64,000 bases of DNA from a virus. The notes beneath the pieces were generated by a model. The model worked only from the letters and a program-made list of their open reading frames with translations, did no database searches and was not told where the DNA came from. The translations under genes and the position numbers were made by a program. This document shows, in pieces, positions 1 to 64,000 of the stretch (positions are counted from its first letter, which is position 1; every line of letters begins with the position of its first letter). The stretch is from the IMG/VR virus record IMGVR_UViG_3300043410_001242. One strand, given 5' to 3'.

Positions 1-2
1 AT

Positions 3-740
3 ACTGTTACTAATATAGCACAAGGTGCATACGATACAGCTAATGGAATTATAAGTTTACAATCTGGAATCAACAGTACTCAAAATACTAATATCACTAC
101 TGCTACTAATCTAGCACAAGGTGCATATAATCAAGCAAATACTGATTATACAACAATATCATTAACATCTGGAACTTATGGCAATACCGCATATATTCCA
201 TCAATAACCGTTGCATCTAATGGTAGAATTTCATCAGTTAGTTCACAACAGATTAATCTATCAACTTTGACAATCGGTACTGGTCTTTCTGGAACAAGTT
301 ATAACGGATCAGGTGATGTTACTATTGCTATTGATTCCACAGTAGCAACATTAACTGGAACACAAACATTATCTAATAAAACACTAAAACCATATAACGT
401 TATATCTTCCGCAGGTTCATCCATTAGTTATGAAGGCGGTGAACAATATACTTACGGAAGTACTTCTCCAACTAGTGTTTTTTCTTATAGTGCATCAACT
501 TATCGTTCATCAAAATTAATAGTACAAATAACACAAGGTACAAATTATCAAGTTTCTGAAATTATGATTATACATAACGGCACTACTACCACGATGACAG
601 AATATGGTGTTATGTCTACTAATGGATCTTTAGGAACATTTACCTCAGATATAAGTGGTGGTAATGTTAGACTATTATTGACACTAGGATCAGCAACATC
701 ATCTACAGTAAAAACTTCATATACACTTATAGTATCATAA
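3..740 (+). CDS. Tail-fibre-like structural protein, 3' part (frame is open from the window start; the ORF track begins at 267)
   Basis: Frame open from position 3 (TVTNIAQGAYDTAN...NLAQGAYNQAN...). T/S/G-rich, with TQTLSNKTL fibre motif and a C-terminal beta-rich domain. Confidence 0.65.
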   Translation, partial: TVTNIAQGAYDTANGIISLQSGINSTQNTNITTATNLAQGAYNQANTDYTTISLTSGTYGNTAYIPSITVASNGRISSVSSQQINLSTLTIGTGLSGTSYNGSGDVTIAIDSTVATLTGTQTLSNKTLKPYNVISSAGSSISYEGGEQYTYGSTSPTSVFSYSASTYRSSKLIVQITQGTNYQVSEIMIIHNGTTTTMTEYGVMSTNGSLGTFTSDISGGNVRLLLTLGSATSSTVKTSYTLIVS

Positions 741-772
741 TCATTTTTAACGCTCGCGGATAGGGAAACGAG

Positions 773-3700
773 ATGGCAAACGAATTTATCGTAAAAAATG
801 GTGCAATTGCACCAAATATACAATTAACCGGATCATCATCTGGTTCAACAACTATTGTTGCAGACGGCACCGCATCAGGAACTTTAACTCTTCCCTCCAC
901 TACTGATACTTTAGTTGGCAGAACAACCACAGATACATTAACCAATAAAACTCTAACTGATTCTAGTACCTATTTCCAAGACGAGACAGATAACACCAAA
1001 AAATTACAATTTCAGTTATCAGGTATCAGCACTGCAACAACTAGAACATTAACGATTCCAGATGTAAGTGGTACTATCGTTACTACTGGTGATACTGGTA
1101 CTGTTACCAATACAATGTTAGCTGGATCAATTGCTAATGCTAAATTAATCAATTCAACTATTTCTGGTGTCTCACTCGGAAGCAATTTAAACACATTAAC
1201 AATCGGTACTGGATTAAGTGGTACTAGTTATAATGGATCTAGTGCTGTAACAATAGCTATTGATTCATCTGTTGCAACATTAACTGGCACACAAACTTTA
1301 ACTAATAAGACATTAACTACTCCTACCATAAGTGGATTAACTTGGCCTGCCGGTACTGGAACAAATGGTCAGGTATTAACTACTAACGGAAGTAATGCAT
1401 TATCGTGGTCTACTGTTTCATCTGGTGGTTCAAGTGCTTTCAATGTATGTAGCTCAAATAATATTGTAAGTTGTATTAGTGGTAATGGTGGTTACGGTTC
1501 TTATAATTTCTTCGCGGGAAAATGTGCTGGACAATCCAATACAACCGGAAGTTGCAATAACTTCTTTGGCAAGTATGCTGGTTGTTCCAATACAACCGGT
1601 TCTTATAACAACTTCTTAGGTAGTAGTGCTGGTCGAAATAATACAACCGGTTCTAATAACAACTTCATTGGTAATAGTGCAGGTTCTTCTAATATATCGG
1701 GAATTCATAATACGTTCATTGGTAATCAGGCGGGTTATTCTAATACATCCGGCAATTATAACTTCTTCTTAGGTAAGAGTGCTGGTTATTGTAATATCAA
1801 TGGTTATTATAATATCTTTATAGGATCGTATACTGGTTGTAAGAATACTACCGGATATGGTAACAACTTTATCGGTAGTTTATCTGGCAGAAATAATATA
1901 GCTGGTAATTATAACAACTTCTTTGGTATTAGTGCTGGTTATTGCAACACCTATGGTTCATATAACAACTTTTTTGGGTATAATTCGGGTCGAAGAAATG
2001 ATGGCGGTCGTTATAACAACTTCTTAGGTAAGAGTGCTGGTTATTCAAATTATTGCGGGCATTGCAATAACTTCTTCGGTGCTTTTGCTGGTTGTAATAA
2101 TTATCTCGGCAGTAACAATAACTTCTTCGGTACTTCTGCTGGTTTTTGTAATACCAATGGTTATTATAACAACTTCATTGGATCATGTGCTGGTTATTAT
2201 AATACAACCGGTTCTAATAACAACTTCTTTGGTTTGTGGGCTGGTAACAAGAATACAACTGGTTATGAGAACAACTTCTTCGGATCATACGCTGGTTATT
2301 GCAATACAACTGGTTATATGAACAACTTCATTGGTAAAAAAGCTGGTTACAAGAATACAACTGGGTACGGTAATAATTTCATAGGTGCATATGCTGGTCA
2401 GTGCAATACATCTGGTTATTATAACAACTTCATTGGGTATACTGCTGGTTGTTCCAATACATACGGTACAAATAACAACTTCATCGGTAAGGGTGCCGGG
2501 TTGTTCAATACAACTGGTTCTCAGAACAACTTCATTGGTTCGAATGCTGGTTTTAGTAATACAACTGGTTCAAATAACAACTTCTTAGGTACTCAGGCTG
2601 GTTTTTCCAATACATCCGGTATTAATAACAACTTTTTTGGTTTTTGTGCCGGTCGATTTAATACAACCGGTAATTATAACAACTTCTTTGGTTTTTGTGC
2701 TGGATATTGTAATACAACCGGTTCTCATAACAACTTCATTGGTTCGAATGCAGGTAGGTGTAATACAACCGGTTCTAATAACAACTTCTTTGGTAAATTG
2801 ACTGGTCTAAGTAATACAACCGGTACTAATAACAACTTCATTGGTAGTTATGCTGGATATTGTAATACAACCGGTGCAAATAACAACTTCTTTGGTTGTA
2901 ATGCTGGACGTACATCTGTTAGTGGCAACCATAACACCTTTATCGGTCTTCAGGCTGGATATTGTAATAAATCTGGTCATGGTAATAATTTCTTTGGGTA
3001 TAATGCTGGTTATTATAATACCACAGGATATAGTAACGTCTTCATTGGTTATTCTGCTGGTATGAAAAATACAACTGGTTATTATAATAATTTTATCGGT
3101 CCATACTCTGGTAGATATTCTACTACCGCAACCAACAACAACTTCATTGGTCCGAACACAGGTAAGTGTAATACAACCGGAAGTTGCAATAACTTCTTTG
3201 GCAAGTATGCTGGTTGTTTGAATACAACTGGAAATAATAACAACTTCTTTGGTGCATATGCCGGATATTGTAATACAACCGGTTATAGTAACGTCTTCAT
3301 TGGTAAACAGGCTGGTAAATTTAATTCAGCTGGTTATTGTAACAACTTCTTTGGTGCATATGCTGGATGTTGTATAACAACTGGAATTAACAATACTATT
3401 ATTGGTGGGTATTTTGGATCAACAGGCTTATCTAATACTATCTTCCTTAAAGCAGGATCAAACTGTTTACAAGTAACTGGTTCAGGCACATTCTCAATTA
3501 ATGGTTCATCACCAGTATTAGCCGGAGTCAGAGAAAAAATTACAGTATCCGCTACAGCAGCTACAGGTACAATAAATCTAGATGCTTCTACTCAAAGTAT
3601 TTTATATTACACTACTGCATCAACTGCAAACTGGACATTAAATGTTAGAGGTTCATCTACAGTAACATTAAATTCACTTATGGCCACAGGTGAAAGTATG

Positions 3701-3904
3701 GTGGTTGTGTTTAGGGCAACAAATACTACAGCATACTATTGCACTTCATTTACTATCGATGGAGTTGCAGTTACACCAAAATGGCAAGGCGGTACTGCAC
3801 CATCTGCCGGAAATGCTAATAGTACTGACTCTTATTCATATACTATTGTAAAAACTGGATCAGCAACATATACAGTTTTTGCTTCACTTACTAAGTATGC
3901 TTAA
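773..3904 (+). CDS. Tail fibre/adhesin-like protein with ~46 tandem 14-aa beta-roll repeats
   Basis: TDTLTNKTLT shaft motifs. Repeats of AGxxNTTGxxNNFxG, resembling YadA-head/Hep-Hag beta-roll repeats. Upstream of the neck genes. Confidence 0.7.
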   Translation: MANEFIVKNGAIAPNIQLTGSSSGSTTIVADGTASGTLTLPSTTDTLVGRTTTDTLTNKTLTDSSTYFQDETDNTKKLQFQLSGISTATTRTLTIPDVSGTIVTTGDTGTVTNTMLAGSIANAKLINSTISGVSLGSNLNTLTIGTGLSGTSYNGSSAVTIAIDSSVATLTGTQTLTNKTLTTPTISGLTWPAGTGTNGQVLTTNGSNALSWSTVSSGGSSAFNVCSSNNIVSCISGNGGYGSYNFFAGKCAGQSNTTGSCNNFFGKYAGCSNTTGSYNNFLGSSAGRNNTTGSNNNFIGNSAGSSNISGIHNTFIGNQAGYSNTSGNYNFFLGKSAGYCNINGYYNIFIGSYTGCKNTTGYGNNFIGSLSGRNNIAGNYNNFFGISAGYCNTYGSYNNFFGYNSGRRNDGGRYNNFLGKSAGYSNYCGHCNNFFGAFAGCNNYLGSNNNFFGTSAGFCNTNGYYNNFIGSCAGYYNTTGSNNNFFGLWAGNKNTTGYENNFFGSYAGYCNTTGYMNNFIGKKAGYKNTTGYGNNFIGAYAGQCNTSGYYNNFIGYTAGCSNTYGTNNNFIGKGAGLFNTTGSQNNFIGSNAGFSNTTGSNNNFLGTQAGFSNTSGINNNFFGFCAGRFNTTGNYNNFFGFCAGYCNTTGSHNNFIGSNAGRCNTTGSNNNFFGKLTGLSNTTGTNNNFIGSYAGYCNTTGANNNFFGCNAGRTSVSGNHNTFIGLQAGYCNKSGHGNNFFGYNAGYYNTTGYSNVFIGYSAGMKNTTGYYNNFIGPYSGRYSTTATNNNFIGPNTGKCNTTGSCNNFFGKYAGCLNTTGNNNNFFGAYAGYCNTTGYSNVFIGKQAGKFNSAGYCNNFFGAYAGCCITTGINNTIIGGYFGSTGLSNTIFLKAGSNCLQVTGSGTFSINGSSPVLAGVREKITVSATAATGTINLDASTQSILYYTTASTANWTLNVRGSSTVTLNSLMATGESMVVVFRATNTTAYYCTSFTIDGVAVTPKWQGGTAPSAGNANSTDSYSYTIVKTGSATYTVFASLTKYA
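1490..3420 (+). repeat. 42-nt-period coding tandem repeat array (~46 units)
   Basis: Recurrent aatacaaccggt...aacaacttc(a/t)ttggt. An exact 49-nt copy occurs at 1538-1586 and 3170-3218. Confidence 0.9.
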
Positions 3905-3911
3905 TGGAACT

Positions 3912-3925
3912 TACAACTAATCAAA
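3912..3925 (+). repeat. 14-bp direct repeat TACAACTAATCAAA, copy 1
   Basis: Identical to 5973-5986. Both copies lie just after a stop codon. Confidence 0.75.
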
Positions 3926-3983
3926 TAACTCAAGACCTGGTTTTATAATGATATGGTAATAACATCGGAATCACAATAATAAA

Positions 3984-4037
3984 ATATCTCCAACTGGAAC
4001 TCATATATAATGTATGAGCCAGATTAGTTGGAGATAT
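3984..4037 (+). promoter_or_regulatory. RBS-sequestering stem-loop with internal late-promoter-like TATATAAT
   Basis: ATATCTCCAACT (3984-3995) is the perfect reverse complement of AGTTGGAGATAT (4026-4037), which contains the GGAG SD of the 4039 gene. Confidence 0.65.
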
Positions 4038-4038
4038 A

Positions 4039-4680
4039 ATGAAAAAGATTTTAATTGCTACACCATGTCTTGATCAAAAAGTAGATGCATATTTTGTACA
4101 CAGTCTATGTGAATCAATCAAACTAGGATTAAAACACAACCTAGATATTAGGTGCGTGTTTCTTGCCAACGAAAGTATTTTACCTATGGCTCGAAACGAA
4201 TTATTTGCACTTGCATACGATGAAAATTATGATACGATGGTATTCATAGATGATGACGAAAGTTGGGATGAAAAATCATTGATCGAAATTATCTTATCAG
4301 ACAAAGATGTTATTTCGTTACCGGTAGTCAATAAAAGCGATAAAGATATTGCTTTTAATGTTTGGTATGATAAGGATGATAAAAAGGATACTGACGGTTA
4401 TATAAAAATTAATAAATGTGGATCTGGATTCTTAAAAATTTCACGCAAAGTTATAGAAGACTTGTGGGAATCTAACACAGAACTAGTTTTTCGTAATAAA
4501 AAACTTAAAAACATATGCGAATATACATATGATAATGGAAGTTTTGTCGGTGAAGATGTTACATTATCAAACAAAATTAAAGACCTTGGTTATGATATTT
4601 GGTTGAATCCCTACTATACAGTTTCCCATATTGGCAATAAAATGTATAAAGGTGATTTTGCAAAACAAAATAAATTATGA
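4039..4680 (+). CDS. Glycosyltransferase-like protein (GT-A fold), paralog of 32033-32851
   Basis: IATP..NES..ARN..FIDDD..GSGF..GED..HIG motifs. Confidence 0.6.
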   Translation: MKKILIATPCLDQKVDAYFVHSLCESIKLGLKHNLDIRCVFLANESILPMARNELFALAYDENYDTMVFIDDDESWDEKSLIEIILSDKDVISLPVVNKSDKDIAFNVWYDKDDKKDTDGYIKINKCGSGFLKISRKVIEDLWESNTELVFRNKKLKNICEYTYDNGSFVGEDVTLSNKIKDLGYDIWLNPYYTVSHIGNKMYKGDFAKQNKL

Positions 4681-5966
4681 TTGATATTATTATTCCTACT
4701 ATGTGGTTTGCATCTGAGTTCGAGAAAACACTTGAATCATATGTGAAACATCCAAATGTTAATAAGATTATTATTATCGATAATAATAAAAATAACAATC
4801 CACAATTTCCAATTTTAAAACATAAAAAAATAGATGTGATTTCATATGGAAGGAACATATATGTGAATCCTGCCTGGAATGAAGGAGTATCTAGATCAAC
4901 ATCAAAAATTATCGGTATTATAAATGATGACATTATAGTATCATCGGAAATTTTTGATATGATTAGTAACTTTGATTTACATGATGGTGATCTTATCGGA
5001 GTAAATCTAAGAGGTTATCAAGACAATTATAAGATAGATGATTATATAAACACAAAAGAAGAAATTATAAAATTAAATTACGATGATCAAAATCCTATCG
5101 GAAGTCAAGCATGGGCTTTTGGTATTTGTATGTTTATGCTTAGAACATCTTATAGTAAGATTCCAAATCTTTATCAAATATGGTACGGTGATGATTACTT
5201 AGCACAACATTCTAAAAACATATTTGCAATCAATACAAATAAAATCAAAGGAAAGATTTCAGAAACATTAACTAAATTTAATGATCCAAACTGCGATGTT
5301 TCAAAACGAATAGAACTAGACTCAAAAAATCTACTTAGATTCAATCATTTTAAAAATTCAAATAACTGGGATATTCCCTCTAATATGATTAAAATGTACG
5401 AGTCTCAACGAAAAACTTTAGCGTTATCCAAAAACATATTCGAAACTGAATATGAACGGGCTAAAAAGACTCCTAGTGACATTAATCAAAATGTTCATAT
5501 TCTTTATGAGTTAGCAAAAGAGTGTAAAACTGTCGTAGAACTAGGAGTTAGAACTGGAGTGAGCACACGAGCATTCTTAAATTCCGATGTTGATTTATTA
5601 TCAATCGACATAGTAAAAAACGATCAAGTTCAACAATTATTTGATAAAGCAAAATCACATAACAAAAACGTTCGGTATATTATCGACAACGTTCTTAATA
5701 TCGAAATTAATGAGGTTGATATGATTTTTATTGATACCCTACATACATATAACCAACTTAAACAAGAATTAAAGTTACACGGCAATAAATCTAAAAAGTA
5801 TCTAGTGTTCCATGACACATATACTTTTGGATTGATAGGTGAAGACGGCATTGATAAAAAAGGGTTGCTTACCGCAATTATAGAATTTATGATTGACAAT
5901 CCTCATTGGAAATTTAAAACTTTTAAGACTATCAATAACGGTATGACTGTACTTGAAAGAATGTAA
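4677..5966 (+). CDS. GT2-like glycosyltransferase fused to class I SAM methyltransferase (Methyltransf_24-like)
   Basis: N-term IIIPTM..IIIDN..AWNEG..INDD; C-term VELGVRTG..IFIDTLHTY..FHDT..NNGMTVL. Confidence 0.7.
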   Translation: MIDIIIPTMWFASEFEKTLESYVKHPNVNKIIIIDNNKNNNPQFPILKHKKIDVISYGRNIYVNPAWNEGVSRSTSKIIGIINDDIIVSSEIFDMISNFDLHDGDLIGVNLRGYQDNYKIDDYINTKEEIIKLNYDDQNPIGSQAWAFGICMFMLRTSYSKIPNLYQIWYGDDYLAQHSKNIFAINTNKIKGKISETLTKFNDPNCDVSKRIELDSKNLLRFNHFKNSNNWDIPSNMIKMYESQRKTLALSKNIFETEYERAKKTPSDINQNVHILYELAKECKTVVELGVRTGVSTRAFLNSDVDLLSIDIVKNDQVQQLFDKAKSHNKNVRYIIDNVLNIEINEVDMIFIDTLHTYNQLKQELKLHGNKSKKYLVFHDTYTFGLIGEDGIDKKGLLTAIIEFMIDNPHWKFKTFKTINNGMTVLERM

Positions 5967-5972
5967 ATAGAC

Positions 5973-5986
5973 TACAACTAATCAAA
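5973..5986 (+). repeat. 14-bp direct repeat TACAACTAATCAAA, copy 2
   Basis: Identical to 3912-3925. Confidence 0.75.
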
Positions 5987-5993
5987 GGTTATT

Positions 5994-6890
5994 ATGAAAT
6001 ATAGCATATTCCATCTTCAAGGTGGCATCGGAAAACATGTTGCAGCAACCGCAGTTGCAAAAGCAATTAAGAATACACATCCAGATAGAAAGTTAATTGT
6101 TGTATGTGCATATCCTGATATTTTTATTAATTTATCGTATGTGGATCGGGTATTCCAAATAGGAGCAACAAAATATTTTTATCAGGAATATGTTCAAGAC
6201 AAAGACTCAATTTTATTTTATCATGAACCATATTATACAACAAATCATATTCATAAACGTAAAAGACTAATCGAAAATTGGTGTGAGTTGTATAATATAC
6301 CATATTCTGGTGAAATGCCGGAAATAAAATTCAACAAATTACAATACAACATTTCAAAGGATATTTGGTCACGAAAGAAACCATTAATGATTTTACACAC
6401 TAATGGTGGAGTAATGGCAACAGATGCTAAACCATATGCATGGACCCGTGATATGCCCCCGACCCTTGCTCAAGAATTAATCGATTACTACAAGAAAGAT
6501 TATCATATCTTACAACTAACAAAAATGAATTCTCCAAAATTAGATGGTGCCGAACATGTCTTTTCAACACCCGATAAAATGTTATCTCTAATGGAGTATT
6601 TTAGTATAATACTTCACTCTAAAAAAAGAATACTTATTGATTCCTCAGTTCAACATGCGTGTGCTGCATTAAAAAAGAAATCAACAGTATTATGGAATGG
6701 AACAAGCCCTTCAGTATTTGGATATGATATGCATGATAATATATGTACTAATATCCCCTATGACTTTAAACTTCCTAACAGTTACTTGTTTGATTTTGAT
6801 TTTAACGGAAATGAAGTTGAATATCCGTTTGTAGACGATGTAAAATTGTTTGATATAAATATGATTATTGATTCGGTTAATAAACAATAA
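5994..6890 (+). CDS. GT9 (ADP-heptose:LPS heptosyltransferase-like, GT-B) protein
   Basis: GGIGKHVAATAVAKAIK N-term and IDSSVQHACAALKKKSTVLW C-term motifs. Confidence 0.65.
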   Translation: MKYSIFHLQGGIGKHVAATAVAKAIKNTHPDRKLIVVCAYPDIFINLSYVDRVFQIGATKYFYQEYVQDKDSILFYHEPYYTTNHIHKRKRLIENWCELYNIPYSGEMPEIKFNKLQYNISKDIWSRKKPLMILHTNGGVMATDAKPYAWTRDMPPTLAQELIDYYKKDYHILQLTKMNSPKLDGAEHVFSTPDKMLSLMEYFSIILHSKKRILIDSSVQHACAALKKKSTVLWNGTSPSVFGYDMHDNICTNIPYDFKLPNSYLFDFDFNGNEVEYPFVDDVKLFDINMIIDSVNKQ

Positions 6891-6900
6891 AGGTATATCA

Positions 6901-7800
6901 GTGGCAGAAAAATATTATTTTATGGCGGGACTACCGAGATCAGGTAGTTCATTACTCTCAGCAATTCTTAATCAAAACCCAAGATTCTATTCTGGTCCAA
7001 GTTCCCCAGTAACAGGATTAATGGTTGCTATGGAAGACACTATCGCAAATGACGAACTATTTAGAGCTTTTCCAAAAACCCAACAAGCTGGCGAATTAGT
7101 TGCAAATATTATTAATCATTATTATAGTGATGTGGAGAAACCAGTAATATTTGATAAAAATCGTTCATGGGTTAATAGGCTCCATTATATTCCGGGATAC
7201 TTCGGAGTTGAGGCAAAGGTATTATGCCCGGTGCGTGATCTTTCGGAAATTCTTGCATCGTTTATTGCAATGCATCGCCGGAATCCATTTGAAGTTAATG
7301 GAAAGATTAACTTCATTGATGAAATGCTTGTAAAAACAAATACACCATTAACTGATGATAATCGTTGTGCATTTATATCAAGTGATAATGGAATCCTTGG
7401 ACAAAGTTATAATGGAATCAAAAAAGCTCTTATGGAGGGTAAACAAAATCAACTTCATTTCATTGAATATAATGATCTTGTTAACAATCCAAAAGAAACT
7501 ATGCGAAAAATATATGATTTCTTAGGGGAAGAATATTTCGAACATGACTTTAGCAATTTAATAAATGTGCATCAAGAAGACGATGCGTCTGTGTATGGAA
7601 TTAGTGATATGCACGATGTTCGCAAAGAATTGTCTAAAACATCAATTGATCCTACAGAAATTTTATCTGAGTTCATTTTATCACAATGCAAAGATGCTGA
7701 ATTTTGGAGAGACTTATCCGATTACGAAGAATTTGAAGAAGTTGAACCATCCAATAACAATGAATCAATCAACGATGACACAAATATTATAGGAAGATAA
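6901..7800 (+). CDS. Sulfotransferase family protein
   Basis: PAPS-binding GLPRSGSSLL, DKNR, VRD..EILAS, EYNDLV.NP..TMRKIYDFLG. GTG start at 6901 is likely. Confidence 0.8.
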   Translation: MAEKYYFMAGLPRSGSSLLSAILNQNPRFYSGPSSPVTGLMVAMEDTIANDELFRAFPKTQQAGELVANIINHYYSDVEKPVIFDKNRSWVNRLHYIPGYFGVEAKVLCPVRDLSEILASFIAMHRRNPFEVNGKINFIDEMLVKTNTPLTDDNRCAFISSDNGILGQSYNGIKKALMEGKQNQLHFIEYNDLVNNPKETMRKIYDFLGEEYFEHDFSNLINVHQEDDASVYGISDMHDVRKELSKTSIDPTEILSEFILSQCKDAEFWRDLSDYEEFEEVEPSNNNESINDDTNIIGR

Positions 7801-7802
7801 AC

Positions 7803-8069
7803 ATGGAAAAAACACGAACACTCGAAGAAATTCAATATACCATTAAAGCAGCATTAGATAGCGTTTGGGTAATTGAAGATACTATTCAACAAATCGCCAA
7901 TGGCGAACCCGCAAATGAACAACGTAAAGGAAATATTGAACGAAATGTTGGTCATTTAAAGATTGTTGTAAGTCAACCCGATTTAATTGAATCTGGTGAA
8001 GATATCAGTGCATTACAGACTGCAATTGAACAGGGTGAAACTATTCTATCAGAATCTAGTTGGGTATAA
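7803..8069 (+). CDS. Hypothetical protein
   Basis: 88-aa ORF with AGGA SD, in operon context. Confidence 0.6.
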   Translation: MEKTRTLEEIQYTIKAALDSVWVIEDTIQQIANGEPANEQRKGNIERNVGHLKIVVSQPDLIESGEDISALQTAIEQGETILSESSWV

Positions 8070-8132
8070 CTAACTAGATAATTGTTTGGCCAGAATTAGA
8101 TAAATAGTACAATACTAACTTATTTTATAAAA

Positions 8133-8912
8133 ATGGCCACAATAACATCTAGAAATCAGTTTAAAGATTACTGCCTTCGTCGCCTCGGTTTCCCTGTTAT
8201 CGACATTAATGTGGATGATGATCAGGTAGAAGATCGTATCGATGATGCAATACAATATTTTATTGATCGACATGCTGATGGAACACAAAAGTTTTATTAT
8301 GTGAAATTGTTGGATCAAACCGATATAAACAATCGATACATTAATCTAGATCCCTCTGTAGTTGTGGATAAATCGAACAACTCACTAGAAATAACAGGTG
8401 TAACTAGAATTTTTCCTGTGTATGATTCACAAGCAACATTCAATATGTTCGACCTTCGTTATCAGTTGCGTCTGAATGAACTCTATGACTTCACCTCCGC
8501 GTCATACATCAATTATACGATGACCCTGCAACACCTGAGAATGTTGGAACAATTGTTCTCTGGTGAAATTCCTATTCGTTATAACAGACACACGAGAAGA
8601 TTGTTTATCGACTGGAATTGGGGATCATCAGAAGCACCAGTAGGCACTGCGGTTGTACTAGAGTGTTATGCCACTTTAAATCCAGAAATTTATTCAAATA
8701 TGTGGGATGATCGTTGGTTGAAAGAGTATGCTACCGCACTGATCAAAGCAAATTGGGGTGCCAATCTTAAAAAATTCAAAGGCCTACAACTACCCGGTGG
8801 TGTTACATTGAATGCTGATGAGATTTCTCAAGAAGCTGCCGATGAAATACAAAGATTACGAGACAACATGGAGTCCGAATTCGGAGCACCATTAGAATTC
8901 TTCATGAACTAA
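8133..8912 (+). CDS. gp13: Neck protein gp13
   Basis: KDYCLRRLGFPVIDINV..QVEDRIDDA, WLKEYATAL, LPGGVTLN; synteny. Confidence 0.9.
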   Translation: MATITSRNQFKDYCLRRLGFPVIDINVDDDQVEDRIDDAIQYFIDRHADGTQKFYYVKLLDQTDINNRYINLDPSVVVDKSNNSLEITGVTRIFPVYDSQATFNMFDLRYQLRLNELYDFTSASYINYTMTLQHLRMLEQLFSGEIPIRYNRHTRRLFIDWNWGSSEAPVGTAVVLECYATLNPEIYSNMWDDRWLKEYATALIKANWGANLKKFKGLQLPGGVTLNADEISQEAADEIQRLRDNMESEFGAPLEFFMN

Positions 8913-8913
8913 T

Positions 8914-9801
8914 ATGGTCACAGGTTTAACAAATCACTATTTCAATAATTATAATGATAAGAATGAGCAAAGACTCATAGAAGACTTGATTGTTGAATCA
9001 ATCAAGATCATGGGTTTCCAAGCTTATTATGTGCCTATTTTTAATCCTGAAGATAGAGACATACTCTTCGGTGAAGATCCATTAAAGAAATTTAAATCGG
9101 CATATCCAATAGAAATGTATCTATCGACTGTTATGAATTATGATGGTGACAGGGATTATTTCTCCAAATTCGGACTCGAAATTAGAAATGAAGCTTCTGT
9201 CATTGTTTCTAAAAGAAGTTTCACACAGAGAATTCCTACCGATATCATAAGACCTAGAGAAGGTGATCTAGTATATGTTCCAGTTATCAATGGTGTAGGT
9301 AATCTTTTTGAGATTACTTTTACCGATCACACCAAAGACTTCTTTATGTTGGGCAGAAAAGTTCCATACTTCTATGAACTCAAACTCGAACAGTTCAGAT
9401 TCTCCCAAGAAATTATCGACACAGGTGTGGAAGAAATTGATTCTATTGTACAAGAAGTTGCATACACCATCGACCTTCATATGGGTTCTGGAGATGGAAA
9501 TTATCAAATGAGAGAAATCGTATATCAATCTCCAGACAGAACATTTGCCAACAATACAGCATATGCATCAGTTCAAAATTGGGATCGTCCTAGTAAAGTG
9601 CTATCAATTACATACATAAAAGGTGAATTTGCAGAAGGTGCAAATGTATTTGGCCAAACAAGCAATACAAGATACATATTGTCAAGTTATAATGATTTGG
9701 ATGTTGTAGTTAAAAATGACACCTACGATAATGATTTTATCAATATCAAAGGAACAGCACTATCTGACAACTCCGAATCCAACCCATTTGGTTCTATCTA
9801 A
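8914..9801 (+). CDS. gp14: Neck protein gp14
   Basis: EQRLIEDLIVESIK, LFGED, FSKFGLEI, RPREGDLVY. Confidence 0.9.
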   Translation: MVTGLTNHYFNNYNDKNEQRLIEDLIVESIKIMGFQAYYVPIFNPEDRDILFGEDPLKKFKSAYPIEMYLSTVMNYDGDRDYFSKFGLEIRNEASVIVSKRSFTQRIPTDIIRPREGDLVYVPVINGVGNLFEITFTDHTKDFFMLGRKVPYFYELKLEQFRFSQEIIDTGVEEIDSIVQEVAYTIDLHMGSGDGNYQMREIVYQSPDRTFANNTAYASVQNWDRPSKVLSITYIKGEFAEGANVFGQTSNTRYILSSYNDLDVVVKNDTYDNDFINIKGTALSDNSESNPFGSI

Positions 9802-10793
9802 TGGCAAATATTATACACAACGATGTAATACGAAAAATAATATTGGCATTTGGCAATTTATTTAGCCAAATACCTTTGGTTCGTTACAAAGATTCAGACA
9901 CCAACGAATTTGAAAGATTCATTGTATCTTTGATTTATGCACCAAAAGAACAATATGTGCATCGTTTAAATGATGATCCAAACTTGGATGCAAGAGTGCA
10001 AGTTGTTATACCATCACTCTCTTATGAAATGATGGGCATGTCATATGATCCGTCTAGGAAACAAATCACTAATATTAAAAATTTTAGTAGAACTGCTGAA
10101 GGTGTTTTCTCACAATATAATCCAGTACCGTATGATTTTGACATTGACCTACACCTATATTCCAGAACCTTCGAAGATGCTCATCAGGTTGTAGAACATA
10201 TAGTTTCTTACTTTACACCAGATTACACTATCAGAGTGAATCTTGTTCCAGCATTAGGTATAGTGAAAGAACTTCCTGTAATTTTAAAGTCAATTGACAG
10301 GGACGTTACCTATGAAGGTGATCGTGAAGATGGATCAAGAAGAATTATATTCTCATTTCACTTTACAGTCAAAGGATTTATTTTCGGAAAGATCACAGAT
10401 ACCTCCGATAAATTGATCACACATTCGATCACATCAATATACAACAAAATTGATACTCATGATGTGTTTAATTTTGCACTAGCCAATAATGTAACCACAG
10501 TGTATAAATCAAAAGAATTAGTATATCAAGGCGTTTCTGTTAATATGGCCACAGCAACAGGAAATGTTATTAAACATAACACTGCCAATAACATATTACA
10601 AATAACCAACATTTTTGGTGATTTTATACCATCGGAACCAATTAAGGGAGCAACATCTAAATCTTCATACTACTATTCATCAAGTTCACCATCTCCAGGA
10701 AAAATTTCACAAATTGACATCAGAGTCCAACCTGCCGGAGCCAATGTTAATAGTAATTGGACTGCAAACACAATAATAACAGAATTTGAATAA
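9801..10793 (+). CDS. gp15: Tail sheath stabiliser/completion protein gp15
   Basis: IRK...AFGNLFS, YAPKE, YDPSRK, PVPYD, QVVEHI..YFTP. Confidence 0.85.
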   Translation: MANIIHNDVIRKIILAFGNLFSQIPLVRYKDSDTNEFERFIVSLIYAPKEQYVHRLNDDPNLDARVQVVIPSLSYEMMGMSYDPSRKQITNIKNFSRTAEGVFSQYNPVPYDFDIDLHLYSRTFEDAHQVVEHIVSYFTPDYTIRVNLVPALGIVKELPVILKSIDRDVTYEGDREDGSRRIIFSFHFTVKGFIFGKITDTSDKLITHSITSIYNKIDTHDVFNFALANNVTTVYKSKELVYQGVSVNMATATGNVIKHNTANNILQITNIFGDFIPSEPIKGATSKSSYYYSSSSPSPGKISQIDIRVQPAGANVNSNWTANTIITEFE

Positions 10794-11244
10794 TGAGTAT
10801 ATCACTATGGGAAAATTTGAGAAATCAATGGAAGAAATTTTCGATCTGGAACCGTTCAACGGAAATCCAAATATAGATCAAGACAAACGGGTAACCGTCC
10901 TGCCACCAGAGGATAAGTCAAATATTGAGCTAGGACTCAAACAAGACCTATCCGATGCATACGAACAATCTAAAGACAATCTTCAAGAGTTGATTGATAA
11001 TGGTAAAGAAGCAATGGAAGAACTGTTGCAAATTGCCAAAGAAGGTCAACATCCAAGAGCTTATGAGGTCTATGGCACGTTATTGAAAAACATGGTCGAT
11101 GCCAATAAAGAACTCCTTGCAATACAAAAACAGATGCAAGAACTCACAGGACAAAAAAAGTCTGCCACCAACAATAAGATTGATAAAGCAATCTTTGTTG
11201 GAACCGCGGCAGACCTGAATAAATTACTGAAAGATGAATCATAA
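10786..11244 (+). CDS. gp16: Terminase small subunit gp16
   Basis: QHPRAYEV, AIFVGTAADL; synteny. Confidence 0.88.
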   Translation: MNNEYITMGKFEKSMEEIFDLEPFNGNPNIDQDKRVTVLPPEDKSNIELGLKQDLSDAYEQSKDNLQELIDNGKEAMEELLQIAKEGQHPRAYEVYGTLLKNMVDANKELLAIQKQMQELTGQKKSATNNKIDKAIFVGTAADLNKLLKDES

Positions 11245-11849
11245 TGGCAGATTGTAAAAAATATAAACACCATATTATACCCAAACATACTGGAGGAACC
11301 GATGACCCCTCTAATTTGGTGGAATTAACTCTAGAAGAACATGCGGAAGAACACCGTTTATTATATGAAAAATATAATCGATGGCAAGACTATGTTGCAT
11401 GGAGAGGTCTGACCAATTCCATTGGTAAAGAAGAAATTATCAAGTTAAAACAATCCTTGGCAACAAAAGGAAAAAAACAATCAAAAAAACATATTGAATT
11501 GCGTACATCCAAAATAAAAGGCGAGGGAAACGGAATGTACGGCAAAACCGGACAATTAAATCCAATGTTTGGTAAAACAGGACAAATATCTCCACATTAC
11601 GGAAAAAAACACAGCGATGAAACTTGTAGGAAAAAACGACTTTCATTAATTGGAAAATCATATGAAGAACTCCATGGTAAAGAGAGGTCGGAACAGATAA
11701 AAGAAAAACTGAGAAAACCCAAAACAGAAGATCACATACAAAAATTAAGAAAACCAAAACCAAAAGTTGTCACCAGAATATGTGATAAGAAAGTTATGAC
11801 TTTAGGTAATTTTATGAATTGGTATAAAAATGGCCGACTTGCACCCTAG
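11244..11849 (+). CDS. Free-standing HNH homing endonuclease with NUMOD3 repeats
   Basis: HHIIPKHTGGTDDPSNLVELTLEEHAEEH; GEGNGMYGK/NPMFGK/HYGKKHS repeats. Inserted between gp16 and gp17. Confidence 0.85.
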   Translation: MADCKKYKHHIIPKHTGGTDDPSNLVELTLEEHAEEHRLLYEKYNRWQDYVAWRGLTNSIGKEEIIKLKQSLATKGKKQSKKHIELRTSKIKGEGNGMYGKTGQLNPMFGKTGQISPHYGKKHSDETCRKKRLSLIGKSYEELHGKERSEQIKEKLRKPKTEDHIQKLRKPKPKVVTRICDKKVMTLGNFMNWYKNGRLAP

Positions 11850-13530
11850 TCAAAGTTACAGAGACAATCCACTACTCAAAAAAGCAGGTGTAAATACCAA
11901 CTACACCAAAACACAAGTTGAAGAGTATAAAAAGTGTGCTGCTGATCCAGTATACTTTGCAATGAACTATATGACCATCATCAACGTTGATGAAGGTCTT
12001 ATCAATTTTAAAATGTGGGAATTCCAGAAAGATATGTTGCGTATCTTTAAGGATAACCGTTTCGTAATCACCAAATGTCCTCGTCAGGTCGGAAAGACAA
12101 CAACCACTGTTGCGTATATGTTGTGGTTAACGTTGTTTCACAACGAACAAAACGTGGCCATTCTTGCTAACAAAGGACAGAATGCAAGAGACATTCTGGG
12201 TAAATATCAACTTGCATATGAAAATCTACCAGACTGGTTGCAACAAGGCGTTGTGACCTGGAACAAAGGTATGGTAGAACTCGAAAACAAATCAAAAATT
12301 ATTGCTGCATCCACCTCATCAGCTGCAATTCGTGGTGGTTCATTCAACCTAGTATTCTTGGACGAATTCGCATTCGTACCGACAAATATTGCAAATGAAT
12401 TCTTCACATCTGTCTATCCTGTAATTTCATCCGGCAAAAAGACTAAGATCATTATCGTTTCGACACCAAACGGTATGAATCTGTTCTATAAGTTGTGGCA
12501 GGATGCAATTGAGAAAAAGAGCAATTATACTCCTTTCGAAATTCATTGGTCTATGGTTCCCGGAAGAGATGAGGCCTGGAAAGAAGAAACGATAAGAAAC
12601 ACATCAGAAAGACAGTTTGCACAGGAATTTGAAACCCACTTTTTAGGAAGTTCAAACACATTGATATCTGGACATAAACTCCAGATGATGCACTATCATA
12701 ATCCAGTCTCGATACACGATCACTTAAACATCTATGAGTATCCAGTCAAAGCAGATGGAGATGAAATAAAAAAAGACCATCTGTATTGCATCACAGTAGA
12801 TCCATCAGAAGGCAGAAATCTGGACTCATGTGCATTCAGTGTTGTAGACATATCCACCACTCCATACAAACAGGTTGCAACATACAAAGATCCGTTGGTA
12901 CACATCATGTTGTTTCCAACTATGATCTACAATGCGGCAAGATTATATAATGATGCATATATTTTGGTTGAAATAAATAATAATCCACAAATTGCAGATG
13001 TATTACACAATGAATTGGAATACGAAAACCTTCTAAAAGTATTTACTGGTAATAAAAAGCCACAACAACTTTCTGCCGGTTTTGCAAGAGGTATTCAGAT
13101 GGGACTAAAAATGTCACCTCAAGCAAAAAGAATAGGTTGTTCGAACCTAAAAACTTTGATTGAAAGTGACAAATTGGTCATTAATGATTTTGACACCTAT
13201 TCAGAATTAACAACATTTGTGGCGAACAAAAATTCATTTGCGGCCGAAGAAGGCTCAAATGACGATCTCGTTATGACTCTAGTAATATTCGCATGGGCAT
13301 CCACACAAAAATATTTTAGAGAAATCGTCAGTCATGATCTTAGAAAACAACTACAATTAGAAAATCTTAATCAACTTGACGAAGAACTTTTACCGGCACC
13401 AATTATTGATGATGGATTAAATGAACAGTTTGAATTTATTGATGGAGATTTCTGGGAATCAGCAATACCGAATCAAAACAATATATCATCACATTGGCAG
13501 TTTTCGGGAAATAAGTTATTGAGAATGTAA
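11830..13530 (+). CDS. gp17: Terminase large subunit gp17
   Basis: Walker A PRQVGKTT, LDEFAF, STPNG, nuclease DDLVM. Confidence 0.96.
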   Translation: MADLHPSQSYRDNPLLKKAGVNTNYTKTQVEEYKKCAADPVYFAMNYMTIINVDEGLINFKMWEFQKDMLRIFKDNRFVITKCPRQVGKTTTTVAYMLWLTLFHNEQNVAILANKGQNARDILGKYQLAYENLPDWLQQGVVTWNKGMVELENKSKIIAASTSSAAIRGGSFNLVFLDEFAFVPTNIANEFFTSVYPVISSGKKTKIIIVSTPNGMNLFYKLWQDAIEKKSNYTPFEIHWSMVPGRDEAWKEETIRNTSERQFAQEFETHFLGSSNTLISGHKLQMMHYHNPVSIHDHLNIYEYPVKADGDEIKKDHLYCITVDPSEGRNLDSCAFSVVDISTTPYKQVATYKDPLVHIMLFPTMIYNAARLYNDAYILVEINNNPQIADVLHNELEYENLLKVFTGNKKPQQLSAGFARGIQMGLKMSPQAKRIGCSNLKTLIESDKLVINDFDTYSELTTFVANKNSFAAEEGSNDDLVMTLVIFAWASTQKYFREIVSHDLRKQLQLENLNQLDEELLPAPIIDDGLNEQFEFIDGDFWESAIPNQNNISSHWQFSGNKLLRM

Positions 13531-13599
13531 ATTCACCATAAGATAAATATCGTTATGGTATTATATTACCAGAAGAACTTAATATTTTAGGAGATTAAA

Positions 13600-15288
13600 A
13601 TGGGATTTCAACTTTCTCCCGGCGTAAGTGTATCTGAGATCGACCTAACGACTGTCGTTCCTTCAGTGTTAACTACCGCTGGTGCATTCGCTGGAAATTT
13701 CCAGTGGGGACCAGTAAACCAAGTCGTTTTGATTGATAGTGAAATCAATCTGGCCAAGACATTCGGTGCACCAAATTCAAATACTGCAATTTCATTCTTC
13801 ACATCAGCAAACTTCTTAGCATACGGAAACAACCTGAGTGTTGTTCGTGCAGTTGGCGCTAATGCTAAAAATGCAACTGCAAATACTAATGCACCTATTC
13901 GCATTAATAGTAGTGATGACTATCAGTACACATACATGAGTGTTGACAACAACAATGTATATGGTGCTTTTGCCGCTAGATATCCAGGTTACATGGGCAA
14001 TTCTTTGGGTGTTTCTGTGTGTGACAACTCAACAGATTTTGCTACCTGGAACTATAAAGGTTATTTCCCAAGTGCTCCAGGAACATCAGACTATGTTGCA
14101 GCAGTAAGTGGTTCGCGTGATGAAATGCACGTTGTTGTTTATGACAATCTCGGCCTTTTCACGGGCAGTGCTGGTCAGGTTCTAGAAACCTTCCCATATG
14201 TCTCTAAGGCATCTGATGCAAACATTAACGGCGAATCAAATTACTACAAACAAGTAATTTTCCAAAAATCAAAGTATATCTTTGTAATGGATCCTGTTGA
14301 TTATGCAAACACCAAGACAACTTGGGGAAGAACTGCAACAACCACGTTCGACATTTTAAGTGGCAACAAAACCATGGCTCTTCTCAATGCAGTAGAAGAT
14401 CAACCAAGTGATGGAAATATACAGACCGCATATTCTTTATTCGCGAATAAAGAAACTTATGACATTTCACTGGTACTGACCGGTGGAGCCAACACAACTG
14501 TACAACAGTATGTTATTGATAACATTGCGAATTCTAGAAAGGACTGTGTTGCATTCTTGTCTCCTCCTGCAAGTGCGGTTGTTAACAATGCATCTAATGA
14601 AACGTCTTCAATTCAATCATGGTTAACTGCATTAGCAAGATCATCTTCTTATGCTGTTGCTGACTCTGGTTGGAAGTATCAATATGATGTTTACAACAAC
14701 ACCTATCGTTGGATTCCTCTGAATGGTGATATTGCTGGTCTGTGTGTTAACACCGACAACGTAAGAGATCCTTGGTACTCACCTGCTGGTTTCAACAGAG
14801 GTGCAATCAAGAATGCAATCAAGCTTGCATGGAACCCATCAAAGACATACAGAGACACGCTGTTCTCTGCTGGTGTTAACCCAGTGGTTTCATTCCCAGG
14901 TCAAGGTATTGTATTGTTTGGTGACAAGACTCTACAGAGTAAACCATCAGCATTCGACCACATCAACGTTCGCAGACTGTTTATTGTTCTTGAAAAGGCG
15001 ATTTCTAATGCGGCACAATACTCTCTGTTCGAATTCAATGACGAATTCACCAGAGCGCAGTTTGTTGCTCTTGTAACTCCTTTCTTGCGTGATGTACAGG
15101 GTCGCCGCGGTATCACTGACTTTAAGGTTATTTGTGATACAACCAACAACACTGCACAGGTTATTGATAGTAACCAGTTTGTTGGTGACATTTACATTAA
15201 ACCTGCGCGTTCTATCAACTATATTCAGTTGAACTTTATCGCTGTTGGTTCTGGTGTAGAATTTACAACTGTCGTTGGTGCTGCTTAA
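13600..15288 (+). CDS. gp18: Tail sheath protein gp18
   Basis: SPGVSVSEID, WGPV, WYSPAGFNRG, FDHINVRRLF, IYIKPARSIN. Confidence 0.96.
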   Translation: MGFQLSPGVSVSEIDLTTVVPSVLTTAGAFAGNFQWGPVNQVVLIDSEINLAKTFGAPNSNTAISFFTSANFLAYGNNLSVVRAVGANAKNATANTNAPIRINSSDDYQYTYMSVDNNNVYGAFAARYPGYMGNSLGVSVCDNSTDFATWNYKGYFPSAPGTSDYVAAVSGSRDEMHVVVYDNLGLFTGSAGQVLETFPYVSKASDANINGESNYYKQVIFQKSKYIFVMDPVDYANTKTTWGRTATTTFDILSGNKTMALLNAVEDQPSDGNIQTAYSLFANKETYDISLVLTGGANTTVQQYVIDNIANSRKDCVAFLSPPASAVVNNASNETSSIQSWLTALARSSSYAVADSGWKYQYDVYNNTYRWIPLNGDIAGLCVNTDNVRDPWYSPAGFNRGAIKNAIKLAWNPSKTYRDTLFSAGVNPVVSFPGQGIVLFGDKTLQSKPSAFDHINVRRLFIVLEKAISNAAQYSLFEFNDEFTRAQFVALVTPFLRDVQGRRGITDFKVICDTTNNTAQVIDSNQFVGDIYIKPARSINYIQLNFIAVGSGVEFTTVVGAA

Positions 15289-15315
15289 TAAATATAAGAA
15301 TAATAGGAGATAAAA

Positions 15316-15858
15316 ATGGCATTTAACGTAACAGAATTTAGATCAAACATGGTTGGTGACGGTGCCCGTCCCAACCTGTTCAATGTGACACTAATTCTAC
15401 CATCATTTGTAAATAGAAGCTCCGACTCTAGCAAACAAATTTCGTTTATGGCCAAAGCAGCGCAGTTACCAGGTTCGTCCGTAGGTACTGTGCCGGTTTA
15501 CTACTTTGGTCGTGAAATGAAATTTGCTGGGAACAGAACTTTCGCCGACTGGACATTACAGATTATCAATGACGAAAATTTCTTAATCAGAAATTCTCTG
15601 GAAAATTGGTTAAACAGTATCAACAGTCACGAAGGCAACATACGTTCAGCTAATAGTCTTGCACCAGTTAACTATTCTATTGATGCTAAGGTAACTCAAT
15701 ATGGCAAATCTGGAAACATACTAAAAGAATACAAATTCGTAGGAATGTTCCCTATCGATGTTGCTCCTATTGATCTGGATTGGGGTTCAAACGACACCAT
15801 TGAAGAATATTCAACAACGTTTGCATACCAATACTGGACAGCAGAAACAACCAACTAA
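15316..15858 (+). CDS. gp19: Tail tube protein gp19
   Basis: GARPNLF, AAQLPGS, GNRTFADW, EEYSTTFAYQYW. Confidence 0.95.
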   Translation: MAFNVTEFRSNMVGDGARPNLFNVTLILPSFVNRSSDSSKQISFMAKAAQLPGSSVGTVPVYYFGREMKFAGNRTFADWTLQIINDENFLIRNSLENWLNSINSHEGNIRSANSLAPVNYSIDAKVTQYGKSGNILKEYKFVGMFPIDVAPIDLDWGSNDTIEEYSTTFAYQYWTAETTN

Positions 15859-15870
15859 TAATGTTTGATA

Positions 15871-15896
15871 AGGAGGGCTTCGGCCCTCCTATTTTT
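15871..15896 (+). terminator. Intrinsic terminator (cUUCGg loop)
   Basis: AGGAGGGC-TTCG-GCCCTCCT followed by ATTTTT. Confidence 0.85.
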
Positions 15897-15910
15897 GAAA
15901 AAAGGAAAAC

Positions 15911-17680
15911 ATGGCAACATTAAACAAATTCTCACTTTTCGGTTTCACTATTGCTCGCAATAAGGCCGAACAAGACCAAATTGCCCAACAGTCATTCACA
16001 CCACCTCAAAATGATGATGGTGCGCTTACTATCACTTCAGCGGCATACTATGGCACATATGTTGACCTAGATGGAACCGCAAAAAATGAGGTTGAACTCA
16101 TTTCTCGTTATCGCGAAATGGCAATGCAACCAGAAATTGAATCCGCTATTGATGACATTGTAAATGAAGCCATTTGTCAAGACGATGATGGAACAACTAT
16201 CAAAATTGTACTGGACAAACTAAATCAACCAGACAAAATCAAAGAAGCCATCAAAAAAGAATTCAGCACTATCTTGAAACTGTTGAACTACAACAACATG
16301 TGTCAAGATATTTTCAGAAGATACTACGTTGACGGTAGACTCTTCTATCATATTATCATAGACAGAGAAAACCCTGTCTTAGGAATCAAAGAACTTCGGT
16401 ATGTCGATCCTAGAAAACTCAGAAAAGTAAGAGAGGTTAAAAAAAGGAAAGATGAAAGAACCGGAGTCGAAATTATGGATGTGGTTAACGAATACTACAT
16501 CTATAACGATAAGGTGGTTACAGGATCATCTTCCAACTATGGCCCCGTGGGTGTACGAATTACTACCGATTCTGTTGTCGCTGTTGTATCCGGTCTTATG
16601 GATTCTAGGCGCGCTGTGGTACTTTCATACCTCCATAAAGCAATTAAACCACTGAACCAGTTGCGTATGATTGAAGATGCGACAGTTATCTATCGTATCT
16701 CTCGCGCACCAGAAAGACGTATTTTCTACATCGATGTAGGCAACTTACCAAAACAAAAAGCAGAACAATACCTTCGTGATATCATGGTCAAGTACAAAAA
16801 TAAACTTGTCTATGATGCAAACACAGGTGAAGTTAGAGATGACCGTAAGTTCATGTCTATGATGGAAGACTTTTGGTTGCCTCGTAGAGAAGGCGGTAAG
16901 GGTACAGAAATCTCCACACTCCCAGGCGGTCAAAACCTAGGAGAACTGGAAGATGTGAAATACTTTGAAAAGAAACTGTACAAATCACTAAACGTTCCTA
17001 TTTCTCGTTTGGAACCTAATCAGGGGTTCTCTATTGGTCGTGTTGCAGAAGTCACTAGAGATGAATTAAAGTTCTCCAAGTTCGTAGACAGACTTCGTAA
17101 TAAGTTTGCAGACTTGTTTGATCAGGCTTTGAGAGTACAGTGTGTTCTTAAAGGCATCTGCACAAACGAAGAATGGAATGAATTTAAAGAAAACATCTAT
17201 TACGATTTCATTCAAGACAACAACTTCACTGAACTAAAAGAAGCGGAGTTGATGAAAGAAAGACTTGCTCTTCTTGGTGCAGTCGATCCTTATACTGGTC
17301 GTTACTATTCACAGGCTTGGATTCAACGCAACGTTCTACGCATGACTGATGATGAAATCAAAGACATGCAAAAGGAGATCGACAAAGAAAAGAAAGATGG
17401 TTTAGGATTACCCACAGAAGTTATGTCAAATGTGGCACAACAACAAATGATGGGTGATATACAGAATGACCAACAAATGCAGATGATGAAAGCACAGGCA
17501 AAAATGATGCCCCCCGAACCATCAGCAAGTGAGTCGCAACCGAAATCCCCAAATGGTGGTTCCGATACAAAAAAGAAACCACAGCCAAAGAAAACTGATG
17601 ATAGACCAAACAGAATCAATTATCCAGATGTACAAGTAGAGGATGATACTGGTTTTAACAAACTAAAGAAGTTACTATAA
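15911..17680 (+). CDS. gp20: Portal vertex protein gp20
   Basis: YRISRAPERRIFYIDVGNLP, EDFWLPRREGGKGTEISTLPGG. Confidence 0.97.
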   Translation: MATLNKFSLFGFTIARNKAEQDQIAQQSFTPPQNDDGALTITSAAYYGTYVDLDGTAKNEVELISRYREMAMQPEIESAIDDIVNEAICQDDDGTTIKIVLDKLNQPDKIKEAIKKEFSTILKLLNYNNMCQDIFRRYYVDGRLFYHIIIDRENPVLGIKELRYVDPRKLRKVREVKKRKDERTGVEIMDVVNEYYIYNDKVVTGSSSNYGPVGVRITTDSVVAVVSGLMDSRRAVVLSYLHKAIKPLNQLRMIEDATVIYRISRAPERRIFYIDVGNLPKQKAEQYLRDIMVKYKNKLVYDANTGEVRDDRKFMSMMEDFWLPRREGGKGTEISTLPGGQNLGELEDVKYFEKKLYKSLNVPISRLEPNQGFSIGRVAEVTRDELKFSKFVDRLRNKFADLFDQALRVQCVLKGICTNEEWNEFKENIYYDFIQDNNFTELKEAELMKERLALLGAVDPYTGRYYSQAWIQRNVLRMTDDEIKDMQKEIDKEKKDGLGLPTEVMSNVAQQQMMGDIQNDQQMQMMKAQAKMMPPEPSASESQPKSPNGGSDTKKKPQPKKTDDRPNRINYPDVQVEDDTGFNKLKKLL

Positions 17681-17683
17681 ATA
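17676..17683 (+). promoter_or_regulatory. T4-type late promoter TATAAATA
   Basis: Exact gp55-dependent consensus upstream of prohead core genes. Confidence 0.7.
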
Positions 17684-17713
17684 ATAACTATAAACACTTT
17701 TTGGAGATAAGAA

Positions 17714-18166
17714 ATGTCTAATACGAAGGCCTTTATTGATTATACACTGGATGATAATGGCAGTTCAGCCCGTGAAGCACTATATTCTGAAATTCACAAC
17801 AGAGTTATGGCACACATCGAAGCCAAGAAAATTGAACTTGCTGGTGGAATGTTGACCAGAGAAGAATCACATTGTGATATGGACGATAAAGAAGAAAAGA
17901 TTGCAAAGAAAGAAAAGAAAATTGCTAAATTGAAAGAAGAACTTGCAATTATGGAAGCGTCCATGTGTGATTCTGAAGATGACGATGATGACTCTGAGTA
18001 TCAGGAAAAGAAAAAGAAGTTAAAGAAGGCAGAAAAGAAACTCAAGAAGTTAAAAGAATCCTTAGAACTGTCTGAGTCTGGCGGTGACGAAATTGATGAG
18101 AATGGTGATTGGTCTGAAGAACCAGATGAAGATGATGACGAATTGGAAGTTTCTGAAGAACAGTAA
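17714..18166 (+). CDS. Prohead core protein (gp67-like), acidic/lysine-rich
   Basis: Position after gp20; E/D/K-rich composition. Confidence 0.5.
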   Translation: MSNTKAFIDYTLDDNGSSAREALYSEIHNRVMAHIEAKKIELAGGMLTREESHCDMDDKEEKIAKKEKKIAKLKEELAIMEASMCDSEDDDDDSEYQEKKKKLKKAEKKLKKLKESLELSESGGDEIDENGDWSEEPDEDDDELEVSEEQ

Positions 18167-18387
18167 TGAAAACCTTTAGTCAATTCATGAATTCATTGGA
18201 GGAGTCCAGAGACACTATGGACCCTCCAAACATACTAATCATGAAAAGGAAGTCAATAAGACAATATTCAAACGGACAAAGAGTTGCATTGTATTTTGTT
18301 GATAAGGTTAATAAATATGTAACAGTACCATACACAGCATATCAATGGAGCTCTTCTCCGGCTGTTGAGGAAGAAACAGAAAAATAA
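18166..18387 (+). CDS. Small head-associated hypothetical protein
   Basis: N-term MKTFSQF...EE resembles the T4 capsid-targeting sequence. Confidence 0.55.
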   Translation: MKTFSQFMNSLEESRDTMDPPNILIMKRKSIRQYSNGQRVALYFVDKVNKYVTVPYTAYQWSSSPAVEEETEK

Positions 18388-18398
18388 AAGGTTAAAAA

Positions 18399-18938
18399 AT
18401 GGCAAATCAATTTACATATCAAATATTAAAAGACACCAACCAGAAGGCAGTAATCAAACTTACTGGTTTCTTTGATGGTGCTTCAGGTGATGAATCTAAT
18501 GTTGCCAGAATCTCAGCAAACACACTATATGGTGCATTGGACGCCAACAGTGTTCCACTAAGGTCGTCTTCTAGTGTCAGTAATACTGCACTTTCTTATT
18601 ACGGACTTTCTGTTGAAAAGATTTGGTTCGAAGCAAACTTCGCAGGAACTGGTCACGCAAGACTCTTCTGGAATGCGACCACACCAAAAACAATTATTGG
18701 TGTAACGGGTCAGGGTGTTGGTGTATACAATGACAATGGAAATTGGATTACAATTCCAAACAATGCAGCCGGAACTGCTGGTTGCAACGGCGACATTGGT
18801 ATTCAAACCTACGGTGTAACTGCAAACGCAACATACAATATTATTATGGAATTGCGTAAGGACAATGGTTATTTTGACCGCGGTCAATTTGAAGATCCTG
18901 CTGCATTCAATTTCGGTGTATATTCCATTAAACCCTAA
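18399..18938 (+). CDS. Hypothetical virion protein
   Basis: 179-aa beta-rich ORF within the head gene block. Confidence 0.55.
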   Translation: MANQFTYQILKDTNQKAVIKLTGFFDGASGDESNVARISANTLYGALDANSVPLRSSSSVSNTALSYYGLSVEKIWFEANFAGTGHARLFWNATTPKTIIGVTGQGVGVYNDNGNWITIPNNAAGTAGCNGDIGIQTYGVTANATYNIIMELRKDNGYFDRGQFEDPAAFNFGVYSIKP

Positions 18939-19330
18939 TGAATGACATTATAGAAAATATCCTGGCAGAAAACTTTTTAAAAGCCAAGGAGATTTTTAAT
19001 ATAGAAATGGATAAACTGGTTGAAGACAAACTCAACCAGTTATATCAATCTATGTCAAATGAAATGTTTGAGTCACATAATGTACAGAAATTGGGAAGAA
19101 TAAGACTCGTTAGAGCAAGAGTAAGACAAGGAAAAATACAAAGACGAAAAAAATTATCAAATGTCCCAGGATATACAATCAGACAAGGACATATGGTAAG
19201 AATGTCTTCACAGGAAAGACAACATAGAAAGTTGGCAGCAAGAAGGTCTAAACCACAAAGAAAAGCACACTTACGCCAAGCATTAATAAAAAGAAGAATT
19301 TCTTTAAGAAAACGAAGAGCAAACGTATGA
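18938..19330 (+). CDS. Prohead core protein (gp68-like), Arg-rich C-terminus
   Basis: Immediately upstream of gp21; basic C-term RARVRQGKIQRRKK. Confidence 0.55.
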   Translation: MNDIIENILAENFLKAKEIFNIEMDKLVEDKLNQLYQSMSNEMFESHNVQKLGRIRLVRARVRQGKIQRRKKLSNVPGYTIRQGHMVRMSSQERQHRKLAARRSKPQRKAHLRQALIKRRISLRKRRANV

Positions 19331-19971
19331 AACTCATTACCGAATTAACAGAAACAGTCAGTTACTTAACTGAAGACCAAAACGGTGTAAAGTCACTTTT
19401 CATTGAAGGTCCTTTCTTAGTAACCGAAAGAAAAAATCGTAACGGTCGCATGTATAAAGAAGAAACCATGCGTAAAGAAGTACACCGTTACACAGAAGAA
19501 TATATAAATAAAAATCGTGCCTTTGGTGAACTAGGTCACCCAGATACACCATCAATCAATCTAGATAGAGTCTCACACATGATCGTGTCTCTCCGTCAAG
19601 AAGGAAACGATTGGATAGGCAAAGCTAAAATTCTTGAAACACCTATGGGTAGTATTGCAAAGAATCTTATCGAAGGTGGCGCACAACTTGGTGTGTCCTC
19701 TAGAGGTATGGGGTCTTTAAAGAATATCAACGGGGTAAATATTGTTCAAGATGACTTCTATCTGGCCACAGCGGCGGATATTGTAGCAGATCCTTCTGCA
19801 CCTGGTGCTTTTGTACAAGGTATTATGGAAGGAAAAGAATGGATGTTGGTGAACGGTGTTTGGGCCGAAGTCGATTATGAAAATGCTCGTAAACAATTAA
19901 GACAAGCATCCAGAAAAGAAATTGAAGAAGTTGGCCTAAAAATCTTCGAAAACTTCATTAGAAAACTTTAA
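19327..19971 (+). CDS. gp21: Prohead protease gp21
   Basis: NRNGRMY, GELGHP, LGVSSRGMGS, DIVADPSAPGA. Confidence 0.96.
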   Translation: MKLITELTETVSYLTEDQNGVKSLFIEGPFLVTERKNRNGRMYKEETMRKEVHRYTEEYINKNRAFGELGHPDTPSINLDRVSHMIVSLRQEGNDWIGKAKILETPMGSIAKNLIEGGAQLGVSSRGMGSLKNINGVNIVQDDFYLATAADIVADPSAPGAFVQGIMEGKEWMLVNGVWAEVDYENARKQLRQASRKEIEEVGLKIFENFIRKL

Positions 19972-19973
19972 AA

Positions 19974-19981
19974 TATAAATA
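19974..19981 (+). promoter_or_regulatory. T4-type late promoter TATAAATA
   Basis: Consensus upstream of gp22. Confidence 0.75.
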
Positions 19982-20011
19982 TCCAGTATAAAAAATCAAG
20001 GAGATTTTCAA

Positions 20012-21163
20012 ATGGGAAAATTTAATCTAACCGAAGCCGCTAAAGAAATCTTAGATACCAATGTGGCATCTAAGCAGCGTGGTCAGCAAAGCGGAGTCGG
20101 TGATACTAAAATAGACACTTCTGTTGCATATGGTCAGAAGGATGTCGGCAAGATCGGTGACTCTCCAGAGAAGAAGGATGAACAAAATCCTAATTACACC
20201 AAGGGAACACCATCAGCTACTCCTCCAGGTGCAACACCACCAGTAGGTTCAGAACCAAAGAAGGTTCTTGACTCTCAACCACAACAGTCTCAAGGCCGTT
20301 CCGACCTTCTGTCTGTTGACCAGGCAGCGGCCACTGACTATTCTGCAATTCGTGATCGTATTGCTGGAAAACTTGCGCCACAGACCATGCAGGCAAATCC
20401 TGGTGCATCATTCCAGTCATATCACGAAGATATTGAAGCTATGCTTTCAGGCGAAAGTCTGTCAGAAGACTTCAAGTCTAAGGCATCTATGATCTTTGAA
20501 GCAGCAGTTATTGCAAAGGCATCTACTGTTGCAGAAGAAGTTGTAGCAGAAGCAGTTGAAGAACTGGAAAATGAATTCAATGCCACTCTTGAAGAAATCA
20601 AAGAAGAAATGGCCGACAAGGTTGACGGTTATCTCAACTATATGGTTGAAGAGTGGGTTAAAGAAAACGAACTGGCTATCACTAAAGGACTTCGTTCTGA
20701 AATCGTTGAAGATTTCATTGAAGGCCTGCGTAATCTGTTCATTGAACATTACATTGATATTCCAGAAGACAAGGTTGACATCGTTGAAGAATTGACCAAT
20801 AAGATCGAAGAACTTGAAGGCGAATTAAACGAACAAATCAAGTTTACTGTTGATCTTTCTCAAGAAATCAACGAACACAAAAAGATTGAGGCTATTTACG
20901 CAGCATGTGAAGGCCTGACGCAGACACAGGTGGAAAAAATCAAATCACTTGCAGAAAGTATTGAGTTTACCTCCGATGAAGACTTCGCGGATAAACTGGA
21001 AACCATTAAGGAATCTTACATTGGTTCTACAGTAAAATCTGCTGATAGTTCTGCTCTTGATGATGAAGTACAAATCATTGAAGAAGATAAGAAGGTTGGT
21101 GGATTTGCAGATCCAGAAATGGCAGCATACACTAAAACCATCTCGCGTACTTTAATTAAATAA
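20012..21163 (+). CDS. gp22: Prohead scaffolding protein gp22
   Basis: LSEDFKSKASMIFEAAV, VDGYLNYMVEEW, LFIEHYID. Confidence 0.92.
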   Translation: MGKFNLTEAAKEILDTNVASKQRGQQSGVGDTKIDTSVAYGQKDVGKIGDSPEKKDEQNPNYTKGTPSATPPGATPPVGSEPKKVLDSQPQQSQGRSDLLSVDQAAATDYSAIRDRIAGKLAPQTMQANPGASFQSYHEDIEAMLSGESLSEDFKSKASMIFEAAVIAKASTVAEEVVAEAVEELENEFNATLEEIKEEMADKVDGYLNYMVEEWVKENELAITKGLRSEIVEDFIEGLRNLFIEHYIDIPEDKVDIVEELTNKIEELEGELNEQIKFTVDLSQEINEHKKIEAIYAACEGLTQTQVEKIKSLAESIEFTSDEDFADKLETIKESYIGSTVKSADSSALDDEVQIIEEDKKVGGFADPEMAAYTKTISRTLIK

Positions 21164-21201
21164 ATATTTGTTTTAACAGATACTTAAAGGAGATAAACTA
21201 A

Positions 21202-22530
21202 ATGTATCTTACAGAAGAACTTCAAAAGAAGTGGCAGCCTGTTCTGGAACACCCAGAACTTGAAGCCATTAAAGATCCTTACAAGAGAGCGGTAACGACT
21301 CTTGTTCTGGAAAACCAACAAAAGGCACTCAAGGAAGATCGTTCAGTTCTTTCTGAAACACTTTCAGACGCTGGTCCTACCAACGTAACTGGTGGTGTTC
21401 AAAACTTCGATCCTATTCTGATCTCTCTTGTTCGCCGTGCTCTGCCTAACCTGATTGCTTATGACGTTGCTGCCGTTCAGCCTATGACTGGTCCTACTGG
21501 CCTGATCTTCGCTATGCGCGCTCGTTATGACAACATGACTGGTTCAGAAGCATTCTACAACGAAGCTAACACAGTATTCTCTGGTCGTACTTCTGCGGCA
21601 AACCCATACGGTTTCCAAGGAACTCTGGCAACTGATACTGCTAATAACTTCCAAGCAGGTACAACCACTACCGGTATCGGTATCCCAACTGTTAATGCAG
21701 AATTCTTGGGTGCTGCTGACTATGGTACTGGTGCAAACGTATTCCAGCAAATGGCGTTCAGCATTGAAAAGGTTACTGTAACCGCTCAAAGCCGTGCGTT
21801 AAAGGCAGAATACTCACTTGAACTTGCTCAAGACCTTAAGGCTATCCACGGTCTGGATGCAGAAACAGAACTGTCTAACATTCTGTCTACTGAAATCCTT
21901 GCTGAAATCAACCGTGAAGTTATCCGTTCTATCTACACTGTTGCTAAGCCTGGTGCTCAGTATGGTGTTACTACTCCTGGTTACTTCGACCTTGACACCG
22001 ACTCTAATGGTCGTTGGTCAGTTGAACGTTTCAAGGGTCTTATCTTCCAGATCGAACGTGATGCTAACGTAATTGCTAAGCAGACTCGTCGTGGTAAGGG
22101 TAACGTCCTGATCGTTTCTTCAGACGTTGCGTCTGCAATGGCTATGGCTGGTGTTCTTCAGTACACTCCTGCACTGTCTGCTGACCTTCAGGTAGATGAC
22201 ACTGGTAACACTTTCTGTGGTATGTTACATGGCCGCATTAAGGTTTACATCGACCCATACTTCGGTGGTTACACTTCTAACCAAGAACTTGTTACTATCG
22301 GTTATAAGGGTTCTTCTCCTTATGATGCAGGTCTGTTCTATTGCCCATATGTTCCTCTGCAAATGGTTCGTGCAGTTGATCAGTTCACTTTCCAACCAAA
22401 GATTGGTTTCAAGACTCGTTACGGAATGGTTGCAAACCCATTCGCAGAAGGTCTGGACGCTGGTCAAGGCAAGTTGAATGCTGGCAAGAACGTTTACTAC
22501 CGTCTGTTCGGTGTAAAGAACCTTATGTAA
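21202..22530 (+). CDS. gp23: Major capsid protein gp23
   Basis: LVRRALPNLIAYD..VQPMTGPTGLIFAMR, SRALKAEYSLELAQDLKAIHGLDAE, FQPKIGFKTRYG. Confidence 0.98.
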   Translation: MYLTEELQKKWQPVLEHPELEAIKDPYKRAVTTLVLENQQKALKEDRSVLSETLSDAGPTNVTGGVQNFDPILISLVRRALPNLIAYDVAAVQPMTGPTGLIFAMRARYDNMTGSEAFYNEANTVFSGRTSAANPYGFQGTLATDTANNFQAGTTTTGIGIPTVNAEFLGAADYGTGANVFQQMAFSIEKVTVTAQSRALKAEYSLELAQDLKAIHGLDAETELSNILSTEILAEINREVIRSIYTVAKPGAQYGVTTPGYFDLDTDSNGRWSVERFKGLIFQIERDANVIAKQTRRGKGNVLIVSSDVASAMAMAGVLQYTPALSADLQVDDTGNTFCGMLHGRIKVYIDPYFGGYTSNQELVTIGYKGSSPYDAGLFYCPYVPLQMVRAVDQFTFQPKIGFKTRYGMVANPFAEGLDAGQGKLNAGKNVYYRLFGVKNLM

Positions 22531-22560
22531 TGATAAAGTCTCCGTTAAGAGAGACACTAG

Positions 22561-22587
22561 AGGGTGCCTTCGGGCACCCTTTTTTTA
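22561..22587 (+). terminator. Intrinsic terminator after gp23
   Basis: AGGGTGCC-TTCG-GGCACCCT followed by a T-run. Confidence 0.9.
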
Positions 22588-22618
22588 TGTCCTAAATACC
22601 GTAATACTGGAGGCATAA

Positions 22619-23149
22619 ATGAGCGCACTAGAACGTACACCCGAACACACAGGTTTTCTACAACCTACAAAGTTTTTACTCACATTCGATAGAATTCCAA
22701 ACGTCACATATTTCTGCCAAGAAGCAAATGTGCCTGGTGTTACCATACCAGCAATTACAGTAACATCACCAATGTTGGATTATCATGTTACTGGAAACAA
22801 ATTAACATTCGGAAGTTTCAACATAAAATTTTTGATTGATTCTAGAGCAGAAGGTTGGAAAAGCATATATGATTGGTTGTTGGCATTGGGATCACCACAC
22901 AGTTTCCAAGAAAGAAACCATCTGTTAGAGATACAGAATCAATATAAAAAGACAGACTTTAAAGGGTATTCTGATGCGGTGTTGACTGCACTTTCAAACC
23001 TAAACAATCCTATATTCAGGATACATATTGCCGGCCTGTTTCCACTATCACTGTCTGACATCCAGTTTGATACAACATTGTCTGCTGATCATATAATGAC
23101 CGCAGATGCCAGTTTTTCAGTAAAATATTTTGAATTCCTGGAGCTTTAA
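22619..23149 (+). CDS. gp3: Tail completion/tube terminator gp3
   Basis: FLQPTKF..PNVTYFCQEANVPG, LFPLSLSDIQFD; gp23-gp3-uvsY synteny. Confidence 0.85.
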   Translation: MSALERTPEHTGFLQPTKFLLTFDRIPNVTYFCQEANVPGVTIPAITVTSPMLDYHVTGNKLTFGSFNIKFLIDSRAEGWKSIYDWLLALGSPHSFQERNHLLEIQNQYKKTDFKGYSDAVLTALSNLNNPIFRIHIAGLFPLSLSDIQFDTTLSADHIMTADASFSVKYFEFLEL

Positions 23150-23180
23150 TATATAATTAAAACATTAGTCATGGTATATT

Positions 23181-23615
23181 ATGGACACAATAGAGAAGAT
23201 ACTAGAAAGTTGGGAAAAAGATTCTGTTATTGATCAAACAGAACCATCAAAAGAACTAATACGAATTCCTATTCTTCACAGCAAATATCTGAACATACTT
23301 ACTAAAAGCAAACTGGCATCCAAAAAAGCACAGTTTGATTATGTTCAGATGAAAAAGAAAAAGTGGGAATATTATAATGGAAAGATGTCAGAAGATGAAC
23401 TAAAAGACATAGGATGGGAACCATTCCCCTTCGTGTTAAAGTCTGATATCAATTTATATCTTGAAAGTGATTCTGACCTCATCAACCTACTCAAGAAAAA
23501 AATCATACATGATGAGATTGTTTCAGTCTCGGAAGCAATTCTTTCGGAACTAAAAAGTCGAACATTCCAACTTAGAGATTTTATATCTTGGGAAAGATTT
23601 ATTGGTGGCAATTAA
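23181..23615 (+). CDS. uvsY: Recombination mediator UvsY
   Basis: WEKDSVID, IPILHSKYL, WEYYNGK, RTFQLRDFISWERF. Confidence 0.9.
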   Translation: MDTIEKILESWEKDSVIDQTEPSKELIRIPILHSKYLNILTKSKLASKKAQFDYVQMKKKKWEYYNGKMSEDELKDIGWEPFPFVLKSDINLYLESDSDLINLLKKKIIHDEIVSVSEAILSELKSRTFQLRDFISWERFIGGN

Positions 23616-25126
23616 TGGCTGATCTGTTGATACACAAACACAATGAGGTATACGCAAAACTGAGTTGTGAAAAATACATTCTGAGGGAACTTGCGGACGT
23701 ATTTACTTTTTTTGTGCCAGGACACCAATTCACTCCAGAATTCCGCAATAGAATCTGGGACGGAAAAATTAGGTTACTGAATTTAAACACCAAATTAATT
23801 TATTTGGGCCTGTTACAGTACATTGAAGAGTTTTGCATTAGTCGAGATTACACTTTCGAATTTGTAAATTTTAATCCTGATGTTGAAGATGAATTCAGTG
23901 TGTATCACGCAGAAAAGTTCATAGAAGGTTTAAAACTGTCCTCACAAGGAAGATCAATACAACCTAAAGAACACCAGTTAAGAGCCTTTATCGGCGCAAT
24001 GCAAAATCGCAGAAAACTGATATTGTCTCCTACTGCATCAGGCAAATCACTCATCATCTATTTGTTATTCAGACAGTTGTTGGATTACCAAAATCTAAAA
24101 GGACTGATTGTGGTGCCGACAACATCTCTCGTTGAACAACTATACTCAGACTTCCAAGACTATTCTTATTTTAATGACTTTGATGTGTCGGAAAATGTAC
24201 ACAAAATCTACCAAGGAATAAGTAAGAATTCTGAAAAGAAATTAGTTATATCCACATGGCAATCTATCTACACCATGCCAGAGGAATATTTTCACCAGTA
24301 TGACTATGTGATTGGTGATGAAGCACACCTATTCAAAGCAAACTCACTCATGGGTGTGATGACAAAGTGCATCAATACAAAGTACAGAATTGGTTTAACT
24401 GGAACCTTAGATGGCACCAAGACACACAAGTTGGTTCTAGAAGGACTTTTCGGACCAGTTGAAAGAGTAATCTCAACAAAAGAATTGATTGATGGTGGCC
24501 ATCTATCTGACTTTGAAATCAAATGTCTGGTTTTAAAGCACCCAGAAGAAGACTGTAAAAATATGTTCAAAAAGGAATACAAAGACGAACTTCAATTCCT
24601 AATATTGAACGAACAGAGAAATAAATTTATAAAAAATCTTGCTATAAGTTTAAAGAAAAATACACTAATTCTTTACCAAATGGTTGATAAACATGGCAAA
24701 TTACTGTATAATATGTTATTACAAACTGAAAAATTAGGTAATAGAAAAGTATTTTTTGTTCATGGAGGAACAGAAACAGAAGATAGAGAAAAAATCAGGA
24801 AGATAATGGAGACGGAAGAAGATGCAATTATTGTAGCTTCATTTGGAACTTTCTCCACAGGCATCAATATAAGAAACCTACATAATGTTATATTTGCTTC
24901 TCCATCCAAATCAAGGGTGAGAAACCTACAGTCAATAGGTAGAGTCTTGAGAAAGAGTGATGCAAAAGATAAGGCTGTGTTGTATGACATATCTGATGAT
25001 CTTAGACATGGAAAATACATCAACCACACTCTGAGACACTTCATTGAAAGGTCTAGAATTTATACTGAAGAAAAGTTTCCTTTTAAACTTTATAAAATAC
25101 AATTAAAAAATGGAAGACCAAATTAA
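23615..25126 (+). CDS. uvsW: SF2 DNA helicase UvsW
   Basis: WDGKIRL, SPTASGKS, DEAH, LQSIGRVLR. ATG at 23615. Confidence 0.95.
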   Translation: MADLLIHKHNEVYAKLSCEKYILRELADVFTFFVPGHQFTPEFRNRIWDGKIRLLNLNTKLIYLGLLQYIEEFCISRDYTFEFVNFNPDVEDEFSVYHAEKFIEGLKLSSQGRSIQPKEHQLRAFIGAMQNRRKLILSPTASGKSLIIYLLFRQLLDYQNLKGLIVVPTTSLVEQLYSDFQDYSYFNDFDVSENVHKIYQGISKNSEKKLVISTWQSIYTMPEEYFHQYDYVIGDEAHLFKANSLMGVMTKCINTKYRIGLTGTLDGTKTHKLVLEGLFGPVERVISTKELIDGGHLSDFEIKCLVLKHPEEDCKNMFKKEYKDELQFLILNEQRNKFIKNLAISLKKNTLILYQMVDKHGKLLYNMLLQTEKLGNRKVFFVHGGTETEDREKIRKIMETEEDAIIVASFGTFSTGINIRNLHNVIFASPSKSRVRNLQSIGRVLRKSDAKDKAVLYDISDDLRHGKYINHTLRHFIERSRIYTEEKFPFKLYKIQLKNGRPN

Positions 25127-25484
25127 AATTTTAAGACTGGTAACTGGTGAAGACATCATCTGCAAATATTTAAAGTTGGAAAAACAACTATACTATGTAA
25201 TGGATCCTATGACGCTTGTGATCAGATACAAGTCCGGTGAATCTACAATTCTTATGCAACATTGGCTACCTGTTGAAGTCTTAGAGAAGAATGAAGTAAC
25301 TCTTCAAGATAGAGATATCTTGACGTTCATTGAACCTAATGAACATATGAGAGAATATTATGCTTCTTTATCGGAGAAACTCCGAGAGGAAACTTCAAGG
25401 TTAAAAGAACTTAAAAGTTCTATTGAAACGGAGACAATGGAAATTCTTAATGCATTTAAGGTTAAGAATGAATCAATTCATTGA
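25110..25484 (+). CDS. Conserved T4-like hypothetical protein
   Basis: IKILRLVTGEDII N-term, shared with 44920-45231. Confidence 0.65.
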   Translation: MEDQIKILRLVTGEDIICKYLKLEKQLYYVMDPMTLVIRYKSGESTILMQHWLPVEVLEKNEVTLQDRDILTFIEPNEHMREYYASLSEKLREETSRLKELKSSIETETMEILNAFKVKNESIH

Positions 25485-25505
25485 TCTCTAAAGGGCGACA
25501 TACCT

Positions 25506-25535
25506 ATTGTATCAATTTGGCAACCAGTTTGTCAA
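25506..25535 (-). promoter_or_regulatory. Antisense sigma70-type promoter upstream of gp55
   Basis: Minus strand reads TTGACA-N18-TACAAT with an extended -10 TG. Confidence 0.55.
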
Positions 25536-25554
25536 GCATTATTTTGAGAATATT

Positions 25555-26100
25555 ATGGCAGAAAAGATCAAAGCAAAGAAAGAATATGTAAATAATGATG
25601 ATTTTGTTAAGGCACTGGTGGATTACAAAGAAAAATCTGCATATGCCAAAGAACACAACACCACACCCCCTAAGATTCCCAATTATATCGGTGAGTGTTT
25701 TTATAAGATTGCAGAAGGACTCTCAAGGAAACCAAATTTCATAAACTACACATACAAAGATGAAATGATTTCTGATGGTGTAGAAAACTGTTTGATGTAC
25801 TTTGAGAACTTCGACCCATCAAAGACCAAGAATGCATTCTCCTATTTCACCACAGTCATCTGGTATGCATTCCTAAGACGCATACAGAAAGAAAAGAAAC
25901 AACTGTACATCAAGTATAAGGCCACAGAACAAATGGGCATACTGGATGAATATGAACTTCTTGAACTTGAAGACGGACAGAATAGACAATTTGAGATGTA
26001 CGATAATATTTCAGAATTCATTGAAAACTTCGAAGAGAACAAGAAGAGCAAAAAGATCATAAAGAAAAACACCGGGCTTGACTTATTCTTCGAAGAGTGA
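25555..26100 (+). CDS. gp55: Late sigma factor gp55
   Basis: YVNN..F, YIGECFYKIAEGLS.KPNF..YTY.DEMISDG, NAFSYFT...AFLRRIQKEK. Confidence 0.95.
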   Translation: MAEKIKAKKEYVNNDDFVKALVDYKEKSAYAKEHNTTPPKIPNYIGECFYKIAEGLSRKPNFINYTYKDEMISDGVENCLMYFENFDPSKTKNAFSYFTTVIWYAFLRRIQKEKKQLYIKYKATEQMGILDEYELLELEDGQNRQFEMYDNISEFIENFEENKKSKKIIKKNTGLDLFFEE

Positions 26101-26106
26101 TATAAT
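26078..26106 (+). promoter_or_regulatory. Sigma70-type promoter
   Basis: TTGACT-N17-TATAAT with TG extension. Confidence 0.7.
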
Positions 26107-26293
26107 GTACAAAATTAGGTTTAAACTGCAAGAGTATCCTTGTGTGTATACAAAGTATTTCGGTACTAGACCTGAATTAAGTAGGTTTATGGAAAGAATC
26201 GCCAGAAACTCTGGCGCAATAATTGAGATTACTGATTCAAATAATGAAAATAGCACTCATCACCGATCAACACTTCGGAGCAAGGAACGATAA
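26105..26293 (+). CDS. Small hypothetical protein
   Basis: Short ORF between gp55 and gp47; start uncertain. Confidence 0.35.
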   Translation: MYKIRFKLQEYPCVYTKYFGTRPELSRFMERIARNSGAIIEITDSNNENSTHHRSTLRSKER

Positions 26294-27311
26294 CCAACTG
26301 TTCTTGGATTACTACGAACAGTTTTATTCTGAGGTCTTTTTTCCTAAGCTCAAAGAAGAAGGAATAAAAGAACTTCTTATTCTTGGTGACACATTTGACC
26401 GTAGAAAGTATATCAATTTCAACACATTACAACGTGCTAAGAAGATGTTTTTCGATAAACTCGAAGAGCATGAAATCTCAACTTACATGTTGGTTGGCAA
26501 TCATGACACGTTCTATAAGAATACAAACGATGTAAATTCTATTCGGATACTTATTGGTGAAGATGATTATCACATTCAAGTAATTGATAGGCCCACAACC
26601 ATTAAAATTGACGGTGAAAAGGTATGCATGATACCTTGGATATGTGCAGACAACTATGATGAATGTCTAAAGGAAATAAATACCACTCCAGCAACCCTTT
26701 GTGCAGGACATTTTGAAATTGAGGGATTTGCTATGTATCGCGGTCTCCAAAGTCAAGAGGGGTTAAGTCGTGGACTTTTTAACAAATTCGAATATACTTT
26801 TTCCGGCCATTATCATCACAAATCTAGTTCTGTCGGTATTCACTACCTTGGCAATCCGTATGAACTTACCTGGCAGGATTTTAATGATCCTCGTGGTTTT
26901 CATACCTTCGATCTTAGTGATAGAACTCTTACTTTCCATCGTAATCCGTATGTGATGTTTCATCGAATCCACTATGATGACTCACAGGGTCTCATAGAAG
27001 GATTACAATCTGGTTATGATCACTTGAGAGATCGTTATGTTAAAGTAGTAGTAATAAACAAAACCAATCCTTATCTTTTTGATCGGTTCATGGATGCAAT
27101 TTATTCCGTTGAACCGGCCGATGTTAAAATTGTCGAAGACTTCAGTGATATTTCTGAAGGCATTGATGATGAAATGGTCGACCAGGCTGAAGACACACTT
27201 ACCATATTAAATAAGTATGTTGACGGTCTGTCCGAAACTTCAATTGACAACAATAAATTGAAGAACATTTTGCGTGAATTGTATATTGAATCTGTTAACT
27301 CTGAATCATGA
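26244..27311 (+). CDS. gp47: Recombination endonuclease subunit gp47 (Mre11-like)
   Basis: TDQHFG, LGDTFDRR, VGNHD, SGHYHH. Confidence 0.95.
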   Translation: MKIALITDQHFGARNDNQLFLDYYEQFYSEVFFPKLKEEGIKELLILGDTFDRRKYINFNTLQRAKKMFFDKLEEHEISTYMLVGNHDTFYKNTNDVNSIRILIGEDDYHIQVIDRPTTIKIDGEKVCMIPWICADNYDECLKEINTTPATLCAGHFEIEGFAMYRGLQSQEGLSRGLFNKFEYTFSGHYHHKSSSVGIHYLGNPYELTWQDFNDPRGFHTFDLSDRTLTFHRNPYVMFHRIHYDDSQGLIEGLQSGYDHLRDRYVKVVVINKTNPYLFDRFMDAIYSVEPADVKIVEDFSDISEGIDDEMVDQAEDTLTILNKYVDGLSETSIDNNKLKNILRELYIESVNSES

Positions 27312-29026
27312 TCCACTTTAAATATGTCAAATGGCGAAACTTTCTTTCGACTGGTAACAATTGGACTACTATCGATCTTAGCCGTAGTTCTAATACTCTT
27401 ATTATTGGTACTAATGGCGCTGGCAAGTCCACTCTTCTTGATGCTCTATGTTTTGGACTTTTTGGTAAGCCCTTTCGCAAAATTAATAAACCACAACTTA
27501 TCAATTCAATCAATCAAAGAGACTGTGTTGTTGAAGTTGCATTTTCAGTAGGTCAAAAGTCCTATCGTGTTGTTCGTGGAATTAAACCTAACGTCTTTGA
27601 GGTCCATTGCAATGACGAGTTGGTCAACCAAAATGCGAAGAACACAGACTACCAAGAAGTTCTAGAACGTCAAATTCTGAAGTTCAACTTCAAATCCTTT
27701 ACTCAGGTTGTAATTCTTGGATCAGCTTCATTTGTTCCTTTTATGCAGTTGTCTGCGGCTGATCGTAGAAATATTATCGAGGAACTTCTTGATATTCAAA
27801 TCTTTTCTTCTATGAACAAACTTGTTAAAGAAAAGTTAGATGATATCAAAGATAAGAGTAAAGACAATAAGTATGCTATGGACTTGACTTCTGAAAAGAT
27901 TAAACTTCAGAAACAAAATATCGAAGAACATAGGAAACATAATGATGAGGAAATTGAGAGAAAGAAAAACGAGATTGAAAACTCTGAACTTCAAGAGATC
28001 AAGTTACAGAATGATATCGAACTTATATCTCAGCACATCGGAGTATTACAAAAAAAGATTGAAGACGAATCTGCCGTACGCGCTAAGAACAAGAAGATTG
28101 TCCAGATGGAATCGAAAATGGAATCTTCGATATCCAAGATTACTAAGGACATTTCTTTCTTACAGGATAACGAAGTCTGTCACACTTGCAACCAACCAAT
28201 CGACAAAGACTTTGCGGCCGAAAGGTTATCGGAAAGAGAGGCGAAGAAAAGTGAGATACAAAACGGACTTGAAATGTTATCTCGCGAGATGGAAAAGAAC
28301 AATGCCAGATTGGAGGTGATCGTAGAGATTAATAAAGATATTGTAAAGCACATGAACGCCGTTACTGAACATAATGCAACCATTCGTGCAATCAACACAT
28401 ATATTAATAAACTACAAAAGGAAATCTCTTCACTCTTGGAGAGAAAGGGTAATATCATTGATGAGAATGAGAAACTTTCAGAACTCAAAGATGAATTGAA
28501 AGAACTCATGAAGAAACATGAAGAATATGTTAATGACAAACATTATTATGAGTATGCAGCAAGTCTACTGAAAGATACTGGTATCAAAACCAAGATTATC
28601 AAGCAGTATTTGCCGATCATGAATAAGTTGATCAATAAGTACTTATCTGCGCTAGATTTCTTTGTTAACTTTGAAATGAACGAAAATTTCGAAGAAACAA
28701 TTAAGTCAAGACATAGGGATGAATTCAGTTATGCTAATTTCTCTGAAGGAGAAAAACAGAAGATTGACTTGGCACTTCTCTTTACTTGGAGACAGGTAGC
28801 TAAACTGAAGAATTCTGCGAATACCAATCTTCTTATTCTTGATGAGGTGTTTGATTCTAGTCTAGATTCATCATCAGTAGAACTATTAATGAATTTGATT
28901 CATGAATTCTCTGACGATACGAATGTGTTTGTTATTAGTCACAAGGGTGATCAATTGTTTGATAAATTTAGATCAGTAATTAAATTTAACAAAAAGGGTA
29001 ATTTCTCCGTAATTGAAGGAAAATAA
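27308..29026 (+). CDS. gp46: Recombination ATPase gp46 (Rad50-like)
   Basis: NGAGKST, CHTC zinc hook, FSEGEK, LDEVFDSSLD, VISH. Confidence 0.96.
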   Translation: MIHFKYVKWRNFLSTGNNWTTIDLSRSSNTLIIGTNGAGKSTLLDALCFGLFGKPFRKINKPQLINSINQRDCVVEVAFSVGQKSYRVVRGIKPNVFEVHCNDELVNQNAKNTDYQEVLERQILKFNFKSFTQVVILGSASFVPFMQLSAADRRNIIEELLDIQIFSSMNKLVKEKLDDIKDKSKDNKYAMDLTSEKIKLQKQNIEEHRKHNDEEIERKKNEIENSELQEIKLQNDIELISQHIGVLQKKIEDESAVRAKNKKIVQMESKMESSISKITKDISFLQDNEVCHTCNQPIDKDFAAERLSEREAKKSEIQNGLEMLSREMEKNNARLEVIVEINKDIVKHMNAVTEHNATIRAINTYINKLQKEISSLLERKGNIIDENEKLSELKDELKELMKKHEEYVNDKHYYEYAASLLKDTGIKTKIIKQYLPIMNKLINKYLSALDFFVNFEMNENFEETIKSRHRDEFSYANFSEGEKQKIDLALLFTWRQVAKLKNSANTNLLILDEVFDSSLDSSSVELLMNLIHEFSDDTNVFVISHKGDQLFDKFRSVIKFNKKGNFSVIEGK

Positions 29027-29027
29027 T

Positions 29028-29633
29028 ATGAGTGATGTAATTAAAATTAGTACTGATGGTTACAATGGTACTACTATTCAACCTGACATTGTAATATTGC
29101 AATTGGTTGATGAAAATGATCCTGTTCTCAGAAGTGGTACTACACAGTTCGACTTTGAAGATCCGTGTTTTGAACCTGTTGAGTTTGCTTCTCAGTTGGC
29201 GGAAACATGCAAGGTTAAGGGTGGTTTTGGATTGGCTGCACCTCAGGTTGGAATCTCAGCCAGGGTTTTCGTTATGGGTGGAGGAGACGAATATGTTGCA
29301 ATGTTCAATCCGTCTATCTTAGAAGAATCTAAAGAACATAGTCTTGTGGCCGAAGGTTGTCTTTCTTTTCCTATGTTGGCACTAAAGATTTCTAGACCCA
29401 AAAAAATTAAAGTCGAATATTATGACTTTACTGGTGAGAGACATGAAACAGTATTTGAGGGTTTGACCTCACATGTATTCCAGCATGAGCTTGACCATTT
29501 AAATGGAATATGTTATACTGATCGGGCAAAACCAATGGCACTTAAGATGGGTCTAAAGAAGAGAGACAAATTTAGCAAACTTGTTACCCGTTACGAGGCC
29601 GCGAAGAAAAGATTAAATAGTTTGAGTGAATAA
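29028..29633 (+). CDS. def: Peptide deformylase
   Basis: GFGLAAPQVG, EGCLS and QHELDHLNG motifs. Confidence 0.95.
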   Translation: MSDVIKISTDGYNGTTIQPDIVILQLVDENDPVLRSGTTQFDFEDPCFEPVEFASQLAETCKVKGGFGLAAPQVGISARVFVMGGGDEYVAMFNPSILEESKEHSLVAEGCLSFPMLALKISRPKKIKVEYYDFTGERHETVFEGLTSHVFQHELDHLNGICYTDRAKPMALKMGLKKRDKFSKLVTRYEAAKKRLNSLSE

Positions 29634-30898
29634 TGCCTACACCTATTGAATTTGTTGATGAACAGTGGAAAATTTGGCAGGAAAATAATCCTGCCGAAAA
29701 CTTTGGTCACGTGGATACTGAAGAACTAAAATCTAAATTAATTTCTGATTTGGAATATGCCTCTAAGATGGATGTTAGAGAATACACTTTGTATCAAAAG
29801 TGGTGTGAAGTGCAAGAGAAGTATCCAACAAAAGAAGTCTGTACACTGTTTGGTGAAGAAACTCAACTTGTAAATTCTGAACAGGTCAAACTTATTGAAA
29901 AGGTTAGAAGTAATTTTTGGGTACCAGAAAGTCCTGATGATTATGAAAAACTGGAACCTGTTATGGTTTTACACAACGGTGAATTGGCTGAAACCTGGAA
30001 CACCTTGAGGACATTCTCTTCTACCATGAAGAACAATTCTAACATCGGTAGAAATCTGTATTACATTCTAACTGACGCAGTATCTTCTAAATACTTAGGA
30101 GTCATTTGCATTTCATCAGACTTTCTTGACTTGACGCCTAGAGACAACTTTATCGGTTGGTCTAGAGACGTTAAGACTCAACAGGGTATGATTAATCATA
30201 CTGCAATTGGTTCTACGATTGTGCCTTTACAACCTCTCGGATTCAATTATATGGGTGGAAAGTTACTGGCACTTATGTGTCTATCTGACACTGTACAAAA
30301 AGATTGGAGGGAGAAATATGGAGATGTTCTGGTCGGTGTTACAACTACTTCTCTATATGGGAACACTAAGTCTGGTGGTCTTTCTCAGTATGACGGTCTT
30401 GAACACTGGACAAAAATGGGTTTCTCTTCCGGTTCGGTCGCGTTCGAACCAACAAGAAAAACGTCTAGACTAGTATTTGATTGGATCAAAGAAAATCATA
30501 CAAGAAAGTATTTCGAATGGTGGGAGGCAAAAAACCAAAATGGCCTCCCACTAAAACGCGATCATAAAAATCGCTCTTTGAATTTTGCGTATTCTAAACT
30601 TGGAATTCCCAAAGAACTTGTTCGCGCTGATCATCAACGCGGTATCTATTTTTCTACACTATATAATAATACATGTGAATATCTCAAAAAAGAGATAACT
30701 GATAGTGAACTTATAAAATCTTTCGATACTTCGGAACAAACGCTTGCCAATATTTGGAAAACCAAGTATGCTAAGGGTCGGATTTCGATGTTGAAAAAGA
30801 AAAACAATGTATCAACTGATTCGTTATTCTACGATGATTTGATCTACTTGTCTTGGGATGAAACCAAAGAAAAATACCTAAGACAAGTTGGAAGGTGA
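29633..30898 (+). CDS. DUF4338/DruA-like protein, paralog 1
   Basis: GRNL...LGVICISS..RD..IGW, VPLQPLGFNYMGGKLLA, TTTSLYG..SQYDG. Confidence 0.6.
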   Translation: MPTPIEFVDEQWKIWQENNPAENFGHVDTEELKSKLISDLEYASKMDVREYTLYQKWCEVQEKYPTKEVCTLFGEETQLVNSEQVKLIEKVRSNFWVPESPDDYEKLEPVMVLHNGELAETWNTLRTFSSTMKNNSNIGRNLYYILTDAVSSKYLGVICISSDFLDLTPRDNFIGWSRDVKTQQGMINHTAIGSTIVPLQPLGFNYMGGKLLALMCLSDTVQKDWREKYGDVLVGVTTTSLYGNTKSGGLSQYDGLEHWTKMGFSSGSVAFEPTRKTSRLVFDWIKENHTRKYFEWWEAKNQNGLPLKRDHKNRSLNFAYSKLGIPKELVRADHQRGIYFSTLYNNTCEYLKKEITDSELIKSFDTSEQTLANIWKTKYAKGRISMLKKKNNVSTDSLFYDDLIYLSWDETKEKYLRQVGR

Positions 30899-30962
30899 AT
30901 ACAATTCTGTGAGTTGTATTTTTTATTAATACTAGAATGTTTCTAGTTGTTGGAGTAATTAT

Positions 30963-32018
30963 ATGAAACCACATTTTGATGTTGATTTGTCTTTACGTCT
31001 TTGCCCACCCAATTATACTAAGGGTGTCAGATTCAAGAAAAGAATCGTTTTGAATAGAGGTCAAGATGGTGTTGTAACTTACAATCCTATCGATAATCCT
31101 AGAGTCATGTCTGTTGTACAGAATAAGATTCCTCCTTTGGTTGATTCATTTAAGGTCTTTGGTTACCGGATTGATTGCAGTCCTCCTACAATCAAGGTCG
31201 ACCCCAAAAACAAAAATAGATTTGTAGGACTAACTGGTTTCCATAGAGATGCGGCGGCCGCCCGTCTGGATTGGGAGACTATGGTCTATGATATTGTTGA
31301 GTTTGATTCGCCTTTAGATGAAAGGATTCATGTTGTTAGCAGCAATAACAATGTTTTGCCTGCTATTCCAAATACAATTTTGGATATCGTAAAACAAGTA
31401 AAGGAAGCTCTAGTTAACAAAGAAATTGAAAATGATGATGATGCAATTCGTTCTCTTATCGAGAGTTTGGCGTCCGATAAGACTAAGGACGCAAAATCAA
31501 AGATTTTTAAAAAGTTGAGAGATCATATATCATATTCCTCTACACTGAGGAGTTATCACACTGATGGTGGTGAAAATTCTACACAAGAATTTGCAGAGAA
31601 ATATAATCTCCCATTTGAAGGAGATAGGAGATATTTACAATCTGGAAAATTGGGGTATATTACAGGTATTAAAACACCAAAGACAACTCTTTTTGATGCG
31701 AAGAATTTGTCTAACACATATGGTAATATTCCAGTATACATATATGCATGGATCAAGGATAATCCTAAAGAAGCGCCTGCTATTTACAAACAGCGAAAGT
31801 ATTGGCTGGAAAGATTCAATCAGTTCGTTCGAGAAGACTGTGAAGCAATGAAGAACATTATGTCTGCTATGAATATTACGGTTGATGTTGATAAGTTGGT
31901 TGATAATCATCCTGTAAAATTTGGTGGTTTTTTGGCCCAAGATTTAACACCAGACATTTTTAATGGTGGGAATCCTAAAGAAGATGGTTTGGTTGATGTT
32001 AACGGAAATGCAATTTAA
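30963..32018 (+). CDS. ParB/Srx-like domain protein
   Basis: PPTIKVD...FVGLTGFHRDAAAARL resembles the ParB GxHR motif. Confidence 0.5.
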   Translation: MKPHFDVDLSLRLCPPNYTKGVRFKKRIVLNRGQDGVVTYNPIDNPRVMSVVQNKIPPLVDSFKVFGYRIDCSPPTIKVDPKNKNRFVGLTGFHRDAAAARLDWETMVYDIVEFDSPLDERIHVVSSNNNVLPAIPNTILDIVKQVKEALVNKEIENDDDAIRSLIESLASDKTKDAKSKIFKKLRDHISYSSTLRSYHTDGGENSTQEFAEKYNLPFEGDRRYLQSGKLGYITGIKTPKTTLFDAKNLSNTYGNIPVYIYAWIKDNPKEAPAIYKQRKYWLERFNQFVREDCEAMKNIMSAMNITVDVDKLVDNHPVKFGGFLAQDLTPDIFNGGNPKEDGLVDVNGNAI

Positions 32019-32032
32019 TTGATGGAGTTATT

Positions 32033-32851
32033 ATGGAAATTTCTATTAAGAAAGAAGATTTACAAAAGCACAAATTGTTTGTTGCTACACCAATGTATGG
32101 TGGAATGAATCATGGACTTTACATGAAGGCTTGTTTAGATTTACAAGCACTCTGTATGGCATATGGCATACAGGTAAAGTTTTCATTCCTTTTCAACGAA
32201 TCACTTATCACAAGGGCAAGAAATTATCTTGTTGATGAGTTTCTTCACCGTTCTGATTGTTCTCATCTGTTGTTCTTGGATTCAGACATTTCATTTGATC
32301 CTAATGACGTTATTGCTCTACTTGCACTAGACAAAGATGTTATTGGTGGCCCGTATCCTAAGAAGGCAATTAAGTGGAAAGCAGTTAAGACTGCAATCAA
32401 CAAGAATGCAACAATTGATGCTGGTACTCTAGAAAAGGTCGCTGGTGATTTTGTGTTTAATCCTGTAAAGGGCACCGCACAATTCACTGTTACTGAACCT
32501 TTACAGGTACTTGAAATTGGCACTGGTTTCATGTTGGTTAAACGCGAAGTCTTCACCAAGATGGAAGAAGCATATCCAATGATCCGATACAAACCTGACC
32601 ATGTTGGACAAGCACACTTCGATGGATCTCGTTACATTCACGCATTCTTTGATACTGTAATCGACACTAAGGATTCTATTACTGGTGGTGGTTCTGAACG
32701 ATATCTCTCAGAAGATTATATGTTCTGTCAGATGTGGCGCAAGATCGGTGGTGATATCTGGTTGTGTCCTTGGATGAGAACTTCTCATATTGGTACTTAT
32801 CACTTCCAGGGTGATATGCCTGCTGTTGCTAACTTTGTGGGTGAAATGTAA
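32033..32851 (+). CDS. Glycosyltransferase-like protein (GT-A fold), paralog of 4039-4680
   Basis: VATPMYGG, NESLITRARN, FLDSD, GTGFML, YLSEDYMFC, HIG. Confidence 0.6.
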   Translation: MEISIKKEDLQKHKLFVATPMYGGMNHGLYMKACLDLQALCMAYGIQVKFSFLFNESLITRARNYLVDEFLHRSDCSHLLFLDSDISFDPNDVIALLALDKDVIGGPYPKKAIKWKAVKTAINKNATIDAGTLEKVAGDFVFNPVKGTAQFTVTEPLQVLEIGTGFMLVKREVFTKMEEAYPMIRYKPDHVGQAHFDGSRYIHAFFDTVIDTKDSITGGGSERYLSEDYMFCQMWRKIGGDIWLCPWMRTSHIGTYHFQGDMPAVANFVGEM

Positions 32852-33174
32852 TGACAAACGTGCAAGATCAAATTACCGATTCTGTAACAGTGGGTAAAAA
32901 ATATGATCTTGGGAAGCCGATGTATAGTCTGCTTCCCACCAAAGCACTAAGAGCCACTGTAGATGTGTTGACCTTTGGTGCAAACAAATATGATATTGAT
33001 AACTGGAAATATGTGAATGATTCCAGACGCAGATATTTCGATGCGGCCCAGAGACACTTATGGGCTTGGAAAGAAGGAGAACAACTCGATCAGGAATCTG
33101 GTATGCACCATCTAGCACACGCAATGTGTTGTTTGATGTTCTTATATGAGAAAGACTTGGAAGGAAAGGATTGA
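32851..33174 (+). CDS. dATP/dGTP diphosphohydrolase domain protein (DUF5664-like)
   Basis: GKKYDLGKP..LLP...VLTFGANKY...NW...AAQRHL.AW..GE..D.ESGMHHLAHAMC. Confidence 0.85.
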   Translation: MTNVQDQITDSVTVGKKYDLGKPMYSLLPTKALRATVDVLTFGANKYDIDNWKYVNDSRRRYFDAAQRHLWAWKEGEQLDQESGMHHLAHAMCCLMFLYEKDLEGKD

Positions 33175-33199
33175 CAAGTTGATATTTTTTTGTTATAAT
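33171..33199 (+). promoter_or_regulatory. Sigma70-type promoter for the gp45 operon
   Basis: TTGACA-N17-TATAAT with TG extension. Confidence 0.8.
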
Positions 33200-33228
33200 G
33201 TAACTGTTTTTTATGATGAGGACTAATA

Positions 33229-33900
33229 ATGAAACTTTCTAATGAAACTTTGGCCGTGTTGAAGAATTTCTCAACCATCAATTCCGGTCTTGAGTTTAAA
33301 TCTGGTAATCAAATCGCAACAATGTCTCCAGGAAAGACCGTTCTTGCCAAGGCAGAACTCAATGATTCTTTCCCAGAAGATTTTTGTGTGTTTGATTTGA
33401 ATCAATTCTTGAGTGTTCATGCCACATTCCAGAACCCCAATCTTGACTTTGATGAGTTCAACATCATCTTTAATGAAAACAAGAGAAACACAAAATACAG
33501 GAAGACTGCTAAGGAGATGATTATTACACCTCCAGATAAGGCACTTACTCTTCCCACTGTAGATGCATCATTTAAGATTGAAGAATCAAATCTAATTTCA
33601 ATTCTAAAGACCGCCAACATTTTGCAATCACCGCACATTGCAATCGAATCTGATGGTGATAAGATTTGTCTGACATCCTTTAATGCAAAGGATGATTCGG
33701 CACACGTTAATACAATTGAACTTGCAGAAGGAAACGGTAATAAATTTACCGCTGTATTTCTGGCTGAGAACTGGAAAATGATTTCCGGAACTTACGATGT
33801 AGAAGTCTCATCTAGAGGCTTGGCATCATTTAATAACTGCAATCAAGGTATTCAGTATTGGATTGCACTTGAAGCAAAAGAATCTAAATTTGGAGAATAA
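33229..33900 (+). CDS. gp45: Sliding clamp gp45
   Basis: MKLSNETLAVLKNFSTIN, FDLNQFLS, YWIALE. Confidence 0.93.
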   Translation: MKLSNETLAVLKNFSTINSGLEFKSGNQIATMSPGKTVLAKAELNDSFPEDFCVFDLNQFLSVHATFQNPNLDFDEFNIIFNENKRNTKYRKTAKEMIITPPDKALTLPTVDASFKIEESNLISILKTANILQSPHIAIESDGDKICLTSFNAKDDSAHVNTIELAEGNGNKFTAVFLAENWKMISGTYDVEVSSRGLASFNNCNQGIQYWIALEAKESKFGE

Positions 33901-33903
33901 TAT

Positions 33904-34089
33904 ATGATCTGGTTGTCTGATGTTAAAAATAATCACAAGGTTGCTGTTAACCCAAGTAATGTCGTTGCTGTGTTTACAGCACCAGACGGAGAGTTTGAAG
34001 GCAAGACTGTTGTTAGTCTTGTGAGTGGAACTCTTGTGGTTAATGAGACTGATCTTGATGTTGTAAGTATGGTAGAAGGAGCTAAGTAA
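33904..34089 (+). CDS. Small hypothetical protein
   Basis: 61-aa ORF with GGAG SD. Confidence 0.6.
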   Translation: MIWLSDVKNNHKVAVNPSNVVAVFTAPDGEFEGKTVVSLVSGTLVVNETDLDVVSMVEGAK

Positions 34090-34364
34090 TGAGTATCACT
34101 GTTCAAACTCTATATGGTACCTTTGATGAAAAACAGTTGAGGGAACTTAAGAGTGCGATTAATGAAATTGATGTTGAGATGACCAAAATTGATGGTCTTA
34201 ATGAATATATTGCAGATATTTGTGAAGTGACTCACCAGAATATTGGTATTCCTAAGAAGATTGTCAAGAAACTTGCTATCTCTAAACATAAACAAAACCT
34301 TGCACAGGTCGTTGCAGAAAGTAACGAACTTGAATCACTATACGAAGCAATCGGTAAAGTTTAA
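34089..34364 (+). CDS. Hypothetical protein (possibly DsbA-like dsDNA-binding protein)
   Basis: 91-aa helical ORF, IPKKIVKKLA..HKQ..ESLYEAI. Confidence 0.45.
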   Translation: MSITVQTLYGTFDEKQLRELKSAINEIDVEMTKIDGLNEYIADICEVTHQNIGIPKKIVKKLAISKHKQNLAQVVAESNELESLYEAIGKV

Positions 34365-34372
34365 AATCTGTT

Positions 34373-34393
34373 GCCCCTTCGGGGGCATCTTTT
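34373..34393 (+). terminator. Intrinsic terminator
   Basis: GCCCC-TTCG-GGGGC followed by ATCTTTT. Confidence 0.7.
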
Positions 34394-34408
34394 ATTATGG
34401 AGTATATT

Positions 34409-35338
34409 ATGGATCATATGTTGTGGGTTGAAAAGTATCGTCCTTCGAAGATTGCAGACTGTGTTCTTCCTGATAATATCAAGAAGATGTTTCAAGATTT
34501 TGCTGATCGCAAGGAAGTGCCAAATCTGCTTTTGTCTGGTGGTGCTGGTGTAGGAAAGACCACAATCGCCAAGGCACTTTGTAATGAAGTTGGTTGTGAT
34601 TACATGATGATCAACGGATCCGCAGATAATGGTATTGATTATATGCGGGTTCAGGTTAGAAATTATGCATCTTCTATGAGTCTGGCTGGAGGTCGAAAGG
34701 TCATCATCATTGACGAAGCAGATAATCTTTCACATGAGGCACAAAAGGCCTTGCGTGGTATTATCGAAGATGTGTCTATTAACTGTGCTTTCATTTTCAC
34801 ATGTAACTTTAAAAACAAGTTGCTGGATGCATTGCATTCTCGTTGCACCGTTATTGATTTTAAACTGAACGGAAGCAAACAAAAAGTTGCAGCCCAATTT
34901 TTCAAGAGGGTCGAGTATATTCTCGCTCAAGAGAATATTGAGTACAACAAAGAAGTTGTTGCGAATATCATCACCAAATATTTCCCAGACAATCGTAGAG
35001 TTCTAAATGAACTACAGAGATATTCTGTTTCTGGAACAATTGATGTTGGTGTTCTGAATTCGACATCTGATGTTGGTGTAGGTGAATTGGTCAAGAGCAT
35101 CAAACAACGTGATTTAGGATCCGCAAGAAAATGGGTCATTAATAACATTGATAACGATGTTGCATCAATGCTTCGCAAACTATATGATAGTTTGTACGAA
35201 TCACTCAAACCATCCTCTGTTCCTCAGATGATTATTTCAATTGGTACTTGGCAATATCGTAGTGCATTTATGGCCGATAATGAAATCGTTATGATGTGCT
35301 GTATTACTGAAATCATGTCTGATGCGGAGTTTAAGTAA
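34409..35338 (+). CDS. gp44: Clamp loader ATPase gp44
   Basis: LWVEKYRP, GGAGVGKTT, IIDEAD, LHSRC. Confidence 0.95.
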   Translation: MDHMLWVEKYRPSKIADCVLPDNIKKMFQDFADRKEVPNLLLSGGAGVGKTTIAKALCNEVGCDYMMINGSADNGIDYMRVQVRNYASSMSLAGGRKVIIIDEADNLSHEAQKALRGIIEDVSINCAFIFTCNFKNKLLDALHSRCTVIDFKLNGSKQKVAAQFFKRVEYILAQENIEYNKEVVANIITKYFPDNRRVLNELQRYSVSGTIDVGVLNSTSDVGVGELVKSIKQRDLGSARKWVINNIDNDVASMLRKLYDSLYESLKPSSVPQMIISIGTWQYRSAFMADNEIVMMCCITEIMSDAEFK

Positions 35339-35724
35339 TGCCTGATTTATTCAGAGAAATTATACCATCAATCTTACAGAACAAAAAGAATGTATTTGAA
35401 AATGGTATTTACTCAGATTACAATCCTTTTATTGTAAACCGGGCTTTATCCTATCATCTCGATTGTCTTCCATATGTTGCTGAATTGTCAATGTTATCAC
35501 ACCTTGATAAAGATATGCAATATCAGTACCTTATAAATACAATAAGGTCTTATAAACGCCCATTCCATAAATGGCAAAAAGTAGAGACTGTGGAAGATTT
35601 AGAATGTGTTAAAACCTATTTTGGTTACTCCAATCAAAAAGCAAAGGAAGCATTACGCATTCTCAACAATGAACAAATCGCTGAGATAAGAAAAAAAACG
35701 GACAAAGGCGGAGTGAAGAAGTAA
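35338..35724 (+). CDS. gp62: Clamp loader subunit gp62
   Basis: YNPFIVNRALS, YFGYSNQKAKEAL. Confidence 0.9.
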   Translation: MPDLFREIIPSILQNKKNVFENGIYSDYNPFIVNRALSYHLDCLPYVAELSMLSHLDKDMQYQYLINTIRSYKRPFHKWQKVETVEDLECVKTYFGYSNQKAKEALRILNNEQIAEIRKKTDKGGVKK

Positions 35725-36128
35725 TGATTAACATTTCAAATTTAGTTGAAGTACGATTAATTGAGGAGGATGATTTTCTAAAAGTCAGAGAAACACTGAC
35801 TCGTATTGGTGTGGCCTCAAAAAAAGACAAGATACTGTATCAGTCTTGTCATATATTGCACAAGCAAGGACACTACTATATCGTACATTTTAAAGAATTA
35901 TTTTCGTTAGATGGTAAACCTACTGACATTTCTGAAAATGATTTGGCTCGTAGAAATGCAATTGCTAAATTATTGGAAGATTGGGGTCTTGTTGAAATTG
36001 TAAATAAGAAACAGATTGAGACTCCAGAACCTATTTTCTTGTCGCAGATCAAGATCATATCACACAAAGAAAAAGGTGAATGGGAATTAGTTCCGAAATA
36101 CAACATCGGAAAGAAAAAAGTCGTATAA
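35724..36128 (+). CDS. regA: Translational repressor RegA
   Basis: DDFLKVRETLTRIGVAS, LYQSCHILHKQG.YYIVHFKELF.LDG. Confidence 0.96.
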   Translation: MINISNLVEVRLIEEDDFLKVRETLTRIGVASKKDKILYQSCHILHKQGHYYIVHFKELFSLDGKPTDISENDLARRNAIAKLLEDWGLVEIVNKKQIETPEPIFLSQIKIISHKEKGEWELVPKYNIGKKKVV

Positions 36129-36276
36129 ATAATTATATCCCTCGGGATGGGACGCAAAGATCCACCTTAGGATCGTCTTGCCGTAGGAGCGTATGCCTAC
36201 TCCGGATCGGTAACCGGAACTATCACGCCTTCGGGGTGATACTTTAACATTAACTCGCTTTAATAGGAGAACTAAA
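36124..36276 (+). promoter_or_regulatory. Late promoter plus highly structured 5' UTR with ROSE-like RNA thermometer upstream of hsp20
   Basis: TATAAATA at 36124, five GC-rich hairpins, then CUCGCU (36254-36259) able to pair with AGGAG SD (36265-36269). Confidence 0.6.
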
Positions 36277-36726
36277 ATGACACATGCATATGGCAGAAAT
36301 CTGCTTCCTCTATCTGTTGGTTTTGACCATCTTCTCTCTACTCTTCAAGAATTCGAAGATATTGCCAAGCCATCAACATATCCTCCATACAATATTGTAA
36401 AGTTTGATGAAGATAATTATCAGATTCAAATTGCAGTTGCAGGATTTGGTCCTGATGAACTTGAAATTGAAGTGAAGGAAAACAAACTCACAGTAAATGG
36501 TGAAATTAAATCTGCATACACTTCAGATGTACAATTTCTACACCACGGTCTTGCATCCAGAGACTTCTCACACACGTTTAGATTGTCTGACACTGTTGTT
36601 GTAAAGACAGCTGATATTGTTAATGGTGTATTGAAGATTGATCTAGAGAATGTACTACCAGAAGAGAAGAAACCTCGCAAAATTCCTATTGGAAATGAAC
36701 CTCTCTTGACTTCTGACAAGAAGTAA
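36277..36726 (+). CDS. Small heat-shock protein Hsp20 (IbpA-like)
   Basis: YPPYNI, IAVAGF, HHGLASRDF, NGVLKIDL, PEEKKPRKIPI. Confidence 0.93.
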   Translation: MTHAYGRNLLPLSVGFDHLLSTLQEFEDIAKPSTYPPYNIVKFDEDNYQIQIAVAGFGPDELEIEVKENKLTVNGEIKSAYTSDVQFLHHGLASRDFSHTFRLSDTVVVKTADIVNGVLKIDLENVLPEEKKPRKIPIGNEPLLTSDKK

Positions 36727-36735
36727 TATATAATA

Positions 36736-36760
36736 GGGGGAAGAAATTCCCCCTTTTTTT
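36736..36760 (+). terminator. Intrinsic terminator
   Basis: GGGGGAA-GAAA-TTCCCCC followed by T7. Confidence 0.8.
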
Positions 36761-36763
36761 ATT

Positions 36764-36967
36764 TTGAGATTTGGAATGAAGAACAAGATCAAACCAGTTC
36801 TAAGAAAAGTTAGACCTCTTGGAAATTTAGAAGATATATATTACACATATTCAAATTGGGACACCAAATTGATTGATGGTGTTGAGTACATCTATGTGGT
36901 TAAGAATATGGGTACAAGAGATACACCTAAATTAATGCGTAAAGACAACTTAGAAACGGTAAAATAA
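36764..36967 (+). CDS. Small hypothetical protein
   Basis: ORF track; true start is probably ATG 36776. Confidence 0.55.
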   Translation: MRFGMKNKIKPVLRKVRPLGNLEDIYYTYSNWDTKLIDGVEYIYVVKNMGTRDTPKLMRKDNLETVK

Positions 36968-37128
36968 TGGCACTGAAACAATCAAATAAGAATCGCAAAA
37001 AGAATACTTCTAAACAGACACAAGAAGAAATTAATCCAATAAAATCCTGGTGGTGGTTTCCCAACAAACCTAAACTGTATATTGTTGGAACAGGAGTGTT
37101 AATTTTTGTTTTGTTATTTTTGATATAA
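36967..37128 (+). CDS. Small protein with C-terminal transmembrane helix (53 aa, not in track)
   Basis: MALKQSNKNRKK...WWWFPNKPKLYIVGTGVLIFVLLFLI; TAATG translational coupling. Confidence 0.55.
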   Translation: MALKQSNKNRKKNTSKQTQEEINPIKSWWWFPNKPKLYIVGTGVLIFVLLFLI

Positions 37129-37142
37129 CACAAGGGTATATT

Positions 37143-37508
37143 ATGAGACTTACTGGTCATGTTGAGAAATCTTGGGGCAATGAACTTATCTGGGCAACAA
37201 ATGATAAGTATTGTGGAAAACTACTAAATTTTAAGACAAACACTGAATTCTCCATGCACTTTCATTCTGAGAAAGATGAAAGTTGGTACGTCCTCAGTGG
37301 AAAATTTATTGTAAAATTTCTTGATACCAATACAGCCACGTTAAAACAACGCGAATTGTTACCAGGAGACACCTGGAGAAACGAACCGTTGTTACCACAT
37401 AAGTTGATATGCCTTGAAGAAGGAACGATCATTGAGGTGTCTACCGCAGACAGTGTGGAAGACAACTATAGAATTGCTCCTGGTGATTCACAAAGGAATC
37501 AAAAATGA
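37143..37508 (+). CDS. Cupin-fold sugar isomerase-like protein
   Basis: VEKSWG.E, SMHFH..KDESWYVLSG, PHKL, EVST. Confidence 0.75.
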   Translation: MRLTGHVEKSWGNELIWATNDKYCGKLLNFKTNTEFSMHFHSEKDESWYVLSGKFIVKFLDTNTATLKQRELLPGDTWRNEPLLPHKLICLEEGTIIEVSTADSVEDNYRIAPGDSQRNQK

Positions 37509-37930
37509 AACAGAAATTTCTGGATGCATACATGGATGTTGCCCATCGTTTTGCACAGTTATCTACCGCAAATCGATTACAGGTTGGAGCAATCATTGTG
37601 AAAGATGATAGAATTATTTCTATCGGATACAATGGTATGCCTGCCGGCTGGACAAATGTTTGTGAACACTTTGTTGACAATGGACAACAGTCCGGATTTG
37701 TAACTAAACCTGAAGTCATTCATGCGGAAGCAAATGCAATCGCAAAGCTTGCCAAGTCACCAGAAAGTGGTGTAGGATCCACAATGTTTCTTACACATGC
37801 ACCTTGTATAGATTGTGCAAAACAAATCTACACTGCTGGCATAGAGAAGGTCTTTTATAAAGAAGATTATAGAAGTTGCCAAGGTCGAGATTTTCTGTTA
37901 CAATGTGGAATTGAGGTTGTAAAAGTATGA
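37505..37930 (+). CDS. cd: dCMP deaminase
   Basis: GYNG, HAEANAI, PCIDCAK. Confidence 0.92.
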   Translation: MKQKFLDAYMDVAHRFAQLSTANRLQVGAIIVKDDRIISIGYNGMPAGWTNVCEHFVDNGQQSGFVTKPEVIHAEANAIAKLAKSPESGVGSTMFLTHAPCIDCAKQIYTAGIEKVFYKEDYRSCQGRDFLLQCGIEVVKV

Positions 37931-38058
37931 CTCAATGGCATGGTGGAAAAGGTTCCAGACCAAGAAATGTGGACAAAAAGAAGTTCGATGACAACTGGGA
38001 TCGAATTTTTGGTAAAAAAGATGAAAAAAAAGTGTTGCCAGATGAAAAAAAAAACTGA
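37927..38058 (+). CDS. Small basic protein (43 aa, not in track)
   Basis: MTQWHGGKGSRPRNVDKKKFDDNWDRIFGKK...; ATGA overlap with the cd stop. Confidence 0.6.
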   Translation: MTQWHGGKGSRPRNVDKKKFDDNWDRIFGKKDEKKVLPDEKKN

Positions 38059-38064
38059 TACAAT
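38035..38064 (+). promoter_or_regulatory. Sigma70-type promoter for the tRNA leader
   Basis: TTGCCA-N18-TACAAT with TG extension. Confidence 0.6.
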
Positions 38065-38086
38065 ACCTAAAAATTGAAAAAACTTG

Positions 38087-38094
38087 TATAAATA
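38087..38094 (+). promoter_or_regulatory. T4-type late promoter TATAAATA, 5 nt upstream of the leader ATG
   Basis: Exact consensus; would give an essentially leaderless mRNA. Confidence 0.65.
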
Positions 38095-38099
38095 AAAAC

Positions 38100-38228
38100 A
38101 TGACTACTAAAAATTTATTTAAACTCTTAACCATATCGATGCCCGTGTCAAGCACATGGACTCCAGGTTATCGCCTGAATTCCATTCAATGCGCGGAACA
38201 TGATAGAATCGGGGTTTGTGACAGTTAA
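38100..38228 (+). CDS. Putative attenuator leader peptide of the tRNA array (42 aa, all 20 amino acids)
   Basis: MTTKNLFKLLTISMPVSSTWTPGYRLNSIQCAEHDRIGVCDS*; codons 7-42 are 36 different codons. Confidence 0.75.
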   Translation: MTTKNLFKLLTISMPVSSTWTPGYRLNSIQCAEHDRIGVCDS

Positions 38229-38264
38229 AAAGTAGAATTACCAAATAACAATCACAAAACCCGA
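38209..38264 (+). promoter_or_regulatory. Anti-terminator hairpin of the putative attenuator
   Basis: TCGGGGTTTGTGA (38209-38221) pairs 12/13 with TCACAAAACCCGA (38252-38264), which overlaps the terminator 5' arm. Confidence 0.7.
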
Positions 38265-38287
38265 ACCCTAAAAAGTTCGGGTTTTTT
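38256..38287 (+). terminator. Intrinsic terminator (attenuator) before the first tRNA
   Basis: AAAACCCGAAC-CCTAAAAA-GTTCGGGTTTT-TT. Confidence 0.85.
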
Positions 38288-38326
38288 GTTATTAAGCTCT
38301 TTAAAAATATAGAACGTTTGTATAGT

Positions 38327-38401
38327 GGTGACTGTGGTGTAATGGTAGCACCTCTCTCTGTGAAAGAGAAAGCACGGGATCGATACCCGTCAGTCACCCC
38401 A
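38327..38401 (+). tRNA. tRNA-His(GUG)
   Basis: Cloverleaf, G-1, loop CT-GTG-AA, encoded CCA. Confidence 0.9.
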
Positions 38402-38402
38402 A

Positions 38403-38478
38403 GCCGGTTAAGCTAATCTGGTGAAAGCGCTTGTCTGAAGAACAAGAGAGCGTGGATCAAAACCACGAACCGGCACCA
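38403..38478 (+). tRNA. tRNA-Phe(GAA)
   Basis: CTTGT-CTGAAGA-ACAAG, CCA. Confidence 0.88.
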
Positions 38479-38483
38479 ATTTT

Positions 38484-38557
38484 GGGTCTTTGGTGAAATG
38501 GAATCACACCCTCCTTACAAGTGGGAGTCAGCGGATCGATACCGTTAAGACCTACCA
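38484..38557 (+). tRNA. tRNA-Val(UAC)
   Basis: Loop CT-TAC-AA, CCA. Confidence 0.85.
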
Positions 38558-38565
38558 AACAAAAT

Positions 38566-38642
38566 GCCCTTGTAGTGAAATGGAATTATCACGCATCGCT
38601 ACGGACGATGTATTGTGGGTTTGAATCCTGCCGAGGGTGCCA
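38566..38642 (+). tRNA. tRNA-Arg(ACG)
   Basis: CATCG-CTACGGA-CGATG, CCA. Confidence 0.88.
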
Positions 38643-38648
38643 ATTTAT

Positions 38649-38737
38649 GGAGGGTTATGTAACCTGGGATGTTACGTCTGGTTTGAACCCAGAGCGAGCC
38701 GAAAGGCCAGGAGTTCGATTCTGCCATCCCTCCGCCA
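38649..38737 (+). tRNA. tRNA-Ser(UGA)
   Basis: TCTGG-TTTGAAC-CCAGA, long variable arm, GCCA. Confidence 0.85.
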
Positions 38738-38862
38738 ATTATAGGAGAAAAGAAATGGGGAGTACGAGTATTTAAATTATCAATATGTTGTTGATGATTA
38801 TACATTATACACATATACGGATTTTATGAGTGACTTCATCATATTTTTTTCTTTTAGTTTTT

Positions 38863-38949
38863 AGAAGATGATATCAGATGGTTCTGATACTTGCTTGGAA
38901 AGCAATGTGGTCCGAAAGGGCTGGGGCTCGATTCCTCCGTCTTCTGCCA
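38863..38949 (+). tRNA. tRNA-Ser(GGA)
   Basis: TTGC-TTGGAAA-GCAA, long variable arm, GCCA. Confidence 0.8.
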
Positions 38950-38958
38950 ATTCAAAAC

Positions 38959-39046
38959 GGAAGATTAATCAGTTGGGAACTGGAACGGTTTGCTAAACCA
39001 GTTGAACCTGCAAGGGTTTGGGGATCGAGACCTCAGTCTTCCGCCA
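38959..39046 (+). tRNA. tRNA-Ser(GCU)
   Basis: Loop TT-GCT-AA, long variable arm, GCCA. Confidence 0.85.
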
Positions 39047-39052
39047 ATTTAT

Positions 39053-39129
39053 GGTAGTGTGTCCGAATGGGAAGGAAGCTGATTGCAAATCAGTTATGTT
39101 TGCGGGTTCGAATCCTGTCACTACCTCCA
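39053..39129 (+). tRNA. tRNA-Cys(GCA)
   Basis: GCTGA-TTGCAAA-TCAGT, U73, CCA. Confidence 0.9.
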
Positions 39130-39141
39130 AACAAAAAGTGC

Positions 39142-39170
39142 TTGACAAGGAAGACACTCTAGTGTATAAT
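39142..39170 (+). promoter_or_regulatory. Internal sigma70-type promoter in the tRNA array
   Basis: Perfect TTGACA-N17-TATAAT. Confidence 0.8.
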
Positions 39171-39197
39171 ATCTTCCATCAAGTGAGAGAAAGTTAT

Positions 39198-39274
39198 GGA
39201 CCTGTCGTCTACTTGGTTTAGGATACAAGATTTTCACTCTTGTGAACGGAGTTCGAATCTCCGCAGGTCTACCA
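39198..39274 (+). tRNA. tRNA-Glu(UUC)
   Basis: CAAGA-TTTTCAC-TCTTG, CCA. Confidence 0.9.
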
Positions 39275-39280
39275 AACAAT

Positions 39281-39366
39281 GCGTAAGCGCCGGAGTGGGA
39301 GAGCCGGGCCAGACTGTAAATCTGTTGTCTCTGACTGAATAGGTTCGAATCCTATATTACGCACCA
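39281..39366 (+). tRNA. tRNA-Tyr(GUA)
   Basis: CAGA-CTGTAAA-TCTG, long variable arm, CCA. Confidence 0.88.
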
Positions 39367-39371
39367 ATTTT

Positions 39372-39446
39372 GAGAGTGAAGCTTTAATGGTGAAGCATCT
39401 GGCTCTTAACCAGACGAAGAGGGATCGTTACCTTCCACTCTCACCA
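39372..39446 (+). tRNA. tRNA-Lys(CUU)
   Basis: TCTGG-CTCTTAA-CCAGA, CCA. Confidence 0.85.
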
Positions 39447-39449
39447 AAT

Positions 39450-39572
39450 GTGTTGCAACTAATGTCGGTGCTGTCGTTCTCCCGACTTAAAATAACCGTT
39501 AATACCAGAATGAATATCAACTAGGTTCGAAACTAGAAGAGACACGGACTGGAGTAGGTAACAACGACACCA
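39450..39572 (+). ncRNA. CCA-ending non-cloverleaf small RNA between two tRNA-Lys genes
   Basis: Ends ...AACGAC-ACCA followed by the usual AATTT spacer; T-loop-like CTAGG-TTCGAAA-CTAG; GTCGG/CCGAC hairpin. Confidence 0.5.
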
Positions 39573-39579
39573 ATTTTTT

Positions 39580-39653
39580 GGGGGTGTAATTCAATGGTAG
39601 AATAACTGGCTTTTAACCAGTCCACCGTGGTTCGATTCCACGTACCCCTACCA
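39580..39653 (+). tRNA. tRNA-Lys(UUU)
   Basis: ACTGG-CTTTTAA-CCAGT, CCA. Confidence 0.9.
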
Positions 39654-39658
39654 ATATT

Positions 39659-39732
39659 GCCCGATTAGTTCAAAGGTAGAACACGCAACTGATAATTGCG
39701 AAACGTTGGATCGATACCATCATTGGGCACCA
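39659..39732 (+). tRNA. tRNA-Ile(GAU)
   Basis: CGCAA-CTGATAA-TTGCG, CCA. Confidence 0.9.
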
Positions 39733-39737
39733 AATTT

Positions 39738-39831
39738 GTCTCTATAGTGTAACGGTAGCACTCCGGCTTTATACTCCGGCATGGCCCCAGATTAGGGCGT
39801 AGTGTAGGTTCGAATCCTACTAGAGACACCA
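39738..39831 (+). tRNA. Atypical tRNA-like RNA, anticodon probably UAU, with long extra arm
   Basis: 7-bp acceptor GTCTCTA/TAGAGAC+ACCA and canonical D and T arms; anticodon arm CCGG-CTTTATACT-CCGG; extra arm GCCC-CAGATTA-GGGC. Confidence 0.7.
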
Positions 39832-39836
39832 ATTGA

Positions 39837-39910
39837 AGAGGATTAGGCTAGTGGTAAACCTTGGGATTCATATTCCTATATCATCAGTTCGATTCTGATA
39901 TCCTCTACCA
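39837..39910 (+). tRNA. tRNA (CAU; Met or Ile2)
   Basis: Loop TT-CAT-AT, CCA. Confidence 0.78.
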
Positions 39911-39916
39911 AACAAT

Positions 39917-39992
39917 GGGTATGTAGTAATCTGGTGATTACGCTTGTCTGTCGAACAAGTTTAGGAGGGTTCGATCCCCTTCATACCCGCCA
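39917..39992 (+). tRNA. tRNA-Asp(GUC)
   Basis: CTTGT-CTGTCGA-ACAAG, GCCA. Confidence 0.88.
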
Positions 39993-39998
39993 ATTTAA

Positions 39999-40076
39999 TG
40001 TGCCTTAGCGATCACGGTGATTGCATCTCGCTGTTAACGAGAATGAAGCTCAGTTCGATTCTGAGAGGCACAGCCA
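39999..40076 (+). tRNA. tRNA-Asn(GUU), copy 1
   Basis: TCTCG-CTGTTAA-CGAGA, GCCA. Confidence 0.88.
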
Positions 40077-40082
40077 ATTTAT

Positions 40083-40158
40083 CTCTGTAAAGTGTTACTT
40101 GGCAGCATACTCCGTTTGGGGCGGAGTGGTGAAGGTTCAAATCCTTCTACGGAGACCA
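40083..40158 (+). tRNA. tRNA-Pro(UGG), copy 1
   Basis: CTCCG-TTTGGGG-CGGAG, CCA. Confidence 0.88.
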
Positions 40159-40163
40159 AATAT

Positions 40164-40238
40164 GGGGACAGTAATGGGTTACGGAGTTGCCTTGCAAGCT
40201 ACTTGTCTAGAAGGGTTCGATTCCCTCGGTCTCCACCA
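40164..40238 (+). tRNA. tRNA-Ala(UGC), atypical D arm
   Basis: G3:U70 pair, loop CT-TGC-AA, CCA. Confidence 0.78.
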
Positions 40239-40243
40239 ATTAT

Positions 40244-40320
40244 GATCTTATCGTCTAGAAGGTTAAGGACACTGGTCTCTCAAACCGGAAAATTGGGTTC
40301 GATCCCCAATAAGATCACCA
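40244..40320 (+). tRNA. tRNA-Glu(CUC)
   Basis: CTGGT-CTCTCAA-ACCGG, CCA. Confidence 0.88.
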
Positions 40321-40326
40321 AATGAT

Positions 40327-40403
40327 GCGGATATAGCCCAATTGGCAGAGGCGGTAGGTTCAAACCCTACTCAGTGTCAGTTCAAATCTGACTATCCGTA
40401 CCA
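40327..40403 (+). tRNA. tRNA-Leu(CAA), short variable region
   Basis: GTAGG-TTCAAAC-CCTAC, CCA. Confidence 0.85.
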
Positions 40404-40405
40404 AC

Positions 40406-40439
40406 TTGACATTTGTTGAACACTGTGTTATTATAAATA
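40406..40439 (+). promoter_or_regulatory. Overlapping sigma70-type (TTGACA-N17-TATTAT) and late (TATAAATA) promoters
   Basis: Upstream of the HNH gene. Confidence 0.6.
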
Positions 40440-40462
40440 TAATAAAAAGATGAGAGGGTTCA

Positions 40463-41044
40463 ATGAATAAAAAAGACGAAATAATTAGATTGTTAAATGA
40501 AGGTAAATCTGTTTCTGAAATAGTTTCTTTAGTAAAATGTTCTAAAGGTACTGTTTCATACTATAGAAAAGAGCTTGGTTTGATTTATGAAAATCCAAGA
40601 AAACCAATAGATTCATTTCATTGGAGTGTCATACAACAAAATTATGATGAAGGTTGTTTATCTGTTTCTCAAATTTGTAAAAAGTATGGAATTTCAAGAA
40701 ACAATTTATTAGAAGCTAAAGAAAAAGGTTTATTTAATATAATACCTCAATCATACAATGATGACGAAGTATTTGTGGAAAATTCTGATTATTCTAGACA
40801 TTCATTAAAGAAAAGAATAATTAAACAGAATTTAATGGAATATAAATGTCAATGTTGTGGTATTGGTAATATGTGGAATAATATTGAATTGTCGTTACAA
40901 TTAGACCACATAAATGGAATAAACAACGACAATAGAATAGAAAATTTAAGATTCTTATGTCCTAATTGTCATTCACAACAAGACACATATGCGGCAAAGA
41001 ATCGGAAAAATAACCCGAACAGAGTTGCAAAAAAGTATGGTTAA
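40463..41044 (+). CDS. HNH homing endonuclease with N-terminal HTH domains
   Basis: CQCC..W....LQLDHINGINNDNRIENLRFLCPNCHSQ; N-terminal HTH. Confidence 0.9.
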   Translation: MNKKDEIIRLLNEGKSVSEIVSLVKCSKGTVSYYRKELGLIYENPRKPIDSFHWSVIQQNYDEGCLSVSQICKKYGISRNNLLEAKEKGLFNIIPQSYNDDEVFVENSDYSRHSLKKRIIKQNLMEYKCQCCGIGNMWNNIELSLQLDHINGINNDNRIENLRFLCPNCHSQQDTYAAKNRKNNPNRVAKKYG

Positions 41045-41045
41045 T

Positions 41046-41119
41046 ATCTCGTTAGTGTAGCAGTAACACGCTAGTCTCCAAAACTAGAATCAGGGGCGCG
41101 AAACCTCTACGGGATGCCA
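41046..41119 (+). tRNA. tRNA-Trp(CCA)
   Basis: CTAGT-CTCCAAA-ACTAG, GCCA. Confidence 0.85.
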
Positions 41120-41141
41120 ATTTAAAAAAGGAAATAATATA

Positions 41142-41318
41142 ATGAAAGTAACTGAATCAGAAGATTGTACCGATTGGCCAGAACGATTGGAAAAGATTGT
41201 TGAAGATTTAAATAATAAGAATCCAGACCTAAACCTTATCAGTATGCAACCTATGACTGCTCCAACTGGAAAGATTTTTAAGTTACGATTGAGAGAAGCT
41301 AAGAATAATGAAATATAA
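41142..41318 (+). CDS. 58-aa protein containing a gp23 major-capsid motif (not in track)
   Basis: QPMTAPTGKIFKLRLR vs gp23 QPMTGPTGLIFAMRAR (11/16 identical); AGGA SD. Confidence 0.65.
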   Translation: MKVTESEDCTDWPERLEKIVEDLNNKNPDLNLISMQPMTAPTGKIFKLRLREAKNNEI

Positions 41319-41484
41319 AGCGATTGACATTGTGAATTGGTCTTGTTCCAAACAATCTGATAACAGATGGATACCAGCAAGACCTTTGCCTTATTATGGT
41401 TGGTGGGGCGTAAAGACCAGAATTAAATGTGCGTGGTTTGTTCTCATTGGAAAATATGACGCATTAGATTGGGAGGATCAATGA
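41308..41484 (+). CDS. 58-aa hypothetical protein (WxPARP motif)
   Basis: MKYKAIDIVNW...WIPARPL...RIKCAWFVLIGKYDALDWEDQ; overlap-coupled. Confidence 0.55.
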   Translation: MKYKAIDIVNWSCSKQSDNRWIPARPLPYYGWWGVKTRIKCAWFVLIGKYDALDWEDQ

Positions 41485-41612
41485 ATAAATTAAGTTTTTC
41501 GGAATGGAAAGAGTTGACTGATTTCAGTAAGGAACCACCAATGCACGAAGAAGATATTCTATTAGAATATGAAGAATATCTGAATAACTTAGAAAAAGTT
41601 GAGGAAGAATAG
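41481..41612 (+). CDS. 43-aa acidic hypothetical protein
   Basis: GGAGG SD and ATGA overlap. Confidence 0.5.
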   Translation: MNKLSFSEWKELTDFSKEPPMHEEDILLEYEEYLNNLEKVEEE

Positions 41613-41634
41613 ATTTTACTAAAAAGGTGTTAAC

Positions 41635-42108
41635 ATGATATTGAGGGAAATAAACTTAGATGAAGTAAGAGAATTCATTAATGCACAAAGTCCAGAAACC
41701 TGTGTCTATCTTGGTTCAGACTCAGAAAGACATAAGATTGATGGAAGATGGTATGCAGATTATACGACTTGTGTTATTGTGCATATTGATGGAGAACATG
41801 GTTGTAAAGTATTTGGTGAAGTTAAGAGAGAACTTGACTATGACCAGAAGAAGAACAAACCTTCCATGCGCCTAATGAATGAAGTCTATAATGTATCAGC
41901 GCTCTTCAGTGAACTAAAAGATGTTCTTGAAGATAGATATGTTGAAGTTCATCTTGACCTTAATCCAGATGTTCGTTATGGTTCTTCTTGTGTTATTCAA
42001 CAAGCAATAGGATACATAAGAGGAACTTGTAACCTAACACCAATGGTTAAACCAAACAGTTGGGCTGCATCTCATGCTGCTGACCGTTTGAAGGATTTGC
42101 TCCCATAG
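41635..42108 (+). CDS. RNase H-like (YkuK/DUF458-type) protein
   Basis: VYLGSDS, RLMNEV, EVHLDLN, KPNSWAASHAAD. Confidence 0.75.
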   Translation: MILREINLDEVREFINAQSPETCVYLGSDSERHKIDGRWYADYTTCVIVHIDGEHGCKVFGEVKRELDYDQKKNKPSMRLMNEVYNVSALFSELKDVLEDRYVEVHLDLNPDVRYGSSCVIQQAIGYIRGTCNLTPMVKPNSWAASHAADRLKDLLP

Positions 42109-42173
42109 TTTGAACGGTAAAACGATTCCTTGGTAAGGAATAAACGATGGTTCGACTCCATCTAGGAGCTCCA
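42099..42173 (+). tRNA. tRNA-Thr(GGU)
   Basis: ATTCC-TTGGTAA-GGAAT, CCA; overlaps the upstream CDS end by 10 nt. Confidence 0.85.
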
Positions 42174-42179
42174 ATTAAT

Positions 42180-42257
42180 GCCTCCGTACACCAATCTGGT
42201 AGAGTGAGCGGTCTTAGAAGCCGTAAAGTGTCAGTTCGAATCTGACCGGGGGTACCA
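42180..42257 (+). tRNA. tRNA-Leu(UAG), short variable region
   Basis: GCGGT-CTTAGAA-GCCGT, CCA. Confidence 0.85.
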
Positions 42258-42266
42258 AATTAATGG

Positions 42267-42295
42267 TTGACAAAGTGTGGAATGTTTGATATAAT
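42267..42295 (+). promoter_or_regulatory. Sigma70-type promoter
   Basis: TTGACA-N17-TATAAT with TG extension. Confidence 0.8.
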
Positions 42296-42314
42296 GTTGC
42301 ACACAATGAATGAA

Positions 42315-42398
42315 GCGGGTGTGGTGAAATGGTAGACGCAAGGGACTTAAAATCCCTCGGAGAAATCCGTGTCGGTTCGAGTCCGACCACCCGTACCA
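42315..42398 (+). tRNA. tRNA-Leu(UAA)
   Basis: AGGGA-CTTAAAA-TCCCT, long variable arm, CCA. Confidence 0.92.
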
Positions 42399-42402
42399 AA
42401 TC

Positions 42403-42478
42403 GGGCCTCTAGCATAACGGTTAATGCAGCAAACTCATAATTTGTTGACTCTCGGTTCGAATCCGAGGGGGCCCACCA
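42403..42478 (+). tRNA. tRNA (CAU; Ile2 or Met)
   Basis: GCAAA-CTCATAA-TTTGT, CCA. Confidence 0.85.
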
Positions 42479-42498
42479 ATTAAAAAAAAGGAGATAGT

Positions 42499-42678
42499 AT
42501 GAACTGTATTTTGAATTCTTTGATGATTATTATTGTTTTTGCTTTTTTTGCGGTGGCAGGAATTTTTGGATTAGAAATGTATGAACAACACAAAGCAGTA
42601 GAAGCTGGATTACAGCAATGTGTTGTTGCAATTAATTCAAACACATACGAAGCAGTATGGCAGAAAGAATGTAAGTAA
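42499..42678 (+). CDS. 59-aa protein with N-terminal transmembrane segment (not in track)
   Basis: AGGAG SD; MNCILNSLMIIIVFAFFAVAGIFGL... Confidence 0.6.
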   Translation: MNCILNSLMIIIVFAFFAVAGIFGLEMYEQHKAVEAGLQQCVVAINSNTYEAVWQKECK

Positions 42679-42688
42679 CAGTTTTTTT

Positions 42689-42782
42689 GGACGGTTGTGT
42701 CCTGCCACTACTCGCAGCGACATGATCGGTAGGACTGCCATCCTGCGAAAAGTCAATCTGGCAGGATTGATGAATGTATCCA
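42689..42782 (+). ncRNA. Structured CCA-ending small RNA candidate
   Basis: GTCCTGCC/GGTAGGAC and ATCCTGC/GCAGGAT stems; ends TCCA followed by an AATTT spacer. Confidence 0.45.
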
Positions 42783-42794
42783 AATTTTTTTCAT

Positions 42795-42870
42795 GCCGCC
42801 ATAGTCTAATGGAGAGGGCAACGCTCTTCTAAAGCGTAAGGTAGGGGTTCGAATCCTCTTGGCGGCGCCA
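42795..42870 (+). tRNA. tRNA-Arg(UCU)
   Basis: ACGCT-CTTCTAA-AGCGT, CCA. Confidence 0.9.
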
Positions 42871-42879
42871 AATTAATGG

Positions 42880-42908
42880 TTGCCAAAATGGCATATATAA
42901 AGTATAAT
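42880..42908 (+). promoter_or_regulatory. Sigma70-type promoter
   Basis: TTGCCA-N17-TATAAT. Confidence 0.65.
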
Positions 42909-42919
42909 GTATGAACAAT

Positions 42920-42993
42920 TTCGGGATCGTCTAATGGTAGGACATGTGACTTTGACTCACAGAATCGAGGTTCGAGCCCTTGTCCCGAAACCA
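42920..42993 (+). tRNA. tRNA-Gln(UUG)
   Basis: TGTGA-CTTTGAC-TCACA, U1:A72, CCA. Confidence 0.9.
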
Positions 42994-43001
42994 GTTTAAA
43001 T

Positions 43002-43075
43002 GCGGGTATAGTTTAAAGGTAAAACAGAACCTTGCCAAGGTTCAGTTGATAGTTCAATTCTATCTACCCGCTCCA
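43002..43075 (+). tRNA. tRNA-Gly(GCC)
   Basis: GAACC-TTGCCAA-GGTTC, UCCA. Confidence 0.9.
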
Positions 43076-43083
43076 ATTTAAAT

Positions 43084-43159
43084 GCGGATATAACTCAATT
43101 GGTAGAGTGTCAGCCTTCCAAGCTGTACGTTGCAGGTTCGAGTCCTGTTATCCGCTCCA
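43084..43159 (+). tRNA. tRNA-Gly(UCC)
   Basis: CAGC-CTTCCAA-GCTG, UCCA. Confidence 0.92.
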
Positions 43160-43180
43160 ATTTAAGGTAAGGAGTATATT

Positions 43181-43342
43181 ATGTCTGGTAGTGTAGTAAA
43201 GCGATGCGGTTGTAAAGGCACACCTTCACACAGTTCTGATTATCAGGACCAAAAGTATGGTGATGGTATGAGAGTGATGTGCATGGATCAGAAGAAGGTT
43301 GAAGCAGTTTGTACTATTTGTGGAAAAACTCATAAGGTGTAA
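43181..43342 (+). CDS. 53-aa putative zinc-binding protein (not in track)
   Basis: AGGAG SD; CGC...H...YQD..YG.GMRV...CTICG. Confidence 0.6.
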   Translation: MSGSVVKRCGCKGTPSHSSDYQDQKYGDGMRVMCMDQKKVEAVCTICGKTHKV

Positions 43343-43344
43343 TT

Positions 43345-43554
43345 ATGAAAGGTATCAAACATAAACATCCAATGCAAACTCGTCATGGTAGAACTCGTTA
43401 TAAGGCATATTCACATATTGAATTGATGCTGATGTATAAGAAAGAGTCTACTCCCAAAAAGAAACATAAAATCATTGAAGAAATTAATAGAAAACTAAAG
43501 AATCTTGGTGTTGTGTTTCGAGTTAGTAAATCAAATCCAGAATTAAATATATAA
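43345..43554 (+). CDS. Small basic hypothetical protein
   Basis: 69-aa ORF in track. Confidence 0.5.
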   Translation: MKGIKHKHPMQTRHGRTRYKAYSHIELMLMYKKESTPKKKHKIIEEINRKLKNLGVVFRVSKSNPELNI

Positions 43555-43563
43555 AGATTAACT

Positions 43564-43638
43564 GCCCCTCAAGCATAAGTGGCGATGCACTTGACTTGTA
43601 ATCATGAGAAATCGGTTCGATTCCGGTGAGGGGCTCCA
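43564..43638 (+). tRNA. tRNA-Thr(UGU)
   Basis: Loop CT-TGT-AA, CCA. Confidence 0.88.
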
Positions 43639-43694
43639 AATGCAGACTGATAGGAAAGACTATCATCTTTTTGTTAACAATTAAAGGAGAAACT

Positions 43695-44051
43695 ATGACT
43701 TTTATTAAATCATTTATTGCGGCAATTGCTTTGTTCGGCACTTTCAGTGTGGCTAATGCTACTGTATCACCTGCCGGTGGTAACATCGTTACTGTTGGTT
43801 GTGCTGCTGATGCGCCTACCGGAGCAAATGTATATTCTGTAAATGCTGCAATTCTTAACGGTAGTGTAACTGATTCTTTGACTCTACCAACTGGAGTAGC
43901 CGCAGGGAATGCATGTGGAGTCGCACTAAATGCTCTTAGTGCAGTAACTTGTGCAACCGGTAAGACTTGGGTTCTTGTGAATGAACCAACAAATATTACC
44001 ATTGACAATACTGGTTACTCACTACAACAGTTTGTATTCCGTTGTCAGTAA
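43695..44051 (+). CDS. Secreted/periplasmic hypothetical protein
   Basis: AAGGAG SD; signal peptide MTFIKSFIAAIALFGTFSVANA; four Cys. Confidence 0.7.
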   Translation: MTFIKSFIAAIALFGTFSVANATVSPAGGNIVTVGCAADAPTGANVYSVNAAILNGSVTDSLTLPTGVAAGNACGVALNALSAVTCATGKTWVLVNEPTNITIDNTGYSLQQFVFRCQ

Positions 44052-44100
44052 TATAAACTAAATGTGATATAAAATCCTCCTTGATATCGAGTATAATATA

Positions 44101-44195
44101 TCACGAAACATCGAAAACCAGAAGTGATGTAAAATAAAACACTGGCGTGAACTAGAGCGGTTATAACGATATGATAACGCTGGATTTCGTAACCA
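44101..44195 (+). ncRNA. CCA-ending small RNA candidate
   Basis: ACGAAA/TTTCGT closing stem plus AACCA; two internal hairpins; TATAAT just upstream. Confidence 0.45.
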
Positions 44196-44203
44196 GTAAC
44201 TTT

Positions 44204-44281
44204 CCGAGTGTAGTTCAGTTTGGTTAGAATACGTGCTTTGGGAGCATGGGGTCGGGGGTTCGAATCCCTCCACTCGGACCA
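44204..44281 (+). tRNA. tRNA-Pro(UGG), copy 2
   Basis: CGTGC-TTTGGGA-GCATG, CCA. Confidence 0.92.
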
Positions 44282-44287
44282 ATTTCT

Positions 44288-44363
44288 TGGTAGGTGCGTG
44301 ATAGGTAATACGGGTTGACTGTTAATCAATTTCATGTGGGTTCGAATCCCACCCTACCAGCCA
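44288..44363 (+). tRNA. tRNA-Asn(GUU), copy 2
   Basis: GTTGA-CTGTTAA-TCAAT, GCCA. Confidence 0.85.
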
Positions 44364-44380
44364 ATTTAAGTGAGATATAT

Positions 44381-44629
44381 ATGAGTTATAGACCAACAGG
44401 TAAAAATGTACTGATTGAGAGAATTGCTGCTTCTAAGCAAACTGAATCAGGAATCATTCTAAAATCATCAGAAGAACCTGATCGTGCAAAAGTTATTGCA
44501 ATTGGTCCAGAAGTTGATGAAGTTAGTATTGATGAGATTGCTGTAGTTAATTGGAATACTGCAACAAAGATTGAAGATGAATTATATATTATAAATATTG
44601 ATAACGTTGTTTTGGTTATCGAAGACTAG
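44381..44629 (+). CDS. groES: GroES-like co-chaperonin
   Basis: RPTGKNVLIE...KQTESGIIL...AKVIAIGPEV. Confidence 0.85.
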   Translation: MSYRPTGKNVLIERIAASKQTESGIILKSSEEPDRAKVIAIGPEVDEVSIDEIAVVNWNTATKIEDELYIINIDNVVLVIED

Positions 44630-44634
44630 TTAAT

Positions 44635-44710
44635 TGCGGGTTAGATTTCTGGTGAAATCACCGGTCTCATAAGCCGGTCCAGAGTAGTTCGATTCTGCTA
44701 CCCGCTACCA
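44635..44710 (+). tRNA. tRNA-Met(CAU), probable initiator
   Basis: U1:U72 mismatch, TGCGGG start, CCGGT-CTCATAA-GCCGG, CCA. Confidence 0.82.
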
Positions 44711-44814
44711 ATTAACGTCCGGACATGCCTCTCATAGAAGCACACACAGTCATCTGGAATTGACCAGTGAACACCAAAGACGTTTGGTACTACGGAATTT
44801 TTATTATAAACACG

Positions 44815-44846
44815 GCCCACCCATGTTCGCATCGGGTGGGTTTTTT
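44815..44846 (+). terminator. Intrinsic terminator closing the tRNA region
   Basis: GCCCACCCATG-TTCG-CATCGGGTGGG-TTTTTT. Confidence 0.85.
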
Positions 44847-44860
44847 ATGCCTAATTACTC

Positions 44861-44889
44861 TTGACAGATTTAATACTTTGTGATATAAT
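44861..44889 (+). promoter_or_regulatory. Sigma70-type promoter for the gp43 operon
   Basis: TTGACA-N17-TATAAT with TG extension. Confidence 0.8.
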
Positions 44890-44919
44890 TGTTTTGTTTA
44901 ACTGCGGAGGAAAATAGTA

Positions 44920-45231
44920 ATGGAAATTATTGCAATTAAGTTAGTCACCGGTGAAGAAGTTCTTGGTGAAGTTGTAGACACAGACCGTAATGGATACTGG
45001 AGGTTGAGAAACCCTGTAGGAATCTCGATTGTTCGTGGTCCTGATGGTGCACCTAATGTAGGATTCTCTCCCTTCCCACTACATGCAGAACAAAAGTCTG
45101 GATTTGAAATTGACATTGCATACAGCAATGTAGTATACTCCTATACTCCAGCTGAAGATTTCAGGTCAAATTATGATCAAATCTTCGGTACAGGTATTGT
45201 TGTTCCCAATAAAAAGATTATCACCGGTTAA
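44920..45231 (+). CDS. Conserved T4-like hypothetical protein
   Basis: IKLVTGEEVLG...Y.QIFG.GIVVP. Confidence 0.7.
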   Translation: MEIIAIKLVTGEEVLGEVVDTDRNGYWRLRNPVGISIVRGPDGAPNVGFSPFPLHAEQKSGFEIDIAYSNVVYSYTPAEDFRSNYDQIFGTGIVVPNKKIITG

Positions 45232-47771
45232 TGAGTAAAGCATTCTATACAAACGTTTCTGTATCTGGCATCCACATCCAATATCGGGGTGTGGATTCTA
45301 AAGGTGCTCGAGTAAAAAGACTAATCGAGTACTCTCCTTCTTTGTATCTACCTTCAAAAAGAGAAACAAAGTTCAAATCTCTACATGGAGACTATCTCCA
45401 ACAAAAGATCTTTGGTAACATTAAAGAAGCCAGAGATTACATCAAGCATTTTGATGGTGTTGCTGGTGCCAATAAGATTTATGGCAATTCTCGTTTTGAA
45501 TATGCTTTTATTGCAGATCAGCATAAAGGCATGATTGAATGGGATATGAGCAAAGTTCTTATTGGCGTTCTTGATATCGAAGTCGGGTCGGAAAATGGTT
45601 TTCCTGACCCCTACGAAGCGAACGAACCAATCACAGCCATCACTATATCTTATCTCAACGGTCGAACCTACGTCTTTGGATGTGGTGATTATGAGAAACA
45701 AGGTGATGAGATATACTACAAGTGCAAAGATGAGTGGACTCTCTGTAAAGAGTTCCTTAAACTTTGGACTGAATACTGTCCTGATGTTCTGACTGGTTGG
45801 AATACCAAGTTCTTCGATATTCCATATATTATCAATCGATTTCGTAAAATTCTTGGTGCACCTGATACCAAAAAACTTTCACCCTGGAATTACATTTCAG
45901 AGAGAAAGACTGTCATCAATGGCCGAGAAATGACAGCATATGTGATAGATGGTGTTGCAAATCTAGATTATCTTGAACTCTACAAGTGGTACGCTCCAAA
46001 TGGCAAGACTCAAGAATCATATCGTCTAGACAATATTGCTCATGTTGAACTTAAAGAACGTAAATTATCATATGAAGAATATGGTAATCTTCACAATCTT
46101 TATAAAGAGAATTATCAACTATTCATTGAATACAACATTAAAGACGTTGACTTGATTCTTAGACTGGAAGATAAACTAAAACTTCTTGAACTTGGTTTGA
46201 CTCTGGCTTATGACACCAAATCAAACTATGAAGACATTTTTGCACAAACAAGAATGTGGGACTCTCTTTGTTATTCTTATTTGTTGGAAAGAAATATAAT
46301 TGTTCCTCCAAAAGTGATCAAAGAGAAAGACTCTGCATTTGAAGGTGCTTATGTTAAAGAACCTCAAGTTGGTATGCACAATTGGGTTGCATCATTCGAC
46401 TTGGACAGTCTTTACCCACATTTGATGATGCAATATAATATTTCACCTGAAACGATTATTGAACCTGAAGACTACACACCAGTAATGCGTAATATTCTGT
46501 CTCAAGGTGTTACAGTCGATAAGATGTTGAAGAAACAGGTTGTTATCGAAGGACTTGAACAAGCAACAATCACACCGAATGGACAATTCTTTAGATCTGA
46601 TATTCAAGGTTTTCTTCCAAAGATGTTGGAAGAGATGTATGAAGATCGTAAAAAGTTCAAGAAGATGATGTTGGAAGCAAAGCAACAGTATGTGAATGAA
46701 AAAGATCCACAGAAAAAGTTTGAACTATCTAAGTTGGTGGCTAGATATAACAATCTGCAATTGGCTAAAAAAGTTGGTTTGAACTCTGCTTATGGCGCTC
46801 TTGGTTCACAATACTTCAGATTCTATGATCTTAGAATGGCACTTGGTGTTACATCTGCCGGGCAGCTTTCAATTCGATGGATTGAAGGTAAACTTAATGA
46901 ATACATGAATAAACTTTTGGAGACAAACCGTGATTACGTTATTGCATCAGATACGGACTCAATTTATCTCAACCTTGGTCCGCTTGTGGACAAGTTCGTA
47001 CAACAAGAGAAATCAATTGAAGCAACAATCTCCATCATGGACAAGGTCTGTGAGGATAAGATACAACCATTTATTGACAGAAGTTACGCTGAGCTTGCTA
47101 CTTACGTTAACGCTTACAAACAAAAAATGCGAATGAAACGTGAGGCACTTGCAAACAAAGGTGTTTGGACTGCCAAAAAGCGTTATATTCTGAATGTATA
47201 CAATAATGAAGGCGTTCAGTATGACGAACCAGACTTAAAAGTTATGGGTCTTGAAATGATTAAGTCTTCCACTCCTTCTGCCATCAGAGAAAGAATGAAA
47301 GATACTATCAAACTCATGATGAATGGTACTGAATCTGATGTACAAGCATTTATTGAGAACTTTAGAAAACATTTCAAAGAATTGCCAGCAGAAGAGATTT
47401 CTTTTCCTCGCGGCGTGAATGGTCTTTCTAAATGGTCAGATCAGTCACAACTGTACAAGAAGGGTACGCCTATTCATGTCAAAGGAGCAATTCTATATAA
47501 TATGTTGTTGAAACAAAAGAATCTGGATAAGAAATATCCACTGATTCAAGAAGGTGAAAAGTTGAAGTTCACCTATCTCAAAATGCCGAATCCACTCAAA
47601 GATACGGTCATTTCATATCCGTCTAAACTGCCTACAGAAATGGGTCTTGATGATTATATTGATTATGACACACAGTTTGATAAGGCATTTCTAGACCCAA
47701 TTAAGATTATTCTTGATTGCATCGGATGGAAAACAGAAAAAACAAGTTCGTTAGATGATTTTTTTAGTTAA
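45231..47771 (+). CDS. gp43: DNA polymerase gp43 (family B)
   Basis: DIEV, GWN..FFDIPY, SFDLDSLYP, LNSAYG, SDTDS, KKRY. Confidence 0.98.
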   Translation: MSKAFYTNVSVSGIHIQYRGVDSKGARVKRLIEYSPSLYLPSKRETKFKSLHGDYLQQKIFGNIKEARDYIKHFDGVAGANKIYGNSRFEYAFIADQHKGMIEWDMSKVLIGVLDIEVGSENGFPDPYEANEPITAITISYLNGRTYVFGCGDYEKQGDEIYYKCKDEWTLCKEFLKLWTEYCPDVLTGWNTKFFDIPYIINRFRKILGAPDTKKLSPWNYISERKTVINGREMTAYVIDGVANLDYLELYKWYAPNGKTQESYRLDNIAHVELKERKLSYEEYGNLHNLYKENYQLFIEYNIKDVDLILRLEDKLKLLELGLTLAYDTKSNYEDIFAQTRMWDSLCYSYLLERNIIVPPKVIKEKDSAFEGAYVKEPQVGMHNWVASFDLDSLYPHLMMQYNISPETIIEPEDYTPVMRNILSQGVTVDKMLKKQVVIEGLEQATITPNGQFFRSDIQGFLPKMLEEMYEDRKKFKKMMLEAKQQYVNEKDPQKKFELSKLVARYNNLQLAKKVGLNSAYGALGSQYFRFYDLRMALGVTSAGQLSIRWIEGKLNEYMNKLLETNRDYVIASDTDSIYLNLGPLVDKFVQQEKSIEATISIMDKVCEDKIQPFIDRSYAELATYVNAYKQKMRMKREALANKGVWTAKKRYILNVYNNEGVQYDEPDLKVMGLEMIKSSTPSAIRERMKDTIKLMMNGTESDVQAFIENFRKHFKELPAEEISFPRGVNGLSKWSDQSQLYKKGTPIHVKGAILYNMLLKQKNLDKKYPLIQEGEKLKFTYLKMPNPLKDTVISYPSKLPTEMGLDDYIDYDTQFDKAFLDPIKIILDCIGWKTEKTSSLDDFFS

Positions 47772-47779
47772 GGTGAAAC

Positions 47780-48817
47780 ATGAGTATTCTAGATAAAATC
47801 AAAAAGAATTCCAGTATCAAGGATTCTGCAATTCTTTCTAAGTCCAAATTCTTTACAGAAAAGGACATGATTCCTACAGCAATTCCTATTATCAATGTGG
47901 CATTGTCTGCTAAACTTGATGGTGGCCTTACTCCAGGTCTTACAATGTGGGCAGGTCCAAGTAAACACTTTAAAACAGCATTTAGTCTGTTGATGGCTAA
48001 ATCATATTTGGAGAAATATGAAGATGCGGCTCTTCTTTTTTATGATTCTGAGTTTGGTACTCCACAGTCTTATTTTGACTCTTTTAATATTGACACTGAT
48101 AGAGTTCTCCACACTCCTATTACAGACATCGAACAACTTAAATTCGATATTATGAATCAACTTCAGAACATCGAACGTGGTGACCATCTAATCATTATAG
48201 TTGATTCAATTGGAAACCTTGCATCGAAAAAAGAAGTTGAAGATGCTCTGAATGAAAAGTCTGTAGCTGATATGTCTAGAGCAAAACAGATTAAGTCTCT
48301 ATTCCGCATGATTACTCCACATCTGACACTCAAAGATATTCCAATGGTGGTCGTTAATCACACCTACATGGAAATTGGTATGTTCCCCAAAGCCATCGTT
48401 GGTGGTGGTACAGGATCATATTATTCTGCTGATAATATCTTCATCATTGGTCGTCAACAGGAAAAAGAAGGACAGGAAATCGTTGGTTATAACTTCATCA
48501 TTAATGTTGAGAAGTCTAGATATGTTAAAGAGAAGTCTAAAATTCCTGTTACTGTATCTTATGATGGAGGCATCAGTCGTTGGTCTGGTTTATTGGATCT
48601 CGCTCTGGAATCTGGACATGTTGTGAAACCAAGCAACGGTTGGTATTCAAAAATGGATGAAAACGGTGAAATTGAAGATAAGAAATATAGAATCAAAGAC
48701 ACAGATAACAAAGATTTCTGGATGCCTATACTTAAGATGAAATCGTTTAGAGATTATATTGAAAACAAGTATAAAGTAGCTTCTATGGATATTATGCCTG
48801 AAGAACTGGAAATGTAA
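47780..48817 (+). CDS. uvsX: RecA-like recombinase UvsX
   Basis: AGPSKHFKT, YDSEFG, DSIGNLAS, ADMSRAK. Confidence 0.96.
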   Translation: MSILDKIKKNSSIKDSAILSKSKFFTEKDMIPTAIPIINVALSAKLDGGLTPGLTMWAGPSKHFKTAFSLLMAKSYLEKYEDAALLFYDSEFGTPQSYFDSFNIDTDRVLHTPITDIEQLKFDIMNQLQNIERGDHLIIIVDSIGNLASKKEVEDALNEKSVADMSRAKQIKSLFRMITPHLTLKDIPMVVVNHTYMEIGMFPKAIVGGGTGSYYSADNIFIIGRQQEKEGQEIVGYNFIINVEKSRYVKEKSKIPVTVSYDGGISRWSGLLDLALESGHVVKPSNGWYSKMDENGEIEDKKYRIKDTDNKDFWMPILKMKSFRDYIENKYKVASMDIMPEELEM

Positions 48818-48819
48818 TT

Positions 48820-49431
48820 ATGTACAATATAGAATACTTTGGATCAAAAAAAGATCCACATATACTTTGTATCAAAAACTTTTTTGATGATAATGAACTT
48901 GATGGAATCTGGCAAGAACTTAGTTTTCTAACATATAAACACAAGTTGTTGCCACCAGCATCAACCAATACGGCTATGTTTGAGGGAAAACCCCTCAAAC
49001 AAAACAGTGGCATATTCTTAGAGTCTGTTTTTGCAGATAAGAATATTTCCAACATATTGACAATTTTAGAAAAAACATACGATTGTGGTTTCTTAGAGTA
49101 CTTGATGGAGTATGATCCAATTTTTAGATATATGATGTATTGCAAACGTAAATCTACATTGTTGTCCTATTATCAAGATGGTGATTATTATAAGAAACAT
49201 TGGGATGTTTCAACTATATCAGTTTTGTTTTATTTCTTCGAAGAACCTAAGTGTTTCTCTGGCGGAGACTTGTATTTTCCAGATTTTGACAAGAACATCG
49301 AAATAGAAAACAATATGGTCGTTATTTTCCCAAGTTGTTATAGACATGAAGTTGATACCGTAATCATGGAAGGAGAGGAGTTCAACAAAAAAGGACGTTA
49401 CTGTATTTCACAATTCTTATTCTCGGATTAA
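48820..49431 (+). CDS. 2OG-Fe(II) oxygenase
   Basis: YQDGDYYKKHWD, FSGGDLYF, FPS...HEV, R. Confidence 0.85.
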   Translation: MYNIEYFGSKKDPHILCIKNFFDDNELDGIWQELSFLTYKHKLLPPASTNTAMFEGKPLKQNSGIFLESVFADKNISNILTILEKTYDCGFLEYLMEYDPIFRYMMYCKRKSTLLSYYQDGDYYKKHWDVSTISVLFYFFEEPKCFSGGDLYFPDFDKNIEIENNMVVIFPSCYRHEVDTVIMEGEEFNKKGRYCISQFLFSD

Positions 49432-49434
49432 AAC

Positions 49435-49749
49435 ATGAATGAAAATGAACACTACCAATTTATTGTATCAGAGACAGATCAAGAATACATTCACATCAAA
49501 CTGATATCTGGGCCATTTAAAGATACTATATTCAAATATGGAAAGATAAATGTAGAAGAAAAAAATGATGAGGGGTATTTACATTTTGATTATGATGTGT
49601 TACAATCCAATGTAATGAAACCAAAAAAATTGGAAAAGAACAAAGATTTCCAGAAATATATTGGTGACCTTTTGGTTGAAATTATTGCACGAGGATTAGA
49701 AGAATACAATGAGAGTCGAACAACTGATACTGAAGAATCTGATCTATAA
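49435..49749 (+). CDS. Hypothetical protein (gp40 position)
   Basis: Lies between uvsX and gp41, as T4 gp40 does. Confidence 0.45.
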   Translation: MNENEHYQFIVSETDQEYIHIKLISGPFKDTIFKYGKINVEEKNDEGYLHFDYDVLQSNVMKPKKLEKNKDFQKYIGDLLVEIIARGLEEYNESRTTDTEESDL

Positions 49750-51079
49750 TGAAGACTATTTTCGTAAAGTATTACCGTTTCTGAAAAGAGAATATTTTAA
49801 TGGCACTGATAAGCTTATCTTTAATGAAGTCTCCGCATTTGCGACGGAATACAATTCACCTCCTTCTATTGAAGCAATCTCTATTTCCATCAAAGATAAG
49901 AGAAATATCACAAATGAGGAAGTTGAGAAGTGCGAAGATTATGTGGAGGAGTTACATAGACTTGACACTAAGAACAGTAATCAAGAATGGCTCATCAACA
50001 AGACGGAAACATTTTGTCAAGAAAAGGCTATCTACAATGCGGTACTCAATTCAATATCGATATTGGATGGCAAAGACAAATCTCACGAACGGGGTGCGAT
50101 ACCTAAGATTCTTTCTGACGCCCTCGCGGTAAGTTTTGATACTTCAATTGGTCATGATTACCTAGACAATTCTGATGATAGATATGAATTCTATCACCGA
50201 AAAGAAGAGAGAATACCTTTTGATTTGGAGTATTTGAATAAAATCACAAAAGGTGGAATGCCATCAAAGTCACTTATTATTGCTCTTGCAGGAACAGGTG
50301 TCGGTAAGTCATTGTTTATGTGTCATGTGGCCGCATCAAGTATGATACTTGGTAAAAATGTGCTATACATTACATTGGAAATGGCAGAAGAGAAGATTGC
50401 AGAACGTATTGATGCCAATCTTTTGAATGTTACTGTTGATGATCTACACAAATTATCTAAAGATGATTATGATAAAAAGGTCGAAAAAGTACGAAAGAAA
50501 ACTCACGGTAAATTAATTATCAAAGAATATCCAACCGCTTCGGCTTCAACAACACATTTCAGGACACTATTAAATGAACTTCATCTCAAACGTAATTTCA
50601 GACCTGATATTATCTTTGTTGACTATCTCAACATCTGCACTTCTTCTCGCATTAAACCTGGTGCTAGTATTAATTCCTATACCTATGTCAAGTCCATTGC
50701 TGAGGAACTTCGTGGTCTTGCGGTTGAATATGGTGTACCGGTTGTGTCTGCTACACAAACTACAAGAGCAGGATTCAACAGTTCAGATCCTGGATTGGAA
50801 GACACTTCAGAGTCTTTTGGGTTACCAGCGACCGCAGATTTGATGTTTGCTTTGATCTCCTCCGAAGAACTGGAAGAACTTGGACAGATCATGGTAAAGC
50901 AATTGAAGAACCGATACTCTGATCCAACATACCTCAAAAGATTCACTCTAGGTATCGACCGGGCCAAGATGAAATTATATGATGTTGAAAATTCCGCACA
51001 AGAAGACATTGCTGATGCGGGTTATAAAAAGATGAATGAGAATAAACCCAAGAATAAATTTGCAGACTTCAAAGTATAA
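49709..51079 (+). CDS. gp41: Replicative helicase gp41
   Basis: AGTGVGKS, LEMAEEKIAERIDANL, DYLNIC, SESFGLPATAD, KQLKNRY. Confidence 0.97.
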   Translation: MRVEQLILKNLIYNEDYFRKVLPFLKREYFNGTDKLIFNEVSAFATEYNSPPSIEAISISIKDKRNITNEEVEKCEDYVEELHRLDTKNSNQEWLINKTETFCQEKAIYNAVLNSISILDGKDKSHERGAIPKILSDALAVSFDTSIGHDYLDNSDDRYEFYHRKEERIPFDLEYLNKITKGGMPSKSLIIALAGTGVGKSLFMCHVAASSMILGKNVLYITLEMAEEKIAERIDANLLNVTVDDLHKLSKDDYDKKVEKVRKKTHGKLIIKEYPTASASTTHFRTLLNELHLKRNFRPDIIFVDYLNICTSSRIKPGASINSYTYVKSIAEELRGLAVEYGVPVVSATQTTRAGFNSSDPGLEDTSESFGLPATADLMFALISSEELEELGQIMVKQLKNRYSDPTYLKRFTLGIDRAKMKLYDVENSAQEDIADAGYKKMNENKPKNKFADFKV

Positions 51080-51288
51080 TGGAAACAAGAAAACGAACAC
51101 TGGTTAGAATGTTGACGTATCGATTAACTGCATGGTTATTCACAATATTTTGTACCTATCTATTTACTGGTGACGTAACTAAAAGTACCGGCTTTGCAAC
51201 TGCATTACATGTACTTTTAAGTATTGACTATTACATTCATGAAAGAATCTGGTTGAGAATAAAGTGGGGATTGTCTGATGCTGACTAA
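51079..51288 (+). CDS. Small membrane protein (DUF2061-like)
   Basis: ETRKRTLVR..TYR.....YYIHERIW..I.WG. Confidence 0.7.
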   Translation: METRKRTLVRMLTYRLTAWLFTIFCTYLFTGDVTKSTGFATALHVLLSIDYYIHERIWLRIKWGLSDAD

Positions 51289-52381
51289 AGAAGATGCCAT
51301 CTATATTTCAAGTGTATTCGAAGATTACTTCGGACACCTTGAACGCATCGATGATTATATGAGAGAACAGAAATTGGCCTCATTGGCCGATTTACCTTCA
51401 AACCCACTGTTTCCACCTGAAGATGATTTATTCTCAGATTTTTCCATGCATCCATGGGATATGGACTTTTCTGTTGTGGATATTCCAAATAGTCAATGGG
51501 ATACTATGCTGAATATCACTTCATCTCACATCAATGGACCTTCACCTGGTCGTAATCTTAAACTGGCTGTTATAGAAAATACCACCAAGAAGTTTGTCGG
51601 TTTTATTAGACTTGGATCACCAATTATCAATTGCAAACCTCGCAATGAGATGCTCGGACAGGTTTTTACTCAAGACATTAATAATGCAAAAAGGTTCAAT
51701 AATTCTACTATGATGGGTTTCGTTATTGTTCCTGCACAACCTTTTGGTTATAATTATCTTGGTGGTAAACTTCTGGCTGCAATCTGTACTTCACACGAAG
51801 TTAGAGAAATCTGCAACAAGAAGTATAATATGAATATGTGTTTATTTGAAACCACCAGTCTCTATGGCAGTTCCAAAACAGTATCACAGTATGATGGTAT
51901 GAAACCTTATATTCGGTTTAAAGGAGTAACAGAATCAGATTTTCTACCAATGATGCACGGTAAACCTTATGAAGACTTAAAGAACTTTGTGGAAGGTAAG
52001 ATTGGTGTATTTGTGGAGGAGAATGCTTCTAGTAGAAAACTTAAGATTTCACAAAGGATCATTGCTTTGACCAAACAGGCTCTAAAAGGTTCAACAGAAT
52101 ATGATAAATTTTTAAAAATAATTTCCGATGCAAAGTCTTTAACTGAACAGAAGAGATACTACACTTCAAATTATGGATTCAAAAATTATATTGATTATGT
52201 GAATAATAAAACCGACAATCTAATTCCAGATGAAAACTATGAAAAACACCATCTTGAGAATATCGTTAATTGGTGGAAGAAAAAGGCATCCAACCGTTAC
52301 GACACACTATCCAACGAAAATCGTTTGAGAAGTGAAGTTGAGGTTTGGACATCAGGAAAACACATCGACATCATTAGATAA
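51278..52381 (+). CDS. DUF4338/DruA-like protein, paralog 2
   Basis: PGRNL, GFIRLGSP, VPAQPFGYNYLGGKLLA, ETTSLYG..SQYDG. Confidence 0.6.
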   Translation: MLTKEDAIYISSVFEDYFGHLERIDDYMREQKLASLADLPSNPLFPPEDDLFSDFSMHPWDMDFSVVDIPNSQWDTMLNITSSHINGPSPGRNLKLAVIENTTKKFVGFIRLGSPIINCKPRNEMLGQVFTQDINNAKRFNNSTMMGFVIVPAQPFGYNYLGGKLLAAICTSHEVREICNKKYNMNMCLFETTSLYGSSKTVSQYDGMKPYIRFKGVTESDFLPMMHGKPYEDLKNFVEGKIGVFVEENASSRKLKISQRIIALTKQALKGSTEYDKFLKIISDAKSLTEQKRYYTSNYGFKNYIDYVNNKTDNLIPDENYEKHHLENIVNWWKKKASNRYDTLSNENRLRSEVEVWTSGKHIDIIR

Positions 52382-52405
52382 ATATTATCATTTGAGTCAC
52401 TATCA

Positions 52406-53461
52406 ATGGCCTACGATTTTATACCGACTTCTACACAAGAAATCGAAAAACAGATAAAAGATAAAAATATCTCGGAGGAGATACAGCTGGCTTTTGTCAA
52501 TTTAACCTCTAAGTACCCACATATACCGGATCCTTTGGCTATAGATAAAACTAAACCAAAACAACCGAAAATAACAAGAAGATTACAAACTCAAGTTGAT
52601 GTGAAAACTATGCAAAAAAAATTAAAACTTATTAAATTGTCTTTTGGTGATGGATCCAGAGGTGGACGAGGCGTAGCAAATAAAGGAAATGCATTTGAGG
52701 GTATTTTGGCTGGTGATATTGAGCGTTGGAAGAGGGGAGAAAATCTACAAGATGAAACCAATTTACCCATAATTGAATTGTTGGAGAAACAATATCACAT
52801 CAGCAAATACAAGAAGTTGGAAACAAAAATGCTGGGTGAAAAGAACACCAAGAGACCAATTTCTTATGGTTCCAAAATCATTGTAGGTAAAGGACCTGTA
52901 GATATCGGAAAAGATGTTACCGATGTTGACTTGGAAGGTGACGGAAAACTTTTAGCGCATCTAAGTTTAAAACATGGAGGAACTGTAACATTCTTTAATG
53001 CTGGCGTACTCAAGGTATTAAAGACTTCAGAAATTAAAGATGGTTTGGTGCAAGAAGGAGACGGTAAAAGATTATTAAAACTACTTGGTGTTGAAAATGT
53101 GAGAATGTGTCAAATCTTTAATGGAAATTTTGGTGTGTCTGGCAAAGTTAATGTGACCAATGAAATTAATCGTTCTGATCTAGAATATTTTATTGAATCT
53201 GGGATTGGATATGGTTTTCAAATGGTACACAAGATCGCAAGAAATAAAGTGAAATGTTTCTTTGTGGATCAAAATTATATGAAAAGTGCCGCAAAGATTG
53301 AAAGTGTTAATGTGTATTATGGTGGTAAAGGCGGCCGAGGTAAAAGAATTGATGTTGAAGTTGTGACACCTAAGTACACATTGAAGATGAACTTAAGAGA
53401 TTCTACTGGAAACAATAATGGTTATCCAACCCGACTGATGTGTGACTATTCTTATAATTAA
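52406..53461 (+). CDS. Hypothetical protein, possible PD-(D/E)xK nuclease
   Basis: GNAFE...VTDVDL...HLSLK; ATAAATA upstream. Confidence 0.4.
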   Translation: MAYDFIPTSTQEIEKQIKDKNISEEIQLAFVNLTSKYPHIPDPLAIDKTKPKQPKITRRLQTQVDVKTMQKKLKLIKLSFGDGSRGGRGVANKGNAFEGILAGDIERWKRGENLQDETNLPIIELLEKQYHISKYKKLETKMLGEKNTKRPISYGSKIIVGKGPVDIGKDVTDVDLEGDGKLLAHLSLKHGGTVTFFNAGVLKVLKTSEIKDGLVQEGDGKRLLKLLGVENVRMCQIFNGNFGVSGKVNVTNEINRSDLEYFIESGIGYGFQMVHKIARNKVKCFFVDQNYMKSAAKIESVNVYYGGKGGRGKRIDVEVVTPKYTLKMNLRDSTGNNNGYPTRLMCDYSYN

Positions 53462-53475
53462 AATTTGGAGTTATT

Positions 53476-54189
53476 ATGACGGCAACGGTGATTATTCCCA
53501 CAACGGGAGCATATGATGTTAAACAAGCAATAGAAAGTGTTTTAGAACAGACATACGAAACTCAAATTTATGTTGTAATCGATGGACTTAGATTTGAGGA
53601 TAAAGTTGATGATATTTTAAATAAAGTTCGAGGAGACTTTACAAACGTACATTTCTGTACTCTTCCAATCAATGTGGGTGCCAATGGATTCTATGGTCAT
53701 AGAGTCTATGCGGCATTCACTCATCTAATCAACACTGATTATGTGTTATATCTTGATCAGGATTGCTGGATGAGGCCGAATCATGTTGAATCTTTAATCG
53801 ATACTATTGAATCCAATAATCTGGATTGGGCATATTCTCTTAGAAGTATCTGGTCTCAAGATGGTGCATTTATTTGTCTTGATAATTGTGAATCTCTTGG
53901 CCCAGAATGGCCAATCATGGGTTATCCCCATGTAGATACAAACTGTTATTGTATCAAAACTTCCGTTGCAACTAAGGTTGCGTCAGCATGGCATGGTGGT
54001 TGGGGACAGGATAGAGTTTTCTTAAACGTCCTCTCCACACACTTTAAATCGTATAAATGTTCCAGTCTATATACTTTAAACTACAGAATGGGTGGTGACA
54101 CTAATGCAGTGAACGCCAACTTCTTTGTTGAAAATAATATGAAGGTTGAAAAACATTATAATGGAGAACTACCGTGGCGAAAAACTTAA
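53476..54189 (+). CDS. Glycosyltransferase family 2
   Basis: VIIPT..QAIESVLEQTY, VVIDG, YLDQD. Confidence 0.85.
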   Translation: MTATVIIPTTGAYDVKQAIESVLEQTYETQIYVVIDGLRFEDKVDDILNKVRGDFTNVHFCTLPINVGANGFYGHRVYAAFTHLINTDYVLYLDQDCWMRPNHVESLIDTIESNNLDWAYSLRSIWSQDGAFICLDNCESLGPEWPIMGYPHVDTNCYCIKTSVATKVASAWHGGWGQDRVFLNVLSTHFKSYKCSSLYTLNYRMGGDTNAVNANFFVENNMKVEKHYNGELPWRKT

Positions 54190-55028
54190 TTATTGGTGGA
54201 TTTACTAATTACAATTACAATCAATTAAAACCTTGGGTTGAATCTATTGACGAATCTGGATTCCAAGGAGACAAAGTTCTTGTTTTTGGTAATGCATCTG
54301 AAGAAACACTAAAACAACTGAGTGATAGGAATTTCAAATTAATTCCTATGCAAAATTCAAATATGCCAATTCATGTGGCAAGATTCTTATACATCTATGA
54401 ATACTTGAGAGAACATTGGAAAGAATATAATCATGTAATCACAACCGATGTAAAAGATGTTTACTTTCAAACAAATCCAACTGAATGGTTGGAGGGCAGG
54501 TTGGATGGATTTAAAATCATATGCGGTTCAGAAGGCATAAGATATAAAGATGAATCTTGGGGTGATGAGAATCTGAAACAGTGTTATGGCGAATATATCT
54601 ATAACCTCTTCAAAGACAATGAAATATACAATGTTGGTGTATTGGCTGGAAAGTCAGAATATATCAAAGACCTTGTTTTCAATATCTTTACAAATGCAGT
54701 AAATAGACCCATTCCAATTGTAGATCAAGCAGTATTCAACGTACTTATCAATACACAACCATATAAAGATTGTACGTATTTTGCAAAGCAATATTATGGT
54801 TGGGCATGTCATGCTGGAACAACTGTCGATCCAAGTAAAATCGAAAGGTTTAGGCCAAACCTAACTGAACCAGAACCACACTTTAAAGATGGTATTGTGT
54901 ACTCATCAAATGGTGAACCTTTCTGTATTGTTCATCAGTATGATAGAGTTCCAGAATGGAAAGAATTTGTCATGAATAAGTATAATCAAGAAGACGAATC
55001 AAACTACTTTAGGTATAAAACAGCATGA
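54174..55028 (+). CDS. Glycosyltransferase-like (GT-A)
   Basis: TTDVKDVYFQ, NVGV, DQAVFN, VHQYDR. Confidence 0.65.
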   Translation: MAKNLIIGGFTNYNYNQLKPWVESIDESGFQGDKVLVFGNASEETLKQLSDRNFKLIPMQNSNMPIHVARFLYIYEYLREHWKEYNHVITTDVKDVYFQTNPTEWLEGRLDGFKIICGSEGIRYKDESWGDENLKQCYGEYIYNLFKDNEIYNVGVLAGKSEYIKDLVFNIFTNAVNRPIPIVDQAVFNVLINTQPYKDCTYFAKQYYGWACHAGTTVDPSKIERFRPNLTEPEPHFKDGIVYSSNGEPFCIVHQYDRVPEWKEFVMNKYNQEDESNYFRYKTA

Positions 55029-55819
55029 GTGAAATTTCAATTGTAACAGCATTTTATGATATTGGTCGTTCGGGTTGGACTACAGACATAGGATTGCCTC
55101 ATTATTTACACAGAACTACAGACACATATTTTGAAAGATTCTCATATCTGGCTTCGTTGGATAATGAGATGGTTGTTTTTACATCTGAAGACTTGGTCGA
55201 CCGTGTAAAGAAAATTCGCGGAGATAAACCAACTCAAGTTATTGCTGTAGACTTTAAAGATCAGTTTTTAGACCTGAAAAGGCAGGTAACTCAAATTCAA
55301 ATTAGTGATAAGTTTATTAACATGATCAATCCATACCAGATCAAGAATCCTGAATATTGGAGTTGTGATTATGTTGTAGTTAATATGTTAAAGTCTGTGT
55401 TTGTCAATTTAGCAATAAAGATGAATCTAATCAATAATGATTTAGTTGCATGGATGGACTTTGGTTACTGTAGAGATGAAAGTATACTTAATGGTGTAAA
55501 AACCTGGAAATATAATTTTAATAAAGATAAAATACATTTCTTTAACATCAAAGATTATAAAGAAGGCACCTATATCTCAGAAATTATTGCAAATAATGAT
55601 GTACATATTACTGGACCATGTATTGTTGCTTCTAAAGAACTCTGGCCAAAATTAGAAAAACTGGTAGATCATTCACTAAAAGAGTTGTTGAATAATGAAT
55701 TAATTGATGATGATCAAACTGTTCTGTTAATGTCATATCTACTCCAACCAGAGTTATTTGAGTTACACAAAGTTTCAGACACAGATTGGTTTGTTGCTTT
55801 TAAGGAATATAGTGAATGA
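55025..55819 (+). CDS. HtrL/YibB-family protein
   Basis: IVTAFYDIGR, NPEY, AWMDFGY, DDDQ. Confidence 0.75.
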   Translation: MSEISIVTAFYDIGRSGWTTDIGLPHYLHRTTDTYFERFSYLASLDNEMVVFTSEDLVDRVKKIRGDKPTQVIAVDFKDQFLDLKRQVTQIQISDKFINMINPYQIKNPEYWSCDYVVVNMLKSVFVNLAIKMNLINNDLVAWMDFGYCRDESILNGVKTWKYNFNKDKIHFFNIKDYKEGTYISEIIANNDVHITGPCIVASKELWPKLEKLVDHSLKELLNNELIDDDQTVLLMSYLLQPELFELHKVSDTDWFVAFKEYSE

Positions 55820-56562
55820 AAATCTACTTAAGTTGTACTGCAAATCTTGGAGACTTTCTTAATGCAATGCCCGTTTTATCGGGCATTCACAACTCTTATG
55901 GTAAATTTGAATTCATCATAAGAAATGAAATGAAGAAGTTTAATGGTATTAAACATTTCTTATCACATCAACAATTATTCACTGATGTTTTTTATGATGA
56001 TGAAGTCATTCTGTATGGAGAACAACCATTATACTTATCATCATGGACAAGAGAGGATAGAAATTCAGATATTAGACCTGTAGAAACTTGTCGATATGAA
56101 AATTGGATAAGAGACAACTACAATTTAAACTTCGAAGTTGATGATAACTTCACTCTGAAATTACCAGAGGTTGAAATTGAATTTAATAATGATCGATATA
56201 TCTTGGGTGACAGGTGGGATGAGACATTAGATCCAAGTGTCGATTCAAGACGAAAGACCAGAGTTCTTGAGGACAGTGGTAAATTCGATAATAATGAAGT
56301 TCATTATCTTGACTACAACCAAGATTTGTGTTATAATGTTAATATCATAAAATTCAGTGAAAAACCATTCATAACTACATTTACTGGCATCGGTATTTTG
56401 TCCGATCTTCTAGGAAAAGAAACTTATGTCTTGTGGGATGATGACATGGAGTTCTGGGATGGAAGACCAGTTCAATATGACTTTGAACGACACTATTATG
56501 CCGACAGGAAAAGTAAGTTGAGATATATAAAAGATTTTAATTTGGGAGAACTAAATGATTGA
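55816..56562 (+). CDS. GT-B/GT9-like glycosyltransferase
   Basis: NLGDFLNAMPVL N-term; cluster context. Confidence 0.5.
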   Translation: MKIYLSCTANLGDFLNAMPVLSGIHNSYGKFEFIIRNEMKKFNGIKHFLSHQQLFTDVFYDDEVILYGEQPLYLSSWTREDRNSDIRPVETCRYENWIRDNYNLNFEVDDNFTLKLPEVEIEFNNDRYILGDRWDETLDPSVDSRRKTRVLEDSGKFDNNEVHYLDYNQDLCYNVNIIKFSEKPFITTFTGIGILSDLLGKETYVLWDDDMEFWDGRPVQYDFERHYYADRKSKLRYIKDFNLGELND

Positions 56563-57085
56563 CTTTGAAAAAGACTATCAGACAGCATTAAGAACAACTA
56601 CTGATATTAATGAACATTTACCAGTTTTATCTGATCTTGCATCAAAATGCAGTCATGTGACCGAACTTGGTGTTGGTTGGGCTCAAAGTACCAGAGCATT
56701 TCTGAGAAACGATGTTGTGTTACACAGTTATGAATATATGCCACAACCTGGTATCGAACAATATTTCGAAGAATGCAAAAAGTCGGGCCGTAATGTAACT
56801 CTTCATGTTGCAGATACTCGTCTTGTTGAAATTGAACCAACCGATATGATGTTGGTTGATAGTCTTCATGTTTACGAACAGGTTAAAGAAGAATTGCGTT
56901 TACACGCGGATAAAGTGAAGAAGTTTATTGTCTTTCACGATACTACAACTTTTGAATCTGTTGGTGAATTTGGTGGTAAAGGCATTTGGCCAGCAGTTCA
57001 AGAATTTCTTGAAGATCATCCAGAGTGGCAGATTAAAGAACGTAGAACTAATAACAATGGTTTGACGGTTTTACATCGTGTCTAA
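56555..57085 (+). CDS. Class I SAM methyltransferase (Methyltransf_24-like)
   Basis: TELGVG, VDSLHVYE, FHDT, NNGLTVL; paralog of the C-terminal domain of 4677-5966. Confidence 0.75.
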   Translation: MIDFEKDYQTALRTTTDINEHLPVLSDLASKCSHVTELGVGWAQSTRAFLRNDVVLHSYEYMPQPGIEQYFEECKKSGRNVTLHVADTRLVEIEPTDMMLVDSLHVYEQVKEELRLHADKVKKFIVFHDTTTFESVGEFGGKGIWPAVQEFLEDHPEWQIKERRTNNNGLTVLHRV

Positions 57086-57812
57086 AATTTCATTTTGGCA
57101 TTGTGCATCTATTCGTAAAAATGCCACTGAACAAGTAATCTCAAATATAAGACAGTACCATCCAGACAGTTATTACTTTTTGTGTGTTGATGCAACAGAA
57201 AGTTATGAAAAGATGGCTGACAAGTATCAATGTGATTACTTGTATTGCAATGAAAAATTAGGTTATCCTGATGCATCATATGGTTATGATTTGAATAGGG
57301 TTTTGGAATTCTTGCGAAGATTCCATATAGCATGCATTCGTTGTAAAACTGATCATATAATGATGGTAGAAGATGATGTTTGGCTGTTAAATCCAGTAAC
57401 AATTAATACTGATTGGGAAATGGCATGTCATCATATCACACATGGTAATGTAATACCTGATAGTGTTATAGGTATGATACAACAATATTCGGGTAAAATG
57501 CCTTTGACAAAACATTATTGTGGTGCTGGTGGATCAATCTTCAATGTCAAAACGTTTGTAGACAACTATGACAACATAATCAAGTTCTTTAAAGACAATT
57601 TTGATCATATACAAAAAGAATTATATCCAACTATAGGCTGGATTGATTGTTTTATGGTTGTTTATTTTTATCTTTGTGGTAAGGACTTGTCAGTTAATAA
57701 TAATCTGGTTGATACACACAACCATGCACCAGGTTTTGATTATGAATCTTTTGTAACTGGTTTGCCTTCTAATATTGAAATCGTTAATAATTATAAGAAG
57801 TTTTATTGGTGA
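57078..57812 (+). CDS. Glycosyltransferase-like (GT-A)
   Basis: MMVEDDV DxD-like motif; cluster context. Confidence 0.5.
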   Translation: MSKISFWHCASIRKNATEQVISNIRQYHPDSYYFLCVDATESYEKMADKYQCDYLYCNEKLGYPDASYGYDLNRVLEFLRRFHIACIRCKTDHIMMVEDDVWLLNPVTINTDWEMACHHITHGNVIPDSVIGMIQQYSGKMPLTKHYCGAGGSIFNVKTFVDNYDNIIKFFKDNFDHIQKELYPTIGWIDCFMVVYFYLCGKDLSVNNNLVDTHNHAPGFDYESFVTGLPSNIEIVNNYKKFYW

Positions 57813-57815
57813 TAT

Positions 57816-58517
57816 ATGTCTGATGTGATTAATATTCCGTTTGGTACTTTTGGCCAAACTATTAGAAATGGTGATATGATAGGTATTGCAAATGTAGTTC
57901 AATATCTAAGAAAAGACAATAAACAACTAAAGTTTTATATTCAGAGAAACAATATACAACAAACTGATTACTGTTTAAAGTTCTATGACTTTTTGTGTGA
58001 AAACACAAGTTACTTCTCTACAGTTCCTGGAGATAAAGACTTATCTTGGAAGAATGTCAATGTTTGGGATTTTAGAGACATATCCGGTGATCAGGTTTCC
58101 ATACGAAACAAAAAAGAAATAGAAAACAAAATTGTTGTTTTTCCTGTTCTTGACGCACCATATAATACATATAGAAATTGGCCTAAAGACTTGTTGCAAA
58201 GCATCTTAAAAGAAAGTTCAACTTTCTATGAAAAAAAGATACTGTGTGTCAAAGAACAAATTGATAATTTGGATCTGCATGGATTTGAAATCAGTACAGA
58301 CTTTATGACTAACATAGAACACATAATGACTTGTCATACGTTTGTTGGAGGTGATACTGGCACATCACATTTCGCATCTGCATTGAATAGAGGCCCAATA
58401 GATCTGGTATATTACTACTCAAGTCGAGGATTGATACACACTATGCCATTTTACTTATTGGATGGTAAAGGAACAATAAAAACATATTGGGGAAATTTTG
58501 AAGGCACGACTTGGTAA
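57816..58517 (+). CDS. GT9-like glycosyltransferase
   Basis: RNGDMI, RNWP, FVGGDTGTSHFASAL. Confidence 0.6.
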   Translation: MSDVINIPFGTFGQTIRNGDMIGIANVVQYLRKDNKQLKFYIQRNNIQQTDYCLKFYDFLCENTSYFSTVPGDKDLSWKNVNVWDFRDISGDQVSIRNKKEIENKIVVFPVLDAPYNTYRNWPKDLLQSILKESSTFYEKKILCVKEQIDNLDLHGFEISTDFMTNIEHIMTCHTFVGGDTGTSHFASALNRGPIDLVYYYSSRGLIHTMPFYLLDGKGTIKTYWGNFEGTTW

Positions 58518-58520
58518 TAT

Positions 58521-58528
58521 TATAAATA
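58521..58528 (+). promoter_or_regulatory. T4-type late promoter TATAAATA
   Basis: Exact consensus upstream of the 58567 gene. Confidence 0.75.
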
Positions 58529-58566
58529 CCTACATGTCAACCACAGTGTGTTGTAGAAGGTAATAC

Positions 58567-60381
58567 ATGAAATCATTTTCTTATTATTTGCAAGAGTCTG
58601 TTTATGATAATCTTGGAGGTTCAAGAGGTCATTACAGACATCCAGAAGAACTCTTTTTAGATCATGGCAAAGAGGGTGCAGTAGCTGCACACAAATTGTT
58701 ACATGATACCGCACACAATAGACATCCTCTACAAAAGAAGGGTGACGGTTCTCTTGCTTTCCATATATTGACAAACGTTCAAGGAAAGAAAGGCGTAGCA
58801 ACCAAATCTATTGATAATAAAGAACCAAAGATTAATTATACACATGACGATATTGAAAGAAATCACGGCCATGCTCCAGGATTAGCACAGAAATTACACG
58901 CATTGCTTGATAATGCGGATAAAATCTCTGGAAGCAATAGACACATATCAGGTGAATTTTTATTTACTCCAGATGAAGTAGAACATAAAGATGGGCAAGC
59001 ATCATTTAAACCAAACACAATCAAAAATATGGTTGGTGATGACGCTGAGGCACAAAGAATCAAAAATGCCAAGGTCGGAGTGGCAATGCACTCAGCATTC
59101 GACAATAAAGGATCAAGAAAACCGCTTGAACCGGGGGATGTTCGCGAGCATCCAGACGTTTATAACATGGATCTTTCGGCGCCAAAAATAAACAAGACGC
59201 CTGAAACTTCTAAACATCTGAAGAACCTTTCTGACACCATCAGAAGAACTCCATCTCAGGCTTTTGATTATGTTAGTCAGCCACATATAAGAGATCACTT
59301 TAAAACCTATATCAATAAGACCGTGCGTGATGGATCATCACCAAATACTGATGACTTCATAAAACACATCTCAGACACTCATCAAAAACTTATTGATAAG
59401 GTAAAAACTGATAAGGCAAAAGAACAGAAGATGGCGGCAAGAAATTCCGAACTTGCTGACGTAACTCAAAATAAGAAACATCTCGATCATGCCTTTAAAG
59501 TGCATCATGCAACTGTTGCTGCTAAAGATCATCTTGTTGATTTAATTAATAAACATGATTCTACCAGTAAAGTTACGCACCACCTAGAAAATGGAGACGG
59601 AACATATCGCCAAACAGGTGCTGAGGGTTGGACATTCGATTCACCACAACACTCGACTATCAATACGTTGAAACTTGTTAATCGTGGTGATTTTAGTAGA
59701 AACAATTTCAACCTAAATTCTCGTTTTAGAAAGCCTGTTAATGAATCTCTTTGGGTACATACACTTAATGAATCATTAACCAATTATAACCCTCAAAGCA
59801 ACCATGCTGTCTTGACTTTCGGTCGATTCTCACCTCCACACAAAGAACATAGTCACTTAGTTGATGCTGTGGTTGATCACGCAAATGAAATTGGCGGAGA
59901 CCCTCATGTTTTTGTTAGTCACTCACACGATAAAGATAAAAATCCATTAACTGGAAACGAAAAAGTTGCAATTTTAAGAACATCTCATCCAGAATATAGA
60001 CACATTTTTCATACATCTTCAAAACAGTCACCCAGTATATTCCACGCTCTTGCCAACCTACATGCAAAGGGATACAAACATGCAACAGTTGTGTTGGGTG
60101 ATGACCGTGTTGAGGAAATGAGAAACAGTCTGCACTCTTACAATGGTCAGTTTGATAAACACGGTAGAGGTTATAAATTTGACTCTATCAACGTTATGAC
60201 TAGACATGATCAAAATAATATGAGAGACGCATCTGGACGTGACGGTGTTCATGCCTCAGACGTTAGAAAAGCAGCCAGAGAAGGCGACATTGAACTGGTT
60301 AAATCACAATTACATCCCAATTTAAGTATGGGTATGGTCAGATCAATCGTAAATAGAATTCAACAGAGGACAAAAAAGTAA
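58567..60381 (+). CDS. His-rich fusion: ligase-like nucleotidyltransferase domain plus HIGH-family (cytidylyl/NMN-adenylyl) transferase domain
   Basis: KGDGS, SGEFLF, AEGWTF and LKLV motifs; TFGRFSPPHKEH, NPL, GDDR, ASDVR. Confidence 0.6.
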   Translation: MKSFSYYLQESVYDNLGGSRGHYRHPEELFLDHGKEGAVAAHKLLHDTAHNRHPLQKKGDGSLAFHILTNVQGKKGVATKSIDNKEPKINYTHDDIERNHGHAPGLAQKLHALLDNADKISGSNRHISGEFLFTPDEVEHKDGQASFKPNTIKNMVGDDAEAQRIKNAKVGVAMHSAFDNKGSRKPLEPGDVREHPDVYNMDLSAPKINKTPETSKHLKNLSDTIRRTPSQAFDYVSQPHIRDHFKTYINKTVRDGSSPNTDDFIKHISDTHQKLIDKVKTDKAKEQKMAARNSELADVTQNKKHLDHAFKVHHATVAAKDHLVDLINKHDSTSKVTHHLENGDGTYRQTGAEGWTFDSPQHSTINTLKLVNRGDFSRNNFNLNSRFRKPVNESLWVHTLNESLTNYNPQSNHAVLTFGRFSPPHKEHSHLVDAVVDHANEIGGDPHVFVSHSHDKDKNPLTGNEKVAILRTSHPEYRHIFHTSSKQSPSIFHALANLHAKGYKHATVVLGDDRVEEMRNSLHSYNGQFDKHGRGYKFDSINVMTRHDQNNMRDASGRDGVHASDVRKAAREGDIELVKSQLHPNLSMGMVRSIVNRIQQRTKK

Positions 60382-60385
60382 TAAA

Positions 60386-61507
60386 ATGAAAGACTTAAAG
60401 AATTTTCTTGGTCAAATTTCACGATACAAAAAGAAGAGTGAAATATTTGGTGAAAACAAGGCTATTTTTGTGACTGGTGTGCCTGGTTCTGGAAAAGATG
60501 TGATTATTAGAGAGATACTCTCGCATGTTGATATAACAGAAATAAACCATCTACAGGCCTACAACTATCTTCAGGATAAGAAAAGACTGAATGAGAAAAG
60601 CAACGACTATCGTAGAGAATCATTCAGAAATCACTTTCCAATAATCATTAATGCTCCAGCTGACGATTTTGATAAAATTAATTATATCAAAGAAGAACTG
60701 GAGAAATTGGGATATTCATCCTTAATGGTTTTTGTTAATACCACCAATTCGGTCAGTAAAGAACGAAATGAAAACTTATCTAGGATGATGATAGAAGCTG
60801 TCAGACATAATAGATGGTCTTTATCGCAAAATAATAAATCAGTCTATAAGGACATATTTGAAAATTTCATACAAATTGATAACAATGACACTCTAGAAGA
60901 GATACAAGAAGAAATTCAATTTGTATACAAGAAAATTAATAAATATCTTGTTTCCGAGTCAAAACCGTCCATTATTAAACTTAATCCGGAATTAACGGCT
61001 GACGGTCCTGCTGATGTAACACCAGATAATCGTCCTGGTGAATCCAAACACGGTGATGATATTAAAGGTGATACACCGGCGAGAAAGAATCCGAATAAGT
61101 CATATATCTTCAAAACATATAGTGAAGATGCAAAATTGGTTGTGTTCCCAGAACCTAAAAAGAGCAATTTCTCGAAAGACAAAGAATCTAAAAAGAAAGA
61201 TACCACATCTCCAAACGTAAATCAAAGATTGAGAAACACAAGTGGTATAAGCCCAGAATTTGATACACGACAGCAGGGTACTGTATATCCCATGTCCGGT
61301 CTTGGTGATGTTACTTATAGAGAAAGCAGAGACTTCAAAGGCTTTAGAAATAAATTAAAAGAAGCAATTGATGATCCTGGTGCAGTAGATATGGGAGTTG
61401 GTGGAACACTAAATGGTGCCACTAATAAAGAACCTATGCAGTCTTATAAAGATCAAGAAAGAAACATTGGTATTAAAATAAAGAAAAAAGGAAACAAAAA
61501 TGTTTAA
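60386..61507 (+). CDS. P-loop kinase (zeta/Pnk-kinase-like) with low-complexity tail
   Basis: AIFVTGVPGSGKD, LGY..LMVFVNT....S.ERN. Confidence 0.6.
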   Translation: MKDLKNFLGQISRYKKKSEIFGENKAIFVTGVPGSGKDVIIREILSHVDITEINHLQAYNYLQDKKRLNEKSNDYRRESFRNHFPIIINAPADDFDKINYIKEELEKLGYSSLMVFVNTTNSVSKERNENLSRMMIEAVRHNRWSLSQNNKSVYKDIFENFIQIDNNDTLEEIQEEIQFVYKKINKYLVSESKPSIIKLNPELTADGPADVTPDNRPGESKHGDDIKGDTPARKNPNKSYIFKTYSEDAKLVVFPEPKKSNFSKDKESKKKDTTSPNVNQRLRNTSGISPEFDTRQQGTVYPMSGLGDVTYRESRDFKGFRNKLKEAIDDPGAVDMGVGGTLNGATNKEPMQSYKDQERNIGIKIKKKGNKNV

Positions 61508-62954
61508 CAACAAATTTACTAAGAAAGACCCGATTGCGGATGCAGCACTGAAGGTTATGGAATCATGGGACGATGATGAAGATGATGATGTAAAACGTGC
61601 AGATGCAGAACTCGCGAGAATGAAGGCCAAGCCAATTGAAGCAGACAAGAAGACTGATCCAGATAAGGAAATTTCTAAGTTAGCAAAGAAGACTCCAAAG
61701 GAAGTTGATGAAGCAGTAAGTGCAAAGAGTGCTATTAGTGATATACAGAAAACACTTAATAATCCTAAAGAATATGCAAAAATTAAGGGAGAACCTAAGA
61801 AGTGGACTGGTCCTAAAAAAGGAGACTATGGATATCCACATGCCTCTGGTCATGGATATGGTTCTAAAAAAGAAGAAACCGAAGTCAATGAAGACAAATG
61901 GACAGATATTGCTGACGGTCCTTGGAAGAAATCTAAACTTAAAACTACACAACAACGTGCTAGTGCTGCCGCTAATGCTGCTGGTAAAGGACTGAAAGGT
62001 GCTCAACATAAACTTGATGTTGCTAAACCAAAGGGTAAACTTACTGCTGCTGATTTCAAGGAACTTCGTAAGGAAGAATCGGAACAGATTGATGAATTGT
62101 CCACAAATACTTTAAATTCATATTCAAAAAAAGCTTCAAATGACTTAGATTCATCTTCTTTTTATCGATATGATTCTAAAGTTCCAGGTGCTAAATCTTT
62201 AAATGCGAAAAAGGATCACACTGAAAAGAAAAGAGAGTCTGGAATTAATAGAGCAGATAATATTATCAAGAAACGCGAAAACGCGGAAAAATCTAAATCA
62301 GTATTAAATAAATTTAAATCAAAATTAGGTTTTAAAGAAGAAGTAGAAATTCAAGAAAAGACTCTGACTCCTGCTGAATCTAAGAAGAAAGAAGAAATTG
62401 TAAAGTCTATGAAGAAGGGTGCAAAAGGTTTCAAGGAAAGATATGGTAAGAGAGCAAAGGAAGTAATGTATGCAACTGCTACTAAACAAGCAAAGAAAGT
62501 TGCTGAAGAAATCGAATCTGTAGATGAGAAAGTTAAGGTTAAGGTATCAACCGACAAACCAATCGGTTATAAAGTTTCTGATATTGGCCCTGGCAAAAAG
62601 GAATATAATGTAAAGACTGATAAGGCTTGGGATGACGCACAGAAGAAAAAGAAAAATGTTTCTGAATCACAAGGTCCAACAACTACGTATTCTTCTGATA
62701 CATTTGTTCAGAATGCAAATACAAGTAGTAATCCTTCACCTCTTTCTAGAGCAAAAGAACTGGCACGTTCAGCAATGTCTAGAATGAAAAATGAGATGTT
62801 GGGAAAAGCTGGAGCAACTTCAGAAGAAATTGATCCAAATGTAAGATCTACTGATACTCTAAAGGGTAGAGTTGCAGGCGGCAAAAAGGATGTTGTCGGA
62901 CCAGGTTCAGACGGAAAATCAACAAAGGTGAAATACACTCCAGGACCAAAGTAA
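61500..62954 (+). CDS. Lys/Glu-rich probable internal head protein
   Basis: Low complexity with repeated hydrophobic-x-E motifs (VDE, VNE, IDE, IQE, VSE). Confidence 0.5.
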   Translation: MFNNKFTKKDPIADAALKVMESWDDDEDDDVKRADAELARMKAKPIEADKKTDPDKEISKLAKKTPKEVDEAVSAKSAISDIQKTLNNPKEYAKIKGEPKKWTGPKKGDYGYPHASGHGYGSKKEETEVNEDKWTDIADGPWKKSKLKTTQQRASAAANAAGKGLKGAQHKLDVAKPKGKLTAADFKELRKEESEQIDELSTNTLNSYSKKASNDLDSSSFYRYDSKVPGAKSLNAKKDHTEKKRESGINRADNIIKKRENAEKSKSVLNKFKSKLGFKEEVEIQEKTLTPAESKKKEEIVKSMKKGAKGFKERYGKRAKEVMYATATKQAKKVAEEIESVDEKVKVKVSTDKPIGYKVSDIGPGKKEYNVKTDKAWDDAQKKKKNVSESQGPTTTYSSDTFVQNANTSSNPSPLSRAKELARSAMSRMKNEMLGKAGATSEEIDPNVRSTDTLKGRVAGGKKDVVGPGSDGKSTKVKYTPGPK

Positions 62955-64000
62955 TGGATAAATCAGCTGAAAAACTAAAATCACTGATTAAAGGAAAAGT
63001 CAAGGACCGTCCCACTTTTGGGACGGATCCTAACGATCCATGGTCAGTTAAATCAAATGTCAATGAATCTGGTGAACTTGACAAATACTTGAAATACAAA
63101 GGTATTGATCCTACACGTTTAAGCAGAGAAGCTAAATTATCTCATGCGAAAAGTAGTTTATTTTCAAAATGGAAATCCGACCGCAAATTCAACGAAGAAA
63201 CTGTCATATCTGAAGATGAACTTCTTAATGCATATCTGAAAACGAAAGGTTTGAATCCAAAGACTGCAAGTAAAATTTCTAAAATCTCAGCTTCGAAGAC
63301 TGGTGATTTTGAGAAGTGGAAGAGAGATCATGCTAGGGGTGGTAGACTTCCTGTTCCACCAAAAACAGAACAAGTTACATACCAAAGTTCTCCCACACTA
63401 AAAAGACAGAGAGTGCTGGATAGAGCCTTTAAGAAATCAAGACCAATTCGTATAGCTGGACCAGATATGCATAAAAATCTGCATAAAGGTACCACACATT
63501 TTGAAGAGGTTGATAAAAAAGATACCATCACAATGGATATTCCATTGTTAATTCGTATGCTTGAGTTATCCCGCGAAGACATTAAAACTGATGCCGAGTT
63601 GCACAGAGTTGTTGAGAAACTTATAGAAATCAGAAACAAGGGAACTCTGACCATGGATGACTATGAGTTTGTTTCTAAACTAAAAGAATCTTTACAATTG
63701 GAAGATGTATATCAAGATTCATTTGCAGCTACTCAGACTACAGGTCCAGAGATAATGAATTCTGATGACACCAGTAAGAATGCTTCAGACTCTATTTCTA
63801 GAAAAGCGAAGTTAATTAAGAGTATAGTCAAGAAAGGTGTTGTTAAAGAAGACCTTTATGATCATGAGAAAGAAGATAAGTCCGTTTCGACTCCAGGAAA
63901 ACCAAAAGTGGTAAAAGACATAAATCGTCCTTTAGCTGCGGCTGTAGTTACTGGTGGAAAAACTTTAACAGGTCAAGGCAGAGATGATATCGAATTGGAT
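62954..64000 (+). CDS. Hypothetical protein, runs off the window end (not in track)
   Basis: TAATG coupling; frame open to 64000 (MDKSAEKLKSL...); internal repeat L..YLK.KG..P...S...K....K...F.KWK.D. Confidence 0.65.
   Translation, partial: MDKSAEKLKSLIKGKVKDRPTFGTDPNDPWSVKSNVNESGELDKYLKYKGIDPTRLSREAKLSHAKSSLFSKWKSDRKFNEETVISEDELLNAYLKTKGLNPKTASKISKISASKTGDFEKWKRDHARGGRLPVPPKTEQVTYQSSPTLKRQRVLDRAFKKSRPIRIAGPDMHKNLHKGTTHFEEVDKKDTITMDIPLLIRMLELSREDIKTDAELHRVVEKLIEIRNKGTLTMDDYEFVSKLKESLQLEDVYQDSFAATQTTGPEIMNSDDTSKNASDSISRKAKLIKSIVKKGVVKEDLYDHEKEDKSVSTPGKPKVVKDINRPLAAAVVTGGKTLTGQGRDDIELD

Follow-up and report, generated by a model that had tools for sequence, protein, structure and literature searches.

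In the trpL, hisL, pheL, thrL, leuL and ilvL leaders of enterobacteria, a short leader ORF is translated and the 5′ arm of an intrinsic terminator can alternatively pair with the 3′ end of that ORF. An unhindered ribosome leads to transcription termination, whereas a stalled ribosome allows readthrough. In these leaders, one to three cognate amino acids occur in runs, and the genes under control encode biosynthetic enzymes. In the pheM attenuator of pheST, leader-peptide attenuation acts on a component of the translation apparatus, phenylalanyl-tRNA synthetase. Small ORFs can also sense varied forms of ribosome stalling and thereby open downstream expression, as described for the erm/cat leaders, the mycobacterial whiB7 uORF and E. 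coli toiL-topAI in the available portions of two sources (PMC12121999, 10.1101/2023.06.02.543512).

We analyzed a 64,000-nucleotide stretch of viral DNA from IMG/VR record IMGVR_UViG_3300043410_001242, referred to below as the window, in which a short ORF and an intrinsic terminator precede an array of tRNA genes. To our knowledge, the regulation of phage tRNA genes is largely unexplained so far, and the known cases of leader-peptide attenuation each concern a single amino acid or a small number of them. Our computational results lead us to propose, with moderate confidence, that the leader of this phage tRNA operon is a trp/his-type ribosome-mediated transcription attenuator that would sense overall aminoacyl-tRNA supply.

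Results

A short ORF containing all 20 amino acids precedes the phage tRNA array

The window has a GC content of 36% and comes from a T4-like phage, with genes for a gp43-type DNA polymerase, a head scaffold protein, Hsp20 and dCMP deaminase as markers. Its DNA polymerase is at most 50% identical to the polymerases of cultured cyanomyoviruses. The features of the leader region described below, from the promoter to the first tRNA gene, all lie on the plus (+) strand. The leader ORF (38100-38228) runs from ATG to a TAA stop codon at 38226-38228 and has 42 sense codons; homologous ORFs in related phages and the frame-specific presence of all 20 amino acids identify it. The amino acid set is complete (20/20) by codon 35. 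From codon 7 to codon 42 no codon is used twice, which gives a run of 36 distinct codons. A previous sequence-only reading of this DNA had drawn attention to the 42-codon ORF, its complete amino acid set and the run of distinct codons, and all three were reproduced from the sequence. Its hand-made chance estimate of about 2e-6 was recomputed as 1.75e-6, which is the probability that all codons of a pre-chosen 36-codon run are distinct under uniform codon usage. When the start of the run was left free within a 42-codon ORF, the probability rose to 1.5e-5 (uniform usage), and no such run occurred in 200,000 trials with either the phage's own codon usage or the local base composition. Within the ORF, the Tyr-Arg codons TATCGC (38169-38174) match a TATCGC/TATCAC-type core that is kept across the family described below, and in most relatives this core makes up the 5′ strand of a central hairpin. 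Neither the leader peptide nor a 43-residue ORF upstream of it belongs to a PHROG family, and the leader also has no Pfam family.

A promoter scan identified a sigma70-type promoter upstream of the ORF (TTGCCA-18-TACAAT with a TG extended −10, 38035-38064), which aligns with TTGACA-17-TATAAT of the relative L027. Transcription from this early promoter is predicted to start near position 38071, giving an AU-rich 5′ UTR of about 29 nt with no Shine-Dalgarno (SD) site. A second motif, TATAAATA (38087-38094), ends 5 nt before the ATG of the leader ORF, a distance that is identical in L027 and L040. From the established T4 promoter consensus we take this motif to be a T4-type late promoter. The predicted start of the late transcript is at or next to the AUG, such that this mRNA would be leaderless.

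The first gene of the array, a tRNA-His(GUG) gene found with ARAGORN (38328-38401), begins 40 nt after the T-tract of the terminator, which leaves no room for a promoter between them. This short interval contains the box GCTCTTTAAAAAT (38296-38308), which lies in the leader of the tRNA precursor and which we presume to resemble the boxA of rrn operons. The pattern G[CT]TC[TA]TTAAAAA is present in 40 of 47 relatives and, wherever a second promoter exists in these 47, the box is always downstream of that promoter. ARAGORN at default settings reported 31 tRNAs for 19 amino acids in the window, whereas a relaxed threshold added tRNA-Ala(UGC) (40164-40238) and two tRNA-Ser genes. The coverage of all 20 amino acids that had been ascribed to the downstream tRNAs is thus reached with 34 genes at the relaxed threshold. 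The promoter scan also recovered the internal promoters noted previously at 39142, 42267 and 42880 and found an additional one at 40406. These strong promoters serve the later tRNAs and most of the array. The proposal that the leader controls the complete array did not hold, given these internal promoters and, in 36 of 47 relatives, a sigma70-type promoter downstream of the terminator and ahead of the first tRNA.

Mutually exclusive terminator and antiterminator structures

The RNA elements of the leader were numbered as regions 1 to 4 in the manner of a classical attenuator. Region 2, the 5′ strand of the predicted antiterminator (TCGGGGTTTGTGA, 38209-38221), lies within codons 37-41 of the ORF. 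Region 3 (TCACAAAACCCGA, 38252-38264) is the 3′ strand of the antiterminator and also the 5′ arm of the intrinsic terminator. Terminator scanning, which listed 38256-38285 plus the T-tract, and folding placed that terminator at 38256-38291, with a stem of AAAACCCGAAC and GTTCGGGTTTT, the loop CCTAAAAA and a T-tract. Since region 3 is common to both helices, the terminator and antiterminator are mutually exclusive. Pairing between the end of the ORF and the terminator 5′ arm at 12 of 13 positions, claimed from inspection of the sequence, was confirmed; the predicted free energy of the TCGGGGTTTGTGA:TCACAAAACCCGA duplex is −18.9 kcal/mol, compared with −5.7 ± 1.9 kcal/mol for shuffled sequences. 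In the window, the antiterminator hairpin was predicted to fold at −19.5 kcal/mol and the terminator at −20.2 kcal/mol. The entire segment from 38071 to 38300 folds well (z = −4.65).

At minimum energy, the untranslated leader folds with region 2 bound to an early part of the ORF and with the terminator intact. The early part is the predicted region 1 (AAACTCT, 38121-38127), which pairs with GGGGTTT of region 2. A search of Rfam returned no family at threshold; the Thr_leader family (RF00506) scored 25.3 bits (E = 0.28) against a gathering threshold of 55 and matched the terminator only (38235-38291). No T-box match was found at E ≤ 1 within 36000-46000.

The leader defines a family found in uncultured phages

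Related leaders were collected from IMG/VR in two ways. We fetched 80 related loci using the neighboring dCMP deaminase gene as an anchor, and in these loci the tRNA genes were preceded by a small ORF homologous to the leader, with a terminator following after about 25 nt of spacer. We also scanned IMG/VR with a pattern for the conserved loop and 3′ arm of the terminator, without demanding an ORF or a tRNA, which yielded at least 100 further loci. About 50 unique members were defined by a peptide motif among the matches listed, most of them from the pattern scan and the rest from the dCMP deaminase-anchored set. A set defined by context only, in which the terminator is followed by a tRNA within 160 nt, comprised about 60 unique members among the matches listed. 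Judged by sequence, then, the leader belongs to a family in uncultured T4-like phages of IMG/VR with about 60 unique sequences among the matches listed. We found no DNA or peptide homolog of the leader in cultured phages among 50,697 GenBank records. In a collection of 5.8 billion proteins, a profile of the family matched only 21 entries, which are unnamed or annotated as hypothetical and have no Pfam family. Gene callers often ran these 21 database proteins upstream, through the promoter.

The link between the leader and tRNA arrays held throughout the family. In all 47 peptide-motif-defined members with downstream DNA, the first tRNA gene begins 8-117 nt past the terminator. This gene is mostly tRNA-Gln, with tRNA-His in the window. 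Two architectures were apparent. In 11 of the 47 members, namely the window and 10 relatives, the gap between the terminator and the tRNA is only 8-50 nt and has no space for a promoter. The tRNAs of these members can thus be transcribed only through the terminator. In the other 36, the space from the terminator to the tRNA holds a strong TTGACA/TTGCCA-16/17-TACAAT promoter and the boxA-like box; in such loci an attenuator can only add to a constitutive supply. The relatives L056 and L059 contain the promoter, tRNA-Gln and the array, and the leader is absent. Alignment of L073 with L059 and L056 revealed that a leader-terminator cassette of about 205 nt is inserted between an identical promoter and an identical first tRNA-Gln.

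Across the family, the peptides are 16-38% identical to that of the window. Low peptide conservation had been expected for an attenuator of this type. Instead, we found that the members have the core ..EY[RH]T..C[GA]D..W...G[VF]C in common, in part because the codons of this core also form RNA helices.

The antiterminator strands covary

The segment from region 2 to region 3 was predicted to form a single hairpin in all 17 subfamily representatives (17/17), with free energies of −12.8 to −24.1 kcal/mol. In each hairpin, the closing strands are the G-rich ORF end and the A/C-rich flank and arm on the 5′ side of the terminator. Covariation between the two strands was judged by comparing the energies of cognate and swapped duplexes and by per-sequence pair tables. 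Cognate strands had a mean energy of −18.1 kcal/mol compared with −14.7 ± 0.55 kcal/mol for swapped strands, and none of 36,911 derangements was as good as the cognate set (P<3e-5). The terminator arms served as a positive control, with values of −15.4 and −10.5 kcal/mol for cognate and swapped arms, respectively. Among the relatives, the sequence of the terminator stem varies with compensation, and the loop is kept. Compensatory pairs between regions 2 and 3 include GTGA/TCAC in the window, TAGG/CCTA in L027, GTA/TAC in L105 and GGGGTC/GACCCC in L102. These data indicate that the trp-like geometry proposed for the window, with covarying antiterminator and terminator stems, is conserved in its relatives. 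The pairing of region 1 with region 2 did not covary in the swap test across the family.

The leaders are enriched in complete amino acid sets

Amino acid composition gave the strongest new result. Of 43 unique family peptides (28-44 residues with fMet counted), 30 have the complete set of 20 amino acids and 39 lack no more than one. In the context-only set, which has leaders of 25-45 codons, 20 amino acids are present in 30 of 60 and at least 19 in 42 of 60. Even mini-forms of 25-26 codons contain 17-18 different amino acids. A complete set had a probability of 2e-4 to 8.5e-3 in segments of matching length drawn from real proteins of these loci, and of 6e-4 to 1.6e-2 in random ORFs without stops and with equal base composition; because the family members are related, the P values given here for the family overstate independence. 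The effect is specific to the reading frame, with a mean of 19.6 different amino acids in frame and 15.4-17.2 in the other frames of the family. We also compared the leaders with 10,615 unique small ORFs of 25-45 codons from all of the DNA that had been fetched. All 20 amino acids occur in 43 of them, 29 of which are leaders. As the leaders account for only about 61 of the 10,615 ORFs, and 14 of the roughly 10,550 others have a complete set, this content is enriched approximately 360-fold in the leaders.

Complete sets occur in 14 of 17 subfamilies, with the rare residues at shifting positions. For example, Trp precedes Tyr-Arg in the window, L027 and L153 and follows it elsewhere. Similarly, His or Arg is often placed at another position when the Y[RH]T site carries the other residue.

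The sequence-only reading had proposed that the leader samples the entire decoding table. This idea stands for amino acids, as seen in the counts above. For codons it found no support. Given the peptides, we observed 536 distinct codons, compared with 494 ± 7 expected from the codon usage of phage genes and 524 expected under uniform synonymous usage (P=0.04; P=0.079 for the window alone). Thus, codon diversity is about what uniform synonymous usage would produce, and the suggested "pan-codon" selection was not borne out. The run of 36 distinct codons in the window is explained by full amino acid coverage combined with flat synonymous usage.

Signs of translation and of constraint on the RNA

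Several observations suggest that the leader ORF is likely translated. The frame is open in every member, whereas the other five frames contain 1-3 stop codons on average. ATG start codons follow either a TATAAT box at a distance of 6 nt or TATAAATA at a distance of 5 nt, which is the geometry of a leaderless mRNA, and a GGAG lies 6-8 nt before most GTG or TTG start codons. Values of pN/pS range from 0.09 to 0.43 within subfamilies, with the third codon position the most variable.

Other observations point to constraint on the RNA itself. One subfamily has a nucleotide-invariant core within the leader. The arms of the central hairpin formed by the TATCGC (Tyr-Arg) codons covary weakly (P=0.03), and the switch between Arg and His (CGC/CAC) is accompanied by a synonymous GGC/GGT change on the opposite arm. 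In L005 and L025, the region 2 motif GGGGGTTGTGGAG is retained even though the reading frame over the motif differs by one base.

Discussion

Model for the leader

The sequence of the window contains a short leader ORF, a terminator before the tRNA genes and an antiterminator that shares a strand with the terminator. From this arrangement we infer that a functional switch exists, which way it acts and which signal it responds to. According to our model, transcription would begin at either the early sigma70-type promoter or the late TATAAATA promoter, in the latter case with the 5′ end at the AUG, and a ribosome would then read the 42-codon leader. An undelayed ribosome that reached the stop codon would mask region 2 or block it sterically, so that region 3 would pair with region 4. 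The resulting terminator would stop transcription before tRNA-His. Conversely, if the ribosome were delayed at an earlier codon, region 2 would be free as region 3 emerged and the antiterminator hairpin would form, allowing RNA polymerase to pass the boxA-like box into the tRNA genes. A delay within roughly the first three quarters of the leader would free region 2, an estimate that uses established ribosome-footprint sizes. Because each of the 20 amino acids occurs about once or twice in the leader, tRNA transcription would increase whenever any aminoacyl-tRNA ran short or elongation slowed overall. This output would ease the shortage, and once the supply of aminoacyl-tRNA was restored, tRNA transcription would be shut down again.

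Some features of the family count against this model. A second promoter lies after the terminator in 36 of 47 relatives, the arrays of L056 and L059 have no leader at all, and internal promoters serve most of the array in the window. The pairing of regions 1 and 2, which would be needed for a default-off state, did not covary. The early transcript of the window would lack an SD site. Moreover, the stop codon begins 9-33 nt past the start of region 2 in the family, and a ribosome that terminates in one of the longer forms would not directly cover region 2. Finally, only 17-19 amino acids are found in the upstream zone in which a stall would leave region 2 free, and Val, Ala, Gly and His are often present only in the last codons of the leader.

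Alternative explanations

Three other explanations of the locus were considered. It might be a small phage gene of the ordinary kind, transcribed from a promoter of its own to a terminator of its own and encoding a peptide of 30-44 residues (with two frequent Cys, Tyr and Trp) that acts in trans, for example in tRNA metabolism or host defense; its adjacency to the array would then reflect synteny, and the pairing of its 3′ end would be a by-product or an mRNA-stability feature. Functional small phage peptides such as T4 Stp are known. The partly conserved peptide core, a pN/pS below 1 and the independent tRNA promoter directly after the terminator in most relatives would all fit such a gene. 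We nevertheless consider this explanation unlikely, as it accounts neither for the presence of at least 19 of 20 amino acids within 25-45 residues in 70% of members nor for the covariation of the ORF 3′ end with the terminator arm. It also leaves unexplained the 11 members that have no tRNA promoter and the insertion of the cassette between a tRNA promoter and its tRNA. In addition, the most conserved codons fall on RNA helices, where the CGC/CAC switch goes together with the opposite GGC/GGT change, and the peptide has no Pfam or PHROG family. The opposite view, in which the locus acts as structured RNA without being translated (as a small RNA, or as a processing or 3′-end element of the upstream unit) and its reading frame is fortuitous, draws on the strong fold of 38071-38300 (z = −4.65), the nucleotide-invariant core in one subfamily and the retention of GGGGGTTGTGGAG across a frame shift. 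This seems highly improbable to us in view of a frame that is open in all members when the other five contain 1-3 stops, correctly spaced GGAG before most GTG and TTG starts with ATG at the predicted 5′ end otherwise, and a three-base periodicity of substitutions; Rfam, moreover, offered only the sub-threshold Thr_leader hit on the terminator.

A further explanation accepts a real attenuator, as does our model, and differs from it in what is sensed. The switch might report only the coupling of the ribosome with RNA polymerase, either as ribosome availability or as an early/late switch via leaderless translation, with the all-20 content arising from another cause; our model adds the sensing of aminoacyl-tRNA supply. 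Geometry and covariation fit the two equally well. Leaderless starts right behind a promoter would suit a coupling sensor, as would the placement of several amino acids only in the last codons, where a stall would be poorly sensed. However, the all-20 content is frame-specific, is kept at 16-38% peptide identity and is enriched about 360-fold, and no other selective reason for such a composition is apparent. For these reasons we regard a sensor of coupling only as improbable and favor a sensor of aminoacyl-tRNA supply.

Implications

If our model is correct, a leader selected for all 20 amino acids would constitute a new sensing logic in which one switch reports total decoding capacity. It would also provide a direct link from translation stress, whether caused by codon-usage mismatch, starvation or tRNA-targeting defense systems, to phage tRNA expression. 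A broader proposal, to which we give an even chance on the sequence evidence, is that a clade of uncultured T4-like phages carries, ahead of its tRNA arrays, a "pangram" leader of 25-45 codons selected for all 20 amino acids. This leader would be a universal sensor of decoding capacity that feeds back on the phage's own tRNA genes and could also respond to tRNA-cleaving defenses of the host. The role suggested previously for the tRNA array, an anti-defense "first-aid kit", is speculation. The element is self-contained, about 190 nt long and abundant in metagenomes, and it could provide a compact reporter of translation capacity.

Comparison with known systems

Full-text literature searches turned up neither a leader peptide or attenuator described ahead of phage tRNA genes nor a leader with all 20 amino acids. 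The phage leader would share with T-box riboswitches the coupling of tRNA status to the choice between antiterminator and terminator. A T-box, in contrast, lacks a leader ORF and makes direct contact with one uncharged tRNA. Like rrn leaders with boxA antitermination, the phage operon has a boxA-like box after the promoter, in the transcribed leader of a long non-coding stable-RNA operon, whereas rrn leaders have no leader peptide and no attenuator; the phage box is putative. The general stalling sensors differ in both input and output. According to the available portions of the sources cited above, erm/cat, whiB7 and toiL-topAI sense mainly antibiotics or particular starvation conditions and control resistance or stress genes, and none is reported there to contain all 20 amino acids or to precede tRNA genes. 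The pheM leader is specific for Phe codons, is found in cells instead of viruses and governs a synthetase, not tRNA genes.

In structure and predicted logic, the locus resembles the enterobacterial leaders. The phage leader departs from them in that every amino acid is present about once or twice without a run, in its position ahead of tRNA genes, and in being phage-encoded. By sequence, the locus has the structural features of leader-peptide attenuators without their defining run of cognate codons. Its nearest concepts are the uORFs that respond to general translation stress, whiB7 and toiL, together with the pheST attenuator.

Relatives lacking the cassette and sequences upstream of the leader

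In two related IMG/VR phage loci, L056 (6598-6763) and L059 (6700-6865), the promoter and first tRNA-Gln are the same as those of a third, L073, yet comparison with L073 revealed that the leader-terminator cassette is absent from both. Because the flanking elements match, these sequences indicate that the cassette is gained or lost as one unit.

A 43-residue ORF (37927-38058, beginning MTQWHGGKGSRPRNVDKKKFDDNWDRIFGKK) overlaps the stop of the dCMP deaminase gene and includes the -35 box of the leader promoter. A PHROG search assigned this ORF to no family. Using tblastn, we found conserved copies in L056, L059, L073 and three further related loci (L001, L027 and L050); some copies lie elsewhere within the tRNA region. 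Farther upstream, a strong terminator (AGGGGGAAGAAATTCCCCCT followed by a T-run; 36735-36754), bidirectional in appearance, follows the Hsp20 gene (36277-36726) and is overlapped by the end of a sigma70-type promoter (11/12) that begins at 36706.

Additional genes in the tRNA array

With its threshold relaxed, ARAGORN identified a candidate 75-nt tRNA-Ala(UGC) gene between tRNA-Pro and tRNA-Glu (40164-40238), which was not called at the default setting and has a weak Rfam match to tmRNA (23 bits). With this candidate, the array's set of 20 amino acids is complete. Two low-scoring tRNA-Ser candidates (38866-38949 and 38959-39046; anticodons GGA and GCU), also uncalled by ARAGORN at default, occupy the 316-nt gap 3′ of tRNA-Ser(UGA). 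The tRNA-Ile(UAU) gene (39738-39831) is 94 nt, an atypical length for tRNA-Ile. The array also contains two ORFs, one for an HNH endonuclease (40463-41044, phrog_10822) and the other with no assigned function (41635-42108, phrog_11311).

A boxA-like sequence preceding the first tRNA

Ahead of the first tRNA lies GCTCTTTAAAAAT (38296-38308), and the pattern G[CT]TC[TA]TTAAAAA is present in 40 of the 47 relatives. Wherever a relative has the second promoter, between terminator and first tRNA, this box is downstream of it and so belongs to the leader that is transcribed as part of the tRNA precursor. We take it to be a putative boxA-like element, given its similarity to the rrn boxA consensus.
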